From a virus, in IMG/VR virus record IMGVR_UViG_3300050119_000091, positions 2,780 to 66,779 of that record: a stretch of DNA of 64,000 nt. One strand, 5' to 3'. How positions within the stretch are numbered: position 1 is the stretch's first letter; each line of letters begins with the position of its first letter. A program made the position numbers and the translations under genes. Under the pieces are notes generated by a model that worked only from the letters and a program-made list of their open reading frames with translations, was not told where the DNA came from and did no database searches. Shown here one piece after another: positions 1 to 64,000 of this stretch.

Positions 1-1701
1 TGTCTGGTTTTCCATGTCGTCCGGAGGGCCAAACGTCGAACCGAAAACCTGCCGTCCTGTTAAGTCGCCCATTTGGATACCGGGGCCTACATTTCCCTCA
101 AAATGTCCACCAGTCTGAATAAATCCCGAACCTGCAAGAAGTTCCCCGCCGCCTACGTTGTAAGTCATCTGAGGGGCATATAGCTCAATACCATTTCCAT
201 CTGATTGAGCGTGTACATTTAACCCCCACCCTTGATTCCCCGTACCAACGGGACTGTAAAACCGCATCGCATTGTTATTCCCATTGCACTGAAACGAGAA
301 AGGTGCAGTGTGTGTGTAAGCAGGTGTGATCGCAAGATGGCTAAGTGTGGTCTGATTTGAATAAAGGTATTCTACCTCTTCCTGACGACCAGTGCCGGGC
401 TCCAACATCAACACCTGACAGTTTCCAGTCCCCATTGTAAAACCGGCCTGAATAACAGAGGTCGCTGTAATGGTCGCATAGCTAGATGGAGACACTGTCG
501 TAAGAGAAGTATTCAGTGGTGTCTGAAGACTGTCGATGTCGATACCGTCCGAGGAGCAAAACTGTCCTCCACTGTTATTGAAAATCGACAAGTACCCACC
601 AGCGACAACAAAACACTCAGTCCCCACGTATCCGCTGCTGGCACTCGCGTTGCCGCCGCCATTGACAAGAAAATTATTGAATGTCGCCCTAGCAGCATAA
701 TCGTGGAACATGACGAACGGAGATGTGCCTGCTTTGGCGATTAAAGTACTTCCCGTTGTTGATACCAGATTCGTAGTCGTTACGGCTGAGAGTCCAATCC
801 CATTTATAACAACTCCTTGTGCAGATTGTGGCAGGTAGACCGTGGAAGAAATCGTGGACTGGCAGGTGTGAGTTACGTTCTGACCCGGGCCAATGGAGTT
901 GTATGTATTCTGTACTGCAACCGTATCGTCATTTCCGCCACATAGTGCTCCCCACCACTGCGGATAGAGCGTGAAGATTTTCGCACTCGCCAGACTCACC
1001 GTTCCTCCCGCGCTCAAATCGAAGTGCTGCGTCAGGTCGCCATCGAAGGAGCCAGTGAGCGTGACGGTTTGCCCGGAAGCGGGCTTAATGATTCCGTGCG
1101 CGAGTGCCTGAATATTGCACGCGATGGATTGTGTTGTAAGCCCGCTCCACGTTCGGGTTAGGTACAGCGTGCCTGTTCCCGCTCCAGTGCAGGCCAGCGC
1201 CAACGTCGCGTAGTTCGCGTCACAGGTTGCCCCAAGCGGACACCCCGCAGACGCTCCTACGTTGATTGGGTAAGGTCCGTAAGTACCACCTCCAGCCGTC
1301 GCCGGGACTTGGAGGAAGTAATTGTATTGCCCTGGGAGTGCCCAGAATCCAGCTCCGCCCTGACCGTCAGCGGTTGAAAGGCACGCGCCACCCGTCGCGG
1401 GTGTCAATTGCGCGGTAGTTGGGCACGGAGTTCCGGCCGTATAGCTCGTGTACGTCGTCGCTGGACTCGCCAGGCAAGAAGTCAGGGTAGTGACCGCCCC
1501 GCCGCAAACATTCAGCGTCGATCCCGGCAAAACAAGCAACGGGCATTGTTTTCCCGCCGCGCACGATGAACTTACGGTGTCCACCGTGGTATCGAAACGA
1601 ACCGCCTGCGCGTTCGCTGGACGGCCCAATAGGACAAGTGCCAGCCACCCCAAAACGAGAGCGTCAATCAAGCGTATGCGGCAGTAGTGGGGTGATTTCA
1701 C
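1..1701 (-). CDS. Signal-peptide-bearing, Cys-rich tailspike/beta-helix-like protein (3' end runs off window; missing from ORF track)
   Basis: Translated by hand: GTG at 1701 (GTGA overlap with stop of 1698..1940), open to base 1. MKSPHYCRIRLIDALVLGWLALVLLGRPANA|QAVRFD; PQWWGALCGGNDDTVAVQNTYNSI resembles the Pectate_lyase_3-type tailspike head motif; G/N/S/T-rich downstream. Confidence 0.7.
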   Translation of the reverse strand, partial: MKSPHYCRIRLIDALVLGWLALVLLGRPANAQAVRFDTTVDTVSSSCAAGKQCPLLVLPGSTLNVCGGAVTTLTSCLASPATTYTSYTAGTPCPTTAQLTPATGGACLSTADGQGGAGFWALPGQYNYFLQVPATAGGGTYGPYPINVGASAGCPLGATCDANYATLALACTGAGTGTLYLTRTWSGLTTQSIACNIQALAHGIIKPASGQTVTLTGSFDGDLTQHFDLSAGGTVSLASAKIFTLYPQWWGALCGGNDDTVAVQNTYNSIGPGQNVTHTCQSTISSTVYLPQSAQGVVINGIGLSAVTTTNLVSTTGSTLIAKAGTSPFVMFHDYAARATFNNFLVNGGGNASASSGYVGTECFVVAGGYLSIFNNSGGQFCSSDGIDIDSLQTPLNTSLTTVSPSSYATITATSVIQAGFTMGTGNCQVLMLEPGTGRQEEVEYLYSNQTTLSHLAITPAYTHTAPFSFQCNGNNNAMRFYSPVGTGNQGWGLNVHAQSDGNGIELYAPQMTYNVGGGELLAGSGFIQTGGHFEGNVGPGIQMGDLTGRQVFGSTFGPPDDMENQT

Positions 1702-1940
1702 GCGGCCACCTGATTACATTTGCGGCCCGTCGTGTCGTAACCGGGGTTCTGGCACCACCAACACGTAGCAGGATCGTGACTGGCGCTGACCGAAATTACT
1801 GGAGCATCCGAAAGACGTCCGCGCGCGTCGATGCCTTTAGTCGCGTCTCCCGCCATGTCTGGCTCTGGTGGTAGTTGTTCTGAATCTTCGGGGTTGCCCA
1901 TAAGGGCAATTGTATCAGCTGTCACGCTGTCCAATGACAA
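1698..1940 (-). CDS. hypothetical protein (CxxC-like C-terminus)
   Basis: Tiles the minus-strand operon and overlaps the next start. Confidence 0.5.
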   Translation of the reverse strand: MSLDSVTADTIALMGNPEDSEQLPPEPDMAGDATKGIDARGRLSDAPVISVSASHDPATCWWCQNPGYDTTGRKCNQVAA

Positions 1941-2157
1941 CGCCTGCTTCGCCCTCTAATCGGTCGATGTGAAGGTCGATCTCTTCGCGGTTCTGGCTGA
2001 TGAACGCCCTAAGCCGAAGCCCGCTTCGCAAGTACCACTGGTGCAGGTTTTCCCGGTCGTAATCTATCCACCACGCGCGGTGCCGATCTTTTCTTCCTGG
2101 GCGGCTTGGGTTTTTGTCCACCTTGACGCTCCCATTTCGTCCCGGCGCGCGGATCAC
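1915..2157 (-). CDS. small phage hypothetical protein
   Basis: WWIDYDRENLHQWYLRSG..RAFISQNREEID reads as protein-like; start uncertain. Confidence 0.45.
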   Translation of the reverse strand: MIRAPGRNGSVKVDKNPSRPGRKDRHRAWWIDYDRENLHQWYLRSGLRLRAFISQNREEIDLHIDRLEGEAGVVIGQRDS

Positions 2158-2299
2158 GGTCGGGGTCGATAGATTTCACTGGCTCAAATTCCCTGATGGG
2201 ATACCCGCAACGTCGATTCAGTTCGCGCTCGATTTCTTCATCGGTTCGTGGCGCGGAAATACGTTCATATACCGCCGGAAACCGAACCTCGAATGCCAT
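2009..2299 (-). CDS. hypothetical protein
   Basis: Follows 2301..2501 directly; basic C-terminus overlaps the next ORF. Confidence 0.4.
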   Translation of the reverse strand: MAFEVRFPAVYERISAPRTDEEIERELNRRCGYPIREFEPVKSIDPDRDPRAGTKWERQGGQKPKPPRKKRSAPRVVDRLRPGKPAPVVLAKRASA

Positions 2300-2300
2300 A

Positions 2301-2501
2301 TCAGAACCTCACCCTGATTCTTGGATCGTATCGGCTTCGCGTGCGCCACTCATCTGGCAATTCAGGAAACGGTATATCGCCCCATCCTAGTTTTATCGCC
2401 AGATCCACTTCGGCCTGGTGGTCACGGTCACGCGCCAGAAAGTTTTCGTTTATCTGATCGTGCCATTCGATGATGATTTGGGCTGTGCTTATGCCGCTCA
2501 T
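2301..2501 (-). CDS. hypothetical protein
   Basis: Tight operon tiling. Confidence 0.5.
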   Translation of the reverse strand: MSGISTAQIIIEWHDQINENFLARDRDHQAEVDLAIKLGWGDIPFPELPDEWRTRSRYDPRIRVRF

Positions 2502-2504
2502 AAA

Positions 2505-2789
2505 TTACGCGAAGGTTATGCCGCCGTGTCCTGTTTTCTGCTGCGCCGCAAGGCGATACGATTCGGCCTCAATTTCCATCTGGTCCGCGATGGCCTTCGT
2601 GTATTCTTCCAGCGTGAATACGCCCTTGTCGATCAGGATCTTCACGAGTCCACCCTGATCCGACATAGCCGCGTTGATGCCGACGCGCAAATGCTTCGGC
2701 TCCGTTTCCTTGGGGTCGTGATTCATTTTGAACGCCACCCCTGACTGCATCGCGTGTGCCGCCGCCGCGTATCGTTCGCTATCGCTCAT
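2505..2789 (-). CDS. hypothetical phage protein
   Basis: Tight tiling; LVKILIDKGVFTLEEY helical motif. Confidence 0.65.
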   Translation of the reverse strand: MSDSERYAAAAHAMQSGVAFKMNHDPKETEPKHLRVGINAAMSDQGGLVKILIDKGVFTLEEYTKAIADQMEIEAESYRLAAQQKTGHGGITFA

Positions 2790-2792
2790 GAT

Positions 2793-3389
2793 TTATAGCT
2801 CCCACTTAACTGGTTGAACATCATACCCCACATACAGCGGATGCCACGGCTCGCCAGTCGCTTCCGACATTTTCAGGTAGTGAACTGTGAACGGCCCGTT
2901 CTTCAGCAATTTGCGAACCTGCGCCGATCTGCCAGCGTGCCTGCCGTCTTTTCCCCAGCCGACAATCGTCATCTGGCACAGATCGAGACAGCGCCACATC
3001 CAGTCATCGTTTTCGGGTCCGACCGACGCCGAACCAGCAGCTTTCATTTCCTTCGGGTCCGTGGCGCGGAATGCGTTAAGATTCCAGACGATGATCCCGC
3101 CGAACCCGAGCCGCCGCGCACGTTCGCAATTGCGCGTGATTGTCGGATCGTTTACCTGAGCGTCGGCAGTCGAAGGATTCAGCATCCCGAACCCGAGAAC
3201 CGGAAGCGATTTGTCCCACGTGCGCCACAAAACCCAGCGATACTTTCCGCATTCGCTTATGATCGCCCCAACTGTTTTCTCTTCCCTGAAATCGTCCACG
3301 CCTATAACCACTCCGTATTCTTTGGTAAAGCCCCGCTGTGCAATTTCTTCTTTGGCTCCGCGCCCTCGGTACTGATTTTCTTCAGCCAC
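2793..3389 (-). CDS. DUF1643 family protein
   Basis: SECGKYRWVLWRTWD, GMLNPSTAD..NDPTI, NLNAFRATDP, GEPWHPLY motifs. Confidence 0.85.
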   Translation of the reverse strand: MAEENQYRGRGAKEEIAQRGFTKEYGVVIGVDDFREEKTVGAIISECGKYRWVLWRTWDKSLPVLGFGMLNPSTADAQVNDPTITRNCERARRLGFGGIIVWNLNAFRATDPKEMKAAGSASVGPENDDWMWRCLDLCQMTIVGWGKDGRHAGRSAQVRKLLKNGPFTVHYLKMSEATGEPWHPLYVGYDVQPVKWEL

Positions 3390-3500
3390 GCCTGTATGTC
3401 GCTTTTTGTCGCAACTACGCGGGTTTTAACCCAGTCATCGTATGGAACTCCTCTGTGTTCTGGAGGGCATTCCAGTTGAGTACCGCAGGCTTTGTATTCT

Positions 3501-4193
3501 TCAGGCATCCGGACACCCTTCCCAATGGAACGAATCCGCAGCCGTGGCCATGTCAGGTAGCCACCACTTACCGTTGACGTCCTGGCAAAAATCCACCGAC
3601 CATGATCTGCCGCCGCAGGCTTTTGCTGCTTCGACGGCCATGACAAACAGATCCGACGGCGGATTCGATTGAATTGCGTCCAGCTTGGATCGCCAGTCAT
3701 CGCACGATGGCCGATGTTCTTCAATCGATTCCGGGGGCCAGTATGGATGCCAACATTTAACGCCGTCCGCATCTGCGAAGAATCGGAACTCGCGCGCTAT
3801 TGGAAGATCCCTGAACGCCGTAAACGGGGCGTTTAATACCAGGAACTCCCGCACCAGAAACGCTTCAGGTCCGCGCGGCTCCAGCCACATTTTCATTTCC
3901 GTATCTTCCAGAGTTTCCGCGATAGGACCGTTGTGGCCGTCGCTGTCGATTTTGTAAGCGTTCGGGCCTGAGTGTTTCGCGGAAGTCAGGTCCGTGCGGA
4001 TGAAAACCGGAAACCCGATCTCTTTGGCCGCAACCATCACGGCATCTGATAGTCGGCTGAATTCCGATGATGCCTGACCGTCAAATATCGACAGGCATTC
4101 GTGGTGAACATACGGCACGATGATGGTTTTCGGGACGGGCAATCCAGCATCGGTAATCTTAGGCAACCAGATCAGGGCGCTGTTTGGATTCAC
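3501..4193 (-). CDS. ATP-grasp fold protein (R2K/Cdc123-like)
   Basis: GFPVFIRTDLTSAKH, REFRFF, WSVDFCQDVNGKWWLPDM motifs. Confidence 0.7.
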   Translation of the reverse strand: MNPNSALIWLPKITDAGLPVPKTIIVPYVHHECLSIFDGQASSEFSRLSDAVMVAAKEIGFPVFIRTDLTSAKHSGPNAYKIDSDGHNGPIAETLEDTEMKMWLEPRGPEAFLVREFLVLNAPFTAFRDLPIAREFRFFADADGVKCWHPYWPPESIEEHRPSCDDWRSKLDAIQSNPPSDLFVMAVEAAKACGGRSWSVDFCQDVNGKWWLPDMATAADSFHWEGCPDA

Positions 4194-4244
4194 TTTTTCA
4201 CCACCCTTATTTCAACTCTCTCTTCTGATTCAGAAACGAATTCG

Positions 4245-4565
4245 TCAGGCATTTACCAGCGTCAATTTACCGGGTTGTGCGTCTTCCATCGGGACCATTT
4301 CAAAACCGCACATCTTCACTGGGCCGCGCCGCGCAAGCAGCATGTCGTCGTCCGATTTACCGACGATCTCAACACTCCGCACTACGATGCCCTCATTACA
4401 CCAGCGGTCGATATCGGCCTGATTTGCCAGAATCTTCAGGTCTTTATCTTTCGGGATATTGATTTTCGCGAAAGATGCACGTATCTTCGACGGCGAAATA
4501 TCCGTGGTTACGTCGATCTCGCACGGAATCTGAACTTGCGTTTTTGGGTCACTCCATCCTGGCAT
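4245..4565 (-). CDS. hypothetical protein
   Basis: GGAGG RBS upstream, tiling. Confidence 0.55.
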   Translation of the reverse strand: MPGWSDPKTQVQIPCEIDVTTDISPSKIRASFAKINIPKDKDLKILANQADIDRWCNEGIVVRSVEIVGKSDDDMLLARRGPVKMCGFEMVPMEDAQPGKLTLVNA

Positions 4566-5088
4566 TGGGGCCTCCTTTCACTATTCTGATTTCAACTTTC
4601 TCTTCGCCGTCCGCCACGAATACGCATGGCTCGTGGATCTTCCGACCGTTCCACGTGGAGATGTTGTCATTTCTCATCACGCCTGCTTTTTGCAGCACGT
4701 CCATCAGCGTTACATATTTCCCGTCTTCATCAGACCTTCCAGATCGTACATAAAACGTCGTGGTGACTTCGGGATGATCGACGGGCAGTCCAACCGCCTG
4801 CGACCACTGAAACATCGCCTGGAGCGTCAGTGCTTCCATCTGGGCTTTTGTTTCGGGCGTCGATATCAGCCGCCCACCCTCGGCGGTTCGGTAGTTGCTT
4901 TTCTTCGATGGGCAGTGGCCGTGCAGCACCAGCGTTACATCTACTGGACCATCGAACGTCACTGGTTTTGACTTACGCGATCCGCTGGATAGCGGGCGCG
5001 GCTTAAAGCTTTGATTGACTGATCCGACTCCGCGAAGATTCTTTTGCAACTCTTCGAACTGAGCCTCTGTGAAGTTCATGCCACTCAT
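4549..5088 (-). CDS. RusA-like Holliday junction resolvase
   Basis: GHCPSKKSNYR, SDEDGKYVTLMDVLQKAGVMRNDN acidic motif; ATG 5088 overlaps the upstream stop. Confidence 0.7.
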   Translation of the reverse strand: MSGMNFTEAQFEELQKNLRGVGSVNQSFKPRPLSSGSRKSKPVTFDGPVDVTLVLHGHCPSKKSNYRTAEGGRLISTPETKAQMEALTLQAMFQWSQAVGLPVDHPEVTTTFYVRSGRSDEDGKYVTLMDVLQKAGVMRNDNISTWNGRKIHEPCVFVADGEEKVEIRIVKGGPNARME

Positions 5089-5333
5089 AAATATTTGTCG
5101 CGCCCCGGCGAATACCGCCCCAACGGCTCCAGCCCCTCCCTTTCCAGCGCTGCGTAGTTTCTCGCCATAACCCTGCAAACTGACCCGTCTGAATGGTGGA
5201 CTTCATCAATCAGTGGCATCATGTCGTCGCATTTGGCGCACCCGGCAGTTTCGGTGATTCCTCCGCCGTCTTCGCGCTCACGGATGCTTTTGATTTTGGC
5301 CATACCACCTCGTATCTTTTCCCGCACCGACAT
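5085..5333 (-). CDS. hypothetical protein
   Basis: Tiling; start uncertain. Confidence 0.45.
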   Translation of the reverse strand: MSVREKIRGGMAKIKSIREREDGGGITETAGCAKCDDMMPLIDEVHHSDGSVCRVMARNYAALEREGLEPLGRYSPGRDKYL

Positions 5334-5397
5334 GCACCAGCCGAACCAACGGTAACGACCTCACGCCCGCACTCATCACAATCGAACTTATAGACGC

Positions 5398-5673
5398 TCA
5401 CTCCGTTGATTCCCCCTTGGATCGGGGCGCGTCTTTTGTGATCGTCCAGGCCACCTCGATGGATTTCAGGACCGCAGTAAGATCATCACTAATCAGCATT
5501 TCGTAAACCTTCGGCCATACGTGAATAATCGAAGTACGAATAGTTTCCCGCTGATCCTCAGGCGGCGGACGCAGGCTTATGATAGATCCGAGACGTTCAC
5601 GGCTGACGAATATCGAAAGGCTTTCCGGCTTCTCTTTCTTTGCCCGTTTTGGTTTCTCTTCAGTCGGCGTCAT
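5398..5673 (-). CDS. hypothetical protein
   Basis: ATGA overlap with the MTase stop. Confidence 0.6.
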   Translation of the reverse strand: MTPTEEKPKRAKKEKPESLSIFVSRERLGSIISLRPPPEDQRETIRTSIIHVWPKVYEMLISDDLTAVLKSIEVAWTITKDAPRSKGESTE

Positions 5674-6650
5674 ACCGCAACCTCCGTTAATTCCAGTTGC
5701 CCCTGCGACCGTGACTCAATCGCCGCGTCCAGGTTATCTCCTGCGTTTCGGAAATACGATTCTTTCAATTCGCTTCCCACGAATCGCCGCTGCTCCTGAA
5801 GCGCCACATAGCCAGAACTTCCAATCCCGGTGAACGGATCGAAAACCACGTCGCGGGGATTGCTCCACAACTCAACAGCGCGGCGAATCACCGTTAACTG
5901 AAGTGGGCAAATATGCTTGGAATCTTCCGCGTCCCGAGCGCCCGCGCGTTGCAGTGTGTCCGATGGGTTGATGTCCATCCAGACTGGTGAAGCGTAGTTC
6001 TGCCAGACGTAGTGTGAGTACTTGTTTTTCTTCTGGTCCGCGTGGCGCTCCGCCTTTGGTTCGTCTTCCGGATTTCCGATCCACTTCGTCAGACCGCGCG
6101 GATGCGCAACTGGCTCCGGATTCGTCCCGAGCTTCCGCATGATTACGAGTTGATCCGGAATCCCCTGGCGGCACATGGACGAATCTTTCACTATCTGCTT
6201 ATGCGCCAGCCCAAGCGCGTGCGTTCGCGTGGCCGCTATCAGCGGGTCTTTCCATATCGTGACGCGGGAGTGGAAAACAAAGCCGTGCTTCTGAAACGCG
6301 CGAATGATATCCCCAGGGAAGTCATACAGCCCAATAACGCCGTCATGCTCGATGCTGGTCGGAAGCTCCATGCAGTGAGTGGCCACCAGACGCCCCGGCA
6401 TCATGATACGCGCCAACTCCGAAAGCATGAAGTCTATGCCGTTGAAGAAGTCGTTTTTGGTTCGGATATTGCTCATATCCTCGGTTGCGTCCGTGTATTG
6501 ATACAACGAGACAAATGGCCAAGATGAGACGCAGAAATGTATACTATCTGACGGGATGCCGCGAACCACACGCACGCAATCGCCGTGGTATAGCGCATAC
6601 TCTTCGGTGATCTTCTGATCTATTACGGAGTCAGTGGGTACGGTAGTCAA
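5670..6650 (-). CDS. N6/N4 DNA methyltransferase (beta class)
   Basis: YHGDC, motif IV variant VSSWPF, KHICPLQL, motif I VVFDPFTGIGSSG, GSELKESYF. Confidence 0.9.
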   Translation of the reverse strand: MTTVPTDSVIDQKITEEYALYHGDCVRVVRGIPSDSIHFCVSSWPFVSLYQYTDATEDMSNIRTKNDFFNGIDFMLSELARIMMPGRLVATHCMELPTSIEHDGVIGLYDFPGDIIRAFQKHGFVFHSRVTIWKDPLIAATRTHALGLAHKQIVKDSSMCRQGIPDQLVIMRKLGTNPEPVAHPRGLTKWIGNPEDEPKAERHADQKKNKYSHYVWQNYASPVWMDINPSDTLQRAGARDAEDSKHICPLQLTVIRRAVELWSNPRDVVFDPFTGIGSSGYVALQEQRRFVGSELKESYFRNAGDNLDAAIESRSQGQLELTEVAV

Positions 6651-7416
6651 TGTGTTTTTCCCCTTTTGATTGGTTGCACCGACCGCATAGCGGCTGGATG
6701 TTGTCTATATTGTTCGATCCTCCCATTATGAGAGGAATTACGTGGTCCACCGTGAGCCTAATATCCGGCTCTTTCTTGCCGCACCTTAGACACATAAACC
6801 CCGCCGCCATCTTCAATGAATCCCACTCATGCCTTGTGTACGCTCCGCCATTCGCCAGTTTCCTAGCCCTCCGAGCGTGAACGTAAGACAATGCCTTGTC
6901 GCGATTTTCTTTAAACCACCTCCGCACCATAGCGTTATGCTTCTCTGGATTTGCGGCGTACAACTCCCGGCTCTTTCGGTTGATGGCATCTCTATTTGCT
7001 TCGGCGTAGCGTGCCCACGTTTCCTTAAATCGCCCCGGGAACTTCTCTCGGCTCTCTTTTTGGCGATTAAGAATGGCCTCTTTGTGCGATTCGTAGTGCC
7101 TCTTTTGGTGGGCTGAGAATCGGGATGGGTTTAGTTTTCGAGCCGCCTTGACCCTATCGGACAGTTCTTTCTTGTGGATTTTCTGATACCTACCCCGGAT
7201 TGCTTTGGTGGCGTCAGGATGGTCGCGCCTCCACTGCGCCGAGTAGGCCATGTGCTTTTCTTTATTGTTCTCGTAGTAAAGCCTCTTATCCTGATTGGTA
7301 CACGAACGGCACTGCGGGAATTTTCCGTCGTGACGTGACCTGTCGTTATGGAAGTTGTCTAACGGTTGAGGTGTAGAGCATTTTGAGCACGTTTTTAGGG
7401 TTGCGCTGTCAACCAT
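6631..7416 (-). CDS. HNH homing endonuclease
   Basis: N-terminal KTCSKC..CRSC, helical repeats, CLRCG..TVDHVIPL..GGSNNIDNIQPLCGRCNQSK; overlaps both neighbours. Confidence 0.9.
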   Translation of the reverse strand: MVDSATLKTCSKCSTPQPLDNFHNDRSRHDGKFPQCRSCTNQDKRLYYENNKEKHMAYSAQWRRDHPDATKAIRGRYQKIHKKELSDRVKAARKLNPSRFSAHQKRHYESHKEAILNRQKESREKFPGRFKETWARYAEANRDAINRKSRELYAANPEKHNAMVRRWFKENRDKALSYVHARRARKLANGGAYTRHEWDSLKMAAGFMCLRCGKKEPDIRLTVDHVIPLIMGGSNNIDNIQPLCGRCNQSKGEKHIDYRTH

Positions 7417-9383
7417 ACAGGCACCTCCATCGGCATTTGATGATCGTAGTTTGCGGATTTATTTGCGCGTTGCGCCAACTGCTCGACCCGCATAGCCAGC
7501 GACATTTCCCGCTGCAATTCTTCGTATGCCGCTTCTTTTTCGCGAATCGCGCTCATGATCGCGCCTTCGGTTTCGGCCATGATGATATGGGCGTTGACCG
7601 CGCGGACCTGCCCGAAGCGCCAGCACCGACGGATAGCTTGGAACATAGACTCGAAGGAATAATTCATTCCCACGAAGATCATATTGCGGCAATGCTGGAA
7701 ATTTAAGCCCCATCCGGCTACAGATGGCTTTGTCAGCAGAATCGGCCTGTCACCACGAAGCCATGCCACGATTCTTCGTTCTTTTTCGTCCGGCGACATG
7801 CTCCCGTCAATCGAGATACAGTCATCGCCGAGTGCCTTACGCATCGGCTCCTGCTCGTAGTTTGTGTTGCACCAAATGATCCAACTTTCCCTCAAGGTAG
7901 GCGATTGTTCTGCGCAGCAGGGCGACGTCGTTTTTGAATTTTCCGATCCCCATATTGCAGTTGGAGCATAGTATGCCTCTGAGCTTTCCCGTTGCGTGGC
8001 AATGGTCGATGTGCGGGAAGATTCGAGGATTTCCGATGTCTGAAAATCCGCAGATTGCACATTTTCTTCCGTGGGCGTCAAACCATTCACTGAATAACTC
8101 GACGGTAAGTCCGTATTGTCTGAGGTCTTGGTTTTTTGCTTTTGTTGGGTTGTTTTTCGCCCATTCCTTGACTTTGGATTTGTGTGACTCACGATAGTCT
8201 GCGTCAGATCGGTATCTATCCCTTCTTGCAGCGTTAATTCTGGCTCGTTGTTCAGGTGTTCGCTTGCCCCATTTGGCCTCTTTGTTTTTTGCGTAGTACT
8301 CCCGCATGTAGATCCTGTTTTCTTCTGGGGTTCTGGCGTTTTTCTCCCAATTGGCCCGTAGTCGGGCGGCGTATTCTGGGTCGCTGGTAAATTTTCGGCG
8401 TCGATTCTCTTCGTATTCTCTTTTCCAGTTTGACATTCTGACAGTTTAACACTATTGGAGATTGAGTCCAAAATTAGACTAGCGGCCTTCTGTATCCTAT
8501 CCGTGGCCGTCAGCCGCAATTCTTTATGCAGCCCGGTGGCGCTCATGTCGGGGCACCTGAACAGCATTCCTTCTGTGTTTACGGAATGATCCACAGCGAC
8601 GATATGCTCCTGAAGATTGAGCGGCGGCAGCACATAGGCGCTGTCATTGTAGGGGCCGATGTCGGACGGCTTACTGACGCACACGCAGAACTGAGACAGA
8701 AACTCGAAGAACGGTTTCTTGCCGTGGCCCTTCAGCGACCACTTGGAAGTCTGTCCGCCGTTGTGTTCAAAAAACATAGCCAGCATTTGCGTTCGGCTCA
8801 TCACATCCAGAAGCTCCGCGTGCGTCCCAAGCTCCGCGTGTTCGTTTGGAGAAGGAGTGGCACTGGAACACAACTTGAATCGAGTTTTTGAAAGTCGCTC
8901 AATGAGTCCCTGAAACAGTTTCGAGTTGAAGTCCTTGATACACGAGGATTCATCGAGAGAAATACCCGCGAACCGTGACAGGTCCAGATTGTCAAGGCTG
9001 TCGTAGTTGGTGACGTTGATGCCGTATTTCACGTCCGAGTCTTTCCGGCAGAGTGTCACCTGAATTCCAAACTTATCCGCTTCGCGCATGAACTGCTGTG
9101 CGACCGCTAGCGGGGCCGCAATCAGGCAATCTCCGCCAGTGTGGATACAGACGTGACGACACCACTCAAGTTGTATCGGCCCTTTGCCAAGTCCCGTATT
9201 CGCAAACACTGCCGCTTTGCCGCGCTTGCAGGCCCACTGCACGATATCGGCCTGGAACTCGTGCTTCGGGTCCAGCATCATCGGATTAATGTCCAACCGC
9301 TTGATATCGAACCCGCACGGATTCGCGAAGATTCTCTTTGTTGCCAGGAACTCTTCGTATGTAGATGTCAAAATATTCCCCAT
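7395..9383 (-). CDS. SNF2-like/SF2 helicase carrying a ~190-aa in-frame insertion
   Basis: FANTGLGKG (Walker A), LDESS, SATPSPN, GWGLNFQHC, QAIRRCWRFGQ; likely start ATG 9383 (MGNILTSTYEEFL). Confidence 0.85.
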   Translation of the reverse strand: MGNILTSTYEEFLATKRIFANPCGFDIKRLDINPMMLDPKHEFQADIVQWACKRGKAAVFANTGLGKGPIQLEWCRHVCIHTGGDCLIAAPLAVAQQFMREADKFGIQVTLCRKDSDVKYGINVTNYDSLDNLDLSRFAGISLDESSCIKDFNSKLFQGLIERLSKTRFKLCSSATPSPNEHAELGTHAELLDVMSRTQMLAMFFEHNGGQTSKWSLKGHGKKPFFEFLSQFCVCVSKPSDIGPYNDSAYVLPPLNLQEHIVAVDHSVNTEGMLFRCPDMSATGLHKELRLTATDRIQKAASLILDSISNSVKLSECQTGKENTKRIDAENLPATQNTPPDYGPIGRKTPEPQKKTGSTCGSTTQKTKRPNGASEHLNNEPELTLQEGIDTDLTQTIVSHTNPKSRNGRKTTQQKQKTKTSDNTDLPSSYSVNGLTPTEENVQSADFQTSEILESSRTSTIATQRESSEAYYAPTAIWGSENSKTTSPCCAEQSPTLRESWIIWCNTNYEQEPMRKALGDDCISIDGSMSPDEKERRIVAWLRGDRPILLTKPSVAGWGLNFQHCRNMIFVGMNYSFESMFQAIRRCWRFGQVRAVNAHIIMAETEGAIMSAIREKEAAYEELQREMSLAMRVEQLAQRANKSANYDHQMPMEVPVWLTAQP
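7837..8436 (-). CDS. Endonuclease VII-family homing endonuclease nested out of frame inside the helicase gene
   Basis: YGLT..F....GRKCAICG..HIDHCHATGKLRGILCSNCNMGIGKFKND..LRRTIAYL. Confidence 0.9.
   Translation of the reverse strand: MSNWKREYEENRRRKFTSDPEYAARLRANWEKNARTPEENRIYMREYYAKNKEAKWGKRTPEQRARINAARRDRYRSDADYRESHKSKVKEWAKNNPTKAKNQDLRQYGLTVELFSEWFDAHGRKCAICGFSDIGNPRIFPHIDHCHATGKLRGILCSNCNMGIGKFKNDVALLRRTIAYLEGKLDHLVQHKLRAGADA
8443..8471 (-). promoter_or_regulatory. Putative extended -10 promoter giving a leaderless mRNA for the nested endonuclease
   Basis: TTGGAC-N17-TAAACT with TGn extension, 6 nt before ATG 8436; no SD. Confidence 0.55.
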
Positions 9384-10057
9384 TGATCCGCCATTGCGCT
9401 TGCGATTCCAGTGTAAGTACGGCTCCGCATTTTTGCCCTGTCCGGTCCGGGCGGCATGTGATGTATTCGGTTCCACTGATCGAGTTGAGCGCCCCTCAGT
9501 ACGCGCGTAGTGCGCCCGGTGAGGAAATGGGTGGGGTTGTCGCGCTTGCCTTTGGCGCTCATGTGGATACTGCCATCCGCGCGTACCGCCCATTCCGGAA
9601 CTACAATATCGGACGGCTCTAACTTCGGCAGATTAGTGAGCCACAGGCATGTTGTCTTTGTCTCGCCGTGACCGTGATGCCATGGTTGAATAATCTGATC
9701 CGGCCGGCGGATTCTGGAACTTATTATGGAAACAGGGTTCTCTATTGCAATGCGAGGAATCGGAGTGGCCATCAATGCGCGTACGAAATCCAGCGCAGCG
9801 CCCTGCTCTCCGCTGGCTACTTTTTCTTTGAACCACCGCGCGCCAGACACAGACAGATGCGTACATGGCGGATGCGCGATCATCAAATCCCATCGTGAAT
9901 CTTCACGCAATAATGTGAGTACGTCGTAGTGTATGTGACGCCCCGGAACGCTCGACAATGACGGCAACAGGTCGCAACTAAAGGCATCGTGGCCGCGCGC
10001 CAGAAATGCATCCCTCACTACTCCGGATTCTTCGCAGGCAATAAGTACGCGCATCAT
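9368..10057 (-). CDS. Short phage DNA cytosine methyltransferase-like protein
   Basis: RVLIACEESGVVRDAF, AHPPCTHL (PC), IENPVS (ENV-like), RSRTYTGIASAMADQWG. Confidence 0.85.
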   Translation of the reverse strand: MMRVLIACEESGVVRDAFLARGHDAFSCDLLPSLSSVPGRHIHYDVLTLLREDSRWDLMIAHPPCTHLSVSGARWFKEKVASGEQGAALDFVRALMATPIPRIAIENPVSIISSRIRRPDQIIQPWHHGHGETKTTCLWLTNLPKLEPSDIVVPEWAVRADGSIHMSAKGKRDNPTHFLTGRTTRVLRGAQLDQWNRIHHMPPGPDRAKMRSRTYTGIASAMADQWGIF

Positions 10058-10093
10058 TTAACCAGACTCAGAGATAAAGAAGCGGCCATGCGG

Positions 10094-10366
10094 TCATTGC
10101 CCGATCCGGTGGTTAATGCGGCGTGTTTCGCGAGCCAGAACCTCAAGGCGCGTATACAAATCCAAAATCATAGACTCCAGACTCACAACGACTGGCACGG
10201 CGGCCTGCGTCAACTCCAGTTGATCGCCCAACGCGGCCATACGGTACGTGGAAACCTGTAGTTCGACGGTAGCCAACTGCTTGCTCGCCGCCGCCGCGCG
10301 CTCTACTATCGTCAGGTTCCGTGGTACTGCTTTAGCGTTCGACTTTTTACTGCTCTTGTTGGTCAT
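10094..10366 (-). CDS. hypothetical coiled-coil protein
   Basis: AAGGA RBS before ATG (MTNKSSKK). Confidence 0.55.
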   Translation of the reverse strand: MTNKSSKKSNAKAVPRNLTIVERAAAASKQLATVELQVSTYRMAALGDQLELTQAAVPVVVSLESMILDLYTRLEVLARETRRINHRIGQ

Positions 10367-11141
10367 TTTTTGTCCTTTCAATTCCAAGACTCAGAGATAG
10401 AGGGTAATCCCGTTGATGTGGTTTTTGCCCATCAGTTTCATGCTTCCAGATTTTCCGCGTAGCCAGGAAAAGCGGGAACCTATCCGGCACTTCCGTAAAC
10501 TTCCACTTCTGGATTTTGTTGTATCGATAGCCCACCTGGAGGATTGCGAGCTTGACGCCCTTCGGCAGAAGCGGGTCCGCATGCTTGTACGCCGAAACCT
10601 GCATCTCCATTGACGGCCAGATTTGCGAACTGGTTTTTACGTCAATGAGCCATACCTGATCTCCGATGCGGACCAAAAGATCGACCGTCCCGGCGTAGCG
10701 GTGTTTCTCGTGCCAAACCGTGTATTCCGCGCGAATCAGTTCGGGGTTATGCTTCCGCCACCACTCCACGAACGTCATCAAACGCCAGTATTCATCGGCG
10801 GAGAGTTCTTCTTGCTCCCCTGTATTCGGGTTCGTAAACAAATCTTCCATTGCGACCGTCCCGCCATTCACGAGACGATTGACGCCTTGGTGTACCTTGT
10901 CGCCAGCTTCGCCGGCCGCTTCTTTTATTTCGTTCGCCTGTTCGTATCCGTGTTTCGCGACCCAGCGCGTCAACTCTTCTCCCTTATGGTAAAAAGAGCA
11001 AACCCATGAAACGGATGGCACGTAGTCCCATGTTTTGTTTTCGTCGCTCAGTTGTCGCGCGTAGAATCTGGAATCCGGGGTTGTTATCCTTGTCAGCCGC
11101 TGTCCATCTACCGTCACCACTTCTCGAATTTCCCGCTTCAT
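10347..11141 (-). CDS. PD-(D/E)XK exonuclease
   Basis: PSVSWV, GDKVH, YAGTVDLL..LIDVKTS, QVSAY. Confidence 0.85.
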   Translation of the reverse strand: MKREIREVVTVDGQRLTRITTPDSRFYARQLSDENKTWDYVPSVSWVCSFYHKGEELTRWVAKHGYEQANEIKEAAGEAGDKVHQGVNRLVNGGTVAMEDLFTNPNTGEQEELSADEYWRLMTFVEWWRKHNPELIRAEYTVWHEKHRYAGTVDLLVRIGDQVWLIDVKTSSQIWPSMEMQVSAYKHADPLLPKGVKLAILQVGYRYNKIQKWKFTEVPDRFPLFLATRKIWKHETDGQKPHQRDYPLSLSLGIERTKNDQQEQ

Positions 11142-11374
11142 CGAAGTTTCCCAAGTTTCTCAACGACAGAATCCGAAACTTTCCTTCGACCGTGGCGAAT
11201 GTCGCTCAGATACTGAACTGTGATTCCCATGCGCTTTGCCATGTCCCGCAACGATCCGTGGTACTGGTCGCAGAATGCCGATACACACTGCTGAAGAACG
11301 CCTTCGCAGAACACAACCGCGCCGCGCCGCGCCTTCAGGTCCGCCGCTACCGTTTCTATTTTTCTCAGCGTCAT
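11138..11374 (-). CDS. Xre/Cro-like HTH protein
   Basis: SLRDMAKRMGITVQYLSDIRHGRRKVSD; TTGACA-N18-TACACT promoter-like sequence upstream. Confidence 0.8.
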   Translation of the reverse strand: MTLRKIETVAADLKARRGAVVFCEGVLQQCVSAFCDQYHGSLRDMAKRMGITVQYLSDIRHGRRKVSDSVVEKLGKLR

Positions 11375-11417
11375 AGTTTCAAATGTCAGTGTAAGCGTAA
11401 ACTGTGTAACTTGTCAA

Positions 11418-11639
11418 CTAAATATCCCACGGCGGAGGTCCGGATTGATTCCTGATTTCCTCTTCACTGAACTGGGGTACGAATAGCGCGTAGGTTTTGT
11501 GCTTCTTGCGCTGGAGTTTGTCGTTCGTCCATTCGACTTCGGCCCCGCATCCCTGACACGTTGCCCGGATATATGCCGTGTCGAGCTTTTCAAACGACCA
11601 TCGATTCTCTAAACACTTCTTACATGGGCGCATTGCCAT
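11418..11639 (-). CDS. small Zn-ribbon protein
   Basis: CKKC...CQGCG; PPWDI end. Confidence 0.6.
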   Translation of the reverse strand: MAMRPCKKCLENRWSFEKLDTAYIRATCQGCGAEVEWTNDKLQRKKHKTYALFVPQFSEEEIRNQSGPPPWDI

Positions 11640-11640
11640 A

Positions 11641-12085
11641 CTGAAACTCTTTTTCAGTTTCCAGCGTTAACGCAGGTGGTGAACGCCTGAAGCGAAGACG
11701 CACGGAACCCTGCTCCCAGGAATCCGTGAACTGTCGATTTCGAGATACGCTGGCGGAGCCACGCACTTACGCTTCGACGGATGATTTCGATCTTCGGCAT
11801 CATCGGCCTGTCCGTATTCTGAAGAGACTGGAGTTTCACCGTAAGGGACTCTCTCCAACGCGATAACAACAAGTGGCTTTGAGTGGCTCTTAACATAACG
11901 CCACCCGCAAGCGGGCTTTCAGACCCGTGATTCCCTTGCGTCCCGAAATACCTCACGGCGTTTCGGCGGCTGCGTCCTGCTGTCCCGTGGACGCAATACC
12001 GCGACAAGACGAAGGTTTCCCGTTGGATCGGTTGTGCCGAATTGTTGGAAAGTTGCCATCTAGCATCGCGGGGTTTGACACCCAC
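11641..12085 (-). ncRNA. Candidate large structured ncRNA or leader
   Basis: No convincing ORF; dense nested stems; TGcTACACT extended -10 at 12092-12100. Confidence 0.4.
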
Positions 12086-12351
12086 GGAAGAAGTGTAGCA
12101 TACGTCCACCGGGACGCGGTATGCCAGCGCGTGTCAAAAATCCGTGTGCGTCAGATGGCCCGACTGAACACGAACCCCGATAGACTATTCATTTTACCGA
12201 ATCCACCGCCAGTAAGCAGCAGACGCATGTCCCATGAAAGCTGAAGTCTGCCAAACTAGCCATCCGTAAGCGACCTCAAGACGCTCAACCGGAAACCATC
12301 GGCCATTAACTAAAACCTCAACATCACTCGGTCCGCGATTGCATTTTCGCT

Positions 12352-12642
12352 TCACTGGCATTTCGTCACCCTGTATTCAAACAGTCCGTTAGCGTTTTCG
12401 CGCCTGCGGCGATCCACGCTCGCATTTGTTGGCGGCTTGCGAAAGTCCCGTAATCTGGCGGATATCGCAGCTTCTGAGTCCCGCCCGATAAGCGCATTCC
12501 GAATCTCAGGCAGGCTCCGCCATTTCCCATCGACCATAAGATTCCACACACGGCGGAATTGACTCGATAGCCGATGCTTGTCCAGATTGGGTTCGTACGT
12601 TTCTCCCGAGAAATTCAGACTACCTTGGAGTTCCTGAATCAT
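12352..12642 (-). CDS. winged-helix-like phage protein
   Basis: VWNLMVDGKWRSLPEI..SEAAISARLRDFRK..GLFEYR. Confidence 0.7.
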   Translation of the reverse strand: MIQELQGSLNFSGETYEPNLDKHRLSSQFRRVWNLMVDGKWRSLPEIRNALIGRDSEAAISARLRDFRKPPTNASVDRRRRENANGLFEYRVTKCQ

Positions 12643-12872
12643 TTCGGACCTTCCGGCAACGGCATCCAGTGAGACAGTTCGGATTCGCGCCATCCGTTTT
12701 TGTCTGAATAAAAAACATACTCCCGCTTCGTCGCGTTACTGAAGTGAACAATGAACGCCGTTTCCTCGATCCAGTCCCATACGAGAAAATCCGTGCCATC
12801 GTGCGGGGTTGTCGCTATCGGTTGCCACTCTCCAGTCACGCCGAAACCTCCGCATCCCGTTTCTGCATCCAC
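12639..12872 (-). CDS. DUF551-like protein
   Basis: WQPIATTPHDGT...SHWMPLPEGP; true start may be downstream. Confidence 0.75.
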   Translation of the reverse strand: MDAETGCGGFGVTGEWQPIATTPHDGTDFLVWDWIEETAFIVHFSNATKREYVFYSDKNGWRESELSHWMPLPEGPK

Positions 12873-13321
12873 AACGAATCAGGCTTGATGGTCCCAGTTA
12901 ATAAACCAAGCGTTGCGTAATCCGAAATCAAAACTTCTTTCGACCTGACAACCCAGTACGAGAAGAACGTTTTCTCGCCTTTCTGGAGTGCCTTTTGACC
13001 TGTCCGGTGCGCGCTGTCGCACATCGGCACGGCGGTTTCGTCCGGGGCTTTTTGGCCGCGCCCGCGATTTCCCAGATGAGCCGCTTCAATTCGGCGGCTG
13101 CACGTGTGGCGCGGATCTTCAGACAGAACGCATTCCAGGGAGCGAATCAGATCTAGGTGCGCTTCGTTTGGCGGTATCCCGCCTGATCGGACAATCTTCC
13201 GGCGCTTCGGCTTGAAAACCCCGCGCGCTATTCCGTTCCAGTTTGTAGTTCGCGGGGATGTCTTCACGGACGCCTCATTTCCGCAAGTGCCCGCTCCATC
13301 CGTGTCGAACCGAAACCTCAT
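12836..13321 (-). CDS. DUF968/Ref-like HNH-type protein
   Basis: HLDLIRSLEC..EAAH..GRGQKAPDETAVPMCDSAH; start uncertain. Confidence 0.65.
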   Translation of the reverse strand: MRFRFDTDGAGTCGNEASVKTSPRTTNWNGIARGVFKPKRRKIVRSGGIPPNEAHLDLIRSLECVLSEDPRHTCSRRIEAAHLGNRGRGQKAPDETAVPMCDSAHRTGQKALQKGEKTFFSYWVVRSKEVLISDYATLGLLTGTIKPDSLWMQKRDAEVSA

Positions 13322-13610
13322 CGAACTTTGCGAGGATTACGGATTCTGTGTTCGCCTGAAGCGCAGTAATCATCAAGTCTGCGAAGCAGATCACGTCCGC
13401 CAGTTCTTTCAGGAGTTCCGCCCGCTTTTCCGTTTGCGGCAGCTGGCCCTGTTTGACTCGAACGAAAACCTGATTCACTTCGCCAACTTCAGCCGCTAGG
13501 GCGTGCGCCCAATCGTCCAAGGTCCAGTCTTTCAATTCTTCGCGCCATACTTCCCGGCACCGCCGCGCGTTGACTTCCTGAAAGGCGTCGAATGTCATGC
13601 GTTGAGTCAT
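13275..13610 (-). CDS. MazG-like nucleotide pyrophosphohydrolase
   Basis: LAAEVGEV...KELADV EXXE motifs. Confidence 0.8.
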   Translation of the reverse strand: MTQRMTFDAFQEVNARRCREVWREELKDWTLDDWAHALAAEVGEVNQVFVRVKQGQLPQTEKRAELLKELADVICFADLMITALQANTESVILAKFDEVSVRHGWSGHLRK

Positions 13611-13873
13611 TCGTCACCCCGAATTTTTGCGGCTATGCAGTCACACCACCCGCGACCTTCGGCGGTTGCGTCGTAAGCCGTTTCCGCGATCTTCGCGCAC
13701 CGTTCGCGCTCAACCGCGATTGCCTGATTCACGTAGTGCATGGTGATATCAAACTGCGCAGACGCCTCAGAGAATTTCTCCGCTAGATATTTTTCAATCG
13801 TCGCGCTTGGATTTTCGCAAGGCTGACGGCTGTCAGCCACCGCAGGGGAAGAAATAAAATCGCTATCGCTCAC
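13607..13873 (-). CDS. hypothetical phage protein
   Basis: ERERCAKIAE..IAAKIR motif common in phages. Confidence 0.65.
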   Translation of the reverse strand: MSDSDFISSPAVADSRQPCENPSATIEKYLAEKFSEASAQFDITMHYVNQAIAVERERCAKIAETAYDATAEGRGWCDCIAAKIRGDE

Positions 13874-14118
13874 GGCTTTTCCTTCCGCGCATCGGCTTGT
13901 TTGATTAATGCTTCCAGCCTGGTTTCCAAAGTCATTTCGTGAACGGTCGCTGGAGTTTTTGGCGGATCAAGTTCCGGGCCGAGTGAGAATTCCACCAACC
14001 CACAAACAGACCGAATGGTTTTCTCGATCCACCGCGCAAATCCCAAGCCCTCGTGGCCCGCTGCGCCTTTCGCCGCCCGGTATGTTTCGTCTTGCACGGA
14101 TACGTTGATTTGCTTCAC
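13870..14118 (-). CDS. ribbon-helix-helix-like protein
   Basis: MKQINVSVQDETYRAAKGAA..G.GFARWI; TTGACA-N17-AATACT upstream. Confidence 0.6.
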   Translation of the reverse strand: MKQINVSVQDETYRAAKGAAGHEGLGFARWIEKTIRSVCGLVEFSLGPELDPPKTPATVHEMTLETRLEALIKQADARKEKP

Positions 14119-14232
14119 TTGCTTTTAAAGTATTTACCAGTTTTACCATCTTGTCAAGTGGTTATTTTCCCTGACGGTCTATTTTGGCTATCCAGCGGCC
14201 CCGTAGAATGCCGATTCTACCCACCTAGCGAC

Positions 14233-14421
14233 TCACTGGCGCGTCCGGGTGGCTTTCGCTGGCACATGGGGGGGGGAATCGGCCCCGGCGCGTTCTTGGG
14301 CTATTTGCGCGTCGATCTGACATAAAACCTCAAGCAAGGCCATCGCGGTTTCTTGCTTCCCGACTGATTCAGCCCCGCAAATGTGAACTTTCAGAATTAT
14401 TTTGCAATCTTCGACGGTCAC
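14233..14421 (-). CDS. hypothetical protein
   Basis: GTGA overlap with the dnaB stop. Confidence 0.5.
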   Translation of the reverse strand: MTVEDCKIILKVHICGAESVGKQETAMALLEVLCQIDAQIAQERAGADSPPHVPAKATRTRQ

Positions 14422-15764
14422 TGGATATCCTCCGCCGCTGATTCAAATCTGAGTTGGTTAGCAAGAAACACAAGCGGCACTTTCCCGGTTTGTCCGTCAC
14501 GCTGCTTGCCGATGATTAAATCTGCCACCCCGCGCAAGTCTTCGCGGTCGCGGCAATGCGCGTACATCTCCGGGCGGTGAACGAAAAGAACGAGGTCTGC
14601 GTTTTCTTCGATCTTTCCGCATTCCTTCAGGTCCGGGAGTCCTGGCTCACGGCGTTCTTCTTCGCACTTGCGGTTGAGTTGGGCCAGCACAACAAACGGA
14701 ACGTCCATATCGCGGGCGGCTCTTTGCAGAGCGTCCGCAATTCGGTTGTACTTGATTCGCTCTTCGCGCTCCGGGCCGTCGATCAGGTGGAAGTGATCTA
14801 TCACCACGAGGTCAATCACGTTTTTGGATTTCAGGTATCGCAGCGATGCCAGAATCGACGCTGCCGTTTTACCGCGCCTCTGTTTCGATTCGATGTGAAC
14901 CGGAAGTGTTTCAATGATCGACCTGGTTTCTACGAGCTTCGTCCGCTCGTTCAGATTCAGATATCCGAGTTTCATCCGGTGTGCGTCGATGCGACCCTCT
15001 TGCGCGACCTCGCGCCGCACAAGCGACGCCCCACTCATTTCGAGCGACACATAAGCTACGCCGAAATTCTGTTTCGCTGCGTGGGTCGCAATCTGCATTG
15101 CGATGGCAGATTTTCCCATCGACGGACGGGCGGCGATGATTGTCAGTTCGCCTTTTTGCATCCCGCATGTAATTTGCTGCACACGCGGCCACGGAAACGG
15201 AATCCCGGCGTAAGCACCGGCCGTCGATGGCGAAATAAGGGCCTGCCATCCCCCAGGAAACTCGCGAATGATATCCGTCGCTAACTTCCATTCGGGATCG
15301 TCACCGTTCGTGTCGATATCCTGCGCCGCCGATATCAGCGATGCGATTACGTCCGACGATTCTTCCTGGTCCGATAGAAATCGATTCATCGCCTGCTGGC
15401 AGAGTAAAGCGCCGCGCCGTCGCGCTGATTTTTCTCGGACCATCGAAACATACGAATCGAAATTCGGGAGAAGTGGCATCCCTTTTTCAAGTTCCAACAG
15501 GTGACTCAGCCATTCGTAATCCGAAGGGTCTGTTTCCCGGAGTCTATTGCAAACGGTTACGTGGTCGATTGCCGATTCCGATTCCGCCAAAAACTCCATC
15601 GTTTGCCAAATTCTCTTATGTCGATCCATCGCGAAATCATCGACTGTCAGCTTGTCCCGAACTTCCGAAAAGCAATCCAGTCCCCGCATTAGCAGTTGAG
15701 CCAACACCATACGCTCAGAATCTACGGCCTGTGGCAATCCTCGTTCGAGTTCTTCTGGGTTCAT
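14418..15764 (-). CDS. dnaB: Replicative DNA helicase DnaB
   Basis: LPQAVDSE, IIAARPSMGKS, SLEMS, VVIDHFHL, LAQLNR, DLKECGKIEENADLV, KQRDG. Confidence 0.95.
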   Translation of the reverse strand: MNPEELERGLPQAVDSERMVLAQLLMRGLDCFSEVRDKLTVDDFAMDRHKRIWQTMEFLAESESAIDHVTVCNRLRETDPSDYEWLSHLLELEKGMPLLPNFDSYVSMVREKSARRRGALLCQQAMNRFLSDQEESSDVIASLISAAQDIDTNGDDPEWKLATDIIREFPGGWQALISPSTAGAYAGIPFPWPRVQQITCGMQKGELTIIAARPSMGKSAIAMQIATHAAKQNFGVAYVSLEMSGASLVRREVAQEGRIDAHRMKLGYLNLNERTKLVETRSIIETLPVHIESKQRRGKTAASILASLRYLKSKNVIDLVVIDHFHLIDGPEREERIKYNRIADALQRAARDMDVPFVVLAQLNRKCEEERREPGLPDLKECGKIEENADLVLFVHRPEMYAHCRDREDLRGVADLIIGKQRDGQTGKVPLVFLANQLRFESAAEDIQ

Positions 15765-15771
15765 TTTCGAT

Positions 15772-16626
15772 TTAGTCCTCTGGTGGTTGTAGCGGTTGAA
15801 TTACTTGGTATTTCGATTTTTGGTCTTCGGTTGGAGTGCGACCGTTTGCTTGTGGTTTGCGTGGGGGGCGTTTCCATGCGCCGTTTTCCAAATACTTCGG
15901 GAGCCTGGTAACAAATCTGCAATCCTCGCCCGCTTCGATTCTGGCCTGTAGTCTTTTTGTGGCATCGAGTTTCTGTTCAAAGTCGAATTTCTTCCAACTG
16001 AACATCCACGCCTGACTCAGGTCTTCTTCGATCAGGTCACTTCCCCAGAACCGAGTAGCCGCAAGCACGAAGTGCGAGAAGGACTCATCGGATTTGTAGT
16101 TTCCGTAAGTGCCGTTCTTAGATTCTTCTGTTTTAAGAGATCTACCGTTTACAGAAGATTCTTCAGATATAGAAGAAGAATAAGATTTAGATCGCGCATC
16201 GCGCGCGAGAGGTGTGACGCCTTGTGACGCATCGTGACGCGATGTGACGCCATGTGACGCGGAGTCTCTCTCTCTTTTTTCCTGCATCCTTAAAGTTGAA
16301 GACGGTTGTCGTTTATCGAAATTTGTCAACAAGTTACCAGAAATCATCTTGCGCCACCTGAAGCCGTCAATGACGGTCTCCACGTCTTTATCCGGCAATC
16401 CAGTGGCGACGGAGATGTGGTCAATTTGGACGCCCTCAATGGAACCGCGCGGACTACTTTGGGAGGCGAAATCCAGCAACCAGACCCAAATTGCAGCCAC
16501 GTCCGATAGTCGTATTTCAAGTGACTCAGGGTGACGCGATGTGACGCGATGTGACGCGATGTGACGCAGGACGACTTGATACTTAGGGTCTGTTGCGATG
16601 CCATGATAGGCTCTCCACCAGTCCAT
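15772..16626 (-). CDS. Replication initiator (lambda O-like/replisome organizer)
   Basis: MDWWRAYHG..DPK N-terminus, NFDKRQ, internal iterons, adjacent to dnaB. Confidence 0.75.
   Translation of the reverse strand: MDWWRAYHGIATDPKYQVVLRHIASHRVTSRHPESLEIRLSDVAAIWVWLLDFASQSSPRGSIEGVQIDHISVATGLPDKDVETVIDGFRWRKMISGNLLTNFDKRQPSSTLRMQEKRERDSASHGVTSRHDASQGVTPLARDARSKSYSSSISEESSVNGRSLKTEESKNGTYGNYKSDESFSHFVLAATRFWGSDLIEEDLSQAWMFSWKKFDFEQKLDATKRLQARIEAGEDCRFVTRLPKYLENGAWKRPPRKPQANGRTPTEDQKSKYQVIQPLQPPED
16214..16260. repeat. Iteron array 1: five GTGACGC at 10-bp period (likely origin)
   Basis: Copies at 16214, 16224, 16234, 16244, 16254; AT-rich tract at ~16117-16190. Confidence 0.75.
16531..16567. 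repeat. Iteron array 2: GTGACGCGAT x3 plus GTGACGC
   Basis: Tandem 10-mer inside the initiator gene. Confidence 0.7.
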
Positions 16627-16887
16627 TCAGTGACCGCCTTGGGATTCAAATTTTCGGATTGCTTCGATTATGTCGGAAACCAAAACCCGCTCAGGCTCAG
16701 TGAGTTGGAAAATATTAAACGAGCCGCTGATTATAATTTTCTGGTCGCAGGAAAGCGCGACTTCGCGATGATGTTCTAAATAGTCTTCCACTTCCACCTC
16801 GGATGGGGAGCCAGGCCGGTCCGGGTCCGAGGTTCCGAATCCGGCCCGTGGAAAGGCTTCCGCGCGTCGGGGGATCAATCCCGACAC
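16627..16887 (-). CDS. hypothetical protein
   Basis: Abuts the initiator start; TGgTAAAAT just upstream. Confidence 0.5.
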   Translation of the reverse strand: MSGLIPRRAEAFPRAGFGTSDPDRPGSPSEVEVEDYLEHHREVALSCDQKIIISGSFNIFQLTEPERVLVSDIIEAIRKFESQGGH

Positions 16888-17021
16888 AGTTATTTTACCA
16901 CAAGCAATCGACTTGCCAATGTATCACGTTTCTGGTTTACCCAATAAAACCGCTTTGTTTCCCACATAGGGTATCGACGTGCTTGATTGATTCTGGCTCA
17001 AATAGCCAAGGAGAAAACATC

Positions 17022-17141
17022 ATGACATTGAATCCGACCGAAACCGCACGCCTGGGAGTTCTGAACGCAAAGCCGGTGCCGCAACAGACCCAGCCCGAAA
17101 AGAACGAACTCGCGGCGCTGGTTGCAAAGCAGAACAGGTAA
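17022..17141 (+). CDS. small hypothetical protein
   Basis: AAGGAG RBS then MTLNPTETARL. Confidence 0.55.
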   Translation: MTLNPTETARLGVLNAKPVPQQTQPEKNELAALVAKQNR

Positions 17142-17206
17142 AATCCGTCAGGATGTCCCGGCTGGTAATTCGGCCAGTCGGTAACGTGGTTAAGGAGACT
17201 TGGAAA

Positions 17207-17359
17207 ATGATAACTCTGATACTTCTGGTTTTCGGTTTTGTGCTCTTCGTGTTGGCTGGTTTCGGGGTGCCGACCGCGCCACGATTCAATCTTTTAGGTT
17301 TTGGTCTAGCTTGTTGCGCACTAGCGGAGATTCTGTCCAGGACGCCCCTGTTACGGTAA
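17207..17359 (+). CDS. small two-TM membrane protein
   Basis: TAAGGAG upstream; two hydrophobic segments. Confidence 0.6.
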   Translation: MITLILLVFGFVLFVLAGFGVPTAPRFNLLGFGLACCALAEILSRTPLLR

Positions 17360-17431
17360 GTTCGCAAACTCTCCGTGGCCCACTGAGGTACTATTTGTTT
17401 CGTTGGGGTCCAGCGTGCCTAAGTTGTCGGT

Positions 17432-17833
17432 ATGCTACGCTTTATCAACAAGCTAATGGCCCCAGACCAATACCATCACCTCGTCCAGAAATTAAACAAT
17501 TTCAATGCGATGTTTCCGAGTACTGGGGTATCGGTCTCGGTGCTGGCTGTTATGGCAACTGGAACAGTGGCCACGCTGGTGCAGGCCACAACCCCGGCAG
17601 CGGATATTTCATGGGTCGAGCACCTGACATTGGAAGGGGCACTAGTCGTCGCGGTCGGGGTTCTATGGCGCGCACTTTCTACGGAAAGGGCGCAGAACAT
17701 CAAAAGCACCGAAGCGGTAACGGCGGCGCTGGTATCGTCCACTGCGTCAAGCGCTGAACTTCGGGCTTCAAACGCGGAGCTTCGGGCAACTATCGAACAC
17801 CTGAGAGAATTAGTGAGTGACGCGCGGCGCTGA
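17432..17833 (+). CDS. membrane protein with C-terminal coiled coil (holin-like)
   Basis: Hydrophobic segments then AELRASNAELRATIEHL. Confidence 0.55.
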   Translation: MLRFINKLMAPDQYHHLVQKLNNFNAMFPSTGVSVSVLAVMATGTVATLVQATTPAADISWVEHLTLEGALVVAVGVLWRALSTERAQNIKSTEAVTAALVSSTASSAELRASNAELRATIEHLRELVSDARR

Positions 17834-17837
17834 AAGG

Positions 17838-18671
17838 CTATCGCTTCCGTGGGCGGATCTGATTTCCCTCAAAATCCTCATTAAACTTTAGAAGATTGAT
17901 GTGTCTTTGTGTTGGGTCATATGACCTGTTGATCGCTTCGGCGCGGAGCACTTCAACCGGCTTTCCCGCTACGACTGAGGGGTAGTCCCGGTAGGCGTTG
18001 CCAACTGCGGCCCAAACAGAATCTTTCATATTTCCAAAAGTTATAACGTCTTCGGGGTTTTTCGGATCGAAGCCAAGCCCAGGAATCGTCGAGATCAAAT
18101 TCGGGCACTCTTCCGAGATCAAAAGCAGCGGAGTGCTTCGCGGGTTTACGGTCGCCTCAACGGGATTCACGGGCGGATTTTCGCCGCGAATCACGAGACT
18201 CTGGCGCAACCCGTCAAACACCATGCGCGCAGTCGCGATTCGGGAATTTGGGCCGTCGTCCGTTTGACGCAACTTCGGTATCCCGGCAGGTACCGTCACT
18301 TCGTCGATCAGATTATGAATCGCCCGCATTGATCCGTGACCTTGCGCAAACACCGCGTTCCCGCCATAGAATCGACTCAGGTGCGTTCGTTCCGGCTTCG
18401 GCGTGGCATCGACTATCATTCGTGCCAGTTCGTGCTCTGGCGTCAGTTCTTTGACTAATTCGCGGTAGAAAATAATCAGGTCGAGTGGGTATGTGACGTT
18501 CGCGCCTAAAATCGTTTGCGCTTCGCGTGCGGTGATCTGACCGTGGCAGGCCCACAAGCAGCAGGCGTGCGACCTGAAGCCCCAATGCAAGGCGCTCCAG
18601 GTGGTCCACCAGTTTCGCGTGAGGCGGTCGATATCCTTCACGGCGACTTCGGTTGATAGTGAGGTGTTCAT
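17838..18671 (-). CDS. Terminase large subunit C-terminal (RNase H-like) domain as a separate ORF, catalytic acids apparently lost
   Basis: WSALHWGF, IIFYREL, LLISEECPNLISTIP..DPKNPEDV; ATGA overlap with the ATPase ORF. Confidence 0.7.
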   Translation of the reverse strand: MNTSLSTEVAVKDIDRLTRNWWTTWSALHWGFRSHACCLWACHGQITAREAQTILGANVTYPLDLIIFYRELVKELTPEHELARMIVDATPKPERTHLSRFYGGNAVFAQGHGSMRAIHNLIDEVTVPAGIPKLRQTDDGPNSRIATARMVFDGLRQSLVIRGENPPVNPVEATVNPRSTPLLLISEECPNLISTIPGLGFDPKNPEDVITFGNMKDSVWAAVGNAYRDYPSVVAGKPVEVLRAEAINRSYDPTQRHINLLKFNEDFEGNQIRPRKR

Positions 18672-19708
18672 CGCAGCACCACGCGCTTCTGGTCCCATGC
18701 ACCGCTGAAATATTGTCCTGCGAACTGGTCGAAACGCCCAAATAATTCGCCCATGCGGATGTTATCCGGCTTCGCCCACATCTTTTTCCCTTCTGATGTT
18801 TTAGTAACGAATATTTTGAAGCGCTGGTGATCGTCGATTGAGTCGAGCCACGCTCTGTTGTAAATTCCAGATGGACACGGCGGCAAATCCCCAGGGAGCG
18901 AGTAGAAAAATTCTTTTGTTAACGGAACCCCGTCCAGTATGATGTTTTCGTTAGCGTGCCAGCCGTGCCAGTTGTCCCACCCAAAACCCTGTAAAAATGC
19001 ATAATCACCCGGCACTTCCCGTTCAAGGTCGTAGTCTTTTTTGAAAAATACGCGCTCATGCCAATCCGATCCCGGCCCCCCGGGATTGAATCCGTAGGCG
19101 GTTTTAGCGCCACCAGGTCCAGCAGCGGGCCATCTATTTGGCGTGTGAAGTTCCTCTAATTCTTCCGGCGTGAACCCCTCGGACTGGTCGATCATCACCA
19201 GGAAAATATTCGGGCCGCGCGTGAATCTGCGAAGGTCTTTGAATGTATCGCCGTACCCGAACGCGATGCGCGGGTATCCCATTCCAATAGGGAATGAGAA
19301 ATCTTTTGTCCGACCGTCCCACCAGTCCATCATCGGAAGGTGTTCGCGTTCCCATTCCTGGAGATGGTTTTTTTCGCAATCCCCCCAAACTTGACGGACA
19401 ATGTAGATCACGATCCCTGGTAGGTATTGCGCAACCTCGGACGCAACCACCAGTGCGGCATCGCGAAGCCCGCGCGACTTGGCCGCTCCGCGACTGCCAC
19501 CGTACCCCCACCGGACTGGAATATCAGGGCCGCGAGCCAGTAACCCGTCAATCAGGATTCGTTGCTTGGGTTGCGGGTCAACGCGAAAAATAACCGCATC
19601 GCATTTGCACGAAAGTCGTTCGTGATCGGTTGGCTCCTTGCATATAGCACAACGCCCGAAGTAGTCAGTCGTAAAGCCGCGCGAATCAGCAGCAGAAGAT
19701 CTAGCCAA
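18668..19708 (-). CDS. terL: Terminase large subunit ATPase domain
   Basis: PQPKQ, YGGSRGAAKS, VMIDQSE, FNPGGPG, WDN, GRFDQFAGQYF; probable TTG start at 19708 (frame open to 19951). Confidence 0.85.
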   Translation of the reverse strand: MARSSAADSRGFTTDYFGRCAICKEPTDHERLSCKCDAVIFRVDPQPKQRILIDGLLARGPDIPVRWGYGGSRGAAKSRGLRDAALVVASEVAQYLPGIVIYIVRQVWGDCEKNHLQEWEREHLPMMDWWDGRTKDFSFPIGMGYPRIAFGYGDTFKDLRRFTRGPNIFLVMIDQSEGFTPEELEELHTPNRWPAAGPGGAKTAYGFNPGGPGSDWHERVFFKKDYDLEREVPGDYAFLQGFGWDNWHGWHANENIILDGVPLTKEFFYSLPGDLPPCPSGIYNRAWLDSIDDHQRFKIFVTKTSEGKKMWAKPDNIRMGELFGRFDQFAGQYFSGAWDQKRVVLR

Positions 19709-19805
19709 TGGATACCTGCGAGTAAAATGAGATAATATAAAAAGAGGCCCCGTGCTGCGGAAACAGCAACGAGGCCAGCAGGGAGCGCCAATGGAGGGCG
19801 CAACG

Positions 19806-20384
19806 ATGCGACTTAAGTATAGGCCAATACCTACATTCACCGAATCTGAAATAGCCGCATTCTGGTCTTTGGTTGACAAAAGAGGCCCAAAAGAATGTTG
19901 GCCGTGGATCGGGCGACGACACACTCGCGGATATGGATTTTTCGACGCCAATAAAAACTATCGATCCTTGAGGTCCACCAGGGTTCTTATTAAAATCGTC
20001 ACAGGGAGTGACCCTGGAAATAACGAGGCTTGCCACTCGTGCGACTATCCGCCATGCTGCAATCCAGACCATGTGTTTGCGGGAACACACACGGATAACA
20101 TGGCGGATATGAGTGCCAAGGGAAGGGCAAATGTCCGACGTGGAAAGGACCATCATTTTTATGGCCGTCCCGACCTTATGCCCGCTCACAGCGGGTGGCA
20201 TCCAGCTATCGACCTGGCCGGGGAGAAACACCCGCGATCTAAACTTACGGCGGACGATGTGCGAAAGATTCGCGAGATGGGCGATCAAGGGACCGTGATC
20301 CATGCAGAGATGGCCCGCATGTTCAAGGTGTCGCATAAACTCATCGTCAACGTACTTTTGCGCAGGACATGGGAGCACATTTGA
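19806..20384 (+). CDS. HNH homing endonuclease (HNH_3-type) with C-terminal HTH
   Basis: FWSLVDK..ECWPW, ACHSCDYPPCCNPDHVFAGTHTDNMADM, GEKHPRSKLT; GGAGG RBS. Confidence 0.9.
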   Translation: MRLKYRPIPTFTESEIAAFWSLVDKRGPKECWPWIGRRHTRGYGFFDANKNYRSLRSTRVLIKIVTGSDPGNNEACHSCDYPPCCNPDHVFAGTHTDNMADMSAKGRANVRRGKDHHFYGRPDLMPAHSGWHPAIDLAGEKHPRSKLTADDVRKIREMGDQGTVIHAEMARMFKVSHKLIVNVLLRRTWEHI

Positions 20385-20443
20385 AACTCTTGCCATTCAG
20401 TACTTCAGTTTAACGTGCGGTCTTGTAGTACAATTCCACACAG

Positions 20444-20869
20444 ATGCAATCGGCTTACTTTTTAATCTGGTGCGGGATAGCGGTTTTGATTGTCGGGTTC
20501 GGCGTTCTCGCCTATTGTGTGATTCAGTTGCGGCATGGCGCGGACGCAACAAGCGAACGTATCGACCGCGTTCTGGCGCAATTTCTGGCGGCACAAACCT
20601 GCCAGGGAACGATTGATTCCAATTTTGAAACCAGAATTACCAGTCTGCAGTCATGGGCGTCTTCGTGGGTTACGTTTCAGGAGAAAATCGCAAAATCACA
20701 TGACGCCAAAGTCGATGAACTTAATAAGCGCCTGATTGAACTCGAAACCGAAAACAAAACCACGCCTCCCAAAAAGCATGACGACGATGATCCACTTGGA
20801 GGCCCGCGCTCATGGAACGCGCAAGCAATGGCGGCATCGCGCGGTGAAGGGGTAGAATACATTGGCTAA
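20444..20869 (+). CDS. membrane-anchored coiled-coil protein
   Basis: N-terminal TM, heptad region. Confidence 0.6.
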   Translation: MQSAYFLIWCGIAVLIVGFGVLAYCVIQLRHGADATSERIDRVLAQFLAAQTCQGTIDSNFETRITSLQSWASSWVTFQEKIAKSHDAKVDELNKRLIELETENKTTPPKKHDDDDPLGGPRSWNAQAMAASRGEGVEYIG

Positions 20870-21341
20870 TTTCGGACAGAGGCCACCGCGTCCAGGAGAT
20901 GAACCACCGCCCCGCAGACAGTTGACGCCCGAAGAAATTCGCGTTCGCGAAACATTTAATCGGGCCGATCACCTGGCTGGCGTAAAGCCGCAACCCGCGC
21001 AGTCTTCTACGATGGAGGTAAAGGTTTTCGACGAAGCGGCAATACGGGCGGCACTATCTCAAGATGGCCTTGATTTCGCGTACCAGATTTTCCCCATTGG
21101 AGAAAAACCAGCGGACGCAACCGGGCGCTCCGCGAATCGCGAAGCTCGAATCACGGAACTCGAAAATGAGCAACCGAAATTCCGAAAACGCGCCACGGAT
21201 GCCGAAGCAATCACCGCTGCCGCCGTGCGCGAAGTTGCGGACCTGAAAAAGGAAATCGAAAACCTCAACGTGGCTAATGCTACACTTCTGAGTGAATTGG
21301 AAAAACTGAAGTCCGCACCCCCAGTGCAGGAGGCCGTTTAA
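20862..21341 (+). CDS. coiled-coil hypothetical protein
   Basis: Tiling, heptads. Confidence 0.6.
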   Translation: MANFGQRPPRPGDEPPPRRQLTPEEIRVRETFNRADHLAGVKPQPAQSSTMEVKVFDEAAIRAALSQDGLDFAYQIFPIGEKPADATGRSANREARITELENEQPKFRKRATDAEAITAAAVREVADLKKEIENLNVANATLLSELEKLKSAPPVQEAV

Positions 21342-21342
21342 T

Positions 21343-21813
21343 ATGGCAGGATTTTTGAAGGGTGGCCCTCGGCCTGGTTCGGCTCCGCCAAAAGGCGTAC
21401 ACGGATTCATGTCGCACTCCAGTTCCAATATGCCGATGCCGCCGCATACGCCGCAACTTCCAATAGCACCGCACGGCGGCGGGGATGGCAAGCAGACCAC
21501 AATTACTCACCACCCGGACGGATCGCACGAAGTCCAGCACGCGGACGGAGAAACATCAAAGCATCCGAACGCTGGACACATGGCGGCGCACATGCACGCG
21601 AAACACGCGGGCGGCGAAGTCGGAAACATGCACTCCGATGGCGGGGCAGTGACTACCCATAACGTCGGGCCTGATGGCGAAGTAAATGGACCTACGGAAT
21701 ACGCAAGCCCCGAAGAGGGCGCAAATCATCTGGCGATGGCGATGAACGGCAATGACGGTGAAATGCCGATGGCCGAAGAGCCGGATGGCGATGAAGGTGA
21801 ATCGTACGGTTAA
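21343..21813 (+). CDS. His/Met/Gly-rich low-complexity protein
   Basis: GGAGG RBS; THHPDGSHEVQH, HMAAHMHAKH; acidic tail. Confidence 0.7.
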   Translation: MAGFLKGGPRPGSAPPKGVHGFMSHSSSNMPMPPHTPQLPIAPHGGGDGKQTTITHHPDGSHEVQHADGETSKHPNAGHMAAHMHAKHAGGEVGNMHSDGGAVTTHNVGPDGEVNGPTEYASPEEGANHLAMAMNGNDGEMPMAEEPDGDEGESYG

Positions 21814-21877
21814 GCAGGATACAATTTCAAACGAACCGGGCTTTCCGCAAGGTAGACCGCAACAAGGAGAATAAAAC

Positions 21878-23389
21878 ATGTCGTTGATCTCAACTTTCGC
21901 GGGAACCTACTCGGCTCTCGATTACGCCTTCGGAACGGCTCAGTCCGTCGCTCCGAGTGGCTTACAGGTAGTCACGGGGAATACCGCCGTTGGCGTCGGG
22001 ACGATTACGATTGCAACCCCGATCACAACCACGCAGGGCGGTACTCCGTTCAGTCCGATTGCGATTGGATCGGTGCTCACCATCGGCAATGCGGCGAACG
22101 CCGAAACCGTAACCGTTACCGGCGTCGGGATTCCGTCGCTGGCTGGGTTTGCGCCCGATACCGGGTCGATCACCGTAACGGCAACATTTGCCAATCTTCA
22201 CGGACCGCAGGAAAACGTCCTCTCTGCGACGTACGGCCTTCAGGAGGCCATCAACGTAGCCTCTCAGGCTGGCGGCGGCAGCGTAGCTGTTTACCCGGCA
22301 TGGTACAAGGCGGGCGGCACGGCGGCGATGGTTGCGGCGGCCACTGTCCCAACTTCGTTGGTGAATACATCGGCTGGCTATTCCGGCGTCGTGCGTATTG
22401 TTGACGCGCAGACCCTCCAGTCTTATACCTACGGCCCCAGATCGGTTACTGTCGTGGCGGCTCCATCGGCGGCCACTTCTGCCACTGTGGCATCTACCAC
22501 GGCGGCTGGCACTTGGACCGCGATCACGATTCACGTTCTGTTTACTTACGTGACGCCCGACGGTGGCGAATCCCTGGCATCGTCGGACTACAGCTTCACT
22601 GCCACTGTCAGCGAGGCAATCGGCGGCACTGGTCCGGCGGCTTCCACTGGCGCGGTTGGATATCGCGTTTACATGGGTGCGAACGCCACGACAACCTGCT
22701 ACCTGTCTCCCGTAACGGCCGCGAACGGCACTCCGATTCAGTGCGGCCCTATCGCGGCATTCAAAATCGGCACCAGCTTCTCAGTGGCCACTGCCAATGT
22801 AGCGGCGGCACTTATTCCGGTTCAGTCCAGCGCATTCCCTGCTGGATTCCAGCCCGCCACCGCTGGCTTGCTCGGCGGCAATATCGTCGAGGGTCCGTTT
22901 GCTGTCACTGGCGTGGTTACGGCTGGCACGGCCATCGAAGGCGCGATTTTCCAGCTTCCCGCCGCCTACCTAAATCGCGTTAACAAAGCATTCCGCCTCA
23001 CGGTACAGGGTATCTTTACCCCCGTATCGACAGCTACCCTGATCGTTTCAGTCGCTGTCGGATCCGTGTATAACGGAACCGAAACCACGATTTACACGAC
23101 AACCAGCGCGGCCACAACTGGCACCACGGCGTCTGACTTCTTGCTTCAGGTGATTCTGCGAACTGCGCTTATCGGGGCCACTGGAACCGTCGAAGCGCAC
23201 GGATTCACAATCGGCGCATCCACCACAGCGACAGCCAATATCGCAGCCGTCAACATCGACAACGCGCAGGCCGCTTCCAGCGCCGTTGATCTGACAGGTC
23301 AGGGTTACATCCGGGTACTCATCAACTCTGGCACCGCGAACCTGACTCAATCCCAGATCCGAACGGTACTTCTCGAACCGCTGAACTAG
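21878..23389 (+). CDS. virion structural protein (A/T/G-rich, beta-rich)
   Basis: AAGGAG RBS, composition, followed by a hairpin. Confidence 0.7.
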   Translation: MSLISTFAGTYSALDYAFGTAQSVAPSGLQVVTGNTAVGVGTITIATPITTTQGGTPFSPIAIGSVLTIGNAANAETVTVTGVGIPSLAGFAPDTGSITVTATFANLHGPQENVLSATYGLQEAINVASQAGGGSVAVYPAWYKAGGTAAMVAAATVPTSLVNTSAGYSGVVRIVDAQTLQSYTYGPRSVTVVAAPSAATSATVASTTAAGTWTAITIHVLFTYVTPDGGESLASSDYSFTATVSEAIGGTGPAASTGAVGYRVYMGANATTTCYLSPVTAANGTPIQCGPIAAFKIGTSFSVATANVAAALIPVQSSAFPAGFQPATAGLLGGNIVEGPFAVTGVVTAGTAIEGAIFQLPAAYLNRVNKAFRLTVQGIFTPVSTATLIVSVAVGSVYNGTETTIYTTTSAATTGTTASDFLLQVILRTALIGATGTVEAHGFTIGASTTATANIAAVNIDNAQAASSAVDLTGQGYIRVLINSGTANLTQSQIRTVLLEPLN

Positions 23390-23414
23390 TAACGGAGTCT
23401 CTCCAGGGACGCAT

Positions 23415-23458
23415 CCATTACAGGCCGCTTACTCTATCGGGTATGCGGCCTGTAGTGG
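23415..23458 (+). terminator. stem-loop after the structural gene
   Basis: CCATTACAGGCCGC / GCGGCCTGTAGTGG arms; weak U tract. Confidence 0.5.
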
Positions 23459-23476
23459 TTAAAAGAGGGAAATCAG

Positions 23477-23650
23477 ATGGCGAAACAATGGCTGCAATCC
23501 GCAATCAAGAGACCCGGAAAATTGACCGCCGAAGCGCAAGCCAGCGGGCGATCTAAACTCCAACAGGCCGAAGTCGATTCCCACTCACCGGACCCGTCGA
23601 AGCGGTCACGCGGTGCGCTCGGAATTCGACTCATCAAAAAAACGATATGA
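23477..23650 (+). CDS. small basic phage protein (not in track)
   Basis: MAKQWLQSAIKRPGKL...RGALGIRLIKKTI; GAGG RBS; ATGA overlap with the next ORF. Confidence 0.7.
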   Translation: MAKQWLQSAIKRPGKLTAEAQASGRSKLQQAEVDSHSPDPSKRSRGALGIRLIKKTI

Positions 23651-24129
23651 CCCACGAAGCGATGTCGGAAAAAGATCGACATGAGTGGCTGGATTCTCAA
23701 ATCCGCAAAGGCGGTGCTGTATTCTGCCCGTGGTGCTCGGGATTGAATCGTCCCGGCGAAGAATCAAATCCATGCTGCCAGCCGTTCGCGTTTGCGGTTC
23801 AGGAGCGCGCCGCTGGATTGATGAGTAACTTCGCTAACCAGTACACCGCCGTCGAAGTTGGTATGTCTTCGTCGATCACATGCCCGTGGTGTCACGAAGT
23901 AAATCGAGCGCCCGCGCCAGAACATCCCGCAGATTGGAAGCGGCCAAATTCATCGCCATTCTGCTGCTCGATTTTCGATCACGCGCTCGCAGCGCACCTG
24001 GAAGTAAAGCGCGTTAAGTGGCTGGTTCGTATGGCCGATAAGATCGCAGAGAATCTGGACAAGGGCATTAGCGTGCCAGTGGCTCAGGCGTGCGGAATGC
24101 AGTTGCCCACAACAGGAACCGTCAATTGA
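23647..24129 (+). CDS. Cys-rich protein with duplicated CPWC..N..CC module
   Basis: FCPWCSGLNR..PCC and TCPWCHEVNR..FCC. Confidence 0.65.
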   Translation: MTHEAMSEKDRHEWLDSQIRKGGAVFCPWCSGLNRPGEESNPCCQPFAFAVQERAAGLMSNFANQYTAVEVGMSSSITCPWCHEVNRAPAPEHPADWKRPNSSPFCCSIFDHALAAHLEVKRVKWLVRMADKIAENLDKGISVPVAQACGMQLPTTGTVN

Positions 24130-26549
24130 GTCCATCGGTCGGCTACCCTACTACCGAATACGAAGAATCTGAACCCGCGCCACCTACGGTAGTTCCTGAT
24201 TATGGCGACGGCTACAGGAATCTACCTGAACAACTAAAGCGAGCGCTCATGGATTGCTTCAAAAAGGCACAATCCTGTGAGAAATTCATACGCCGTCAGG
24301 AAGTTCTTCAGGACGCAAAGATCCGTTTCTACGACATGGGAATCCAGCATGTCTACCTGAACGGAACTTACGCATGGACGGCTGGCGTTGCGGGCGGATC
24401 ATACGCCACCGGGCCTAACTCCAAAAACTACTTCAGCGAATACTTGGACGATTACCCAATCCTGCCGGCGTTCGGCCAGATCATTCGCGCGAAACTATCA
24501 GAGCACGATCCGTCCGTAGATTTCCAGCCGGATGACCAGAGCGATACGAACGATCTTGAGGCCGCGAAGGCCGCTGAAGGGATGCGGCACGATTACGACC
24601 GTAACAACGACGTTAAATTACTCCAGCAGCAGATCGTCTACCACTGGGAAATGGGCGGCAGATGCGTCGTATGGACCCGTAGTGAAGACGCGCCGCCCCG
24701 GTTCGGAGATGTGGCAGGCAACCCGCCGCGACACGTTGTATCGACCGCATACGGCAGCATTGAGGCCAAGGTTCCGATCTTCGCCAACACAACGCGCCAG
24801 TGCGGGTATTGCATTCTGTACGATGACCCGGATATCCAGGAAGCGAAAGAGCAATACGACTGGATAGCCCACAAGCTCGACGCAGGCCAACAGTGCGCGG
24901 ATGAAAACGCATACGAGCGCATAGCGCGTCTTGGAATCATTCAGAATTCAGCGGGACGCAGTTATGGCTGGAACATCGGCGATGCGGTAACCCATCTGAT
25001 CGGACGCGGCAATGGGTTCCTGAGAACGAATCGCTTTCAGGGTTACGATGACGCATTTGAAGAAGCCACGGAGTCAGACGTAAATCCAGACGGAACTGTT
25101 CTGACAGTCGGGGAAAAACTGAAGCAACTGTACCCCGATGGCGCTCACATGGTCGTAGTTGGCCAGGAGTACGCTTGCTCCTACAACAGGTGCATGGACG
25201 ATTGCATTTCAATCTCCCATCCCTACATCGGGAAAGGCCAGCAGAGAATGCCGATCCTTTACCCGATGATCGTAGTTCAGGACCGCTTCAATCAGGGAAT
25301 GAATCTGATTGCGGAATCGCAGGATCACTTGGTTCCGTCAACGTGGATCGGGTGCGCGGCAACGGAATTCGCGGCGATCACAAAGCAACGCGCAAAGCCC
25401 GGAGCATTCCGAAACCTGAAAGACATGCCCAGTGGCGTCCGAATTCAGGACGTACTGTACCGCGAGCCGGATTACCAGATTCCAGCGAGCGCGATGCAGT
25501 TTCTACAGTTTCTTGACGGTGCCCTCCCTGAGTTTATGTTGGCGTGCCCTCCTGCTATGTGGGGGCAAAGTATGCAAGATAATAAAACGGCCGCTGGCTT
25601 GCAACTCGCCGCCGCTCAGGCAATGGGCATCATGGGCGCATTGTGGGATATGCAGGTTCAACAGTTCACTGAAATATATCGCCAGAACTGCATAGCCATT
25701 ATTTCGGACGAAAAATACGCGGATCAGGTTATCACGACAAACGCGCGCGGGTTGCGTGAGGTTGTCGAAAAAGGTTCACTGACAAAAGGCAAGTTCCGAT
25801 GCTTTGCCGATAAAGATTCCGGATTCCCTGAATCAACGAACTCAAAAAGGCAATCCATGGAGCGACTGGTTGGGCTGCTGGCTCCGACCCCGCTCGGTAC
25901 GCAAATCATGGGAGCGCCGGATAATGCGGCGGAGTTGGTCCGGCTCAGCGGCGTCAATCTGGTTATCCCGGAAGCGGAAGCGCGAAACAAGCAACTTCGC
26001 GAAATCGAAAGTCTCTTGGCGCAAGAGCCTGTCATCGGTGACCCGATGATTCTGGCGATGTTGCGATCCGGCCAGAAAGTTCCTGACATCATCATGGCTA
26101 TTCAGCAAGCCAGAAACACGATGATGCAGGCGTATCAGGCGGGGTTACAGCAACAGCAAATCCAGCACGCGGGGCAAACTATCGCATCGCAGGCAATGGG
26201 AACCGCCGCGCCGCCCGCACCAGTTCCTCCGCCACCGCCTGACCCATCGACCATTGCGAAATCATCCGTTCCGATTTGGCCCTCAGACTTTCATCTGTAC
26301 GAAGCCACGAAATGCCAAGACTACCTAACGTCCGACCAGTGCAACACGGAACTGATAATCGGCAAGCCGTCACCCGATCCGGCGATGAATGGCGAGATGG
26401 TTCCGAATAACGCAGGCGTGTTGAATGTATTTTTGCACTGGAGCGAGCACGTCGCCGCGATCCCGGCAGCGCCGATGCCTGCGCCGTCTGGTCCGCTGCC
26501 AGCCGTGGGCAGTCCGCCCAAGGTAGCGCCTCAGCCAGCCGGAAGTTAA
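24126..26549 (+). CDS. Portal protein (large, P22-like)
   Basis: ~807 aa; DLEAAKAAE, MIVVQDRFN, PGA, TAAGLQLA and a Q/P-rich tail; lies before scaffold and capsid. Confidence 0.75.
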   Translation: MSPSVGYPTTEYEESEPAPPTVVPDYGDGYRNLPEQLKRALMDCFKKAQSCEKFIRRQEVLQDAKIRFYDMGIQHVYLNGTYAWTAGVAGGSYATGPNSKNYFSEYLDDYPILPAFGQIIRAKLSEHDPSVDFQPDDQSDTNDLEAAKAAEGMRHDYDRNNDVKLLQQQIVYHWEMGGRCVVWTRSEDAPPRFGDVAGNPPRHVVSTAYGSIEAKVPIFANTTRQCGYCILYDDPDIQEAKEQYDWIAHKLDAGQQCADENAYERIARLGIIQNSAGRSYGWNIGDAVTHLIGRGNGFLRTNRFQGYDDAFEEATESDVNPDGTVLTVGEKLKQLYPDGAHMVVVGQEYACSYNRCMDDCISISHPYIGKGQQRMPILYPMIVVQDRFNQGMNLIAESQDHLVPSTWIGCAATEFAAITKQRAKPGAFRNLKDMPSGVRIQDVLYREPDYQIPASAMQFLQFLDGALPEFMLACPPAMWGQSMQDNKTAAGLQLAAAQAMGIMGALWDMQVQQFTEIYRQNCIAIISDEKYADQVITTNARGLREVVEKGSLTKGKFRCFADKDSGFPESTNSKRQSMERLVGLLAPTPLGTQIMGAPDNAAELVRLSGVNLVIPEAEARNKQLREIESLLAQEPVIGDPMILAMLRSGQKVPDIIMAIQQARNTMMQAYQAGLQQQQIQHAGQTIASQAMGTAAPPAPVPPPPPDPSTIAKSSVPIWPSDFHLYEATKCQDYLTSDQCNTELIIGKPSPDPAMNGEMVPNNAGVLNVFLHWSEHVAAIPAAPMPAPSGPLPAVGSPPKVAPQPAGS

Positions 26550-26646
26550 GGCATAATGGATCAGAAGATGTTTAGAATATCGCATCAACAATGCGTGAGG
26601 CGTGCGGGGCAATTGAGAAAGTAAACGGTTGGGACTGAGAACCTAA

Positions 26647-28074
26647 ATGAACATCCTGATGAACGAAGCAGACGGCGGAGAAGGTGGCGGAGGTGGCGGG
26701 GCTGCCGTAGCGATGATGGATACCTCGCTGGCCACTGGTGCTGAAGGTGGCGACGGAACGGGCGGCGAAGAAACCGCACTCGCGACTACGGACGGCGACG
26801 GGACAACACAGGGCGCGGACGGCGCGGCGCTCCGCAAAACAGAGCACCCCGGACTGACGGCCCTCAAGACTCACGAGAACGCCGAAGTAAAGAAGTTTGC
26901 GAATACCGTCATTCGCGACAGGGCTTTCCGTAACGAACTGTCCCGCATGTTCCCTGGGGTGAACCCCAAGACGGCAATCGAATCGTTACAGCGCGATATG
27001 GTGAGCCTGGCGGGGCGTAACTGGAACACCCCGGACCCGAAGGACGCAGCGCGGCGCACCGGAATTCAGCAGGTTCGGGATCGTCTGGCGGAGATCGAAG
27101 AAATTGATCTCATGTTCTACGGCGGCAATCCGCAATTGCTCGACGGCATGACGGCGGACGATGAAGGGAAATCCGCATTCGCCAAACTCGCACCGCACAT
27201 GATGGCCCGATGGCGGGATCTGGCCCCGAACGCTTATTCCGCATCACGGGCGCGTGAAATGGTCGCGGATTTAACTCAGGCCCAGTTGAAAAACGACAAG
27301 GGCGAAGTGGTCGCGAATGCCGATGTGCCATTCCGCATTCAGCGTATCGCGCTGGCGCTGAAGGGCGACAAAGACGGCAACGTGTCCCCGCTGGACATGC
27401 AGCTTGTCCGCAATGAACTGATGTTCGTGCAGGCGTACATGTATCAACTTCAGCAGATGACTTCGCTTGCGCCTGAAGTCTTCACGAAGACGGCAGACCG
27501 CGAAGATTCGAAGTTGGCGGAACGGGAACGGAAAATAGCGGAACGGGAGGCCCAGAACCGAAACGCAGACTGGAATAACGCTCGCCAGATCATGGCGAAT
27601 CAGGTCACCACGAAAACCTGGAACCAACTGACCAAGGGCCATGAAATATCCGCCGACGATCAGGAAGAATGCGTAGCCCTGTTTCAGCGCCGATTTGAAG
27701 CGAAGATCAAAGCCAAAGAACCTCGCGCCGACGAGAATCGCAAGGGCTATATCGAATCGGATGACCGCGACGGGTACTTGGCCTACGAAAACTACCTGAT
27801 GACCACTTATGGCGTCCCTGCGTTAAAAGAACAGGTCACGCGGATGCTGGCTAAGATGGGGCCGTCGAAGCCGGGGGCGAAATCCGCCGCGACCGTCAAT
27901 GGTCAACCCGCCGTCGTGAAACCGCCCGCGCAGGGATTCACGAAACTCGCAGAGAAGCCGCCGCTTCACGTCATCAGTAACGATGGGCGTACGCGGGAAA
28001 TGGTTCTCGCAAAACAGGCCGTACTACGCATTCCGTGGAACGGGCATCCGGCGGGCAAGAAAATCTGCTGGTAG
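26647..28074 (+). CDS. Putative scaffolding protein
   Basis: Acidic Gly-rich N-terminus, helical body, between portal and capsid. Confidence 0.6.
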   Translation: MNILMNEADGGEGGGGGGAAVAMMDTSLATGAEGGDGTGGEETALATTDGDGTTQGADGAALRKTEHPGLTALKTHENAEVKKFANTVIRDRAFRNELSRMFPGVNPKTAIESLQRDMVSLAGRNWNTPDPKDAARRTGIQQVRDRLAEIEEIDLMFYGGNPQLLDGMTADDEGKSAFAKLAPHMMARWRDLAPNAYSASRAREMVADLTQAQLKNDKGEVVANADVPFRIQRIALALKGDKDGNVSPLDMQLVRNELMFVQAYMYQLQQMTSLAPEVFTKTADREDSKLAERERKIAEREAQNRNADWNNARQIMANQVTTKTWNQLTKGHEISADDQEECVALFQRRFEAKIKAKEPRADENRKGYIESDDRDGYLAYENYLMTTYGVPALKEQVTRMLAKMGPSKPGAKSAATVNGQPAVVKPPAQGFTKLAEKPPLHVISNDGRTREMVLAKQAVLRIPWNGHPAGKKICW

Positions 28075-28243
28075 GATCGGCATCTGACGTGCTATAGATA
28101 ACATCGTGCTGTTAATCGACTACATTCGGCGTCACATGGTATGGTGCAGGAATCCGCACTGCCGCCATCGTCACCACCATCGGCCAGCGGTTAGTTTCGG
28201 GTTGGAATTCAGAATCGGCAACGAGATATTCTCAGGAGAAAAC

Positions 28244-28597
28244 ATGTCCGCAACACTTCAGGTAGGTCAGTCAGTTTCAGCAGTAGCATCCCATCCGATC
28301 ATTGGCGACGGAACCCCGAGTTCAGCGGTTCTGTCAAATGTTTCACTCTCAACGGGCGATGTAAACGTGTTCACGGTGTCGGCAGACCCGAACGTAGAAA
28401 ACGGATTCATCGTCGTTAGCGTAAATCCCGGCTCGGCCCAGATCACCGGAACGGCTACGGCGACCGAACTGGACGGCACAACCCATCAGATCCCGTTGAC
28501 GCCGGATACGATCACGGTAATCGTCGCGCCTCCGCCGCCTCCGCCGCCCGCAACGTCGTTCGGCCTGGTGTTCGGCACTCCGACCGCCACGACATAA
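28244..28597 (+). CDS. Ig-like domain protein (possible longer form from 28106)
   Basis: AGGAG RBS; MSATLQVGQSV..PGSAQITGTA; poly-Pro. Confidence 0.65.
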   Translation: MSATLQVGQSVSAVASHPIIGDGTPSSAVLSNVSLSTGDVNVFTVSADPNVENGFIVVSVNPGSAQITGTATATELDGTTHQIPLTPDTITVIVAPPPPPPPATSFGLVFGTPTATT

Positions 28598-28625
28598 AGA
28601 CAACCCATAAAACGAGAGCAGTAAG

Positions 28626-28670
28626 CATCTGGCGCGGACCAAAGTACACGGTTCGCGCCAGATGTGTTTT
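28626..28670 (+). terminator. Rho-independent terminator
   Basis: 15-bp stem CATCTGGCGCGGACC/GGTTCGCGCCAGATG then TGTTTT. Confidence 0.65.
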
Positions 28671-28885
28671 GGTGTATGATACAATCCCAATCAGATTTAA
28701 TACGTAGACGGAAACACGCACAGGCAGCGGTTCCAGCACGCCCATAATCGGCAAACGGAACCCGTCAACGAGCAGTACAGAGTAAGCGTTAAAAGCCGCA
28801 AGCAGGCGCACATGCTGGCCCAATAGGGCGAAGGTTGCACGCGAATCTGAAGCGAATCAAAAATTCAATTCAGGGAGAGTGCGTC

Positions 28886-30139
28886 ATGCCTGTTGGGAAC
28901 AACAGTTCGGCCCTAGCGGCCCAAAAAGAAGTTTTCAATACCGATTTCGTTGTCGAGTTGATGAATCTGGAATCGGTTTTCTACCCGAGAATCAAAGAAG
29001 ACACAGAGATTAAGCCCGTTTCGACGCGCCCGTCGCGCATCGCAACTCAGCCGATCACGGGCGGAAAACTCCGCGTGTACGGCGCTGACGGCCAGAAGAT
29101 GGGCCGTGGATCAGGGCCGCAGGAAGTCTTCGGGTATATTTCGTGCGCCAGCTACCTCCAGGCGTCCGAATACACCGCCCAGGCTCAGTACGGCACGGAC
29201 TCCGCCGCGAAGTCGATCAACAACTACGTCAGTATGACCCACGAACAGGCGTTTAAGACGCTTGGCGGGTACATGGACGTGTTCGGCAAGATGGACGGCT
29301 CCAATACCATCGACACCGTTGTATCGACAACCACGAACGGAATCCTGGTCAACAACGCGAACCTGTTCCAGTCGAACCAGACCATTGATATCTGGTCCGC
29401 GCTCGGCGGCACTTGCCGTGGCTCCGTCGAAATCGAAACGGAAGATTCGGACACCAACACCCTCTGGACGACGACCGGACTTCCGGCTGGCACAACTACG
29501 GGCGACCTGCTTCTGGTTTCCGGCTCAACCGGTACGGCGAATTCCGGATACTTCGGTATTTTGTATTACGCCGTCAATACGAACGTCGGGAACTACCTCG
29601 GTATCCCGCGCGCATCGTACCCCGGTCGGTACACGGCCCAGGGAATCAACCTCGGCGGACAGTCACTAACGCCCGCTGCGGTCCGAGCAGTACAGGTGAA
29701 GTTGATCAATGCGATGGGCGGCAAGGCTGCGGCCAGTGTTGATTCCGTGGCCTACTGCACGCCTGCGATGCAGCTTGCCTGGGAAAACAACGCTACTCCA
29801 GTCCAGACCATCGTGGCGCAAGGCACGAGTACGGACACGTCCCGCGACATGCTCCCGAAAAACATGCCGACGATGATCGGTGGCAAGCCTATCCTTCCGG
29901 GGACGCGCGCCATTCCGGGCCGAATCGATATTTTCGATTTCAACAACTTGTCCCGCGTCACCAGCAAAGCTGTGGATTATTACAGCGCCGGGGGCAATAC
30001 GGAATTTCCGGTGGTGGCAGATGACGGATCGATCCAAAGCTCGAATCTGTTCTACGTCGTGTTTCAGGAGAATTTGGTAAACCGGAATTCCAGGGAGTGG
30101 ACGTTTTTGTCGAATATTGCCGTCCCCAAATACCTTTGA
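28886..30139 (+). CDS. Major capsid protein
   Basis: 417 aa after scaffold, GGAG RBS, strongly biased codons; HK97-like layout inferred. Confidence 0.75.
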   Translation: MPVGNNSSALAAQKEVFNTDFVVELMNLESVFYPRIKEDTEIKPVSTRPSRIATQPITGGKLRVYGADGQKMGRGSGPQEVFGYISCASYLQASEYTAQAQYGTDSAAKSINNYVSMTHEQAFKTLGGYMDVFGKMDGSNTIDTVVSTTTNGILVNNANLFQSNQTIDIWSALGGTCRGSVEIETEDSDTNTLWTTTGLPAGTTTGDLLLVSGSTGTANSGYFGILYYAVNTNVGNYLGIPRASYPGRYTAQGINLGGQSLTPAAVRAVQVKLINAMGGKAAASVDSVAYCTPAMQLAWENNATPVQTIVAQGTSTDTSRDMLPKNMPTMIGGKPILPGTRAIPGRIDIFDFNNLSRVTSKAVDYYSAGGNTEFPVVADDGSIQSSNLFYVVFQENLVNRNSREWTFLSNIAVPKYL

Positions 30140-30169
30140 AAATTTTGGCATTGCTGATATAATCATGTA

Positions 30170-31003
30170 ATGCCAGCCAAGGGCGGACATCAGTCCGAAG
30201 AAGCGAAAGAAGCAATCAGGGCGTACCACAAGGGCCGAGAGTTTTCCCCGGAGCATCGGGCGAGACTCTCGGCTTCTTTACGTGGGAAGAAGCGCGCCCC
30301 GCGATCCGAAGAGACAAAAAGGAAAATCAAGGAGGCATGCTCTGGACAAAAACGCACCCCTGAGCAAATAGAGAAAAACAGGGTGTCGCATTTAGGGCAA
30401 CCCAGTGCACGCAAGGGGGTGGTGCTATCTGAAGAAACCAAGCAAAAGATACGGGATGCACGAGTGATCCAGGGGAATCCAAAATTCAATCTTCGGGGCA
30501 TTACTCAGGCTCAGGTAGATGAGGCCACCGCCAACGGGTTGCGGTGGTGTGCTGGGCAATGCAAGGCATTTATCCCGCGAGAGAGGTTCTATAAAAACGG
30601 TGAAACCAAGAGGACGGTATGTTCCTCATGTGGGCTTTCATGCAATCGCACAATGGGGCGATCTGGAGTCTATAAAAAATATGGAGTCACCGAAGAGTGG
30701 TATCAAGTTACCTTATCATCCCAAAACGGCCAATGCGCTTTGTGTCCAGCGGTGGTTCCTCCAGTTGATATGGCAGCGCCATCAGGGAAAGGGAAGCATC
30801 ACTATCTATCAATTGACCATGACCACGAAACAGGTAAGGCTAGGGCGCTCTTGTGTTCCAGGTGCAACTTGGCGCTTCATCGGGTGGAGTATGTCGATGG
30901 GTGGGCGCAGCGGGCTGTTGAGTATCTGAAAAAGCACGGTAGCCAGATTGGCAAAGAGCGCAAGCGATCTCCGGAACCTCAGTCAACGGTGGTAAGATTA
31001 TGA
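30170..31003 (+). CDS. NUMOD3 + endonuclease VII homing endonuclease
   Basis: SEETKRKI repeats; KYGVT..QNGQCALC..IDHDHETGKARALLCSRCN; TGaTATAAT 6 nt before ATG. Confidence 0.9.
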   Translation: MPAKGGHQSEEAKEAIRAYHKGREFSPEHRARLSASLRGKKRAPRSEETKRKIKEACSGQKRTPEQIEKNRVSHLGQPSARKGVVLSEETKQKIRDARVIQGNPKFNLRGITQAQVDEATANGLRWCAGQCKAFIPRERFYKNGETKRTVCSSCGLSCNRTMGRSGVYKKYGVTEEWYQVTLSSQNGQCALCPAVVPPVDMAAPSGKGKHHYLSIDHDHETGKARALLCSRCNLALHRVEYVDGWAQRAVEYLKKHGSQIGKERKRSPEPQSTVVRL

Positions 31004-31266
31004 ACGAAATGGAATTAAACCGTAGAGGGTTTCTCTATTCTCTTGCTGGTGTAGTGGCGTGGGTAAAGAGTCCGAAAGCGAAAATTGAAAGTCTTGTTTC
31101 GCCTGCGGCGTCGGCTATCCAGCCGACTTGCGTAGCGTCGTGGTCTGCGAATCAGGCTGCGATTGATGAATACGTAAATCTCACACATGCGGCAATGGCC
31201 CGACATTTCGCGTCGCCCGAATTTCAGCTCAAAATAGACGAAGCGATTCTTGGATGGGGCGCATGA
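31000..31266 (+). CDS. small protein with twin-arginine (Tat)-like signal
   Basis: LNRRGFLYSLAGVVAWV. Confidence 0.55.
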   Translation: MNEMELNRRGFLYSLAGVVAWVKSPKAKIESLVSPAASAIQPTCVASWSANQAAIDEYVNLTHAAMARHFASPEFQLKIDEAILGWGA

Positions 31267-31961
31267 TAGAAGCTAATCCACATGGCCTGATTCAGTGGTC
31301 CGTTGCCGCAATGAAAAAGTACGGGTCAGTTGTCGATGGCGGCGCGTACAACGGATCGAATTTATTTCGTCTTATCTGGGCACCGTCGCGGGCCGTAACG
31401 CTCATGCTGGACCGTGGAGCTACAACGCTGCCAAAGTACGTTGCCGTCGAGCCGCTGTTTAATCCGGCGGTTTGGGTTCTGGAAAAATGGCGATCATGCG
31501 CGGATATCGCAGGCGAAGTAACGCAAGCGGAATGGAACGCGCCGAACTCGGAATGGCTGATGCAGGGGCCATACCCGCTGGATGGGGATTACGAGTTATG
31601 TACTCAGTTAGCGGTTGGGGTTGATCCGGCAAACGCGAACATCGACAAGGTCGTAGTGTGGGTCGAGGCGGGCAAAAAGTTCTCCCCGCAGCAAAACGCG
31701 CTGGCGCTGCAAAACAAAATGGACGCAGAGGAAAAAACGAAACGCCGCGTTATCAAAGACAAGATCGATGACAGGTTGCTGCCATTCGGCGGCGAGGCAT
31801 GGGCATCCGGATCTTCGGTTCGATCAAAGCGAAACACGAAGACTATCGAAATCAAGCACTCCGCAAACGAACTCGGATTGCCGACGAAGCCCGGAAACAT
31901 GGGGCTATCGCCAATTCATAAACCAGTCACGTATCAAGTACCATTAGGTGAGGAAGGTTAA
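31254..31961 (+). CDS. conserved phage hypothetical protein
   Basis: FRLIW, WVLEKW, GPYP..GDYE motifs. Confidence 0.7.
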   Translation: MGRMIEANPHGLIQWSVAAMKKYGSVVDGGAYNGSNLFRLIWAPSRAVTLMLDRGATTLPKYVAVEPLFNPAVWVLEKWRSCADIAGEVTQAEWNAPNSEWLMQGPYPLDGDYELCTQLAVGVDPANANIDKVVVWVEAGKKFSPQQNALALQNKMDAEEKTKRRVIKDKIDDRLLPFGGEAWASGSSVRSKRNTKTIEIKHSANELGLPTKPGNMGLSPIHKPVTYQVPLGEEG

Positions 31962-31966
31962 TTTTC

Positions 31967-32935
31967 ATGCCGACATTTGGAGCAGTTGAAAACCAGCAGA
32001 TTCCCGGTGGATTCGGAATCGTCCAGAGTTATCCGGTAGGCGATCCGCGCAATATCGAAAACATCCGCCGCCAGGTTGAACTGGACCGTATCTCCGTTCC
32101 CGATGAACTGGAAGCTATCACGGAACTTTCGGACGCCACGACGGTATGGATATATTCGGTCGGGGCGTGGCCTCAGTTTGTATCGCTCGGTTCGCTCGGC
32201 TCGCATACAATCCCCGGAATTTCGGAAGAGCATTGCCTGGTTGATGGCGACTTGACTGTATCGGCTCCTCTACCCGTTAAAGGCATCCCAAGCGAAACGT
32301 ATCCTGTTGATGACGGTGGACGGCGCATCTATCACCGCCCGCAGAAAAACGATCCTCTCCGCAAGCACACAGGAATGCATCTGGCGCTCGAAATCATCGG
32401 CGCTGGCGTGAAGTCAAAAGTCGATAACGATCTCCGTCCGTGGGGGTGCTTCGTGTCTGAGGTTCCGGAGCAGCAACCCGGCTCCCCGCTGTTTGCGAAA
32501 TGGAAGAAAGCCGTAGAGGACGCAAAGGCTGCGCTGAAACTGAACTACTCCAAGCGTCTCGCTAAAGCGAACGAAGCGTTCAAAAACGGCAACTACCAGA
32601 AGTTGTACGAGGGCGACGAGCGGCTTCCTATTATCACTCGCGTCATGAAGGTCAAGAAGTCCGATTGCCCGTTCATGGAAAACATGGTCGCCCCGGAAAG
32701 TAAGCAGTGCATCAATTGCCGCGAACATCTTCCGCCCGATGCGCTGTCTTGCGGTAAATGTGGGCAGCGCCAGGTCAGCGACAAGAAGTACGAAGAAGAG
32801 ATCGCGAAGCGGTTGGCGGCGGCAAGCGGCGAACCTGAAAAGAAAAGGCGCGGCCGCCCCGCCGCATCGGCAATTCCTGAAGTTCCGGACGAAGATGAAA
32901 ATCCGAAGCCGGAAGACGAAGACGATATCGTGTGA
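31967..32935 (+). CDS. hypothetical protein with C-terminal Zn ribbon and AT-hook
   Basis: CINC..CGKC; RRGRP. Confidence 0.7.
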   Translation: MPTFGAVENQQIPGGFGIVQSYPVGDPRNIENIRRQVELDRISVPDELEAITELSDATTVWIYSVGAWPQFVSLGSLGSHTIPGISEEHCLVDGDLTVSAPLPVKGIPSETYPVDDGGRRIYHRPQKNDPLRKHTGMHLALEIIGAGVKSKVDNDLRPWGCFVSEVPEQQPGSPLFAKWKKAVEDAKAALKLNYSKRLAKANEAFKNGNYQKLYEGDERLPIITRVMKVKKSDCPFMENMVAPESKQCINCREHLPPDALSCGKCGQRQVSDKKYEEEIAKRLAAASGEPEKKRRGRPAASAIPEVPDEDENPKPEDEDDIV

Positions 32936-33069
32936 TTTTGAGTTAACGCGGAAACTGTGTTGATTCTCCTCCGAAGTCACCGCAGAATTTACGGGCCGTC
33001 CAGTGGAGTTCCGCGCCATCGGAAAGACGGCCCACCTTACATCGCGTGTGATCTTATACAATTAACGCA

Positions 33070-33813
33070 GTGCCAACCGCGCCATACCCCACGCTCGAAA
33101 AAATTCTAGGGTTTGCGCGCGTTCAGGTAAACGACGCTATCCAGGCCAATGGCGGCAATACCCTTGTGGATTCCGCCGACTTCACTCCGCTGTACGTGAA
33201 TCGGGCATGGCTCATGCTTCAACAGGAGTTAGTCAGTAATGGTTTCGACCGATTCCGAACCGATAATCTGATAGTGACGTTGCCGGCGGTCAACAGCGAA
33301 GACACAGCGCTACAAGTCACGCTGGACTGGACTGGGTACTACGATGGCGTCTCGCTGAATACTGGCGTTGTTCTGCCTCAAACACTCATCAAGGCACTGA
33401 AGTTGTCGGAGCGTCCCACCGATTCAGCGCCGAACGTAAATTCGTTTATCGACATGGATGGCCCGGAACAGGGCATACGTCGCATCCCTTCGATAACGAA
33501 ACAGCAATGGAACGGCATCTGGGTTTGGGATGACGACCAGGTTCGGATGCCGGGAGCTACGGCCCAAACAGACGTGCATATTGATTTCCTGGCGTACCTG
33601 CCGGACTTCACTGGGTCGGGTGCGGGATTCCCTGGACCGCAGACTGCAAATATACTCCGATGTGAGGATGCTTTCGCTGGATTTATTGCCGCTGTGTTCT
33701 GTGCCGCCAGGGGCGATGTGGATGCTTCGACAACCCTCCAGCAGGCCAAGGATGCGGCGAAAATTCTCGCAGGCGCACAGCCCACGGAAACGCCAATGGC
33801 GGCAGTCCAGTGA
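33070..33813 (+). CDS. Head-tail adaptor/ring protein paralog 1
   Basis: Position; VNRAW..LQQEL; similar to the next ORF. Confidence 0.65.
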   Translation: MPTAPYPTLEKILGFARVQVNDAIQANGGNTLVDSADFTPLYVNRAWLMLQQELVSNGFDRFRTDNLIVTLPAVNSEDTALQVTLDWTGYYDGVSLNTGVVLPQTLIKALKLSERPTDSAPNVNSFIDMDGPEQGIRRIPSITKQQWNGIWVWDDDQVRMPGATAQTDVHIDFLAYLPDFTGSGAGFPGPQTANILRCEDAFAGFIAAVFCAARGDVDASTTLQQAKDAAKILAGAQPTETPMAAVQ

Positions 33814-33912
33814 TACCGCCAACTGAATGCGACGGGATTATGTGCGCGGAGTGTGCGCCCGATGGATGTAAAGTGCCTGAAACGGTAATCCCTGAACTGG
33901 AGGAAAAAGAGA

Positions 33913-34770
33913 GTGCCGGTTTCACCTCCATCGAATCCAATATTTGACACTGCGACGTCGATCATGAACGCGACGAAGCCGCGCGTAGCCCAGGAGATGC
34001 CGTCTCTGGTGGCGTATAGCGGTAGCGTCCTGGATCATACGCAAGCCACATCGCAGCAGTTTTTCAATAACGCATGGCGCAACTTTCAGGATTCACTCTG
34101 TGATGCCGGATCAAAGGCGTTTCAGGAAGAAATCGTCATTAAGGACATTCCGCCTACCGCCAGTTTTGATCCGGCGGACCAAAATTCAATATCGTGGTTT
34201 GAATGCTCAGATGGCGTGAATACGACATCGACGCCAGTGCTGCCGTCCGATCTCGTGACGCCATTGTGGATGAGCGAGCGCCAGGCGGGAACCGAAAATC
34301 CGTTCCCGCGCCCCGACGCGCCGAACATGGATTTATACATCGACGGGTTGCCACGAACCGCGCAAAAATATTGCTACAACGGATGTTGGGAGTGGCGCGG
34401 GCAGGTTATTTATTACCCTGGAGCAACTCAATCGGTCGATTTTTTGATTCGGTATCGAAAGCAACTTTCTGACATTGTTGACGTAGGCAATCAGCGGTGG
34501 TTCAATCAGCCAGTCCCGCTGGTGCGATGTCAAAATCCGATGTCCTGGTGGATGGTTGTCGAGATAGCAGCATTCGCGGCGGGCACGCCGAACGCACCGC
34601 GCAATATCGTAGCAATGGCCGCGACCGCTGAGGCGAAAGCTATCGAAGCAACGAAAAAGTATGCAAACCGTGACGTTATGCTCGATGAGCGCACTGAAGC
34701 GATTCGGGTCCCATACAACGGCGGATCGCGCGGGCAGGGCAGTCAGGGCGGATACGGCAACTTCTACTAG
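33913..34770 (+). CDS. Head-tail adaptor/ring protein paralog 2
   Basis: FNNAW..FQDSL, LPSDL, SER, PGATQ shared with the previous ORF. Confidence 0.65.
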   Translation: MPVSPPSNPIFDTATSIMNATKPRVAQEMPSLVAYSGSVLDHTQATSQQFFNNAWRNFQDSLCDAGSKAFQEEIVIKDIPPTASFDPADQNSISWFECSDGVNTTSTPVLPSDLVTPLWMSERQAGTENPFPRPDAPNMDLYIDGLPRTAQKYCYNGCWEWRGQVIYYPGATQSVDFLIRYRKQLSDIVDVGNQRWFNQPVPLVRCQNPMSWWMVVEIAAFAAGTPNAPRNIVAMAATAEAKAIEATKKYANRDVMLDERTEAIRVPYNGGSRGQGSQGGYGNFY

Positions 34771-34821
34771 GGTGTTGTACAATAGCAGACGAAACGCAGC
34801 GTCAACAGGAGATATGATCAC

Positions 34822-35265
34822 ATGGCCGTAGGAATTGTATACACGGGAGCACTGGCGAACGGGTCCAGTTTTGCGGCTGGAAGCGGAAGCGGTTTGTGGG
34901 ATACCACAAAGGCATCGATAATCATCCCCGCCCAACTGACGCTCACTGGAAATTATGGAACCGGAAGTTCCAACGGAGATCCGCTTAATTTTGGCTCAGT
35001 CGCCCCTCCCATTGGAGGTAGCCTGTATGACGACGCCCCATGGTGGTGGAGTCTGGAAGAGCTTGCGGTGGCCGGGTCCGTATTGACAGGGTACGAGTTC
35101 AAGTATCTGCCGGGTCCGACGTTGGCGAAGCCCACGCAAGCGGGCGGGGTGCTTCAGGCCCTTTTGGCTGGCGTGCAGTATACTCCAAGCGCGGCCTATG
35201 GCGGCGCATTGCCGTCTGGCACCGTCATCAATGGCGTGTTCGTATTCACTCGCTCGGGCGCGTAA
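34822..35265 (+). CDS. virion structural protein
   Basis: AGGAG RBS, TACAAT promoter element upstream. Confidence 0.65.
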   Translation: MAVGIVYTGALANGSSFAAGSGSGLWDTTKASIIIPAQLTLTGNYGTGSSNGDPLNFGSVAPPIGGSLYDDAPWWWSLEELAVAGSVLTGYEFKYLPGPTLAKPTQAGGVLQALLAGVQYTPSAAYGGALPSGTVINGVFVFTRSGA

Positions 35266-35314
35266 TCGTGCGGCGCTGACAATTCGATGGCGCAAAATAC
35301 CGCATCTCCAGATT

Positions 35315-35551
35315 TTATATTCCCCACATTGGGCCACTCATGTATGTTACTGAATCATCACGCAATCGCTGTGCATCGGCCTGCGTTCTCTCTAGTATCG
35401 CAATCTTGCGCTCTAATTTACGTTGCTTTAGTATGCAAGCGCCGTGCGGGGATGCGCGGCATGTCTCGCACAACTCTGACATTAAGTGGATGTCGTTGGT
35501 GAATGAATTACCGCAAAGAGCGCAATCAGCTTCCCATTGTGTGGGTGTCAT
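35315..35551 (-). CDS. small CxxC..CxxC protein
   Basis: CALCG..CETC; stop abuts the repeat. Confidence 0.55.
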   Translation of the reverse strand: MTPTQWEADCALCGNSFTNDIHLMSELCETCRASPHGACILKQRKLERKIAILERTQADAQRLRDDSVTYMSGPMWGI

Positions 35552-35554
35552 TTA

Positions 35555-35653
35555 TCATTCCCTCTTCCCTGCCTTGAATCCTGATAGCCAAGCTGCCATT
35601 GCGACAACGGCCAGCATGATGAACTGGGTTACTATATCTGTTGTGAAAGTCAT
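35555..35653 (-). CDS. 32-aa membrane peptide (not in track)
   Basis: MTFTTDIVTQFIMLAVVAMAAWLSGFKAGKRE; tiles between neighbours. Confidence 0.5.
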   Translation of the reverse strand: MTFTTDIVTQFIMLAVVAMAAWLSGFKAGKRE

Positions 35654-35654
35654 G

Positions 35655-36074
35655 CTAGCGACCCTCTGTTACGGTTGCCGTAATCGTGCTCTTGTATTGG
35701 CATCGCGGGCACTTCCTCGCACCCCGAATTTTCCTGGAAATTCTGATGTGTCCGCACTTCAGGCACTCTATCGGCGGCAGGCACCGAGGCCCGATAGAGA
35801 ATTCAGATTGAGCCACAATGCCATGTCCAGCCAGCCAGAACGAGGGGCTGTCCGATTCTCCATACCCGCAAACTCGCCCTATGGTCCAAGTCGCGCTGAA
35901 GTCCCCGACGTGTCTGCCGTGTCCGCGAATCCAGTAGAAATCTCCAGGGCGCATACTGTCCGCGTCGGCAAAATAATCCTTGCATGCTTCCGTGGATATA
36001 GCAAAAGAAACAGTGTCTTTAAGAACCGGAAACGACGGTATTCTGGCGGTCCCGTTCTGATTTATTCGGCTCAT
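35655..36074 (-). CDS. protein with C-terminal Zn ribbon
   Basis: CLKCGH..CPRC; TTGACA-N18-TATATT 5 nt before ATG, palindrome CCGTATACGG in the spacer. Confidence 0.6.
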   Translation of the reverse strand: MSRINQNGTARIPSFPVLKDTVSFAISTEACKDYFADADSMRPGDFYWIRGHGRHVGDFSATWTIGRVCGYGESDSPSFWLAGHGIVAQSEFSIGPRCLPPIECLKCGHIRISRKIRGARKCPRCQYKSTITATVTEGR

Positions 36075-36119
36075 GACTAAATATACACCGTATACGGCAT
36101 AAGTGTCAATAGTGAAATA

Positions 36120-39100
36120 ATGGCCCAAAACACCGCATCTCCAGATTCGCATGAAATCCCGATAACCGTCTTTGGCGGACTTGTCACGTATATTGATCCG
36201 ACAAGTCTGCCAATGGGAGTCAGTCCCGATTGTTCGGATATGCAGTTCACTCCAGGCGGAACGTCGAGCCGGGACGGATTTAAGAAGCACTTCGCGGCCC
36301 CGCTTTACCCCACCGAAACCCGCACGTACCAAAAATCCTACGTTGACCCAAGGGGTACAATTTTCAATCTGTATTTCTACTCCAACGGTGCGTTGACAGT
36401 CGAGAACGTCACGACAGCGCCAGGAGTAGAAACGCTTCTCAGTCAAACGTCAGCGCCGGGATCATGGGCGAAATCTTCTACTGCGTTTGGGCGCGAGTAC
36501 ATCGCAATCTCAGACACATTGCACGGCGCGGAGATCCCGCTTCAGTTCGACGGCGTAAATCTCGATAGGGTGACTCAGGACGGGCCGGGTGCTTCTCCCA
36601 ATGTCTCAAGTGTCCCGATCCCTGCCGTCGCTATGGTGGCGTCAGGAGCGCCCGTAGTGTTGAACCTGACGGAGTCAGACCCCAGAGGCGGAGACGGTTC
36701 GGGTTACTTTACCGCGATTGATATGTACACCATGGATTCGGTGGCATCCGTCAATATAGGCGACCAAATCACAATTGCGGGGTACGGTGGCGCTCCTGCT
36801 CCAATGAACGGAACGTGGCCGGTATTGGCGATATTTCTCAGTTCCGGATCTCCTGGAAACCTGATTCAGCTTTCGGCGTATCTGCCGCCGACTACGGTAT
36901 CCAGCGTGGCATCGGCGACCGGGACGGTCGGCGGCGGAACGACGATTCAGCGGGTCAATAATCTGGTAACGGTGACCACGGCGGCGGCGCATCAGCTTCA
37001 GCCGGGATACCAGGCGCAAATCACAGGGATGCCAGCCGCATCTGTAGGCACGTCGATTTCATCCGTGGTAGTGAATAACGAAGACCTGCCGGGTCTGGCG
37101 ACAGTGACGACATCGACGGCACATGGCCTGGTTCCGCAATTACAGGTCAGCTTGGTGGGTATTGCAGGTACAGCAGTCGGCGGCGGCATTACTTCTCTGT
37201 CAAGGCAGGGGCAGATAGTGACCGCCACGACGGCTACAGCGCACGGGCTGACCCCTGGCGCAACCGTCACGATAGCGGGAGTTGCAAACGCCAGTTTCAA
37301 TAGCACGGTGACAGTCTTGAACGTAATTTCCGCGACGGTGTTCACCTATATTCAGGTGGATGTGGACGCCACTGATTCAACGGGAACTGCCACTCTGAAC
37401 TGGCCGATATTCAACACTCAAACACCTACGTATTTCGAGGTAGTTTCGGCCCCAACAGCGACTACATTCCAGGTCCAACTGGACTATTCGGACGGATCAT
37501 GGTCAGGCGGGACGGTCACATATGCATGGGATGGGACGTTCTTTGTTCAGGACGTGCCGGGGCCGACATCGTTTACGTACTTGCAATACGGCCCGAATGC
37601 GACGAGTTCGACGGTTGGAAGCGTAACGCCCTATGGCCAGGCCGCGCCAGGCAAGCGGCAGATGGTTTGCTTTTTCATAACCAGGCAGGGCTACACAACG
37701 AGATACAGTCCACCCGTTCCCGTAGTTACGAATGGCGGCCAATATCTCAGTGTGACGAATATTCCGATAGGGCCGTCGAATATAATTGCCCGCGTGCTGG
37801 CATTCACTGGCGCGGAGGGGGCGTATTTTTACTGGATTCCCGCACCGCCCCAAGTCAACGGGCAGTTGGTTGGGACATCGACGATTATCAACGACAACAC
37901 GACAACCAGCACCATTCTGGATTTCAGCGATCCGACTTTATTTGCGGGGCTTGGAATTTCAACCGCAGGAAATAACCTTGCAAATCAGACAGTCATTGAC
38001 GGTGCGCTTGGATTTGCGCGGTACGCCAGCCGCCTGATTACTTACGGGCAGAGAAATAACATTCAAAATTTGCTGAACATGGGATTCGATGGTGGATACC
38101 TGCCAGCGGCTCCGACGCTGCCTGCCGGGTGGGCAGGCGGCGGCGCGGGAACGATTGCGGCGGGTCACTACGGCAGCGGATGGACCACGAGCGCTACGCC
38201 CCTTACTCAGTCGTTCTACGAAGATTTCAGCGGTGCCCCGATTGCGATCGGAAACACGGCGTACACGTTCAGGGCGTGGGTAAGTGCGGCGGGAACGGTC
38301 ACGGCAACAATCAGCAGCATTGAGGGTAGTTTCACGAGTACGGCCACGCTTACTGCATCGGCGACGGGATGGTATGAGTATATATTCAGCCTGAAAACCC
38401 CTGTGAGCATACCCGACGATATGCTGATTGGCATAACAGGCTCGGGCGTGATTGTCGATGAGATGAGTATTGTTTTCACCGACACCCCATACGCGACAAC
38501 ACTACTCGGATCGTACGTGAATAACCCGGAAGCGTTCGACGGAGTTTCCGGCAGGTTCGGTCCTGTCGATGACACGCATCAAACGCTGGCGCTCGGGATC
38601 ATCCGAAGTAATCTGTACTTACTGACCCAGGATCCAAGTGGGCGAATGCACCAAACATCCCAGGGGGACACTGAACCTTCAGGATGGACCGTTGACGAGG
38701 TAGGGCAGAATTGCGGGACGGTGTCCGCGTTCTCGCTCACGGTTTCGCAGGCCAATGACAATACAGGGGGCGGCGGCGAAGAATGGTTTGCGTGGTATTC
38801 CTCATCTGGTCCGCGAATATTCGGCGGAGAGTTCCCGTTCAAAATTGCCCAGGAGATCATGCGGCGCAAAGGACGGGTTCCGCCCGGATCGCCAGATGAT
38901 TTATCGAACATCAACACGGCGGCGCAAACGACCGTTTGGGGCCTGAACGACCCCATCGCAAAAATCATATATTTCGGCGTGCCGATGAATTCCGCGACCG
39001 CGCCAAGTAACGTCTGGATGCTGAATTATCTTGGATGTGAAACGGCGGGAGAGATCGCGTCTCAAGATCCGGTCCATCGCGCAATAAATACGGGCAAGAT

Positions 39101-39680
39101 GATCGCTAACGACCTTGGGCGTAAATGGTCGCCATGGAATCGGCCCATGAATAGTGCGGCGCTGATGTTCAGTAGCGACGGAGGATTACAGCCGTTCTTT
39201 TGCGGCGGAAACGGGCTGGCTCCCGGATCGTCCACGGATGGCGCATATGGAAATATCTACACACTGGACCCCTCCATGAACGTCGATGATGACTATGGAG
39301 TAATCGTGCCATATTACGTGACTTCGGCACTCCCGGACGCGGACCTGGCGCAGGGATTGGGAATCGGTGGCGGGTTGAAAATGTGCTCTTATGCCTATGG
39401 CTTGATTTCGGGAACGGGCACGATGACGATTTCGATTCTATTCAACCTGCTATCGAAGGCATGGCGCATCAATTCCGGCACTGGCGGTTCACCGATCATT
39501 ATGAATGAAAATCCCGACAACGACACGGAGTTCGGGTGCGGACAGGCGACAGGTAAGCGATTCTGGTTTAAGTTCGCATCCACCCCGACAACGGGAACGG
39601 CCAATGATTTTGAACTGAATAACTGGACCGTCGCCATTAAGAAGAATGCGAGAATGCCGATCAGGGGAAGTAACCGATGA
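36120..39680 (+). CDS. Tail nozzle/stabilization protein (P22 gp10/T7 gp12-like) with inserted beta-repeat domains
   Basis: FGGLVT..P..SPDCSDM start, SYVNNPEAF; three VTT..AH(G/Q)L.P repeats. Confidence 0.7.
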   Translation: MAQNTASPDSHEIPITVFGGLVTYIDPTSLPMGVSPDCSDMQFTPGGTSSRDGFKKHFAAPLYPTETRTYQKSYVDPRGTIFNLYFYSNGALTVENVTTAPGVETLLSQTSAPGSWAKSSTAFGREYIAISDTLHGAEIPLQFDGVNLDRVTQDGPGASPNVSSVPIPAVAMVASGAPVVLNLTESDPRGGDGSGYFTAIDMYTMDSVASVNIGDQITIAGYGGAPAPMNGTWPVLAIFLSSGSPGNLIQLSAYLPPTTVSSVASATGTVGGGTTIQRVNNLVTVTTAAAHQLQPGYQAQITGMPAASVGTSISSVVVNNEDLPGLATVTTSTAHGLVPQLQVSLVGIAGTAVGGGITSLSRQGQIVTATTATAHGLTPGATVTIAGVANASFNSTVTVLNVISATVFTYIQVDVDATDSTGTATLNWPIFNTQTPTYFEVVSAPTATTFQVQLDYSDGSWSGGTVTYAWDGTFFVQDVPGPTSFTYLQYGPNATSSTVGSVTPYGQAAPGKRQMVCFFITRQGYTTRYSPPVPVVTNGGQYLSVTNIPIGPSNIIARVLAFTGAEGAYFYWIPAPPQVNGQLVGTSTIINDNTTTSTILDFSDPTLFAGLGISTAGNNLANQTVIDGALGFARYASRLITYGQRNNIQNLLNMGFDGGYLPAAPTLPAGWAGGGAGTIAAGHYGSGWTTSATPLTQSFYEDFSGAPIAIGNTAYTFRAWVSAAGTVTATISSIEGSFTSTATLTASATGWYEYIFSLKTPVSIPDDMLIGITGSGVIVDEMSIVFTDTPYATTLLGSYVNNPEAFDGVSGRFGPVDDTHQTLALGIIRSNLYLLTQDPSGRMHQTSQGDTEPSGWTVDEVGQNCGTVSAFSLTVSQANDNTGGGGEEWFAWYSSSGPRIFGGEFPFKIAQEIMRRKGRVPPGSPDDLSNINTAAQTTVWGLNDPIAKIIYFGVPMNSATAPSNVWMLNYLGCETAGEIASQDPVHRAINTGKMIANDLGRKWSPWNRPMNSAALMFSSDGGLQPFFCGGNGLAPGSSTDGAYGNIYTLDPSMNVDDDYGVIVPYYVTSALPDADLAQGLGIGGGLKMCSYAYGLISGTGTMTISILFNLLSKAWRINSGTGGSPIIMNENPDNDTEFGCGQATGKRFWFKFASTPTTGTANDFELNNWTVAIKKNARMPIRGSNR

Positions 39681-39925
39681 ATGAGGTTTTATTGGCAGCG
39701 GCAGATAAAGCATCCCGCAAGCGCGAATACATGATTCAGCGGGCGAAGTCGAAAGGTCCGAGCGCGGCGTTCTATGTCGGATTGGTTTCGATATCGAAAG
39801 TTATTGACCATGCGAAACAGGCATCGGTTGGCAGTCGTGACGACGTGGTGGCTGCGATGGTTCGACTGCGAAGCGTCACCGCTGACACTGATCTGCGATA
39901 TCAGTCCGAACGCGAAGAAAAGTAA
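39677..39925 (+). CDS. hypothetical protein
   Basis: ATGA overlap; abuts the next gene. Confidence 0.55.
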   Translation: MNEVLLAAADKASRKREYMIQRAKSKGPSAAFYVGLVSISKVIDHAKQASVGSRDDVVAAMVRLRSVTADTDLRYQSEREEK

Positions 39926-41434
39926 ATGGCCGGATTTCAGGTTCCAAACCTCGCGTACCTCCGCAATATCCCGGTAATCGGCGGTCGTCTGTACGAAGCC
40001 CTGCACGGAGCGCAAAAGGCCATCAACACAATGGCGATTCAGGGCAATCTGAATCCCGATGGGCAGGTTGACCCACCGCCCGCAATCGACGGCGTAACGG
40101 CTACGGCGGCAAACGGCGTCCTCCATGTTTCGATTCAGCACACGGCTGCGGACGTGCGGCGCGATGTCGTCTATCACGTCGAGCACGCGGATAATCCGAA
40201 TTTCATAAACCCGCAAATTCGCCATTTAGGAGATACCCGCAGTTGGTCTGAATTCATCGGGGATCAATCGCGCTACGTGCGGGCATATGCGTCTTACGGG
40301 GCAAGCGCGGCGGGTCTGGTTCTGGTTCACGGTGGCGCAGCCACTCCGCAACCAGTCAGCGGCGGCGGATCGATAGGTCCATCGCCGTACCTTCCATCGC
40401 AAGGCAGGAGCACTGGAGCGCCCGGTCAGGGCGGCGCAGACTCTTCACCCGTCCCAGTGCGTTCCGACGCGTCTGGCTTCGATTGGAGGCTACAGCGGCC
40501 TATTGCATCAGAGGCGGAATCTCGTGCAGTGTCGCCCGGTTCGCTGAATGGCGTTGGATCGGTAAATTCGGGTGGTGGCGGCGGGGGCGGCTCAGTTTCT
40601 ATCTCTGAGGCCGCTATCGCAACATGCGAATACCTGTCTTCCGTGGCTGGTACCGGAAACGCGATTACTGGCGTAACGACGGTCCCGTATTCGAGTCTTG
40701 CGAACGGTTTCCTGATTCGCTATGTTCCGATTCACGACAACAGCGGAGCGACGACCTTAGCGGTCAATGGGATCGCTGCGAAAGCGATTACAAAGAACGG
40801 GACGATTGCGCTTGCGGGCGGGGAGATTGTTACGGGGCGAGCGTATCTTCTGATGTACGACGGAACGCGGTTTCAACTCGTCGGCCAGATCGCGCCAATC
40901 AGCGCGGGATTGCTCGGGTCAGACTCTCATGGCGTGCCGATTATTGCGCCCGATACCACGGTGGCTGCGGGAAGCTATACGAACGCAAATATAACGGTCA
41001 ACTCTCAGGGCCAACTTACGGCGGCAGCCAACGGATCAAGCGGCGCGGCCGTTACTGGAACGTGGACGCCAGACCTGCAATTTGGCGGCTCGAATACGGG
41101 CATAACTTATTCGGTCCAGCACGGTGCATACTGGTCATTCAGCAACTTAGTGGTGGCGACGTTCGATATTCTTCTCACGTCTAAGGGCGTGGCCACTGGC
41201 ATCGCGGAAATCGGCGGGTTGCCATTTTCGGTTTCGGCGGCGGAAGTTATTTCCGGGTCCGTGATTTACGGCCTGAATATGCTGGCACTTACGGGAACGC
41301 CCACGATTCTCTCAGAACTCGGTACCACGAAAATCGCCACATACACGTGGGGTGCGACGGGCGCGGCAAATCTCACGGATGCGAATTTCACAAACACATC
41401 CAGATTTATCGGAACGGTAATTTACCAGACATAA
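39926..41434 (+). CDS. Tail fiber protein
   Basis: NSGATTLAVNG..AKAI, AGSYTNANITVNSQGQLTAA, GTWTP..QHGAY fiber motifs. Confidence 0.8.
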   Translation: MAGFQVPNLAYLRNIPVIGGRLYEALHGAQKAINTMAIQGNLNPDGQVDPPPAIDGVTATAANGVLHVSIQHTAADVRRDVVYHVEHADNPNFINPQIRHLGDTRSWSEFIGDQSRYVRAYASYGASAAGLVLVHGGAATPQPVSGGGSIGPSPYLPSQGRSTGAPGQGGADSSPVPVRSDASGFDWRLQRPIASEAESRAVSPGSLNGVGSVNSGGGGGGGSVSISEAAIATCEYLSSVAGTGNAITGVTTVPYSSLANGFLIRYVPIHDNSGATTLAVNGIAAKAITKNGTIALAGGEIVTGRAYLLMYDGTRFQLVGQIAPISAGLLGSDSHGVPIIAPDTTVAAGSYTNANITVNSQGQLTAAANGSSGAAVTGTWTPDLQFGGSNTGITYSVQHGAYWSFSNLVVATFDILLTSKGVATGIAEIGGLPFSVSAAEVISGSVIYGLNMLALTGTPTILSELGTTKIATYTWGATGAANLTDANFTNTSRFIGTVIYQT

Positions 41435-41441
41435 GGCCTTC

Positions 41442-41825
41442 GTGACCACCAGACCACTCAAGCCATCCGACATCCCGATTCTTCAGGAGTTCGCGCGGCA
41501 ATCGTCTTTTCCCTATCCCCAATTGGACCATCCGCATATTGAGTCTGTTCTGGTGGTGGTGGATTCAGACGACAGGCCAATCATGGCTTGCGCGGCAAAG
41601 AGGCTGGTGGAACTGTATTTATTTGTAGATCCATCACGGGCTTCTGGCGTAAAAAAGAACGCTATCGACGCTCTCCACCACGGTATGGCCACGGCGCTAC
41701 GTGGGAAACTGTACAATAGTGCAGAGATATATCTGAGTCCGCTGATAGCAAACGCTTTCGGTCGGCGATTGGAGCGAACGTGGAACTGGGTACGCAACTG
41801 GCCGAGCTGGCACCACGGCCTCTGA
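41442..41825 (+). CDS. GNAT-like protein (podovirus gp13/gp14 position)
   Basis: RPLKPSDIP start, ELYLFVD; precedes the ejection genes. Confidence 0.55.
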   Translation: MTTRPLKPSDIPILQEFARQSSFPYPQLDHPHIESVLVVVDSDDRPIMACAAKRLVELYLFVDPSRASGVKKNAIDALHHGMATALRGKLYNSAEIYLSPLIANAFGRRLERTWNWVRNWPSWHHGL

Positions 41826-42256
41826 GGAAAAAAACTGGACCACTGCCCACTCCAATGGTCGAGCGCGCGTCTAGGGTGATAGAGTTCGCAATCCGCATCC
41901 CAGAATCAACATGTTGGTATTTTGCTGGGTCTCTAAGCGATAGAGGGTACGGGAAAACCAGTATGCCGGGGAAGTTTAATCGTGCCCATGTTGCCGCATA
42001 TATTGCCACATTCGGGCCAGTCCCGGATGGGACCGAAATAGACCATACATGTCGGGAGCGCTCGTGCGTGAATCCGCGTCACCTTGAGGCCGTTTCTCAC
42101 GCTGAGAATATGCGCCGTGCGCGGGGGTTAGGCAAATCCCGATTCAAATGTTCCCACCAATCGGTGAAGATGATAGCCGGTAAAAAACGCTGCGAAATAT
42201 GCTACAGGGAAGAGTACGCAAGAAATAACGCCAAAAAGCGCATGGGGGCGGCGTAA
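41780..42256 (+). CDS. HNH homing endonuclease
   Basis: CWYF.G..RGYG..RAHVAAY..IDHTCRERSCVNPRHLEAVSHAENMRR; start uncertain. Confidence 0.9.
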   Translation: MELGTQLAELAPRPLRKKTGPLPTPMVERASRVIEFAIRIPESTCWYFAGSLSDRGYGKTSMPGKFNRAHVAAYIATFGPVPDGTEIDHTCRERSCVNPRHLEAVSHAENMRRARGLGKSRFKCSHQSVKMIAGKKRCEICYREEYARNNAKKRMGAA

Positions 42257-43033
42257 ATGGGTCGCGGTTCAGATGTGGCTCAAAACTCCGCCACGCAATC
42301 CCAAAACACCGCATCTGGGTTAACCGGAAACGCCAATTCGCTGTACGGCAATCTGGCCCCGATGCTCACGTCACAAGCGGCGCACCCGGCAGGATTTTCA
42401 CCAGCAGACGAAGCGTCAATGGAAACAGGCGCAATGGATACGGCTGGTGGATCTGAAGCCGGGGCCGTTGGCGAGGGGAATCTGGAAGCAGCGCGAACGC
42501 GGAACGCGGGCGGATTCGGGCAGGCGGTTTCCGATGCATCGCGCGGAGCAGGCGAAACACTATCTCGCGGATTGCTCGGAGTTCGCAACGCAAATGCCAA
42601 CCTCAAAAATCAGCAGCAGAACGAAGCCCTTGGTGGGCTTGAGGGGCTGTACGGTACGAACGTGGGTGGCGCAAATTCGGCGCTCGGAAACGTAGCCCCG
42701 TTGGTCAATGCGGACACTAACGCGGAAAACGCAAGTTGGGACGCATTCAATAACATCACCGGGGCGATTGATAATACCGCCAAGGCGGCGTCTGGATTCG
42801 TCACACCGTGCTGGATAGCTGAAGTCCTGTACGGGATTGATGATCCACGAACCCATACAATTCGCGCCTGGCTGAGAGGTCCATTCCGCGACACGGTGGC
42901 AGGGAGTTCGCTGGTGACGCTATATCTGGCTATCGGGCGTCCAGTAGCGTGGGTTGCGCGGCGATCTTCATGGCTCCGTGCGGCATTGAAACCGCTGTTT
43001 GATGCGGCACTCCGAAAGGCGACGGGATGTTAG
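42257..43033 (+). CDS. Ejection (internal virion) protein with CFI-box-like C-terminus
   Basis: G/A/N/Q-rich; CWIAEVLYG..RAWL..LY...G..VA....LKPLFD. Confidence 0.6.
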   Translation: MGRGSDVAQNSATQSQNTASGLTGNANSLYGNLAPMLTSQAAHPAGFSPADEASMETGAMDTAGGSEAGAVGEGNLEAARTRNAGGFGQAVSDASRGAGETLSRGLLGVRNANANLKNQQQNEALGGLEGLYGTNVGGANSALGNVAPLVNADTNAENASWDAFNNITGAIDNTAKAASGFVTPCWIAEVLYGIDDPRTHTIRAWLRGPFRDTVAGSSLVTLYLAIGRPVAWVARRSSWLRAALKPLFDAALRKATGC

Positions 43034-44739
43034 TCGATACCTCAATCCCGCAGCCGCAACCGCTGCCAACGTCGATAGGCGGAAGCCCCGGAACAATGGC
43101 GCTTCAGGGTATCCGATCATCGTCGGATATAGTTGACCATCTGGACAAAGTCCTGAAAGCGCAACCGCCCGAAGTTCAGGCGGCGGTAGATCACGCCCAC
43201 GACATCATGGGACTGAATCCGCCATCTCAAGCCATCGCGGATACGCCGCAATCGGGCGCAACGCAATCTTCGCCCGTTACTGATCCCAGCGTCGCCCAAT
43301 TGCCACTGGCAGCGCCCAGGGCTGATTCTGTGTCGTTACCAGCGTCGTCGCAACCGTCCAGCCCCTCAATAGCGCAACCACTTCCGTCTCGGGCTGAATC
43401 CCCAGTTCAGTCGTCCCTTCAGGCTGCGGGCGTTCCTGAGCATCCAACGACCGCTGCGCTACCGTCAAACCCGCTGGTGGAGAAAATGAGTGATCAGGTT
43501 GCGGCGGGTCCGGGGTGGCACGGAATCCATAATCCATTCCTGAAAGGTCTTGCGGCGGTTGGGGATACAATCGGCAGCGGACTTTTCCCTGAGTTCGCAC
43601 AATTCGTTCCCGGAACTACGGCCCATCACAACGAACTTTTAGGGGAAGAGGAAAACCAACTCGGGCAGGAGCAAAAAGCTACCAAGGCCACCGACGAATC
43701 GCGACTGCAAAACGCACAGGCGGCGGAGCGGGAATCATTACCAGAACTCCACAATACGCAAGCGGAACTCGCTACATCAAAACTGACCCAAGCTAAGGAT
43801 ATTGCGGACGCCAAACAGGGGACGGCGGACGCGAAGCAGGCATTAGCTGACGCCGAAGCAGAACGCAAGCGAGGGGAGAGTCAGCAGAAAATCGCGACGG
43901 GACTCGCGGAGCACGGATTGAAGATGGACCCCGAAACAAAGCAACTGATTCCGCTTCCCTATACCGAAATGTCTGAACCGCAAAAAGCAGCGCATGACCT
44001 GAAGGCTGCGCAGGCTGAATTGACCACCGCGCGCAGTGACTATGTGACGGCACAAAAAGACGGCATCCCGGCAGCGCAGGAATTAGCGCGTAAGCGCGTA
44101 GATGCGGCCCAGGAAAGTGCGGCTACGGCGGCGGGGCGTCTTGGGCTGTCGCGCGACGAATTCAACGCCCAGTTCCTCGGGACGGCCCCTGGCGGCGAAG
44201 CTCTCGCGGGCGGCGAAACGGATGAAAACGGCAAGCCCATAGGTACGAAAGTTGCGGCTGGAAATAAACCGGGAGCAACAGTTCAGGGACGCGCGTCCCA
44301 AGCTGGATCAATTATCGAGGTCGGCAATAACCTTAAAGCCGAAATCGACAAACACAAAGACGCACTCGGAAATCTATCCGATTACTGGAAACAGGCAACC
44401 AACGGAACCCCAATCGCTGACCCGGTAGCGTCTAAGCTGATGTCGGAAATCGCCAGTTACGCGGCGCTTCAACCTGCCATGCACGGTATGCGTGGGGGAC
44501 AGGCAATGAAGGAATTTGAGAAAATGGTTGGCGGTATTCCAAAAGACCCTGAGGCCCTCAAGGCCGCTATCGATGGCATCGGCGAAACTGCCGCCGTGAT
44601 TAAAAAACAGGGGCAACCTGCGCATGCTGGAGTCGGTTCATCCGCGCCGCCAAAGCCCACAACCCAAGCGGAGTACGACGCAATAAAACCAGGCACGGTT
44701 TACGTTGATACTGACGGACAGCAAAAGAAGAAAAAGTAA
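43027..44739 (+). CDS. Ejection (internal virion) protein
   Basis: A/Q-rich helical; EYDAIKPGTVYVDTDG C-terminus. Confidence 0.6.
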   Translation: MLVDTSIPQPQPLPTSIGGSPGTMALQGIRSSSDIVDHLDKVLKAQPPEVQAAVDHAHDIMGLNPPSQAIADTPQSGATQSSPVTDPSVAQLPLAAPRADSVSLPASSQPSSPSIAQPLPSRAESPVQSSLQAAGVPEHPTTAALPSNPLVEKMSDQVAAGPGWHGIHNPFLKGLAAVGDTIGSGLFPEFAQFVPGTTAHHNELLGEEENQLGQEQKATKATDESRLQNAQAAERESLPELHNTQAELATSKLTQAKDIADAKQGTADAKQALADAEAERKRGESQQKIATGLAEHGLKMDPETKQLIPLPYTEMSEPQKAAHDLKAAQAELTTARSDYVTAQKDGIPAAQELARKRVDAAQESAATAAGRLGLSRDEFNAQFLGTAPGGEALAGGETDENGKPIGTKVAAGNKPGATVQGRASQAGSIIEVGNNLKAEIDKHKDALGNLSDYWKQATNGTPIADPVASKLMSEIASYAALQPAMHGMRGGQAMKEFEKMVGGIPKDPEALKAAIDGIGETAAVIKKQGQPAHAGVGSSAPPKPTTQAEYDAIKPGTVYVDTDGQQKKKK

Positions 44740-46364
44740 TGGCCGGATTCGGACAAAACGACGAAGTTGTTTCGCCAAAAACCAAACCGTTTGGCACTAA
44801 CGACGAAGTTGTGCCCGTGGCATCCGAACAACTTCCCGCATACGGCGACAACGCTGCATGGGCTGCTAAGGCAGGGCAAAACCAGAACCCCGGATTCTTT
44901 GATAAGGGCGGAACGGTTGACCGCTTCATCAAGGGTACTGGATTGTCGAACATCCCGAATGATCTATCCGAAAGTGTCGGGAATTTCGTTCACAACCCAA
45001 CGCCGGGAAATCTGCCGATAGTCGGGCCGTCGATTGATTCCGCAACTCGATTACTGACTGGCACAAGCGCCAGCCCGATTCACGATATCGCTAATTCCGT
45101 TCCGATAGTCGGGCCAGCGGCAAACGCAGTAGGCGAATACCTGGCGCGTGGAGAATACCCCGAAGCCGCAGGCGGCGCAACGGCATTGCTTGCGCCTGGA
45201 TTACATGGCGAACCGTCTCCCGGATTGAATCTGGCGGAAGGCGACACTCTAACTCCTGGGTTTGGATCTCGCGCCGCTTCCGGGATGAAAGCGGCTGCGC
45301 CGCAAGTCGGCAAGGGGCTTGCGAAGATCGGAGCGGGAGCGACAGCTTTTGAGGCTATCCCCGGCGAAGCGGGAAGGTTTATCGTGGGTTACCCGCTAGT
45401 GCGGAGCGGAATGCACGATGTGGGGCGAGGTGTATCTGCGGGAATGGAGCAGTTTCGTGGTCCGGTGCAGGGACCGGAGGTTGCACCCAAGGGATTCAAA
45501 TCTCCGTACCCTACGCTTCCATACGAAAATCCAACCCCCTCTCTTATAGAGCGCCCGTCTGGGGTAACTGGCGGTCGTCCACTGCCTCAATCCCCCTCTG
45601 CGGGACCATCTTCGCCCTCCGTTCCTTCAGGGCCAGGCCCCGGATATTCCGGCACGCAGTATCCGCCCGCAACGGGGCGCGGTGGGCTACCGCAATCGCC
45701 ACCAGTTATCATCTCATCGCCTCGCGCCCCTGGCGGGCCATCGTTTCTGATGCCATCGGACTATATAAAAATTCCACAATCCGGGCCACTGGTTGATCCA
45801 TGGAATCGATTCGCGTCAGTCGAACGCCCGCAGCCATCCAGCGCCCAAAGGCCAGATTATTCGCAATTCGTTCCGCCGTTACCATCAGGCGCTCCATCTT
45901 CTTCTGTTATTGAGCCAGGACGCGGGCCTGGATTATGGAGTTCAGGAGACCGCATGGCGGCCAATCCCAGCCCCGTAGAGAAGCCGTTACCCGCGTCCGC
46001 TGCCGAACCACCCTCCGGTGTCATCCGAATCGGCCAGACTCCCGCAGAGGCTGTCCAGTCGGCATCAAATTCAAATGAAGGAACGTTAGGCACGCGCGCA
46101 GCAATGATGCACCAGTTACGCATGGCCGGCCAGCAGATGGGGCCAGACCCGCGAACGGCTTCGATTATCCAAAGATTCGAGAGTCCGGAATACACCCAGC
46201 GTCCCGACCGCGAATTTATTGATCCTCGCGAATCGCAAATAATGGCACAGCCGTTACCATCATCAACCGCCGATACTCCAGCGGCATATCGCGCCCGCGC
46301 CAATGTCAGTCGCGCTAAGTTCGGACCAGACGGCCAAAATAATCAATTAAGACCGAAGAAATAG
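44739..46364 (+). CDS. Ejection (internal virion) protein, Pro-rich
   Basis: FG.NDEVV N-terminal repeat; position. Confidence 0.55.
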   Translation: MAGFGQNDEVVSPKTKPFGTNDEVVPVASEQLPAYGDNAAWAAKAGQNQNPGFFDKGGTVDRFIKGTGLSNIPNDLSESVGNFVHNPTPGNLPIVGPSIDSATRLLTGTSASPIHDIANSVPIVGPAANAVGEYLARGEYPEAAGGATALLAPGLHGEPSPGLNLAEGDTLTPGFGSRAASGMKAAAPQVGKGLAKIGAGATAFEAIPGEAGRFIVGYPLVRSGMHDVGRGVSAGMEQFRGPVQGPEVAPKGFKSPYPTLPYENPTPSLIERPSGVTGGRPLPQSPSAGPSSPSVPSGPGPGYSGTQYPPATGRGGLPQSPPVIISSPRAPGGPSFLMPSDYIKIPQSGPLVDPWNRFASVERPQPSSAQRPDYSQFVPPLPSGAPSSSVIEPGRGPGLWSSGDRMAANPSPVEKPLPASAAEPPSGVIRIGQTPAEAVQSASNSNEGTLGTRAAMMHQLRMAGQQMGPDPRTASIIQRFESPEYTQRPDREFIDPRESQIMAQPLPSSTADTPAAYRARANVSRAKFGPDGQNNQLRPKK

Positions 46365-46374
46365 GAGAAACGAA

Positions 46375-46785
46375 ATGCCATTGTGGGGAACGCCGAAAGC
46401 TGGAGCAAATCCGATATCCGGGTTAAATTTTACGGACCTGCGTCCAGGGGACTACCTGACCCTGTTTGACGGAACGGAAACGATTGCAACTGGATCGAAA
46501 TCAATCGCGTTCGCGCGCGGCGGCTCCGGTTCTGGTGCAGACATGGGCAGCACGTTCGCGGTGACTGGGTGTCCAGGCGGCAGCGTGTTCGACGTGCAGC
46601 AGTCCAACACCAAGACCGATGACGCAGGGTCTCTGGATGCTATGGACGCCACATTTAACACCGTTACGGGCGACACCATCAACGGCAATAATTCCGTCAC
46701 GGATATCGGGCGGTCGATGTTCTATCGGCTGATTTGCACAAACTTCGTTGCTGGTGACGTTCCGATTGCAAACGTGAAGAGGTGA
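46375..46785 (+). CDS. small virion protein
   Basis: AGGAG RBS; beta-rich. Confidence 0.65.
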   Translation: MPLWGTPKAGANPISGLNFTDLRPGDYLTLFDGTETIATGSKSIAFARGGSGSGADMGSTFAVTGCPGGSVFDVQQSNTKTDDAGSLDAMDATFNTVTGDTINGNNSVTDIGRSMFYRLICTNFVAGDVPIANVKR

Positions 46786-46834
46786 TTTAAATGCGAATAC
46801 CGGGATGCGGTGTTTGTGGTAACGGCACATAAGT

Positions 46835-47401
46835 ATGCCAGAACATTACACTGGCAGTCAATCGCTGGCCGCTGTTGCGACGGCTTCGGCTCCGTCGCTT
46901 ACCGAGGGCGCAACAGCCAAGCTATCCACGGATCTTTCCGGAAATCTGCGAACTACCGGGGGCGGCGGTGGTGGTGGAAACGTCACCATCGTCGGGCCGC
47001 TCGGATCGCAACCAGCCGCAGACTCGGTTTCGGTGGCATTGGCATCGGATCAGTTGCCACTGCCGATCACGGGCAGTATTTCTGTAGCTCCGGTTTACTC
47101 GCATACCCTCAACCAGGGAGGATTGCAGACCGTCACCACGGCGGCGGTGTTGCTGGCGGATAATCACACGGGCGCAACCCCGCGCGTCGGATGGGAGATT
47201 CAGAACATCAGCACAGTGGTAGTTCTTATACTTCTCGGGGGCGGAACTCTTTCAGCGGCAAATTATACCTTTGCGCTCCCAGCCTGTGGAACATCAGCGG
47301 ACGGATCCAGCCCGATTTATCGGGATACGCAATGGCAGGGCGAAGTGCAGATTATGGCGGCGACGGGAACCGGAAAAGTAGTGTTTGGTGAGTACGTATG
47401 A
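46835..47401 (+). CDS. virion protein, probable paralog of 47579..48013
   Basis: QTVTTAAVLL..QNIST..ILLG resembles [19 protein letters not shown]. Confidence 0.6.
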   Translation: MPEHYTGSQSLAAVATASAPSLTEGATAKLSTDLSGNLRTTGGGGGGGNVTIVGPLGSQPAADSVSVALASDQLPLPITGSISVAPVYSHTLNQGGLQTVTTAAVLLADNHTGATPRVGWEIQNISTVVVLILLGGGTLSAANYTFALPACGTSADGSSPIYRDTQWQGEVQIMAATGTGKVVFGEYV

Positions 47402-47595
47402 TAGTCGAAATTGAACTGGCGGTTGTGATTGTCCTATTGGCCTGGAGCCCCGTTGTCGAATGGCTGGAGGGCCGCAAGCCATTGCCTCCGACTCCGCAAG
47501 AGCAGGAACAGGCTACACTCGCGGCAGAGCACGCGGAATATCTGAAGATGCGGGCGGCGATTGAGCGGGAGAAAAGCCATGAAGTCAATTCTTAA
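47398..47595 (+). CDS. small membrane protein
   Basis: N-terminal TM; ATGA overlap. Confidence 0.55.
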   Translation: MIVEIELAVVIVLLAWSPVVEWLEGRKPLPPTPQEQEQATLAAEHAEYLKMRAAIEREKSHEVNS

Positions 47596-47994
47596 CTTCT
47601 GCCTGTTCGCAGGCGTCTCGATCTCTCTGTCGGCTCAACAGCCCGTCATCATCAAGGATCAGGGTGGTAGCGGAAACGCTGCTAGTGTAACTAGCGCGGC
47701 GGCGCTTAAGGTTGACAACTCGGCGGTAACGCAGCCAGTGAACGGCATCGGCAATGGGGCGGTGGTGTCGGGCCAGCAGGCTGTAACCGGAACTGCGGCC
47801 GTGCTTGCGTCCAACTCCATCAAGCAGGCTTGCTTCTCCGCGCTCTCAACAAACGTGATAAGCATATTCCTCGGCGCTTCGGGAGTCACTACGTCAACGG
47901 GTTTTGAAATGAAGCCGGGGACAGGAGTGTGTCTGCCTCTAACTAACACCAATTTGATTTTCGTTGTCGCGTCTACCACAGGAGCAACTATCAC

Positions 47995-48013
<19 letters not shown>
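47579..48013 (+). CDS. signal-peptide virion-type protein
   Basis: [19 protein letters not shown]|QQ. Confidence 0.7.
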
Positions 48014-48605
<592 letters not shown>

Positions 48606-48609
<4 letters not shown>

Positions 48610-50195
48610 AAAAGTTTATTCTCGTTTTCCTTATCGCTGCCGGTCAACTGTTCGCGGCTCTCCCCGCGTCTACGGTCTGGGAAGTCCGCACAGGCGGAAG
48701 TGATACCAATGGCGGGGGATTCGTCACTGGCGCATCGGGCACGGACTGGAGCCAGCAGAACGGCACGCAATACTCAGTCACGGATGGGGTGACCCTCGGC
48801 ACCACGACGATAACCAGTGCGACAGCATCGTTCGGAACCGACGTAGTTGGCAATATCATGTACGTGCAGGGCGGGACCGGGAGCATCACTGCCGGGTGGT
48901 ATTGGATCACAGCGCGGGCAAGTGCGACTTCGATCACAGTGGACCGTAGCGCGGGCCTGACCACTGGCACCGGGGTAACGCTGCATATCGGTGGGGCGCT
49001 ATTGAGTCCGGGGATCGCATCTAGCCAGATGGCCGTAAGCGGAATGATTGCGTACCTGCTAAATACTGGTTCTTCTGTATTCTCGATAACGAGCGCCACG
49101 AGCAACATCGCAGGCGGAACGATGTCTCAAAATTTGTCGAACATCGACAATATTTTTGTAGGTTACGCCACCCATAGGAATATATTTAACACAGACACGC
49201 CTCCAACGATTCAGGCAAATGTGGCATCGGCAGTTTTGACCAAGGGCGCCCGAAGCACTTTTTTTAATTTGATATTTGACGGAAATTCACAAGCCTCAAC
49301 CATACTAACTTCCGGTGCGTATTTCTATCGGGTGACGGTGCAGAATTTCGCTGCCGCATCAACTGCATCAACGGTCAATAGTTTTTTCATCGGATGCCTA
49401 GCCACAGGAAACAGCGCTACTGTTTTTCTTGGTGGCCTTGTCGCTTACAGTGAGGCGTATGGCAATACCGCAACTCCAATCAGCGCTGGGACAATCATAC
49501 GAACTTTTTCATACCTCAATACTGGAGCGGGTACGGATGGGGCCGCGAACGTAGCAAGCACAGTGGCTTTTGTGGACGGACTTACGTCAGTGGCGAACGG
49601 GCGACACGGCTACAATGCCGCAGCAGGCGGGATGCACCTTATCGAAAACAGCACACTGCAAAGCAATGCTGGCTTTGGTGTGGTCAGCGGCGGTACGACA
49701 CTGATCTCAAATAATAACGGGTTTTACAATAACGCTTCGGGTCCGGTCAGTCTTACGGCTCCAACCGGATATTCTTTCAACCCAATCACCCTCACTGGCA
49801 CGGCGTTTCCCGGGAGCACGCAAACACCGGCAACTACAACTACCGGTAGTACTTCGGGGGCAAGCACCGCCTTGACGGTGGGTTCCAGTACGGGAATCGC
49901 AGTTGGGCAGCTAATCACAGGAACAAACATCGCGGCGGAAACCTATGTCGCTGCCGTAAGCGGCACAGCGGTAACGCTGTCGATAGCTAGCACTGGAACA
50001 GTGTCAGGCAATGTAAATACGTACCCGGCTGTGTTAAGTCTCAACGCTCTTGCCAGCCAAGGTGCCGCTCTTCGCGCTGCTGCAATCCCGGCGCTCTTCC
50101 CGAGGGGTCTGACGCCGGATTACGCAGACGTGGGAGCAGTGCAGTCACAAGCGACAGCAGGTACCACTCAGTATTCATACGGGTACGCGCAGTGA
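48606..50195 (+). CDS. signal-peptide beta-helix (tailspike-like) protein
   Basis: [17 protein letters not shown]|A; GSDTNGG, FDGNS, NGRHG, YNNASG, DVGAVQ. Confidence 0.75.
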
Positions 50196-50250
50196 TCCGA
50201 TTCCTCCGCGCACTCTTCGCACTCATCGACGATCTGGACGGCCCACGCTC

Positions 50251-51267
50251 GTGAAACTCGCAGCACTCTGTCTTCTGCTCACTATTCCTGTATCCGCCGC
50301 GCTGATAGGGTCAGTAGCGTGGGACGGCCCAACGTCTCCGTCTATCAACACAACGAACGTCACATTGGCGTGCGTGTTCGCCACCGGTCCGGACCCGTTC
50401 ACTCCGGCAATCGCCGACAGCTACAAGAACGTCTGGCACCTCGCCGGAAAGGTTGGCAGTGGATCGCTCACATGTGCATACGGTGCGATCACAGCAGGCC
50501 CTGGGCACGCGGTTACGATCACCAACGCACCGGATGGCGGCGGATATGAGTATGTCTTCATGGCGTTCTCAGGGTTCACCGGCCCGGTAGGCCAGTACTC
50601 GCTCAATGACGACGTTTACGCGGACACGATCCAAGCCGGTCCGGTGACGCCGACAGGGGGTGGAGAACTGGTCATCGTGGGGCTGGACTCCGCGAACGCA
50701 GGACCGGCGCTGAGTATTGATTCCGGACTCACCATCGCGCAGAATATCTACAACACCGAATCAGGAGCAAGCGTTGCCTACTCCGCGACGGTGTCGGCCA
50801 TGCCAATGAACCCGACATGGAAGCTCACGTTGTCAAGTTTCGTCGGCGCACTTACTGCAACTTTCCCGGCTCTCGCGACGCCGACGCTCGCACCGATTAC
50901 GGCTCCGATGACGTGGCCCAATCTCCTGACCGTCACGGCGGCAGGTAGCGTCCTGACCATCGGAGGAGGCTGCACTGTCAGCTCGCCTTGCAATGTGCGG
51001 ATTGGCAGCACGGTCTATGCATTCACCTACCCGGTGACAGCGACCCTGGCTCCAAGCGACTCAGGAACGGCATACGTGTACATCGACGGTGCGACTGGAC
51101 TGACAATAGTCGGAAGCAATATGTCACCGACCTGCGCCGGTGGCTGCGTTGCGCAGGCCGGAATCACGAACTTCCCCACCGACTCATTACCCATTGCGAT
51201 CTGGACGGTCAGTAACGGTACATGGTCACCGGCGGGGATCGACGTCAGGGCTTTGCTGAGTCGCTGA
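50251..51267 (+). CDS. signal-peptide beta-rich protein
   Basis: MKLAALCLLLTIPVSA|A; paired Cys; FPTDSLPIAIW. Confidence 0.7.
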   Translation: MKLAALCLLLTIPVSAALIGSVAWDGPTSPSINTTNVTLACVFATGPDPFTPAIADSYKNVWHLAGKVGSGSLTCAYGAITAGPGHAVTITNAPDGGGYEYVFMAFSGFTGPVGQYSLNDDVYADTIQAGPVTPTGGGELVIVGLDSANAGPALSIDSGLTIAQNIYNTESGASVAYSATVSAMPMNPTWKLTLSSFVGALTATFPALATPTLAPITAPMTWPNLLTVTAAGSVLTIGGGCTVSSPCNVRIGSTVYAFTYPVTATLAPSDSGTAYVYIDGATGLTIVGSNMSPTCAGGCVAQAGITNFPTDSLPIAIWTVSNGTWSPAGIDVRALLSR

Positions 51268-51275
51268 AGGACACC

Positions 51276-51860
51276 ATGAAATTCGCACTTTTTCTGCTCA
51301 CCATCCCGGCATTCTGCCAGGTCATCCCGCAGGTCCACGTCTCCGCGAATCTTCTGTCATCGCAGACGACGGCCAGTATGTTCGGAAGATTGCCGAAGCC
51401 CTACAGCGCGGCGGCCGTCTCCGTGTGCAACGAAACCGCCGCGCCGGTGACGATGGCCCTGGCAGCCGTAGCGCAGAAGGTGGCCGTCACTGGCTACGTG
51501 ATGCTGCCGAAGGACGCCGCACTTTCCGTCATCGCAGCAGCGCAGGGTTCGTCGCTCGGCAGCAAAGTACTCCGGGGCTCGATTGCGGCTGTCCAGATCG
51601 CAGCAATCGCAGCGGGCTGGAGCACGTTGAGCGCGGTGGTAAAAAACACGCTGACATCGGCCGCGTTGGCAGGGGCGTCGGTGGTGAGCGTTCTGGGTAC
51701 GGCGATTCCAAGCCACGTATACCTGACGTTCGATCACGAAGCGCTTCCGGACCCGCTGGTCATTGCCGCCAACGGTTGCGCGTCGGGCGTTGTGATCGTC
51801 GAAGTGTCCAAGACCCCGGGGCTGTCGGTGGCCGTTCCAATGCCGGATGGAGGAAAATGA
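51276..51860 (+). CDS. signal-peptide protein with a hydrophobic central region
   Basis: AAGGA RBS; MKFALFLLTIPAFC|Q. Confidence 0.65.
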   Translation: MKFALFLLTIPAFCQVIPQVHVSANLLSSQTTASMFGRLPKPYSAAAVSVCNETAAPVTMALAAVAQKVAVTGYVMLPKDAALSVIAAAQGSSLGSKVLRGSIAAVQIAAIAAGWSTLSAVVKNTLTSAALAGASVVSVLGTAIPSHVYLTFDHEALPDPLVIAANGCASGVVIVEVSKTPGLSVAVPMPDGGK

Positions 51861-52570
51861 CGTACGACAAAACAGAGGCGCTTACTTTATTATCTCTGTG
51901 TTCCGAGGCCTACATCCTCGCCAACACAGGTCATTGTACGCTGCCGGATGGCTTCTCGACGCCCCTACCTATCCGCCTTAATGGCAAGCGCCCCATCCTG
52001 TTGCGTGGCGACAATCTGGACATCGTGGGCTTCACCTCACAATCGAACGGCGTGACTTACATCGTCTTCCGCGGCACTCAGATTCTTAAGGGTGTCCGAT
52101 TCGCCGAGGAGTGGGTGCTCGATGGCTTCTGCTTCCCGATGGTGGATATGCCGGGGCGCGGGCGCGTTCATCTCGGGTTCAACGATTTTTACAGATGCGC
52201 ACTATCGTCTCTGCTCTCGAATCTGAGGGAGTACCCACTGGGCATGTGCGATGCCCTGATGACTACCGGCCACTCCCTGGGCGCGGCGGCGGCCACTATC
52301 TGTCATGCGAAACTCGGCGGGGATCTACTCACGTTTGGTTCACCAAGAGTTGGCAATAAAGACTTCGCGGAGGGTTTATGGTCCGGCCCGACTATCCGCG
52401 TGACGAATAAGCCAGACGTCGTGCCCGATGTGCCGCTCGACCAGTGGCCGCTCTGGATGTTCCGCCATGGCGGAGAGAACCTGGTGCTGGACGGACCCGG
52501 CGCGGGCCAATGGCACGTCGCGCATAGCCTGGAATCGTATCGGGCAGGAATCGAGTTGCAGGTAGAATAA
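51857..52570 (+). CDS. Class 3 lipase
   Basis: IVFRGT, VHLGF, TGHSLGAA, TFGSPRVGN, DVVPDVP, H..ESY; GGAGG RBS. Confidence 0.9.
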   Translation: MTYDKTEALTLLSLCSEAYILANTGHCTLPDGFSTPLPIRLNGKRPILLRGDNLDIVGFTSQSNGVTYIVFRGTQILKGVRFAEEWVLDGFCFPMVDMPGRGRVHLGFNDFYRCALSSLLSNLREYPLGMCDALMTTGHSLGAAAATICHAKLGGDLLTFGSPRVGNKDFAEGLWSGPTIRVTNKPDVVPDVPLDQWPLWMFRHGGENLVLDGPGAGQWHVAHSLESYRAGIELQVE

Positions 52571-52589
52571 AATTGAGAGAGGAAATAAC

Positions 52590-52832
52590 ATGACATTTAA
52601 TTTTGGATCGTTCATCGTAAAGGCATTTCAGTTGGCGCTCGTGGCCGACCAGGCATACCAGGAGACTCAGGCACCCGGAGCCTCCGCATCGACAATTCTC
52701 CAGCCCAACAACTTCGATAACCTGCTGTTGGAGCTCGCTTCAATTGCAACTCCAGTGGCAAGTACTCCTGTTGCTCCGCCACATCCGAATCCGAATGCCA
52801 TCGCAGGGAAGGCGATCTCGATACAGCCTTAA
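52590..52832 (+). CDS. hypothetical protein
   Basis: GAGGA RBS. Confidence 0.6.
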   Translation: MTFNFGSFIVKAFQLALVADQAYQETQAPGASASTILQPNNFDNLLLELASIATPVASTPVAPPHPNPNAIAGKAISIQP

Positions 52833-52904
52833 AAGTGACGGGAGTCAGCCGCGAGATCCGAAAGGGTGTCGCGGCTTCCGTGCTTTTGCGCTACAATAAT
52901 TCCC

Positions 52905-52988
52905 ATGCGGGACTACTACACCCTGGCGGATCTCCTCGTGGCCTTAGCGGGACTAGCGTTACTTGTGACAGCACTGGTGGCCCGGTAA
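52905..52988 (+). CDS. 27-aa membrane peptide, leaderless (not in track)
   Basis: MRDYYTLADLLVALAGLALLVTALVAR; TACAAT 7 nt upstream; TAATG overlap with the next ORF. Confidence 0.45.
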   Translation: MRDYYTLADLLVALAGLALLVTALVAR

Positions 52989-53218
52989 TGCACGATTCTT
53001 TGAGAATTCCGTGGTACGTTGATGAGGGTCCACCTATGGATACACGCATTGCCCGCAGCGCAAATGCCCTCCGCTATCTCGCGTCGCCAGACAAAATGCA
53101 CGCGACCATTCAGGGACTCGTCTACTCTGTCTTCCTGCCGGAAGGAACAAATAGAGGATGGCGAACCCGCGTGGCAATGATGCGCATGTTCTGGCATATC
53201 ACGAAAGCCGTTCTATGA
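52988..53218 (+). CDS. hypothetical protein
   Basis: Overlap-coupled on both sides. Confidence 0.45.
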   Translation: MHDSLRIPWYVDEGPPMDTRIARSANALRYLASPDKMHATIQGLVYSVFLPEGTNRGWRTRVAMMRMFWHITKAVL

Positions 53219-53451
53219 AGCGAAGCTGGCGCACTACCGCTTCCGGCCTCATTGGCGCTCTCGCGCTCGTCGTGGTTGGAAATCCATCGATCATCCCGGC
53301 GCGGCTGCACTGGATCGTCGTGTTAGCCGGGATCGTGGCGTCGGGCGGCTTCGCTGCGCTCGGGATCGCCGGCAAAGACGCTCAGGTCCACTCCACGCTG
53401 TCCGAGGTCGCGAATGCCAGTCCGATTGCAAATTCCACGGAGAAAACGTGA
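53215..53451 (+). CDS. Holin
   Basis: MKRSWRTT..G, two TM segments, AGKD; near the lysozyme. Confidence 0.7.
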   Translation: MKRSWRTTASGLIGALALVVVGNPSIIPARLHWIVVLAGIVASGGFAALGIAGKDAQVHSTLSEVANASPIANSTEKT

Positions 53452-53679
53452 ACCGCCTGATACTCGAAGCCATAGCGTTCCTGCTCCAACGGGAGATCGC
53501 CCGCATAAAGCGTGAGCCAGCTTCGACAATAAAAGACCGAATGGCAGCGGAGCATCTTTTAGGCCGCGTGGAATATCACATTGCCGCTGGAGAAGAGAAA
53601 GCCGTTAAGCCGTGAGCATCCAGGTTCACTTCAGATCCGCATCGGAGAAGATCCCCGAAGTCTTCGAGGGTCGCACGGC

Positions 53680-54240
53680 ATGACACCCCCCTGCTTCCCG
53701 ACCGACCTCATTTCCGCGTGCCGCGCGTTCACCGGGCCGCAGGAAGGCTGCTCGCTGGCGATGTACCTGGACAACGCGGAAGATCCGAGCGTCACCGTCG
53801 CATGGGGTCACCGGCTCGCGACGATTGAAGACGCCGCGGCGGCCTTCGGGTGCGCCCCGAACGATCCGGAACTTATTCTGGACTGGGACGATATATGCCA
53901 GAAGCCGGGCCTTTCGGCGATGGCCTACAAGAGGTTCACGAAATGGCGGCTGACAGTCGCGCAAGCTGATGCCATTTTCGACGCGGACTTGCAGCAGCAC
54001 ATCGCGAACTGCCAGCATCGCGTTTACGGATTCTACAGGTTTCCGCAACCAGCGCAAGTCGTGTGCGTGGACATCGATCTGAACGTGAAAGGCGGAATCA
54101 TCACCTTCCCGAAGATGACAATGGCAATGGCCGCTGGCGACTGGGCGACCGCTGCCGATGAATCCGACCGCCCACAACTGCCGGCACGATCACTAGCTAC
54201 GCGGAGCCTGCTCCTCAGTCTTATTCGGCCGGTTTCGTAG
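53680..54240 (+). CDS. Lysozyme-like endolysin (GH24)
   Basis: QEG....YLD....VTVAWGH, FPKM..A...GDW..AA.E. Confidence 0.8.
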   Translation: MTPPCFPTDLISACRAFTGPQEGCSLAMYLDNAEDPSVTVAWGHRLATIEDAAAAFGCAPNDPELILDWDDICQKPGLSAMAYKRFTKWRLTVAQADAIFDADLQQHIANCQHRVYGFYRFPQPAQVVCVDIDLNVKGGIITFPKMTMAMAAGDWATAADESDRPQLPARSLATRSLLLSLIRPVS

Positions 54241-54254
54241 GCCAGTGAGGTCAT

Positions 54255-54563
54255 TCAGCATACTTTCCTTTGCGGCAGAAGTGCAGCCAGCGCGTCTATT
54301 GCGACCCACATAGCCCTGTCGATATCGTCAAACTTTGGATCGATGCAGGGCGTGGCCTCAGAGAGTCGGTAAAGGTCCACCAGTTTCTGCGCAGCCTCCA
54401 GCGCCGCATTGCAGGCGTGGGTATTCCACTCGTCGGCAAAGAATCCGATGCCCCGCAGGCGGCACTTCTCATTAACGCACCACGTCAGTTGATGCCCTAT
54501 CACTTGTCTGGGCTGCTGGCCGCAAAACGGGCACGGCTTCAGCACTTCACATTGTTCCGGCAT
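54255..54563 (-). CDS. Lar-like Zn-finger protein
   Basis: LKPCPFCG...WN; GGAG RBS. Confidence 0.6.
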   Translation of the reverse strand: MPEQCEVLKPCPFCGQQPRQVIGHQLTWCVNEKCRLRGIGFFADEWNTHACNAALEAAQKLVDLYRLSEATPCIDPKFDDIDRAMWVAIDALAALLPQRKVC

Positions 54564-54771
54564 GTATCTCCCTTTCAAGCGTAGGCTGCATTCCAGCCTC
54601 TTTCTGGCGTTTTGCTTCGGCCAGGAGACCCCTCTTCCATGTTGCAGCTATTCGGCGCAGGCGATCTTCCGTCAGGGTGCATACCGGAATATATTGACCG
54701 TTTGTCATCCGAAAGAAGTTCGGCACTATCGGCGTTTCAATCGTTACCTTCACTGTTGGTGGATTCGTCAT
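54547..54771 (-). CDS. hypothetical protein
   Basis: GAGGAG RBS before MTNPP. Confidence 0.55.
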   Translation of the reverse strand: MTNPPTVKVTIETPIVPNFFRMTNGQYIPVCTLTEDRLRRIAATWKRGLLAEAKRQKEAGMQPTLEREIHAGTM

Positions 54772-55177
54772 TGTTCTCCTCGTAGGCCTCAATAGCCTGT
54801 TTCAAGTTCTCATGGAGAGTATCCAATCGCGAGCAATCATCGCCCACGTGGCCCTCGCAATGATAGCTGCAATTCTCGCAGTGGGTTGGTCCAGCTTCAA
54901 TTATGACTTGCCCCTGGCAGATGTGGCACGTATCCAGTGCGTCCACGTAGGTTTTTGCTGCCGTTGCCAAACGGGCCGATAAATCCATGGCATCTCGCAG
55001 CCGTACGTCGGCGGCGAGAATAGATAATAGTACGGGAATCTCGATGGCAGAGGATTCTAAAGCCTCCATTGCGGGACTCAACTCTGGGTTATATCCCGAT
55101 CCCGTGCCAAACCAGTAGTGCAATATTCTGCTCGCCATCTGAACTTTGTCAGATAGTTCTTTCGGATCAATCGGCAT
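54737..55177 (-). CDS. hypothetical protein (MPIDPK...AIEAYEE)
   Basis: RBS; Cys cluster. Confidence 0.6.
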   Translation of the reverse strand: MPIDPKELSDKVQMASRILHYWFGTGSGYNPELSPAMEALESSAIEIPVLLSILAADVRLRDAMDLSARLATAAKTYVDALDTCHICQGQVIIEAGPTHCENCSYHCEGHVGDDCSRLDTLHENLKQAIEAYEENNDESTNSEGND

Positions 55178-55583
55178 TCCTCTCCTCGTAGGCCTCAATA
55201 GCGGCTGCCAGTTGTATATACGCATCGCAAGCCGTTTCACATTCCCCCGCCCCGCCAATCATCCAGCAATGCGCCTCTTTCAGTGCCGCCATAAGGTCCT
55301 CTGCTCGGTCTACCCCACGTCGCTCGGCTTCCCGGCGTTGCGTGGATTTCGGGTCGTCCGATAGTAGAGCAGCGGCGAGTTCGCCGCACAGCCACTCGAT
55401 AAATTTTATTTTCTGCGCCGAAGCCATATCGCCATACCGAGGCTTGATAGCCGCCAGCTGTTTGGACTCGAAGGCAAGGTTAATCAGGGCGTAGGCAATC
55501 GTCGGCCTTGTTGCAGTGCGGCAGGCTTGATATTCGGCAATGTCCCGCTTGGCATGTTCTAAAGCTTTGGGGTCAATCGGCAT
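55167..55583 (-). CDS. hypothetical protein (MPIDPK...AIEAYEE)
   Basis: GGAGG RBS; shares both termini with its neighbour. Confidence 0.6.
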   Translation of the reverse strand: MPIDPKALEHAKRDIAEYQACRTATRPTIAYALINLAFESKQLAAIKPRYGDMASAQKIKFIEWLCGELAAALLSDDPKSTQRREAERRGVDRAEDLMAALKEAHCWMIGGAGECETACDAYIQLAAAIEAYEERNAD

Positions 55584-55761
55584 TACGACCTCCACATTTG
55601 TTGTTCTCGCAGACTGGCTGATGGTTCTTGAAGCTCACTTTCGACAGGCGCTGACCGCACTGGGGGCAATACGTTCGTGACTTGCGCCATATCCAGGTCC
55701 CGTCTTTATGGTGAATGGCCTCCTCTAACTCTTCCCGGCTGAGTATCTTCGTTTCGCTCAT
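55573..55761 (-). CDS. small Zn-ribbon protein
   Basis: CPQCG...C....C. Confidence 0.55.
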   Translation of the reverse strand: MSETKILSREELEEAIHHKDGTWIWRKSRTYCPQCGQRLSKVSFKNHQPVCENNKCGGRNAD

Positions 55762-55974
55762 TGAATCGCTCCCTTTATTTTCAGCCCCAATACGACCACT
55801 GACACTTACGCTTTGCCTTCCGCTGCGCCCGTCTCTTGTCGATCTCCCAGCACAAAAGTGCCAAGCCGACTATTATCATGAAAACTGCTGGGCGAATGTC
55901 CATTAAGATATCCTCAAGTGTTTGACGCGTGCGGGCGACTCCGAATCACAGAACCTTACGACCCGCCATCCACG

Positions 55975-56796
55975 TTACTGCCCGCACTCGATTTCATCGG
56001 AAATCTGACCCAGTACTGTACGCAGGGCGTTTTCTACGCTCATGGCCAGAATATGTTTAGGCCAGTCGGATGCTTGGTAGCGATCCAGAATAGCGCAAAG
56101 ATCCGCTGTCTTTAGGGGCTTCCGCTTCACCGGCGCGGTCGCAAGGGTATTCCCACTACCTGACTGCTGGAATGGCGTGGCGATGCGTTTAATGGTCGCT
56201 GGGGTCAGTTTCTCGCCGCTTTTCAGGGCCTCGCGCTGGAGGTCCTTCGAGAGTTTCGCCAACGCCACCGCCGCATTCGGTTTAATTGACTGATTCACAA
56301 GGGCCCTGGCCCCTTCGTCGCACAACTCGATCAGGGCCAGCCGCTCTTTAACCCACTTCTCGTCTTCGTGGTACACGTTGGCAGCGATGTCTTCCAAGGA
56401 CATCCCGTAGCGTTCCAGTTTGGCGATATTAAATGCATCGTCAATGGCGGTCGTTTGGTTTCGGTCCCTGTTTTCCCGTACCGTCGCCATGAACGCCTGG
56501 TGCTCAGAGCCCTTGAAGTACACGCAGCGGAGCTTGAACGGGACTGGCGTCAACTTCCGTTTGTTGATCTCCAGGGCGGCCCGCCATCGGGAATGGCCCG
56601 CGTATAGGATCGGAGTTCCGCCGTCGTTCCCGATTAGGACCGGCTGAAGCTGGCCCGATGCGACCATCGAATCCACCAGCCAGCCGATTTCCGGTAACTC
56701 GTGGCGTCCGTTCAGTTCCGCCTTGATCTTAATGTTTTCGGGAGCAAACATATACTCCGAAGAACGGCTGTGTTCTACTTTGAATTCTACGGCCAC
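55975..56796 (-). CDS. ParB N-terminal domain protein
   Basis: LVDSM..SGQLQPV, AGHSRWRAA, EN..R, HTH region. Confidence 0.85.
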   Translation of the reverse strand: MAVEFKVEHSRSSEYMFAPENIKIKAELNGRHELPEIGWLVDSMVASGQLQPVLIGNDGGTPILYAGHSRWRAALEINKRKLTPVPFKLRCVYFKGSEHQAFMATVRENRDRNQTTAIDDAFNIAKLERYGMSLEDIAANVYHEDEKWVKERLALIELCDEGARALVNQSIKPNAAVALAKLSKDLQREALKSGEKLTPATIKRIATPFQQSGSGNTLATAPVKRKPLKTADLCAILDRYQASDWPKHILAMSVENALRTVLGQISDEIECGQ

Positions 56797-56819
56797 GCGT
56801 GTTAGTCTCCCTACGTTTT

Positions 56820-57008
56820 CTATCTCGTAATGCAGGATTTACAACTACATCCCATTGCCCAGATGCGGTAGCGGGTTCGCCGTAATATTGCGTGACGATC
56901 CGCTAAAGTCATCGCTGAAAGAACTGGAGGTGTTCGCAAGCGCATGACGGAATCGCGATAGATCCGTTTCTGGGATGGGCATGCGTTAACCAGTTCGTGA
57001 ATCGTCAA
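56820..57008 (-). CDS. hypothetical protein
   Basis: Tiling. Confidence 0.4.
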   Translation of the reverse strand: MTIHELVNACPSQKRIYRDSVMRLRTPPVLSAMTLADRHAILRRTRYRIWAMGCSCKSCITR

Positions 57009-57010
57009 AA

Positions 57011-57178
57011 CTACCTTCCCCTTCGGCGTGCGTCAGCCGGCGCACTTGATTTCGGAATTCGCGCCGCAACATCCCATCTCGGTTGCGTGCATGACGGACA
57101 GCGTGCGGGCCGATTGTTGATGCGCTTTGTCCATTTATGGCCGCAACGCAGGCAGTGGCAGTCTGTTTTTATCGGCAT
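57011..57178 (-). CDS. small Zn-ribbon protein (not in track)
   Basis: MPIKTDCHCLRCGHKW....PARCPSC..PRWD; TGgTAGAGT 7 nt upstream. Confidence 0.65.
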   Translation of the reverse strand: MPIKTDCHCLRCGHKWTKRINNRPARCPSCTQPRWDVAARIPKSSAPADARRRGR

Positions 57179-57227
57179 TTAATAAACTCTACCATGTTGG
57201 ATATTTAAAGGCAAGAAAAAATAACGT

Positions 57228-57467
57228 CTATCGCCCCATTTCCTCTTGAATAATTCGCGCTATGTGGTCGATGTATCGGGCGTGCCGTGTGCTGGCGCAG
57301 GAGAGTTCGTTTACGGTCGCCAGCATCGGCTCCCGGTCTATCCTCCAGGCTGCCTGATATGCCCTGCGTTCGATCTCTGGCAGTACGGGAATTCGGGATT
57401 GCTCCGCTTCCGTAAAACCAAAGAACCTGGACATGGTTTCTTCTTCGTGTCTGTCGTTTGATTCCAT
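57228..57467 (-). CDS. hypothetical protein
   Basis: AAGGA RBS. Confidence 0.55.
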   Translation of the reverse strand: MESNDRHEEETMSRFFGFTEAEQSRIPVLPEIERRAYQAAWRIDREPMLATVNELSCASTRHARYIDHIARIIQEEMGR

Positions 57468-57477
57468 GCTTTTCCTT

Positions 57478-58029
57478 TCAGAACTTAACCGATCCCAGCC
57501 ACTCAGCGAAATTTATTAACTGAATAGACAGATAGGCAACTACAAATGGACCAGCGCAGTAAATCAGGAGTTCGCATGTGTCGCGGGCAAACTCCGCCCA
57601 CTGTTCAGGGTCCGATGCTCCGATACCGATCATGTTTCCGTTGCACTTCGGACAAAGCCCCAATCCTTTACGCGTGCGGTCGCTTTCGTCTGCGACAGAT
57701 GGAGAGTGGACGCCATCCACGTCTAACTGAAACAGCGGAGCGGATCGCGGAGAAACTTCAAATACATGCCACACGAGTCCGCCATCTTGCACTGTTCCGA
57801 CGTAATCCCGATCCACGTCAAACATGGGATGCCCGGTTCCGTAGATGCAGAAAACGCGCGGCAATTGCACTTGGTCCCCGCTGCATCCTTTGGCCCAAAG
57901 GACCAGGTCGCCACGCTGAAACTGGACGGATATCACCTCGGCATTAAAAGGCATGGAGACAACTTGGGCGTCGGTAATTGCAATGGGAAATTTCCAGATG
58001 CGGCTGTTCGTCCGCGATGGGAGTATCAC
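57478..58029 (-). CDS. conserved phage protein
   Basis: IWKFP..LWA..IYGTGHP..YVGTVQ..LVWHVFE motif. Confidence 0.65.
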   Translation of the reverse strand: MILPSRTNSRIWKFPIAITDAQVVSMPFNAEVISVQFQRGDLVLWAKGCSGDQVQLPRVFCIYGTGHPMFDVDRDYVGTVQDGGLVWHVFEVSPRSAPLFQLDVDGVHSPSVADESDRTRKGLGLCPKCNGNMIGIGASDPEQWAEFARDTCELLIYCAGPFVVAYLSIQLINFAEWLGSVKF

Positions 58030-58568
58030 GATTTAACCTCCCTGCCAATTAAAGCCAGCAGTCGATGGAACTCACCAGATACGCCGCAAACGAAACGCAA
58101 GTGACTCTCGGTGTGCGTGGGATTTTCGTATTCCCACTTGTACTTCGACTCTCCCGGGTGAATGCATTCAATCTTTACCGTTACTCCGTCTTTGGTCCAG
58201 GTTTCGCCGTCTTCGTCATCCAGAACGAAACCAGAGGCAGTCAGTGCTTCGATTGCGATCTCTTGTTCGTGCTCGTTCGCCATCTCGCGAGCTTCGGCGC
58301 TTGCGGCGTTGAAAGAACCCACGAGTTTCTCGCGTTCAAAGCGGCACTCATCGCGTTCGCCCTGATCGTCCCGAAGCAACTCAAGCCCATGGATATCTTC
58401 TTCGTCCAAATTCACGCCGATGGATTCGAGTGCGGATACTATACGCTCAAGACGGGAATATCTTTGGGCTTTGCCCATTGCGCCGCCAAATGTCTCAGCG
58501 CCGATAGCATTGATTAGAGACTGAATTTGCGCTTGATCTCGGTAGATTGTCGTTTCCATTTCAGGCAA
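58026..58568 (-). CDS. hypothetical acidic protein
   Basis: Tiling. Confidence 0.6.
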   Translation of the reverse strand: MPEMETTIYRDQAQIQSLINAIGAETFGGAMGKAQRYSRLERIVSALESIGVNLDEEDIHGLELLRDDQGERDECRFEREKLVGSFNAASAEAREMANEHEQEIAIEALTASGFVLDDEDGETWTKDGVTVKIECIHPGESKYKWEYENPTHTESHLRFVCGVSGEFHRLLALIGREVKS

Positions 58569-59478
58569 CCTCTACGAATTCGCCGTTGTTGTTAAGGCGG
58601 TATTTTACGTTCGGCTTGAGTTGCCCGTCGCCGTCTTCGTCCTGGACTGAAGCGAAGCGTGTTTTGTATCGCTTGCCGTTCCATTGCAGGATTACCAGGT
58701 TACCGCCGTAGCCAGCCGTCGCAGTCCCGCTATCGCCAGCCGTCGCAGTCCCGCGATGGCCAGCCGTCGCAGTCCCGCTATCGCCAGCCGTCGCAGTCCC
58801 GCCGTAGCCAGCCGTCGCAGTCCCGCCGTAGCCAGCCGTCGCAGTCCCGCGAACGCCAGCCGTCGCAGTCCCGCTATCGCCAGCCGTCGCAGTCCCGCGA
58901 TGGCCAGCCGTCGCAGTCCCGCGAACGCCAGCCGTCGCAGTCCCGCTATCGCCAGCCGTCGCAGTCCCGCTATCGCCAGCCGTCGCAGTCCCGCGAACGC
59001 CAGCCGTCGCAGTCCCGCTATCGCCAGCCGTCGCAGTCCCGCGAACGCCACCCGTCGCAGTCCCGCTATCGCCAGCCGTCGCAGTCCCGCGAACGCCAGC
59101 CGTCGCAGTCCCGCTATCGCCAGCCGTCGCAGTCCCGCTGATTACGCGCTTGCCGAATCCGCCATTATCGACCACGTATTTCCCAGCGGCCATACGATCA
59201 CCACAAAACACCACGTCGCCAGATGGAAATTTGACCTTGCCGCTAAGGTCAATCAGCATGGCCTCATCGACCGAAACGACCAGCCATTTCGCGCCTTCGG
59301 AGAAATCCCCAAGCGATGCGTCTCCCTCGCCCCAAAGCCATCCATGCAGGCCACTGCCACACGCCTGCGTGGGCTTCCAGTCGGAGCATGAGATCGGCCC
59401 GGATTCAGGCCATTTGAACTGGCCGTGATAACTGGTCATGTCGGCGGCGCATGACCGCAACACCAATACACTAGCCAT
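58561..59478 (-). CDS. Ice-nucleation-protein (InaZ)-like mini protein
   Basis: InaZ-like N-domain (LVLRSC..WP.SG..GL.GWLWG.G..KVKFP...VV..GDR), 18 GTATAGxx repeats, WNGKRY C-domain. Confidence 0.8.
   Translation of the reverse strand: MASVLVLRSCAADMTSYHGQFKWPESGPISCSDWKPTQACGSGLHGWLWGEGDASLGDFSEGAKWLVVSVDEAMLIDLSGKVKFPSGDVVFCGDRMAAGKYVVDNGGFGKRVISGTATAGDSGTATAGVRGTATAGDSGTATGGVRGTATAGDSGTATAGVRGTATAGDSGTATAGDSGTATAGVRGTATAGHRGTATAGDSGTATAGVRGTATAGYGGTATAGYGGTATAGDSGTATAGHRGTATAGDSGTATAGYGGNLVILQWNGKRYKTRFASVQDEDGDGQLKPNVKYRLNNNGEFVEVA
58705..59136. repeat. 18 x 24-bp coding tandem repeat
   Basis: Constant GCCAGCCGTCGCAGTCCC core with four 6-nt variants. Confidence 0.95.
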
Positions 59479-59824
59479 TCGCGTGTACTCCGATCTCTGC
59501 CGTCTTCGGCGTGGCCTTTTCTCCGAGCACGCACTCAACATCGATCACTTGGCCGTGCTGGATTTCGCCCCAGTGGTTCAGTATGTAATCGTGGGCAATC
59601 TGAAAGGTGCGCGTGCCCTTGCCGAGCGCGGCCCATTCGTATGGATCATTCGTGGCCTTCTGATCGTACAGACTCATCAGGATTACGCTTGACCCATCGG
59701 CAGGGAATCCGCAATGGCGCATGAATCGGGCTTCGGTCGCGTCACCAGGCGTCATGAGTATGCCCATAGCTGCGATGGTGGTTCCTTTGTCTCTAATCTC
59801 TAGGTACTTAGTGGTCATTTCCAT
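59471..59824 (-). CDS. conserved phage hypothetical protein
   Basis: LEIRDKGT, DPYEW..RT..AH.YI..HW..G.VIDVE; TACCTGGAGAA leader. Confidence 0.7.
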   Translation of the reverse strand: MEMTTKYLEIRDKGTTIAAMGILMTPGDATEARFMRHCGFPADGSSVILMSLYDQKATNDPYEWAALGKGTRTFQIAHDYILNHWGEIQHGQVIDVECVLGEKATPKTAEIGVHANG

Positions 59825-59879
59825 TTCTCCAGGTATTTAACGGCGTTAAGAAGCGTTGATGTTCGGTCTCTTGCATGGC

Positions 59880-60131
59880 CTAAGACGATGTTGCATGCGT
59901 AGCACAGGATACCCCTGCGGCGGCGTGCGTCCCGCTCGCCTTGCTGAACTTTCCTGTTACCGTATCCCGAACCGCGTGGCGACGTGGGAGTTTCTTCCGT
60001 GGCCTGCCAGGTAAACTCCGGGCTTCGCCTTCCAGCGCGTTCCAGCGGTCGATAGCGGCTTGCTTTCGTTGCGCTTCAGCTTCCGGCGATAGCTTGTATG
60101 GCCGTGCGTGAGGATTCTTTTTGCGTCCCAA
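59880..60131 (-). CDS. basic AT-hook-like protein
   Basis: GRPRKK, RD..TGKF. Confidence 0.55.
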   Translation of the reverse strand: MGRKKNPHARPYKLSPEAEAQRKQAAIDRWNALEGEARSLPGRPRKKLPRRHAVRDTVTGKFSKASGTHAAAGVSCATHATSS

Positions 60132-60232
60132 TTTACAATCCGTCCTTGCCTGCGGCGACGCGTGGCCCCGCGCCTTGCTCGATTGGTGGATCGTGCCGCT
60201 CGATTATGTCCATATCTAATCTCCTTATTCGC

Positions 60233-60592
60233 TTAGTGGGCACATGTCTCCAAATCCCGAGGGAAGCACTGGAAGCACCGCAATGCATCGCCGTCGCTCG
60301 ACATAAGTTGCTTACCGCAGTCCTGACAGTGACGCACTGCGGAATTAATCACCGCCGGAATACTCGATTCAAATGTCCTGTCCTCAAACTGGGCGATTGC
60401 CTTGCGCGCAACATCGCGGATCGTTTTCTGTACTTCGTCTGAAGGGAACGAGCACTCAGCTTCTATCCGCCGCAAAGCCGTTAAGAGAGTGCCGGAATTG
60501 CGAGCAGTAGCATTGGCGCGGATGGATTCCTCTGCCAAGTGGGTACAGCAGAGGCCGCTGGAGCTGCAATCTGGGCATATTGGTGTGCTCAT
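60233..60592 (-). CDS. hypothetical Cys-rich protein
   Basis: Tiling, CxxC pairs. Confidence 0.55.
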   Translation of the reverse strand: MSTPICPDCSSSGLCCTHLAEESIRANATARNSGTLLTALRRIEAECSFPSDEVQKTIRDVARKAIAQFEDRTFESSIPAVINSAVRHCQDCGKQLMSSDGDALRCFQCFPRDLETCAH

Positions 60593-60885
60593 TGTTGGGA
60601 CTCATTCCAGCGCGACCCATACCGCGACTCAGAATCGGAAATACGCCGACAGGGACGATCTTCGGCTGAGATTTCCGCGTTGACTTCGGTGATCCGCTCT
60701 ATTTGCAGCCGCATCGCGCGCCGCCGTATTTCTGTTTCGATGTTGTGAAGCTCGCGGAGCGCCGGCTGCTTAAGGCAACCGTTAAACCCAGCGCCCTCCA
60801 TGATCGCAGCCAGTCGGTCTACGAGTTGCGGTAGCGTGCTTTCCTGTAGTTGTTTTGTTTCCGCATCGACTAAGTGTCCGATCAT
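60589..60885 (-). CDS. hypothetical protein
   Basis: ATGA overlaps, GGAGG RBS. Confidence 0.6.
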   Translation of the reverse strand: MIGHLVDAETKQLQESTLPQLVDRLAAIMEGAGFNGCLKQPALRELHNIETEIRRRAMRLQIERITEVNAEISAEDRPCRRISDSESRYGSRWNESQQ

Positions 60886-61073
60886 GCTACCACCTCCGGG
60901 TAGCGCAGGTGGTACGCCGCCGAATAGATCGCAGACATAGCCTTTATGCTGCCCTGAATGCGGTTCAATTCGCGGTGAGCGGTTCGTAGTATTTCGAGTG
61001 CCGCCCGCAACTCTGGCGCATCGCTGCGCCAGTTCTCATATAGCGCGTTTCCGAAGTGAGTCCGCAGTTTCAT
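60882..61073 (-). CDS. small early protein
   Basis: Likely start ATG 61073 after the promoter/RBS cassette. Confidence 0.65.
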   Translation of the reverse strand: MKLRTHFGNALYENWRSDAPELRAALEILRTAHRELNRIQGSIKAMSAIYSAAYHLRYPEVVA

Positions 61074-61214
61074 GGTATATTCTCCAGGTAATGACGTTTG
61101 AAAGAGCCTGAATAACTCGCTCGATCTGTTTCTATTATGACTTACTACTGGCAGTTTGTCAATAGCTAACGCAATAATTATTTCGCGCGGGCGAGTCTGC
61201 AATGGTCCCGAGCT
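61071..61214 (-). promoter_or_regulatory. 144-bp promoter+RBS cassette, copy 1
   Basis: TTGACA(61157-62)-N17-CATAAT(61134-39), TACCTGGAGAA RBS; 143/144 identical to 63604-63747. Confidence 0.85.
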
Positions 61215-61522
61215 TCACGCGCCGTTGAGCATTCGACATTGCATCGCGGGCACGGTCGCGGAACGTGACGCCTGCCACCTCGTGACGATCCTGAGATAGC
61301 GCCAGTCTTCAGCATGTGGACTCGAATCCGAGCGGCCCGCGATTGGTGCTCTGAGTTTGGCGCATCCTTCGGAAGTGGCGCAAACAGGTCAGCGAAGTCC
61401 GAGATTACGATCTTGTTGGCGCGTAGCGGCTTTATCCCGCGTTTCGCCTGCGCTGACCGACTCGCAAGCCGTCTCTGTTGTTTGGCCGCTTCTGAGAGCG
61501 TGTATGTTCGTTTAGTGGGCAT
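61178..61522 (-). CDS. basic protein with C-terminal Zn finger
   Basis: YTLSEAAKQQRR resembles 59880 ORF; CPRC....AREARDHC. Confidence 0.6.
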   Translation of the reverse strand: MPTKRTYTLSEAAKQQRRLASRSAQAKRGIKPLRANKIVISDFADLFAPLPKDAPNSEHQSRAARIRVHMLKTGAISGSSRGGRRHVPRPCPRCNVECSTAREARDHCRLARAK

Positions 61523-62009
61523 TCAATTCGTCCTTGCTTGCAGCGTCGGGCATCCGGCCGCCTTGCGCCAGGGATTCGACAATGACAGACCTGTAGTCGC
61601 CCAATATTCGCATTGCATTGCGCCGGAGACTAGAACACAGGCACGGAGTAGCGCGACAGATCCCGCATTTCGTTTCTGTTTGAGGCGGAACATGATCCCA
61701 CTCCAAGCGATATTGGCGCTCTTTGTCGATCACCACGCGAACCGATTGCAGGTCGAAGCCATCGACCCCGATCAACACAATCGGGTTTCCGTAGATCCCG
61801 CGAACCTGACGCCACTGAACGGCGGTAACGGCCCCTGCGATAACGGCGGTTTCGTTCTCGATCAGGGAATCGACCGAGACTGATTCTCCCACGCGCGGCA
61901 GCGATTCCCAATAGGCGTCGATCTCGTTTCGACCGTCCATGAAAGTGATATTCAGGAAAGTATCCGCCGACTCAAAGCGACACTCCTGCGACTCGCAGCA
62001 GCAACCCAT
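61512..62009 (-). CDS. hypothetical protein
   Basis: GAGGAG RBS; LPRVGE motif. Confidence 0.55.
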   Translation of the reverse strand: MGCCCESQECRFESADTFLNITFMDGRNEIDAYWESLPRVGESVSVDSLIENETAVIAGAVTAVQWRQVRGIYGNPIVLIGVDGFDLQSVRVVIDKERQYRLEWDHVPPQTETKCGICRATPCLCSSLRRNAMRILGDYRSVIVESLAQGGRMPDAASKDELNAH

Positions 62010-62069
62010 AGGGTTCAATCTCCTCTTTGCTTAGTTAAACCGTTTTCAACGTCAAGACGTGACGCGCGT

Positions 62070-62357
62070 TTAAAGACTCCGAAGGATACGTTTGCTGCGA
62101 GATTCGATCTGCTTGAAGTAGCGGCAGCACTGGCACGTGAACGGCGCGGCGGTTTCCGGCTCGTGCTGATCCTTGCGCGTGTGCTGACTGGAGCATTTTC
62201 CGGTTTCGTGGCGCAACGCGGATTCCGTGACGTACCACGCGGCAGCGACAAGCGCTTCGCATTCCGGCACGTTGGCGAAATTTGTTGGCGGATCGTCGAA
62301 ATACTCGTTGAGTGTCAGAATATCCGCCAACTCGCTTGCGCTCAATTTCATGTCCAT
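62070..62357 (-). CDS. hypothetical protein
   Basis: AAGGAG RBS before MDMKLS. Confidence 0.6.
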   Translation of the reverse strand: MDMKLSASELADILTLNEYFDDPPTNFANVPECEALVAAAWYVTESALRHETGKCSSQHTRKDQHEPETAAPFTCQCCRYFKQIESRSKRILRSL

Positions 62358-62485
62358 TTCGTTTCTCCTTGTTATGTAAGATCGTTTGGAGCGTCCCGAC
62401 TCACTGTACGGCCGTGTGTAGTCACCTCCGCCTTTTGGAAGGGCGGTAGCTTGCACCAGTGTCGTCGGGACGCGGATATCAGCAG

Positions 62486-62545
62486 TCATTCCTGATCGGG
62501 AAACCGCTCGAATAGTTGAAACGTGCTGATGGTCGATTTGCTCAT
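62486..62545 (-). pseudogene. Possible N-terminal stub of an IS1595-family transposase
   Basis: MSKSTISTFQLFERFPDQE-stop resembles IS1595/ISXO2 transposase starts as I recall them. Confidence 0.3.
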
Positions 62546-62937
62546 TTCCTTCTCTCTCTCGCCCTGGCGTTGTGCGCTTCTCGGCATACGTCACAACGGC
62601 ATCGGTGGATACAGTACGCTGTCGTAGTGCCGTGTGTCTTTGGTGGCTCTTGACGCTTTTGCGCTCGCATTTGCGCCGCCCGTTTCTGCTGTTCATTGGC
62701 ACAGACCCCGCAGCGGCATCCCGAGTCATAGCGGCCTTTGGTTCCGTGAGGCTGGTCCGGATAGTGACTGACGCCCGCAACAACCAGACCCAAGCCAGTG
62801 GCACGAGACACCGGCAACGGGACAGAACGGCGCTCTGCTGGTTTCTCTGGCACCGGCGGCGGCTGAACCTCTGGCACCGGCTCACCAAGAGCAAGTAACC
62901 ATCTCCCGTCCTTCATTAATGTTCGCGCTCGGGCCAT
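62542..62937 (-). CDS. protein with two HGT..Y..CRC..C motifs
   Basis: HGTKGRYDSGCRCGVC; HGTTTAYCIHRCRCDVC. Confidence 0.65.
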   Translation of the reverse strand: MARARTLMKDGRWLLALGEPVPEVQPPPVPEKPAERRSVPLPVSRATGLGLVVAGVSHYPDQPHGTKGRYDSGCRCGVCANEQQKRAAQMRAQKRQEPPKTHGTTTAYCIHRCRCDVCREAHNARARERRK

Positions 62938-63049
62938 CTAAGCGTGGTCCACCAGATTGCACACATGGCTCCAGAGGCAGCTTGATTCATCCTCATCAGG
63001 CTCACGCCCGTAAACCGACTCGAACATATCGGTCATTACTTGCGGGTCA
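62923..63049. repeat. 127-bp exact direct repeat (second copy 63747-63873)
   Basis: Direct comparison, offset 824. Confidence 0.9.
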
Positions 63050-63111
63050 TGGCGATCATCGTCCGTGTGGCTCTCGATGTACTCTCTGATTTGGTCTGTG
63101 GTGTAGGTCAT
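62938..63111 (-). CDS. small acidic early protein
   Basis: ATG at the end of the 57-bp repeat. Confidence 0.65.
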   Translation of the reverse strand: MTYTTDQIREYIESHTDDDRHDPQVMTDMFESVYGREPDEDESSCLWSHVCNLVDHA

Positions 63112-63165
63112 TTGTATATTCTCCAGGTAATCCAAAATCAAAGCGTCAGAACGTGACGCGCGTTA
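63109..63165 (-). repeat. 57-bp intergenic stop-to-start cassette, copy 1
   Basis: TAACGCGCGTCACGTTCTGACGCTTTGATTTTGGATTACCTGGAGAATATACAAATG. Confidence 0.9.
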
Positions 63166-63357
63166 AAATCCGTCGTTCGATGCGTATTCCGATTCCGCGA
63201 GCTGTAAATCATAGACGTTCTCGCGGGTTGTATTCCACGCAGTCGGAATCGTATCCGTGTCTGGATCGTTTACGAAAGCGCAAGAGCAGGCCACTGAGCC
63301 GTCCGCGTGCATCGTAGCTTCGAGTTTGCAGTCATCGCAGAAAATCGTTTCAGACAT
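63163..63357 (-). CDS. small acidic Cys-containing early protein
   Basis: Exactly fills the space between the two 57-bp repeats. Confidence 0.65.
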   Translation of the reverse strand: MSETIFCDDCKLEATMHADGSVACSCAFVNDPDTDTIPTAWNTTRENVYDLQLAESEYASNDGF

Positions 63358-63411
63358 TTGTATATTCTCCAGGTAATCCAAAATCAAAGCGTCAGAACGT
63401 GACGCGCGTTA
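63355..63411 (-). repeat. 57-bp intergenic cassette, copy 2
   Basis: Identical to 63109-63165. Confidence 0.9.
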
Positions 63412-63606
63412 GCGAACTTCGTAGCTGAATGTTACGCCGATCTCCGCGCCGTCCGAATCGTATTCCACGTCTGGCATGGATTGCGTGCCGCCGTCGATAC
63501 GGGCGAAGTCCGCTGCCGTGGCGTGCGTGCCATCGGACCAGCGCAATACGGTTGGCGCATCGGTTTCGGGATTCTGGTTTGCTGCCCAACTCGCTTCGAG
63601 TCTCAT
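63409..63606 (-). CDS. small acidic early protein
   Basis: ATG 63606 after the promoter cassette; stop is the TAA of the repeat. Confidence 0.65.
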   Translation of the reverse strand: MRLEASWAANQNPETDAPTVLRWSDGTHATAADFARIDGGTQSMPDVEYDSDGAEIGVTFSYEVR

Positions 63607-63747
63607 GGTATATTCTCCAGGTAATGACGTTTGAAAGAGCCTGAATAACTCGCTCGATCTGTTTCTATTATGACTTACTACTGGCAGTTTGTCAATAGCT
63701 AACGCAATAATTATTTCGCGCGGGCGATTCTGCAATGGTCCCGAGCT
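63604..63747 (-). promoter_or_regulatory. 144-bp promoter+RBS cassette, copy 2
   Basis: TTGACA(63690-95)-N17-CATAAT(63667-72). Confidence 0.85.
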
Positions 63748-63859
63748 CGCGCTCGGGCCATCTAAGCGTGGTCCACCAGATTGCACACATGGCTCCAGAG
63801 GCAGCTTGATTCATCCTCATCAGGCTCACGCCCGTAAACCGACTCGAACATATCGGTCA

Positions 63860-64000
63860 TTACTTGCGGGTCAGTTCCACTAAACTATGGTACCGATACC
63901 ACATGAAAATGGAAGCGGTTCCATACAGCGTAACGAAGTGAAGCGCGGCGACTGACCAACCTGAAAACCAATCAGGAACGCGCCAGCCATCCGGCCACCA
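63860..64000 (-). CDS. 3' end of a possible membrane protein entering from beyond the window
   Basis: WWPDGWRVPDWFSGWSVAALHFVTLYGTASIFMWYRYHSLVELTRK-stop; the stop lies inside the 127-bp repeat. Confidence 0.35.
   Translation of the reverse strand, partial: WWPDGWRVPDWFSGWSVAALHFVTLYGTASIFMWYRYHSLVELTRK

What the first reader, a model, noticed from the sequence alone, without database searches (positions are those of the whole stretch)
7837..8471. Hidden homing endonuclease: out-of-frame EndoVII gene inside a helicase ORF that stays open
Seen: a complete 199-aa endonuclease VII gene lies wholly within the helicase gene, same strand, different frame. The helicase frame has no stop across it and reads as a ~190-aa S/T/Q/K-rich disordered-looking insert between ..KAASLILDS and ESWIIWCNT, in the linker before the C-terminal RecA domain. 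I see no intein ends (Cys/Ser..His-Asn) and no non-coding room for a group I intron core. The element carries a TGtTAAACT promoter 6 nt before its ATG (leaderless), itself read as helicase codons, and borrows an out-of-frame TAA (7837) from helicase sequence. Inference: a splicing-free selfish element that stays neutral by dual coding. An analogous out-of-frame HNH insertion (ShiLan) is reported in actinophage methylases; I know of no EndoVII-in-helicase case.
Basis: partly seen in the sequence, partly recalled or inferred. Interest (0 to 1): 0.85.

Follow-up and report, generated by a model that had tools for sequence, protein, structure and literature searches.

The report
Hidden endonuclease gene inside phage helicase
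A selfish DNA-cutting gene sits in a shifted reading frame inside a phage helicase gene whose own frame is kept free of stop codons, so the helicase is probably translated straight through it; this splicing-free way of living inside a gene was first described in 2025, and this is a well-supported further example.

Summary
Observation confirmed, interpretation supported. A 199-aa endonuclease VII ORF (7837-8436, minus) lies in frame +2 of an SNF2-like helicase gene (7395-9383). It fills a 191-codon insert (7890-8462) with 0 stops in the helicase frame and 8 in the third frame.

- **Not chance or splicing:** no intron (Rfam) or intein (Pfam) signal. AlphaFold2 gives a disordered loop between the two ATPase lobes.
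- **Conserved:** 16 complete diverged copies hold it, including two cultured Gordonia phages annotated only as "DNA helicase". The host frame is open in 15 of 16. It sits at two sites and in two phases, always with the host's frame open. Two relatives are free-standing beside the helicase.
- **Selection:** stop avoidance exceeds synonymous expectation (window P=0.012; L077 2.4e-5). Third-position variability follows the nuclease frame.
- **Mobility:** the window helicase is 97% identical to insert-free P0001 outside a patch that groups with insert-bearers. P0005 and P0016 are 98-99% identical apart from a 179-aa block. Malisha and Squiddly are 99-100% identical only around the element.
- **Expression (inferred):** TGnTAAACT-N6-start recurs in 6 copies.

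New member of the 2025 "ShiLan" kind. This scan noted the same layout on other DNA four times. No RNA or protein data exist.

The parts
7395..9383 (-). SNF2-like (Swi2/Snf2 fold) phage DNA helicase gene, 662 codons from the ATG at 9383. The open frame runs up to 9593.
   Evidence: ORF. (Helicase_C). (phrog_62 and phrog_16, DNA helicase). (Foldseek top hits CSB, Mot1, ISWI, Chd1, RapA, Rad54; E down to 7e-14). (both ATPase lobes mostly at pLDDT above 90).
7890..8462 (-). Insert in the helicase, read in the helicase frame: 191 codons, no stop, T/S/E/K/P/N/Q-rich. It lies between the long helix that ends ATPase lobe 1 and the first strand of lobe 2. GC is 47.6% against 53.1% for the rest of the gene.
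   Evidence: absent from P0001-P0004 and most homologues. (length, composition, GC). (aa 331-494 at pLDDT below 50, no secondary structure).
7837..8436 (-). Endonuclease VII-family gene (199 aa), a putative homing endonuclease, in helicase frame +2. Its stop lies in resumed helicase sequence.
   Evidence: PF02945, E 2.4e-20. (phrog_2633 and phrog_2914, endonuclease VII). (aligns to T4 endonuclease VII 1e7d and to Hpy99I). (the C-C-D-H-H-R-C-C-N columns are kept in 13 of 13 copies).
8443..8451 (-). TGtTAAACT, a candidate extended -10 promoter element 6 nt before the nuclease ATG. Its TAA is an in-frame stop in the nuclease frame. No Shine-Dalgarno sequence follows.
   Evidence: TAAACT ends 6 nt before the start codon in 7 of the 17 copies scanned (WIN, L045, L001, L057, L079, L082 and the free-standing L053), 6 of them with TGn. 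L021 has TGgTAATCT at the same place; the neighbouring HNH gene has GGAGGT and the nuclease has nothing similar. Function is inferred, not shown.
7626..8495 (-). Imported patch (helicase aa ~297-586): the insert plus about 11 codons upstream and about 88 downstream. It does not match the P0001-type backbone and groups with insert-bearing helicases, so it is the putative co-conversion tract.
   Evidence: identity to P0001: 97%, 97%, 27%, [insert], 41%, 57%, 93% by segment. (trees and AU tests). Boundaries are at protein level only, because no DNA of P0001 was available.
6631..7416 (-). Neighbouring free-standing HNH endonuclease gene (261 aa) between helicase and methylase. It is not part of the insert but is probably a second homing-type gene in the same module.
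   Evidence: HNH_5 and HNH. (phrog_1035). (strong GGAGGT ribosome-binding site).
5670..6650 (-). N6/N4 DNA methylase gene that follows the helicase module. The same helicase-methylase pairing is seen in the related loci.
   Evidence: PF01555. (a methylase directly downstream of, or fused to, the helicase in relatives).

Best explanation
The insert is a mobile, splicing-free homing-endonuclease element. It is a free-standing-type endonuclease VII gene that has invaded the inter-lobe linker of a phage SNF2-like helicase gene and is neither an intron nor an intein.

Shown:
- The nuclease ORF is intact and under purifying selection.
- The helicase frame across it is kept free of stop codons, both by codon choice and by avoidance of residue pairs that force a stop.
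- The helicase-frame peptide itself is not conserved and is predicted to be disordered.
- The element is present or absent among near-identical helicase alleles, and it travels with flanking helicase sequence.

Inferred:
- The helicase is translated straight through the insert and tolerates it as a floppy loop of about 190 aa between its two ATPase lobes.
- The nuclease is made from an internal start. I favour a leaderless mRNA begun by the element's own TGnTAAACT extended -10, 6 nt upstream of the ATG (about 40% confidence for this step).
- In a mixed infection the nuclease cuts insert-free helicase alleles near the site. Repair from the insert-bearing genome then copies the element together with flanking helicase DNA (co-conversion).
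For: **Anatomy.**

**No splicing signals.** Rfam found 0 matches at E<=1 in 6000-11000. Pfam finds only Helicase_C in the host frame. The nuclease ORF fills the insert from about codon 10 to beyond its end, leaving no room for splicing domains. AF2 finds no fold in aa 331-494.

**Conservation.**
- I found 16 complete, distinct embedded copies and one cut by a contig end.
- The host frame is fully open in 15 of the 16.
- The non-host alternative frame has 2-17 stops in the 13 copies, 4 in L077, 1 in L079 and 10 in L080.
- Catalytic and zinc-binding columns are intact in 13 of 13 aligned copies, at 38-73% pairwise identity.

**Natural control.** In L077 the nuclease is at +1 rather than +2. There the other frame, which is the host's, is open with P=2.4e-5. 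The frame that is open in every other copy has 4 stops.

**Stop avoidance.**
- P(open) ranges from 0.002 to 0.44 per copy. The sum of log10 over 13 non-independent copies is -21.7.
- None of the 13 embedded copies has an M[KNTIM] pair.
- 5 of 6 free-standing relatives have 4-11 stops in that frame and P=0.

**Which frame is selected.** Pairwise differences at codon positions 1/2/3 are 0.43/0.37/0.64 in the helicase flank upstream. In the insert they are 0.42/0.37/0.60 in the nuclease frame, so the helicase's second codon position is the most variable there.

**Mobility.**
- The window is 97% identical to insert-free P0001 over aa 1-295 and 93% over aa 591-662, but 41-57% over aa 499-590.
- In the N-domain tree the window is nested in insert-free clades (99*, 100*). 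AU rejects a single insert-bearing clade (p=5.6e-86).
- In the flank tree the window joins all insert-bearers plus P0016 (99*). AU rejects the window grouping with P0001-P0004 (p=2.4e-4).
- P0005 and P0016 match at 297/300 and 169/172 residues and differ by a 179-aa block.
- Malisha and Squiddly DNA is 99-100% identical over about 900 nt centred on the element, against 70-96% elsewhere in the helicase and 71-86% in the methylase downstream.
- There are two insertion sites about 45 aa apart, and free-standing copies sit between helicase and methylase in L053 and L055.

**Expression signal.**
Against: - There are no RNA, protein or activity data. No RNA run holds the stretch, so read-through translation, nuclease expression and cleavage are all inferred.
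- One of the 16 complete copies, L082, has a TGA in the helicase frame at the conserved Trp codon just after the insert, and a shortened 142-aa nuclease. It may be decaying.
- In GC-rich copies the open frame is weak evidence on its own: P=0.44 for L001 and 0.32 for L057.
- Free-standing L053 also has 0 stops in that frame, with P=0.09.
- The 13 copies are phylogenetically related, so the summed log-probability overstates significance.
- The clades used in the AU tests were named after I had seen the alignment.
- No DNA of P0001 could be fetched, so the window's conversion tract is defined at protein level only. Its sampled relatives are only 64-71% identical in the flank, so the donor is unsampled.
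- TAAACT at the -12 position occurs in only 7 of the 17 copies scanned. Several others have Shine-Dalgarno-like sequences instead.
- The host is unknown.
Confidence: 0.8

Rival explanations
1. The nuclease is not selfish but a working partner of the helicase, for example a structure-specific or junction-resolving nuclease as T4 endonuclease VII is. It is overprinted in the helicase gene for compactness or co-expression.
For: Nucleases of the HNH or endonuclease VII type recur next to this helicase-methylase module: L053 and L055, the window's HNH gene, and 'DNA helicase | HNH endonuclease' annotations in mycobacteriophages. The nuclease is kept intact in 13 of 13 diverged copies. From a search listing only (PMC5481773): the eukaryotic SNF2 protein ZRANB3 carries an HNH domain.
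Against: Most helicases of the family lack it: 113 of the 120 best hits and 37 of 38 IMG/VR loci. Near-identical alleles exist with and without it. It occurs at two sites and in two phases, and it moves with co-converted flanks. This is the pattern of a mobile element, not of a fixed module. Its closest named relatives include a gene annotated as the homing endonuclease F-CphI of phage S-PM2 (annotation only).
Confidence: 0.1
2. The insert is removed before the helicase works, as an unrecognised intron at RNA level or an atypical intein at protein level, and the open frame is needed only for the latter.
For: Rfam models can miss degenerate or novel introns. [quoted passage not shown] One relative, L048, carries a probable intein elsewhere in the same helicase.
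Against: Rfam found 0 hits at E<=1. An intron would not need 15 of 16 copies to keep the host frame open, nor L077 to keep a different frame open. There is no Hint or intein Pfam match. No Cys/Ser...His-Asn + Cys/Ser/Thr ends are conserved across copies. The nuclease ORF covers nearly the whole insert, so no splicing domain fits. The helicase-frame peptide evolves fastest at second codon positions and is predicted unstructured.
Confidence: 0.04
3. The open helicase frame is a by-product: a recent insertion or a composition effect, with the helicase dead or dispensable.
For: Single GC-rich copies have P(open) up to 0.44. L082 has a stop in the helicase.
Against: 15 of 16 diverged copies are open, while the other alternative frame always has stops. 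L077 has P=2.4e-5. The helicase flanks show normal third-position variability, that is, purifying selection. The loss allele P0016 kept the frame.
Confidence: 0.02

Closest known systems
ShiLan domain and the Pacc40 gp60 insertion: 'hidden' out-of-frame HNH endonucleases in mycobacteriophage DNA methylase and helicase-methylase genes (Arsenault, Gosselin and Gogarten 2025, Genes 16:178, PMC11855218; abstract, passages, and sections 3.6 and 4 read)
   Same: An insertion of about 190 aa in a conserved phage DNA-metabolism gene. The host frame has no stops. A complete nuclease ORF sits in 'the third frame' (+2), with its stop at or just past the insert end. There are no intron or intein signatures. 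The in-frame peptide is predicted to be disordered or looped. The distribution among close relatives is disjunct. Related nucleases are free-standing beside the host gene in other phages. The gene neighbourhood is the same (helicase, HNH, methylase). Leaderless initiation is proposed for expression.
   Different: The nuclease here is of the Endonuclease_7 family (PF02945), not the HNH or AP2-like type. The host is the SNF2-like helicase at its inter-lobe linker, not the methylase. Copies come from uncultured phages of peat, lake and other metagenomes, a Saccharibacteria MAG contig and Gordonia phages, not Mycobacterium phages. This report adds tests I did not find in the parts of that paper I read: stop-avoidance statistics, a codon-position switch, two sites and two phases, recombinant flanks, and a conserved TGnTAAACT-N6-ATG.
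Actinophage inteins with an out-of-frame ('frame 3') endonuclease VII-like homing endonuclease (bioRxiv 10.1101/2025.01.02.630785; passages read)
   Same: The same nuclease family, the same +2 phase, and the host or intein frame kept open over the nuclease ORF. Free-standing relatives exist.
   Different: Those sit inside bona fide inteins with splicing domains, in DNA polymerase, minor capsid, terminase and thymidylate synthase genes, and are removed by protein splicing. Here there are no splicing domains and no room for them. That paper's supplementary tables were not available to me and might list helicase hosts.
Free-standing phage homing endonuclease genes of the endonuclease VII type, such as the gene annotated F-CphI in Synechococcus phage S-PM2
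   Same: The catalytic domain is homologous: 40% identity over aa 83-181, and the record is annotated 'F-CphI: homing endonuclease'. Relatives L053, L055 and L003-L005 are free-standing genes between phage genes.
   Different: Free-standing genes sit in intergenic DNA and do not overlap a host ORF. That F-CphI is biochemically characterised is recalled, not checked here.
Inteins and group I introns carrying homing endonucleases
   Same: They invade conserved sites of essential phage genes, spread by double-strand-break repair with co-conversion of flanks, and follow a gain, decay and loss cycle (established knowledge). The scar allele P0016 fits a loss step.
   Different: Here neutrality to the host is obtained without any splicing, by keeping the host frame open through the element.

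Membership tests
Endonuclease VII family (Pfam PF02945, His-Me finger) | Significant match to the family profile | tested here: met
   E 2.4e-20, 72.6 bits against a cut-off of 23.6, aa 105-182 covering profile positions 5-81 of 82; phrog_2633, E 1.7e-27.
Endonuclease VII family (Pfam PF02945, His-Me finger) | Zinc-binding Cys pairs and the catalytic D-H-x-H ... N motif | tested here: met
   aligns to T4 endonuclease VII (1e7d, E 8.7e-5) across CxxC ... DHxH ... CxxCN. C126, C129, D144, H145, H147, C157, C160 and N161 are kept in 13 of 13 copies. The catalytic roles of these residues are recalled from the T4 literature.
Endonuclease VII family (Pfam PF02945, His-Me finger) | Nuclease activity | not testable with these tools
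   No biochemical data.
ShiLan-type hidden (out-of-frame, non-spliced) homing endonuclease insertion | An insertion in a conserved host gene that is absent from close homologues | tested here: met
   P0001 is 97% identical in the N domain and lacks it. 113 of the 120 best hits lack it.
ShiLan-type hidden (out-of-frame, non-spliced) homing endonuclease insertion | The host frame is free of stops through the insertion | tested here: met
   0 stops in 191 codons, P 0.012 to 0.0005. 15 of 16 complete copies are open.
ShiLan-type hidden (out-of-frame, non-spliced) homing endonuclease insertion | A complete nuclease ORF in an alternative same-strand frame that nearly fills the insertion | tested here: met
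   The frame is +2, as in ShiLan, except +1 in L077.
ShiLan-type hidden (out-of-frame, non-spliced) homing endonuclease insertion | No intron or intein signatures | tested here: met
   (Rfam, 0 hits at E<=1). (no Hint or intein family). (unstructured). Absence of splicing itself is not testable here.
ShiLan-type hidden (out-of-frame, non-spliced) homing endonuclease insertion | A disjunct distribution or other evidence of horizontal spread | tested here: met
ShiLan-type hidden (out-of-frame, non-spliced) homing endonuclease insertion | HNH-type nuclease in a DNA methylase (the described members) | tested here: not met
   Here the nuclease is Endonuclease_7 and the host is an SNF2-like helicase. 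It is the same kind of element but not the same element family.
Intein | Hint splicing domain, N-terminal Cys/Ser, and C-terminal His-Asn followed by Cys/Ser/Thr | tested here: not met
   (no intein family). (insert ends not conserved, no HN+C/S/T). (no fold). By contrast L048's other insert ends ...THN|T and has a weak LAGLIDADG match below the curated cut-off.
Group I or group II intron | A conserved ribozyme core | tested here: not met
   no Rfam family at E<=1 in 6000-11000 on either strand. Novel ribozymes cannot be excluded.
SNF2/Swi2 family ATPase (the host gene) | Two RecA-like lobes with the Snf2-type fold, plus Walker A and DExx motifs | tested here: met
   500 or more PDB matches, with CSB, Mot1, ISWI, Chd1, RapA and Rad54 at the top. 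GLGK and DESS are invariant. PF00176 is precomputed on several homologues.

The most novel reading that the evidence does not exclude
The element carries its own portable expression signal. A conserved extended -10 (TGnTAAACT) is placed so that transcription would start at, or within a base or two of, the nuclease AUG. That would give a leaderless mRNA translated independently of helicase translation. It would answer the question the ShiLan paper left open, namely how hidden endonucleases are made. It would also explain how one cassette works at two sites, in two phases, and as a free-standing gene. Within the 9-mer, the only position that varies among six copies is the 'n' of the consensus. 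That position changes the helicase-frame residue (V, D or A), so the constraint looks like one on nucleotides, not on protein.
Probability: 0.35. Interest if true: 0.6.

Novelty: new member of a known kind. Interest (0 to 1): 0.45.

Why it matters
- **A third way into genes.** Homing endonuclease genes were thought to enter coding sequence only as passengers of introns or inteins. A third, splicing-free route was reported in 2025 from a few mycobacteriophage methylases.
- **Generality.** This case shows the route with another nuclease family, another host gene and many environments.
- **Evidence of selection.** It adds quantitative evidence that selection keeps the host frame open. This includes a natural control in which a different frame is the open one.
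- **Evidence of homing.** It adds recombination footprints of the kind expected from homing.
- **Annotation.** Gene callers miss these nested genes. Malisha and Squiddly list only 'DNA helicase', and long 'linkers' in phage helicases may hide nucleases.
- **Testability.** The two cultured Gordonia phages make the mechanism directly testable.
- **Insertion tolerance.** The inter-lobe linker of SNF2-type motors appears as an insertion-tolerant site.

Tried and rejected
- **DNA of named protein hits.** The window's conversion tract is therefore defined at protein level only. The nuclease ORFs inside P0005, P0012, P0015, P0017, P0027 and P0042 were not seen; P0014 was seen as L021.
- **Close empty allele.** A scan of viral contigs with P0001 found nothing closer than 68%.
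- **RNA evidence.** No RNA holder was listed.
- **Laid contigs.** Contigs of X2, X5, X6 and X7 showed no joint skipping the insert. Apart from X2's full-length contig there were only short pieces, six identical to the window and the rest diverged. This says nothing about empty alleles.
- **First shuffle test.** The Monte-Carlo version timed out. I replaced it with an exact dynamic-programming calculation.
- **Sigma-70 scan.** The generic scan reported nothing at the nuclease start. It requires a -35 hexamer, so it cannot judge an extended -10.
- **-1 frameshift fusion of helicase lobe 1 to the nuclease.** Rejected. The nuclease frame has a stop (the TAA of TAAACT) 4 codons before the ATG in the window and in the other copies with that motif.
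- **-35/-10 reading of the AAYTGGCARC repeats.** Rejected. The spacing between TTGGCA and TAAACT is 10-11 nt.
- **Cultured relatives of Malisha.** A megablast search for relatives with an empty site found only Malisha and Squiddly.
- **Supplements.** They may list further hosts of out-of-frame endonucleases.
Full report
**1. What is there**

On the minus strand of the window lies a 732-codon open frame (7395-9593). A complete 199-aa ORF (7837-8436) sits inside it on the same strand.
- The inner ORF is a clear endonuclease VII family member: Pfam PF02945, E 2.4e-20; phrog_2633, E 1.7e-27.
- It aligns to T4 endonuclease VII and to Hpy99I across the CxxC...DHxH...CxxCN core.
- The outer frame is a helicase. 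It matches Helicase_C and phrog_62 and phrog_16.
- An AlphaFold2 model built on a 118-sequence alignment has the Swi2/Snf2 fold. The top PDB matches are CSB, Mot1, ISWI, Chd1, RapA and Rad54.
- Homologues begin at the ATG at 9383, so I take the helicase as 7395-9383, 662 aa.
- The nuclease frame is the helicase frame +2.
- Between KAASLILDS and ESWIIWCNT the helicase frame reads 191 codons (7890-8462) with no stop. They are rich in T, S, E, K, P, N and Q and poor in hydrophobic residues. GC is 47.6% there against 53.1% in the rest of the gene.
- The third same-strand frame has 8 stops over the nuclease ORF.

**2. Not an intron, not an intein, not chance**

- Rfam found nothing at E<=1 on either strand of 6000-11000.
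- Pfam sees no Hint or intein domain in the host frame.
- The ends of the insert are not conserved and show no His-Asn + Cys/Ser/Thr.
- The nuclease ORF occupies the insert from about its tenth codon to beyond its end, so no room is left for splicing domains.
- In the model, residues 331-494 have pLDDT below 50 and no secondary structure. They lie between a long helix (282-319) that ends lobe 1 and the first strand of lobe 2 (501-505). Both lobes are mostly above 90.
- Holding the nuclease protein fixed and drawing synonymous codons, an exact calculation gives the probability that the helicase frame is stop-free. It is 0.012 with helicase-flank usage, 0.0018 with the ORF's own usage and 0.0005 with uniform choice.

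**3. The same arrangement in diverged copies**

How the copies were found:
- A tblastn search of GenBank phages found the nuclease's two best relatives (about 39% identity over 90% of its length) inside the genes annotated only 'DNA helicase' of Gordonia phages Malisha and Squiddly.
- Each has a 176-aa endonuclease VII ORF in frame +2 of an open helicase frame.
- Scans with nuclease and helicase alignments added copies from IMG/VR, JGI and other metagenomes, and a Saccharibacteria MAG contig.

After merging loci that gave the same statistics, I count 16 complete distinct embedded copies: WIN, L001/2, L021, L045, L046/47, L048, L049/50, L051/52, L054, L056, L057, L058-60/80/81, L062, L077, L079 and L082. 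One more, L061, is cut by a contig end.

What the copies show:
- The host frame is fully open over the nuclease ORF in 15 of the 16.
- The exception, L082, has a single TGA at the conserved Trp codon of EPWLIWC just after the insert, and a shortened 142-aa nuclease.
- The remaining alternative frame always has stops: 2-17 in the 13 copies, 4 in L077, 1 in L079 and 10 in L080.
- The nuclease's zinc-binding and catalytic columns are intact in 13 of 13 aligned copies, at 38-73% pairwise identity.
- Six further helicase proteins carry the insert (P0005, P0012, P0015, P0017, P0027, P0042).

**4. Selection acts on openness, not on the host-frame peptide**

- Per copy, P(host frame open | nuclease protein, flank codon usage) runs from 0.002 to 0.44. 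The sum of log10 over 13 copies is -21.7. The copies are related, so this overstates the case.
- Five of six free-standing relatives (L055, L003, L004, L005, L063) have 4-11 stops in that frame. Their proteins make a stop unavoidable, so P=0.
- None of the 13 embedded proteins contains a Met followed by K, N, T, I or M, the pairs that force TGA.
- The cleanest control is L077. There the nuclease is at +1 rather than +2, at the same site. It is the other frame, again the host's, that has 0 stops (P=2.4e-5 with flank usage). The frame that is open in every other copy has 4 stops.
- Pairwise differences at codon positions 1/2/3 are 0.43/0.37/0.64 and 0.45/0.42/0.63 in the helicase flanks. In the insert they are 0.42/0.37/0.60 in the nuclease frame. 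The helicase's second position is therefore the most variable there, and its peptide is not conserved.

**5. Mobility**

(a) Rarity. Only 7 of the 120 best helicase homologues carry the insert, and 1 of 38 IMG/VR loci does.

(b) The window's helicase is a recombinant.
- Against insert-free P0001 it is 97% identical over aa 1-295 and 93% over aa 591-662.
- It is only 27% identical over aa 296-309, 41% over aa 499-545 and 57% over aa 546-590.
- In that flank its nearest relatives are the insert-bearers, at 64-71%, and P0016.
- In an N-domain tree the window is nested in insert-free clades (SH-aLRT 99 and 100). The AU test rejects one clade of insert-bearers (p=5.6e-86).
- In the tree of aa 499-586 the window joins all seven insert-bearers plus P0016 (99.7). 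The AU test rejects the window grouping with P0001-P0004 (p=2.4e-4).
- I named these groups after seeing the alignment.

(c) P0005 (650 aa) and P0016 (471 aa) match at 297/300 and 169/172 residues and differ by a 179-aa block. P0016 keeps short pieces of both insert ends (GWN...EPSNISQLPQ). It therefore looks like an in-frame loss allele rather than a virgin site.

(d) At DNA level, Malisha and Squiddly are 99-100% identical over about 900 nt centred on the element. They are 70-96% identical in the rest of the helicase and 71-86% in the methylase downstream.

(e) The element occurs at two sites.
- Site A lies before the (E)PW[IL][IV]WC strand. It holds WIN, L021, L048, L049, L051, L057, L058, L062 and L001, plus L077 and L082 by their translations.
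- Site B lies about 45 residues further on, before the KVLI.KP strand. It holds L045, L047, L054 and L056.
- L079's site was not checked.

(f) In L053 and L055 the same nuclease subfamily, with the M.WKPEY...YMREYY N-terminus, is a free-standing gene between an insert-free helicase and the methylase.

All of this is what homing by double-strand-break repair with co-conversion predicts. Cleavage itself is not shown.

**6. Expression (inferred)**

- The nuclease start has no Shine-Dalgarno sequence, whereas the next gene (HNH) has GGAGGT.
- TAAACT ends exactly 6 nt before the start codon in 7 of the 17 copies scanned. These are WIN, L045, L001, L057, L079, L082 and L053, where it lies in an intergenic spacer. 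Six of the seven are preceded by TGn. L021 has TGgTAATCT at the same place.
- Within TGnTAAACT the only position that varies is the n. That position changes the helicase-frame residue, which argues for a nucleotide-level signal.
I give it about 40%.
- Other copies have Shine-Dalgarno-like sequences instead (L054, L048, L056, L061, L077).
- No RNA run holds the stretch.

**7. What is known**

- The kind was described in 2025: the ShiLan domain, an out-of-frame HNH in mycobacteriophage methylases, and a second hidden nuclease in the helicase-methylase fusion Pacc40 gp60 (PMC11855218; abstract, passages, and sections 3.6 and 4 read). That paper does not mention endonuclease VII (0 occurrences).
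- A 2025 preprint reports endonuclease VII-like genes in 'frame 3' inside true inteins of other genes.
- Five full-text searches found no report of an endonuclease VII gene overprinted in an SNF2-type helicase without an intein.
- This scan has noted the same layout on other DNA four times.
- I therefore file it as a new member of a known kind. The value added here lies in the selection statistics, the two sites and two phases, the homing footprints, the candidate promoter, and two cultured phages in which it can be tested.

**8. Limits**

- There are no transcript, protein or activity data.
- The window's host is unknown. The record is an IMG/VR virus contig of 66.8 kb with inverted terminal repeats and an estimated completeness of 46%.
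- The window's conversion tract is mapped at protein level only.
- The donor lineage is unsampled.

Noticed in passing
L077:1579-3546 (helicase), 2498-3049 (nuclease): The only copy in which the nuclease is at +1 instead of +2 relative to the helicase, at the same site. The host frame is still stop-free (P=2.4e-5), while the frame that is open elsewhere has 4 stops. TAAACT lies 25 nt before the ATG (hexamer starting 31 nt upstream), followed by a leader with GGAGA.
   Followed up: yes
L082:2905-2910: The helicase frame has TGA where all relatives have the Trp codon of EPWLIWC, just after the insert. The nuclease here is only 142 aa. This could be a decaying copy, a nonsense mutation or a sequencing error. 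Other genes of the locus read normally under code 11.
   Followed up: partly
L048:1052-4045: This helicase carries the hidden endonuclease VII and also a second, in-frame insert of about 335 aa right after the Walker A GLGK. That insert has a weak LAGLIDADG_3 match (E 2.6e-4, 21.6 bits, below the 22.5-bit cut-off) and ends ...THN|T, so it is probably an intein. Two different selfish elements sit in one gene.
   Followed up: partly
L057, L079, L082, L053, L001: 45 nt upstream of the nuclease start: There are two direct copies of AAYTGGCARC, 21-22 nt apart, at the 5' junction. The second overlaps TAAACT. In L082 the two copies are in different phases of the helicase frame, and in L053 both are intergenic, so the repeat is at nucleotide level. 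Its meaning is unknown (nuclease target remnant, protein-binding site, or junction duplication). The first copy is degenerate in the window.
   Followed up: partly
P0016 versus P0005: P0016 is a 471-aa helicase 98-99% identical to insert-bearing P0005 on both sides of the site. It retains a few residues of both insert ends, so it is an apparent in-frame deletion ('scar') allele that removed the nuclease gene.
   Followed up: yes
window 30170-31003 (+): A second, free-standing endonuclease VII-domain ORF (277 aa...SIDHDHETGKARALLCSRCNLAL...) in the late region. It is 31% identical to the hidden one over aa 96-183.
   Followed up: partly
window 6631-7416 (-): A 261-aa HNH endonuclease gene with a strong ribosome-binding site lies between helicase and methylase, in the position held by the free-standing endonuclease VII in L053 and L055. 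The phage therefore carries at least three homing-type nuclease genes.
   Followed up: partly
L046/L047 and L051/L052: In these loci the helicase with the hidden nuclease is fused in frame to the N6/N4 methylase (about 925-940 aa). This is the helicase-methylase architecture of Pacc40 gp60 in the ShiLan paper.
   Followed up: partly
L001:3954-4484 and L002:3951-4481 (GenBank OP434458 and MN096370): The 176-aa endonuclease VII ORFs of Gordonia phages Malisha and Squiddly are not annotated. Only 'DNA helicase' is listed there.
   Followed up: yes
window 9368-9383: The upstream methyltransferase-like gene (9368-10057, phrog_757) overlaps the proposed helicase start by 16 nt. The helicase start has only a weak ribosome-binding site (GGCGGA), so the true start is not certain.
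   Followed up: no
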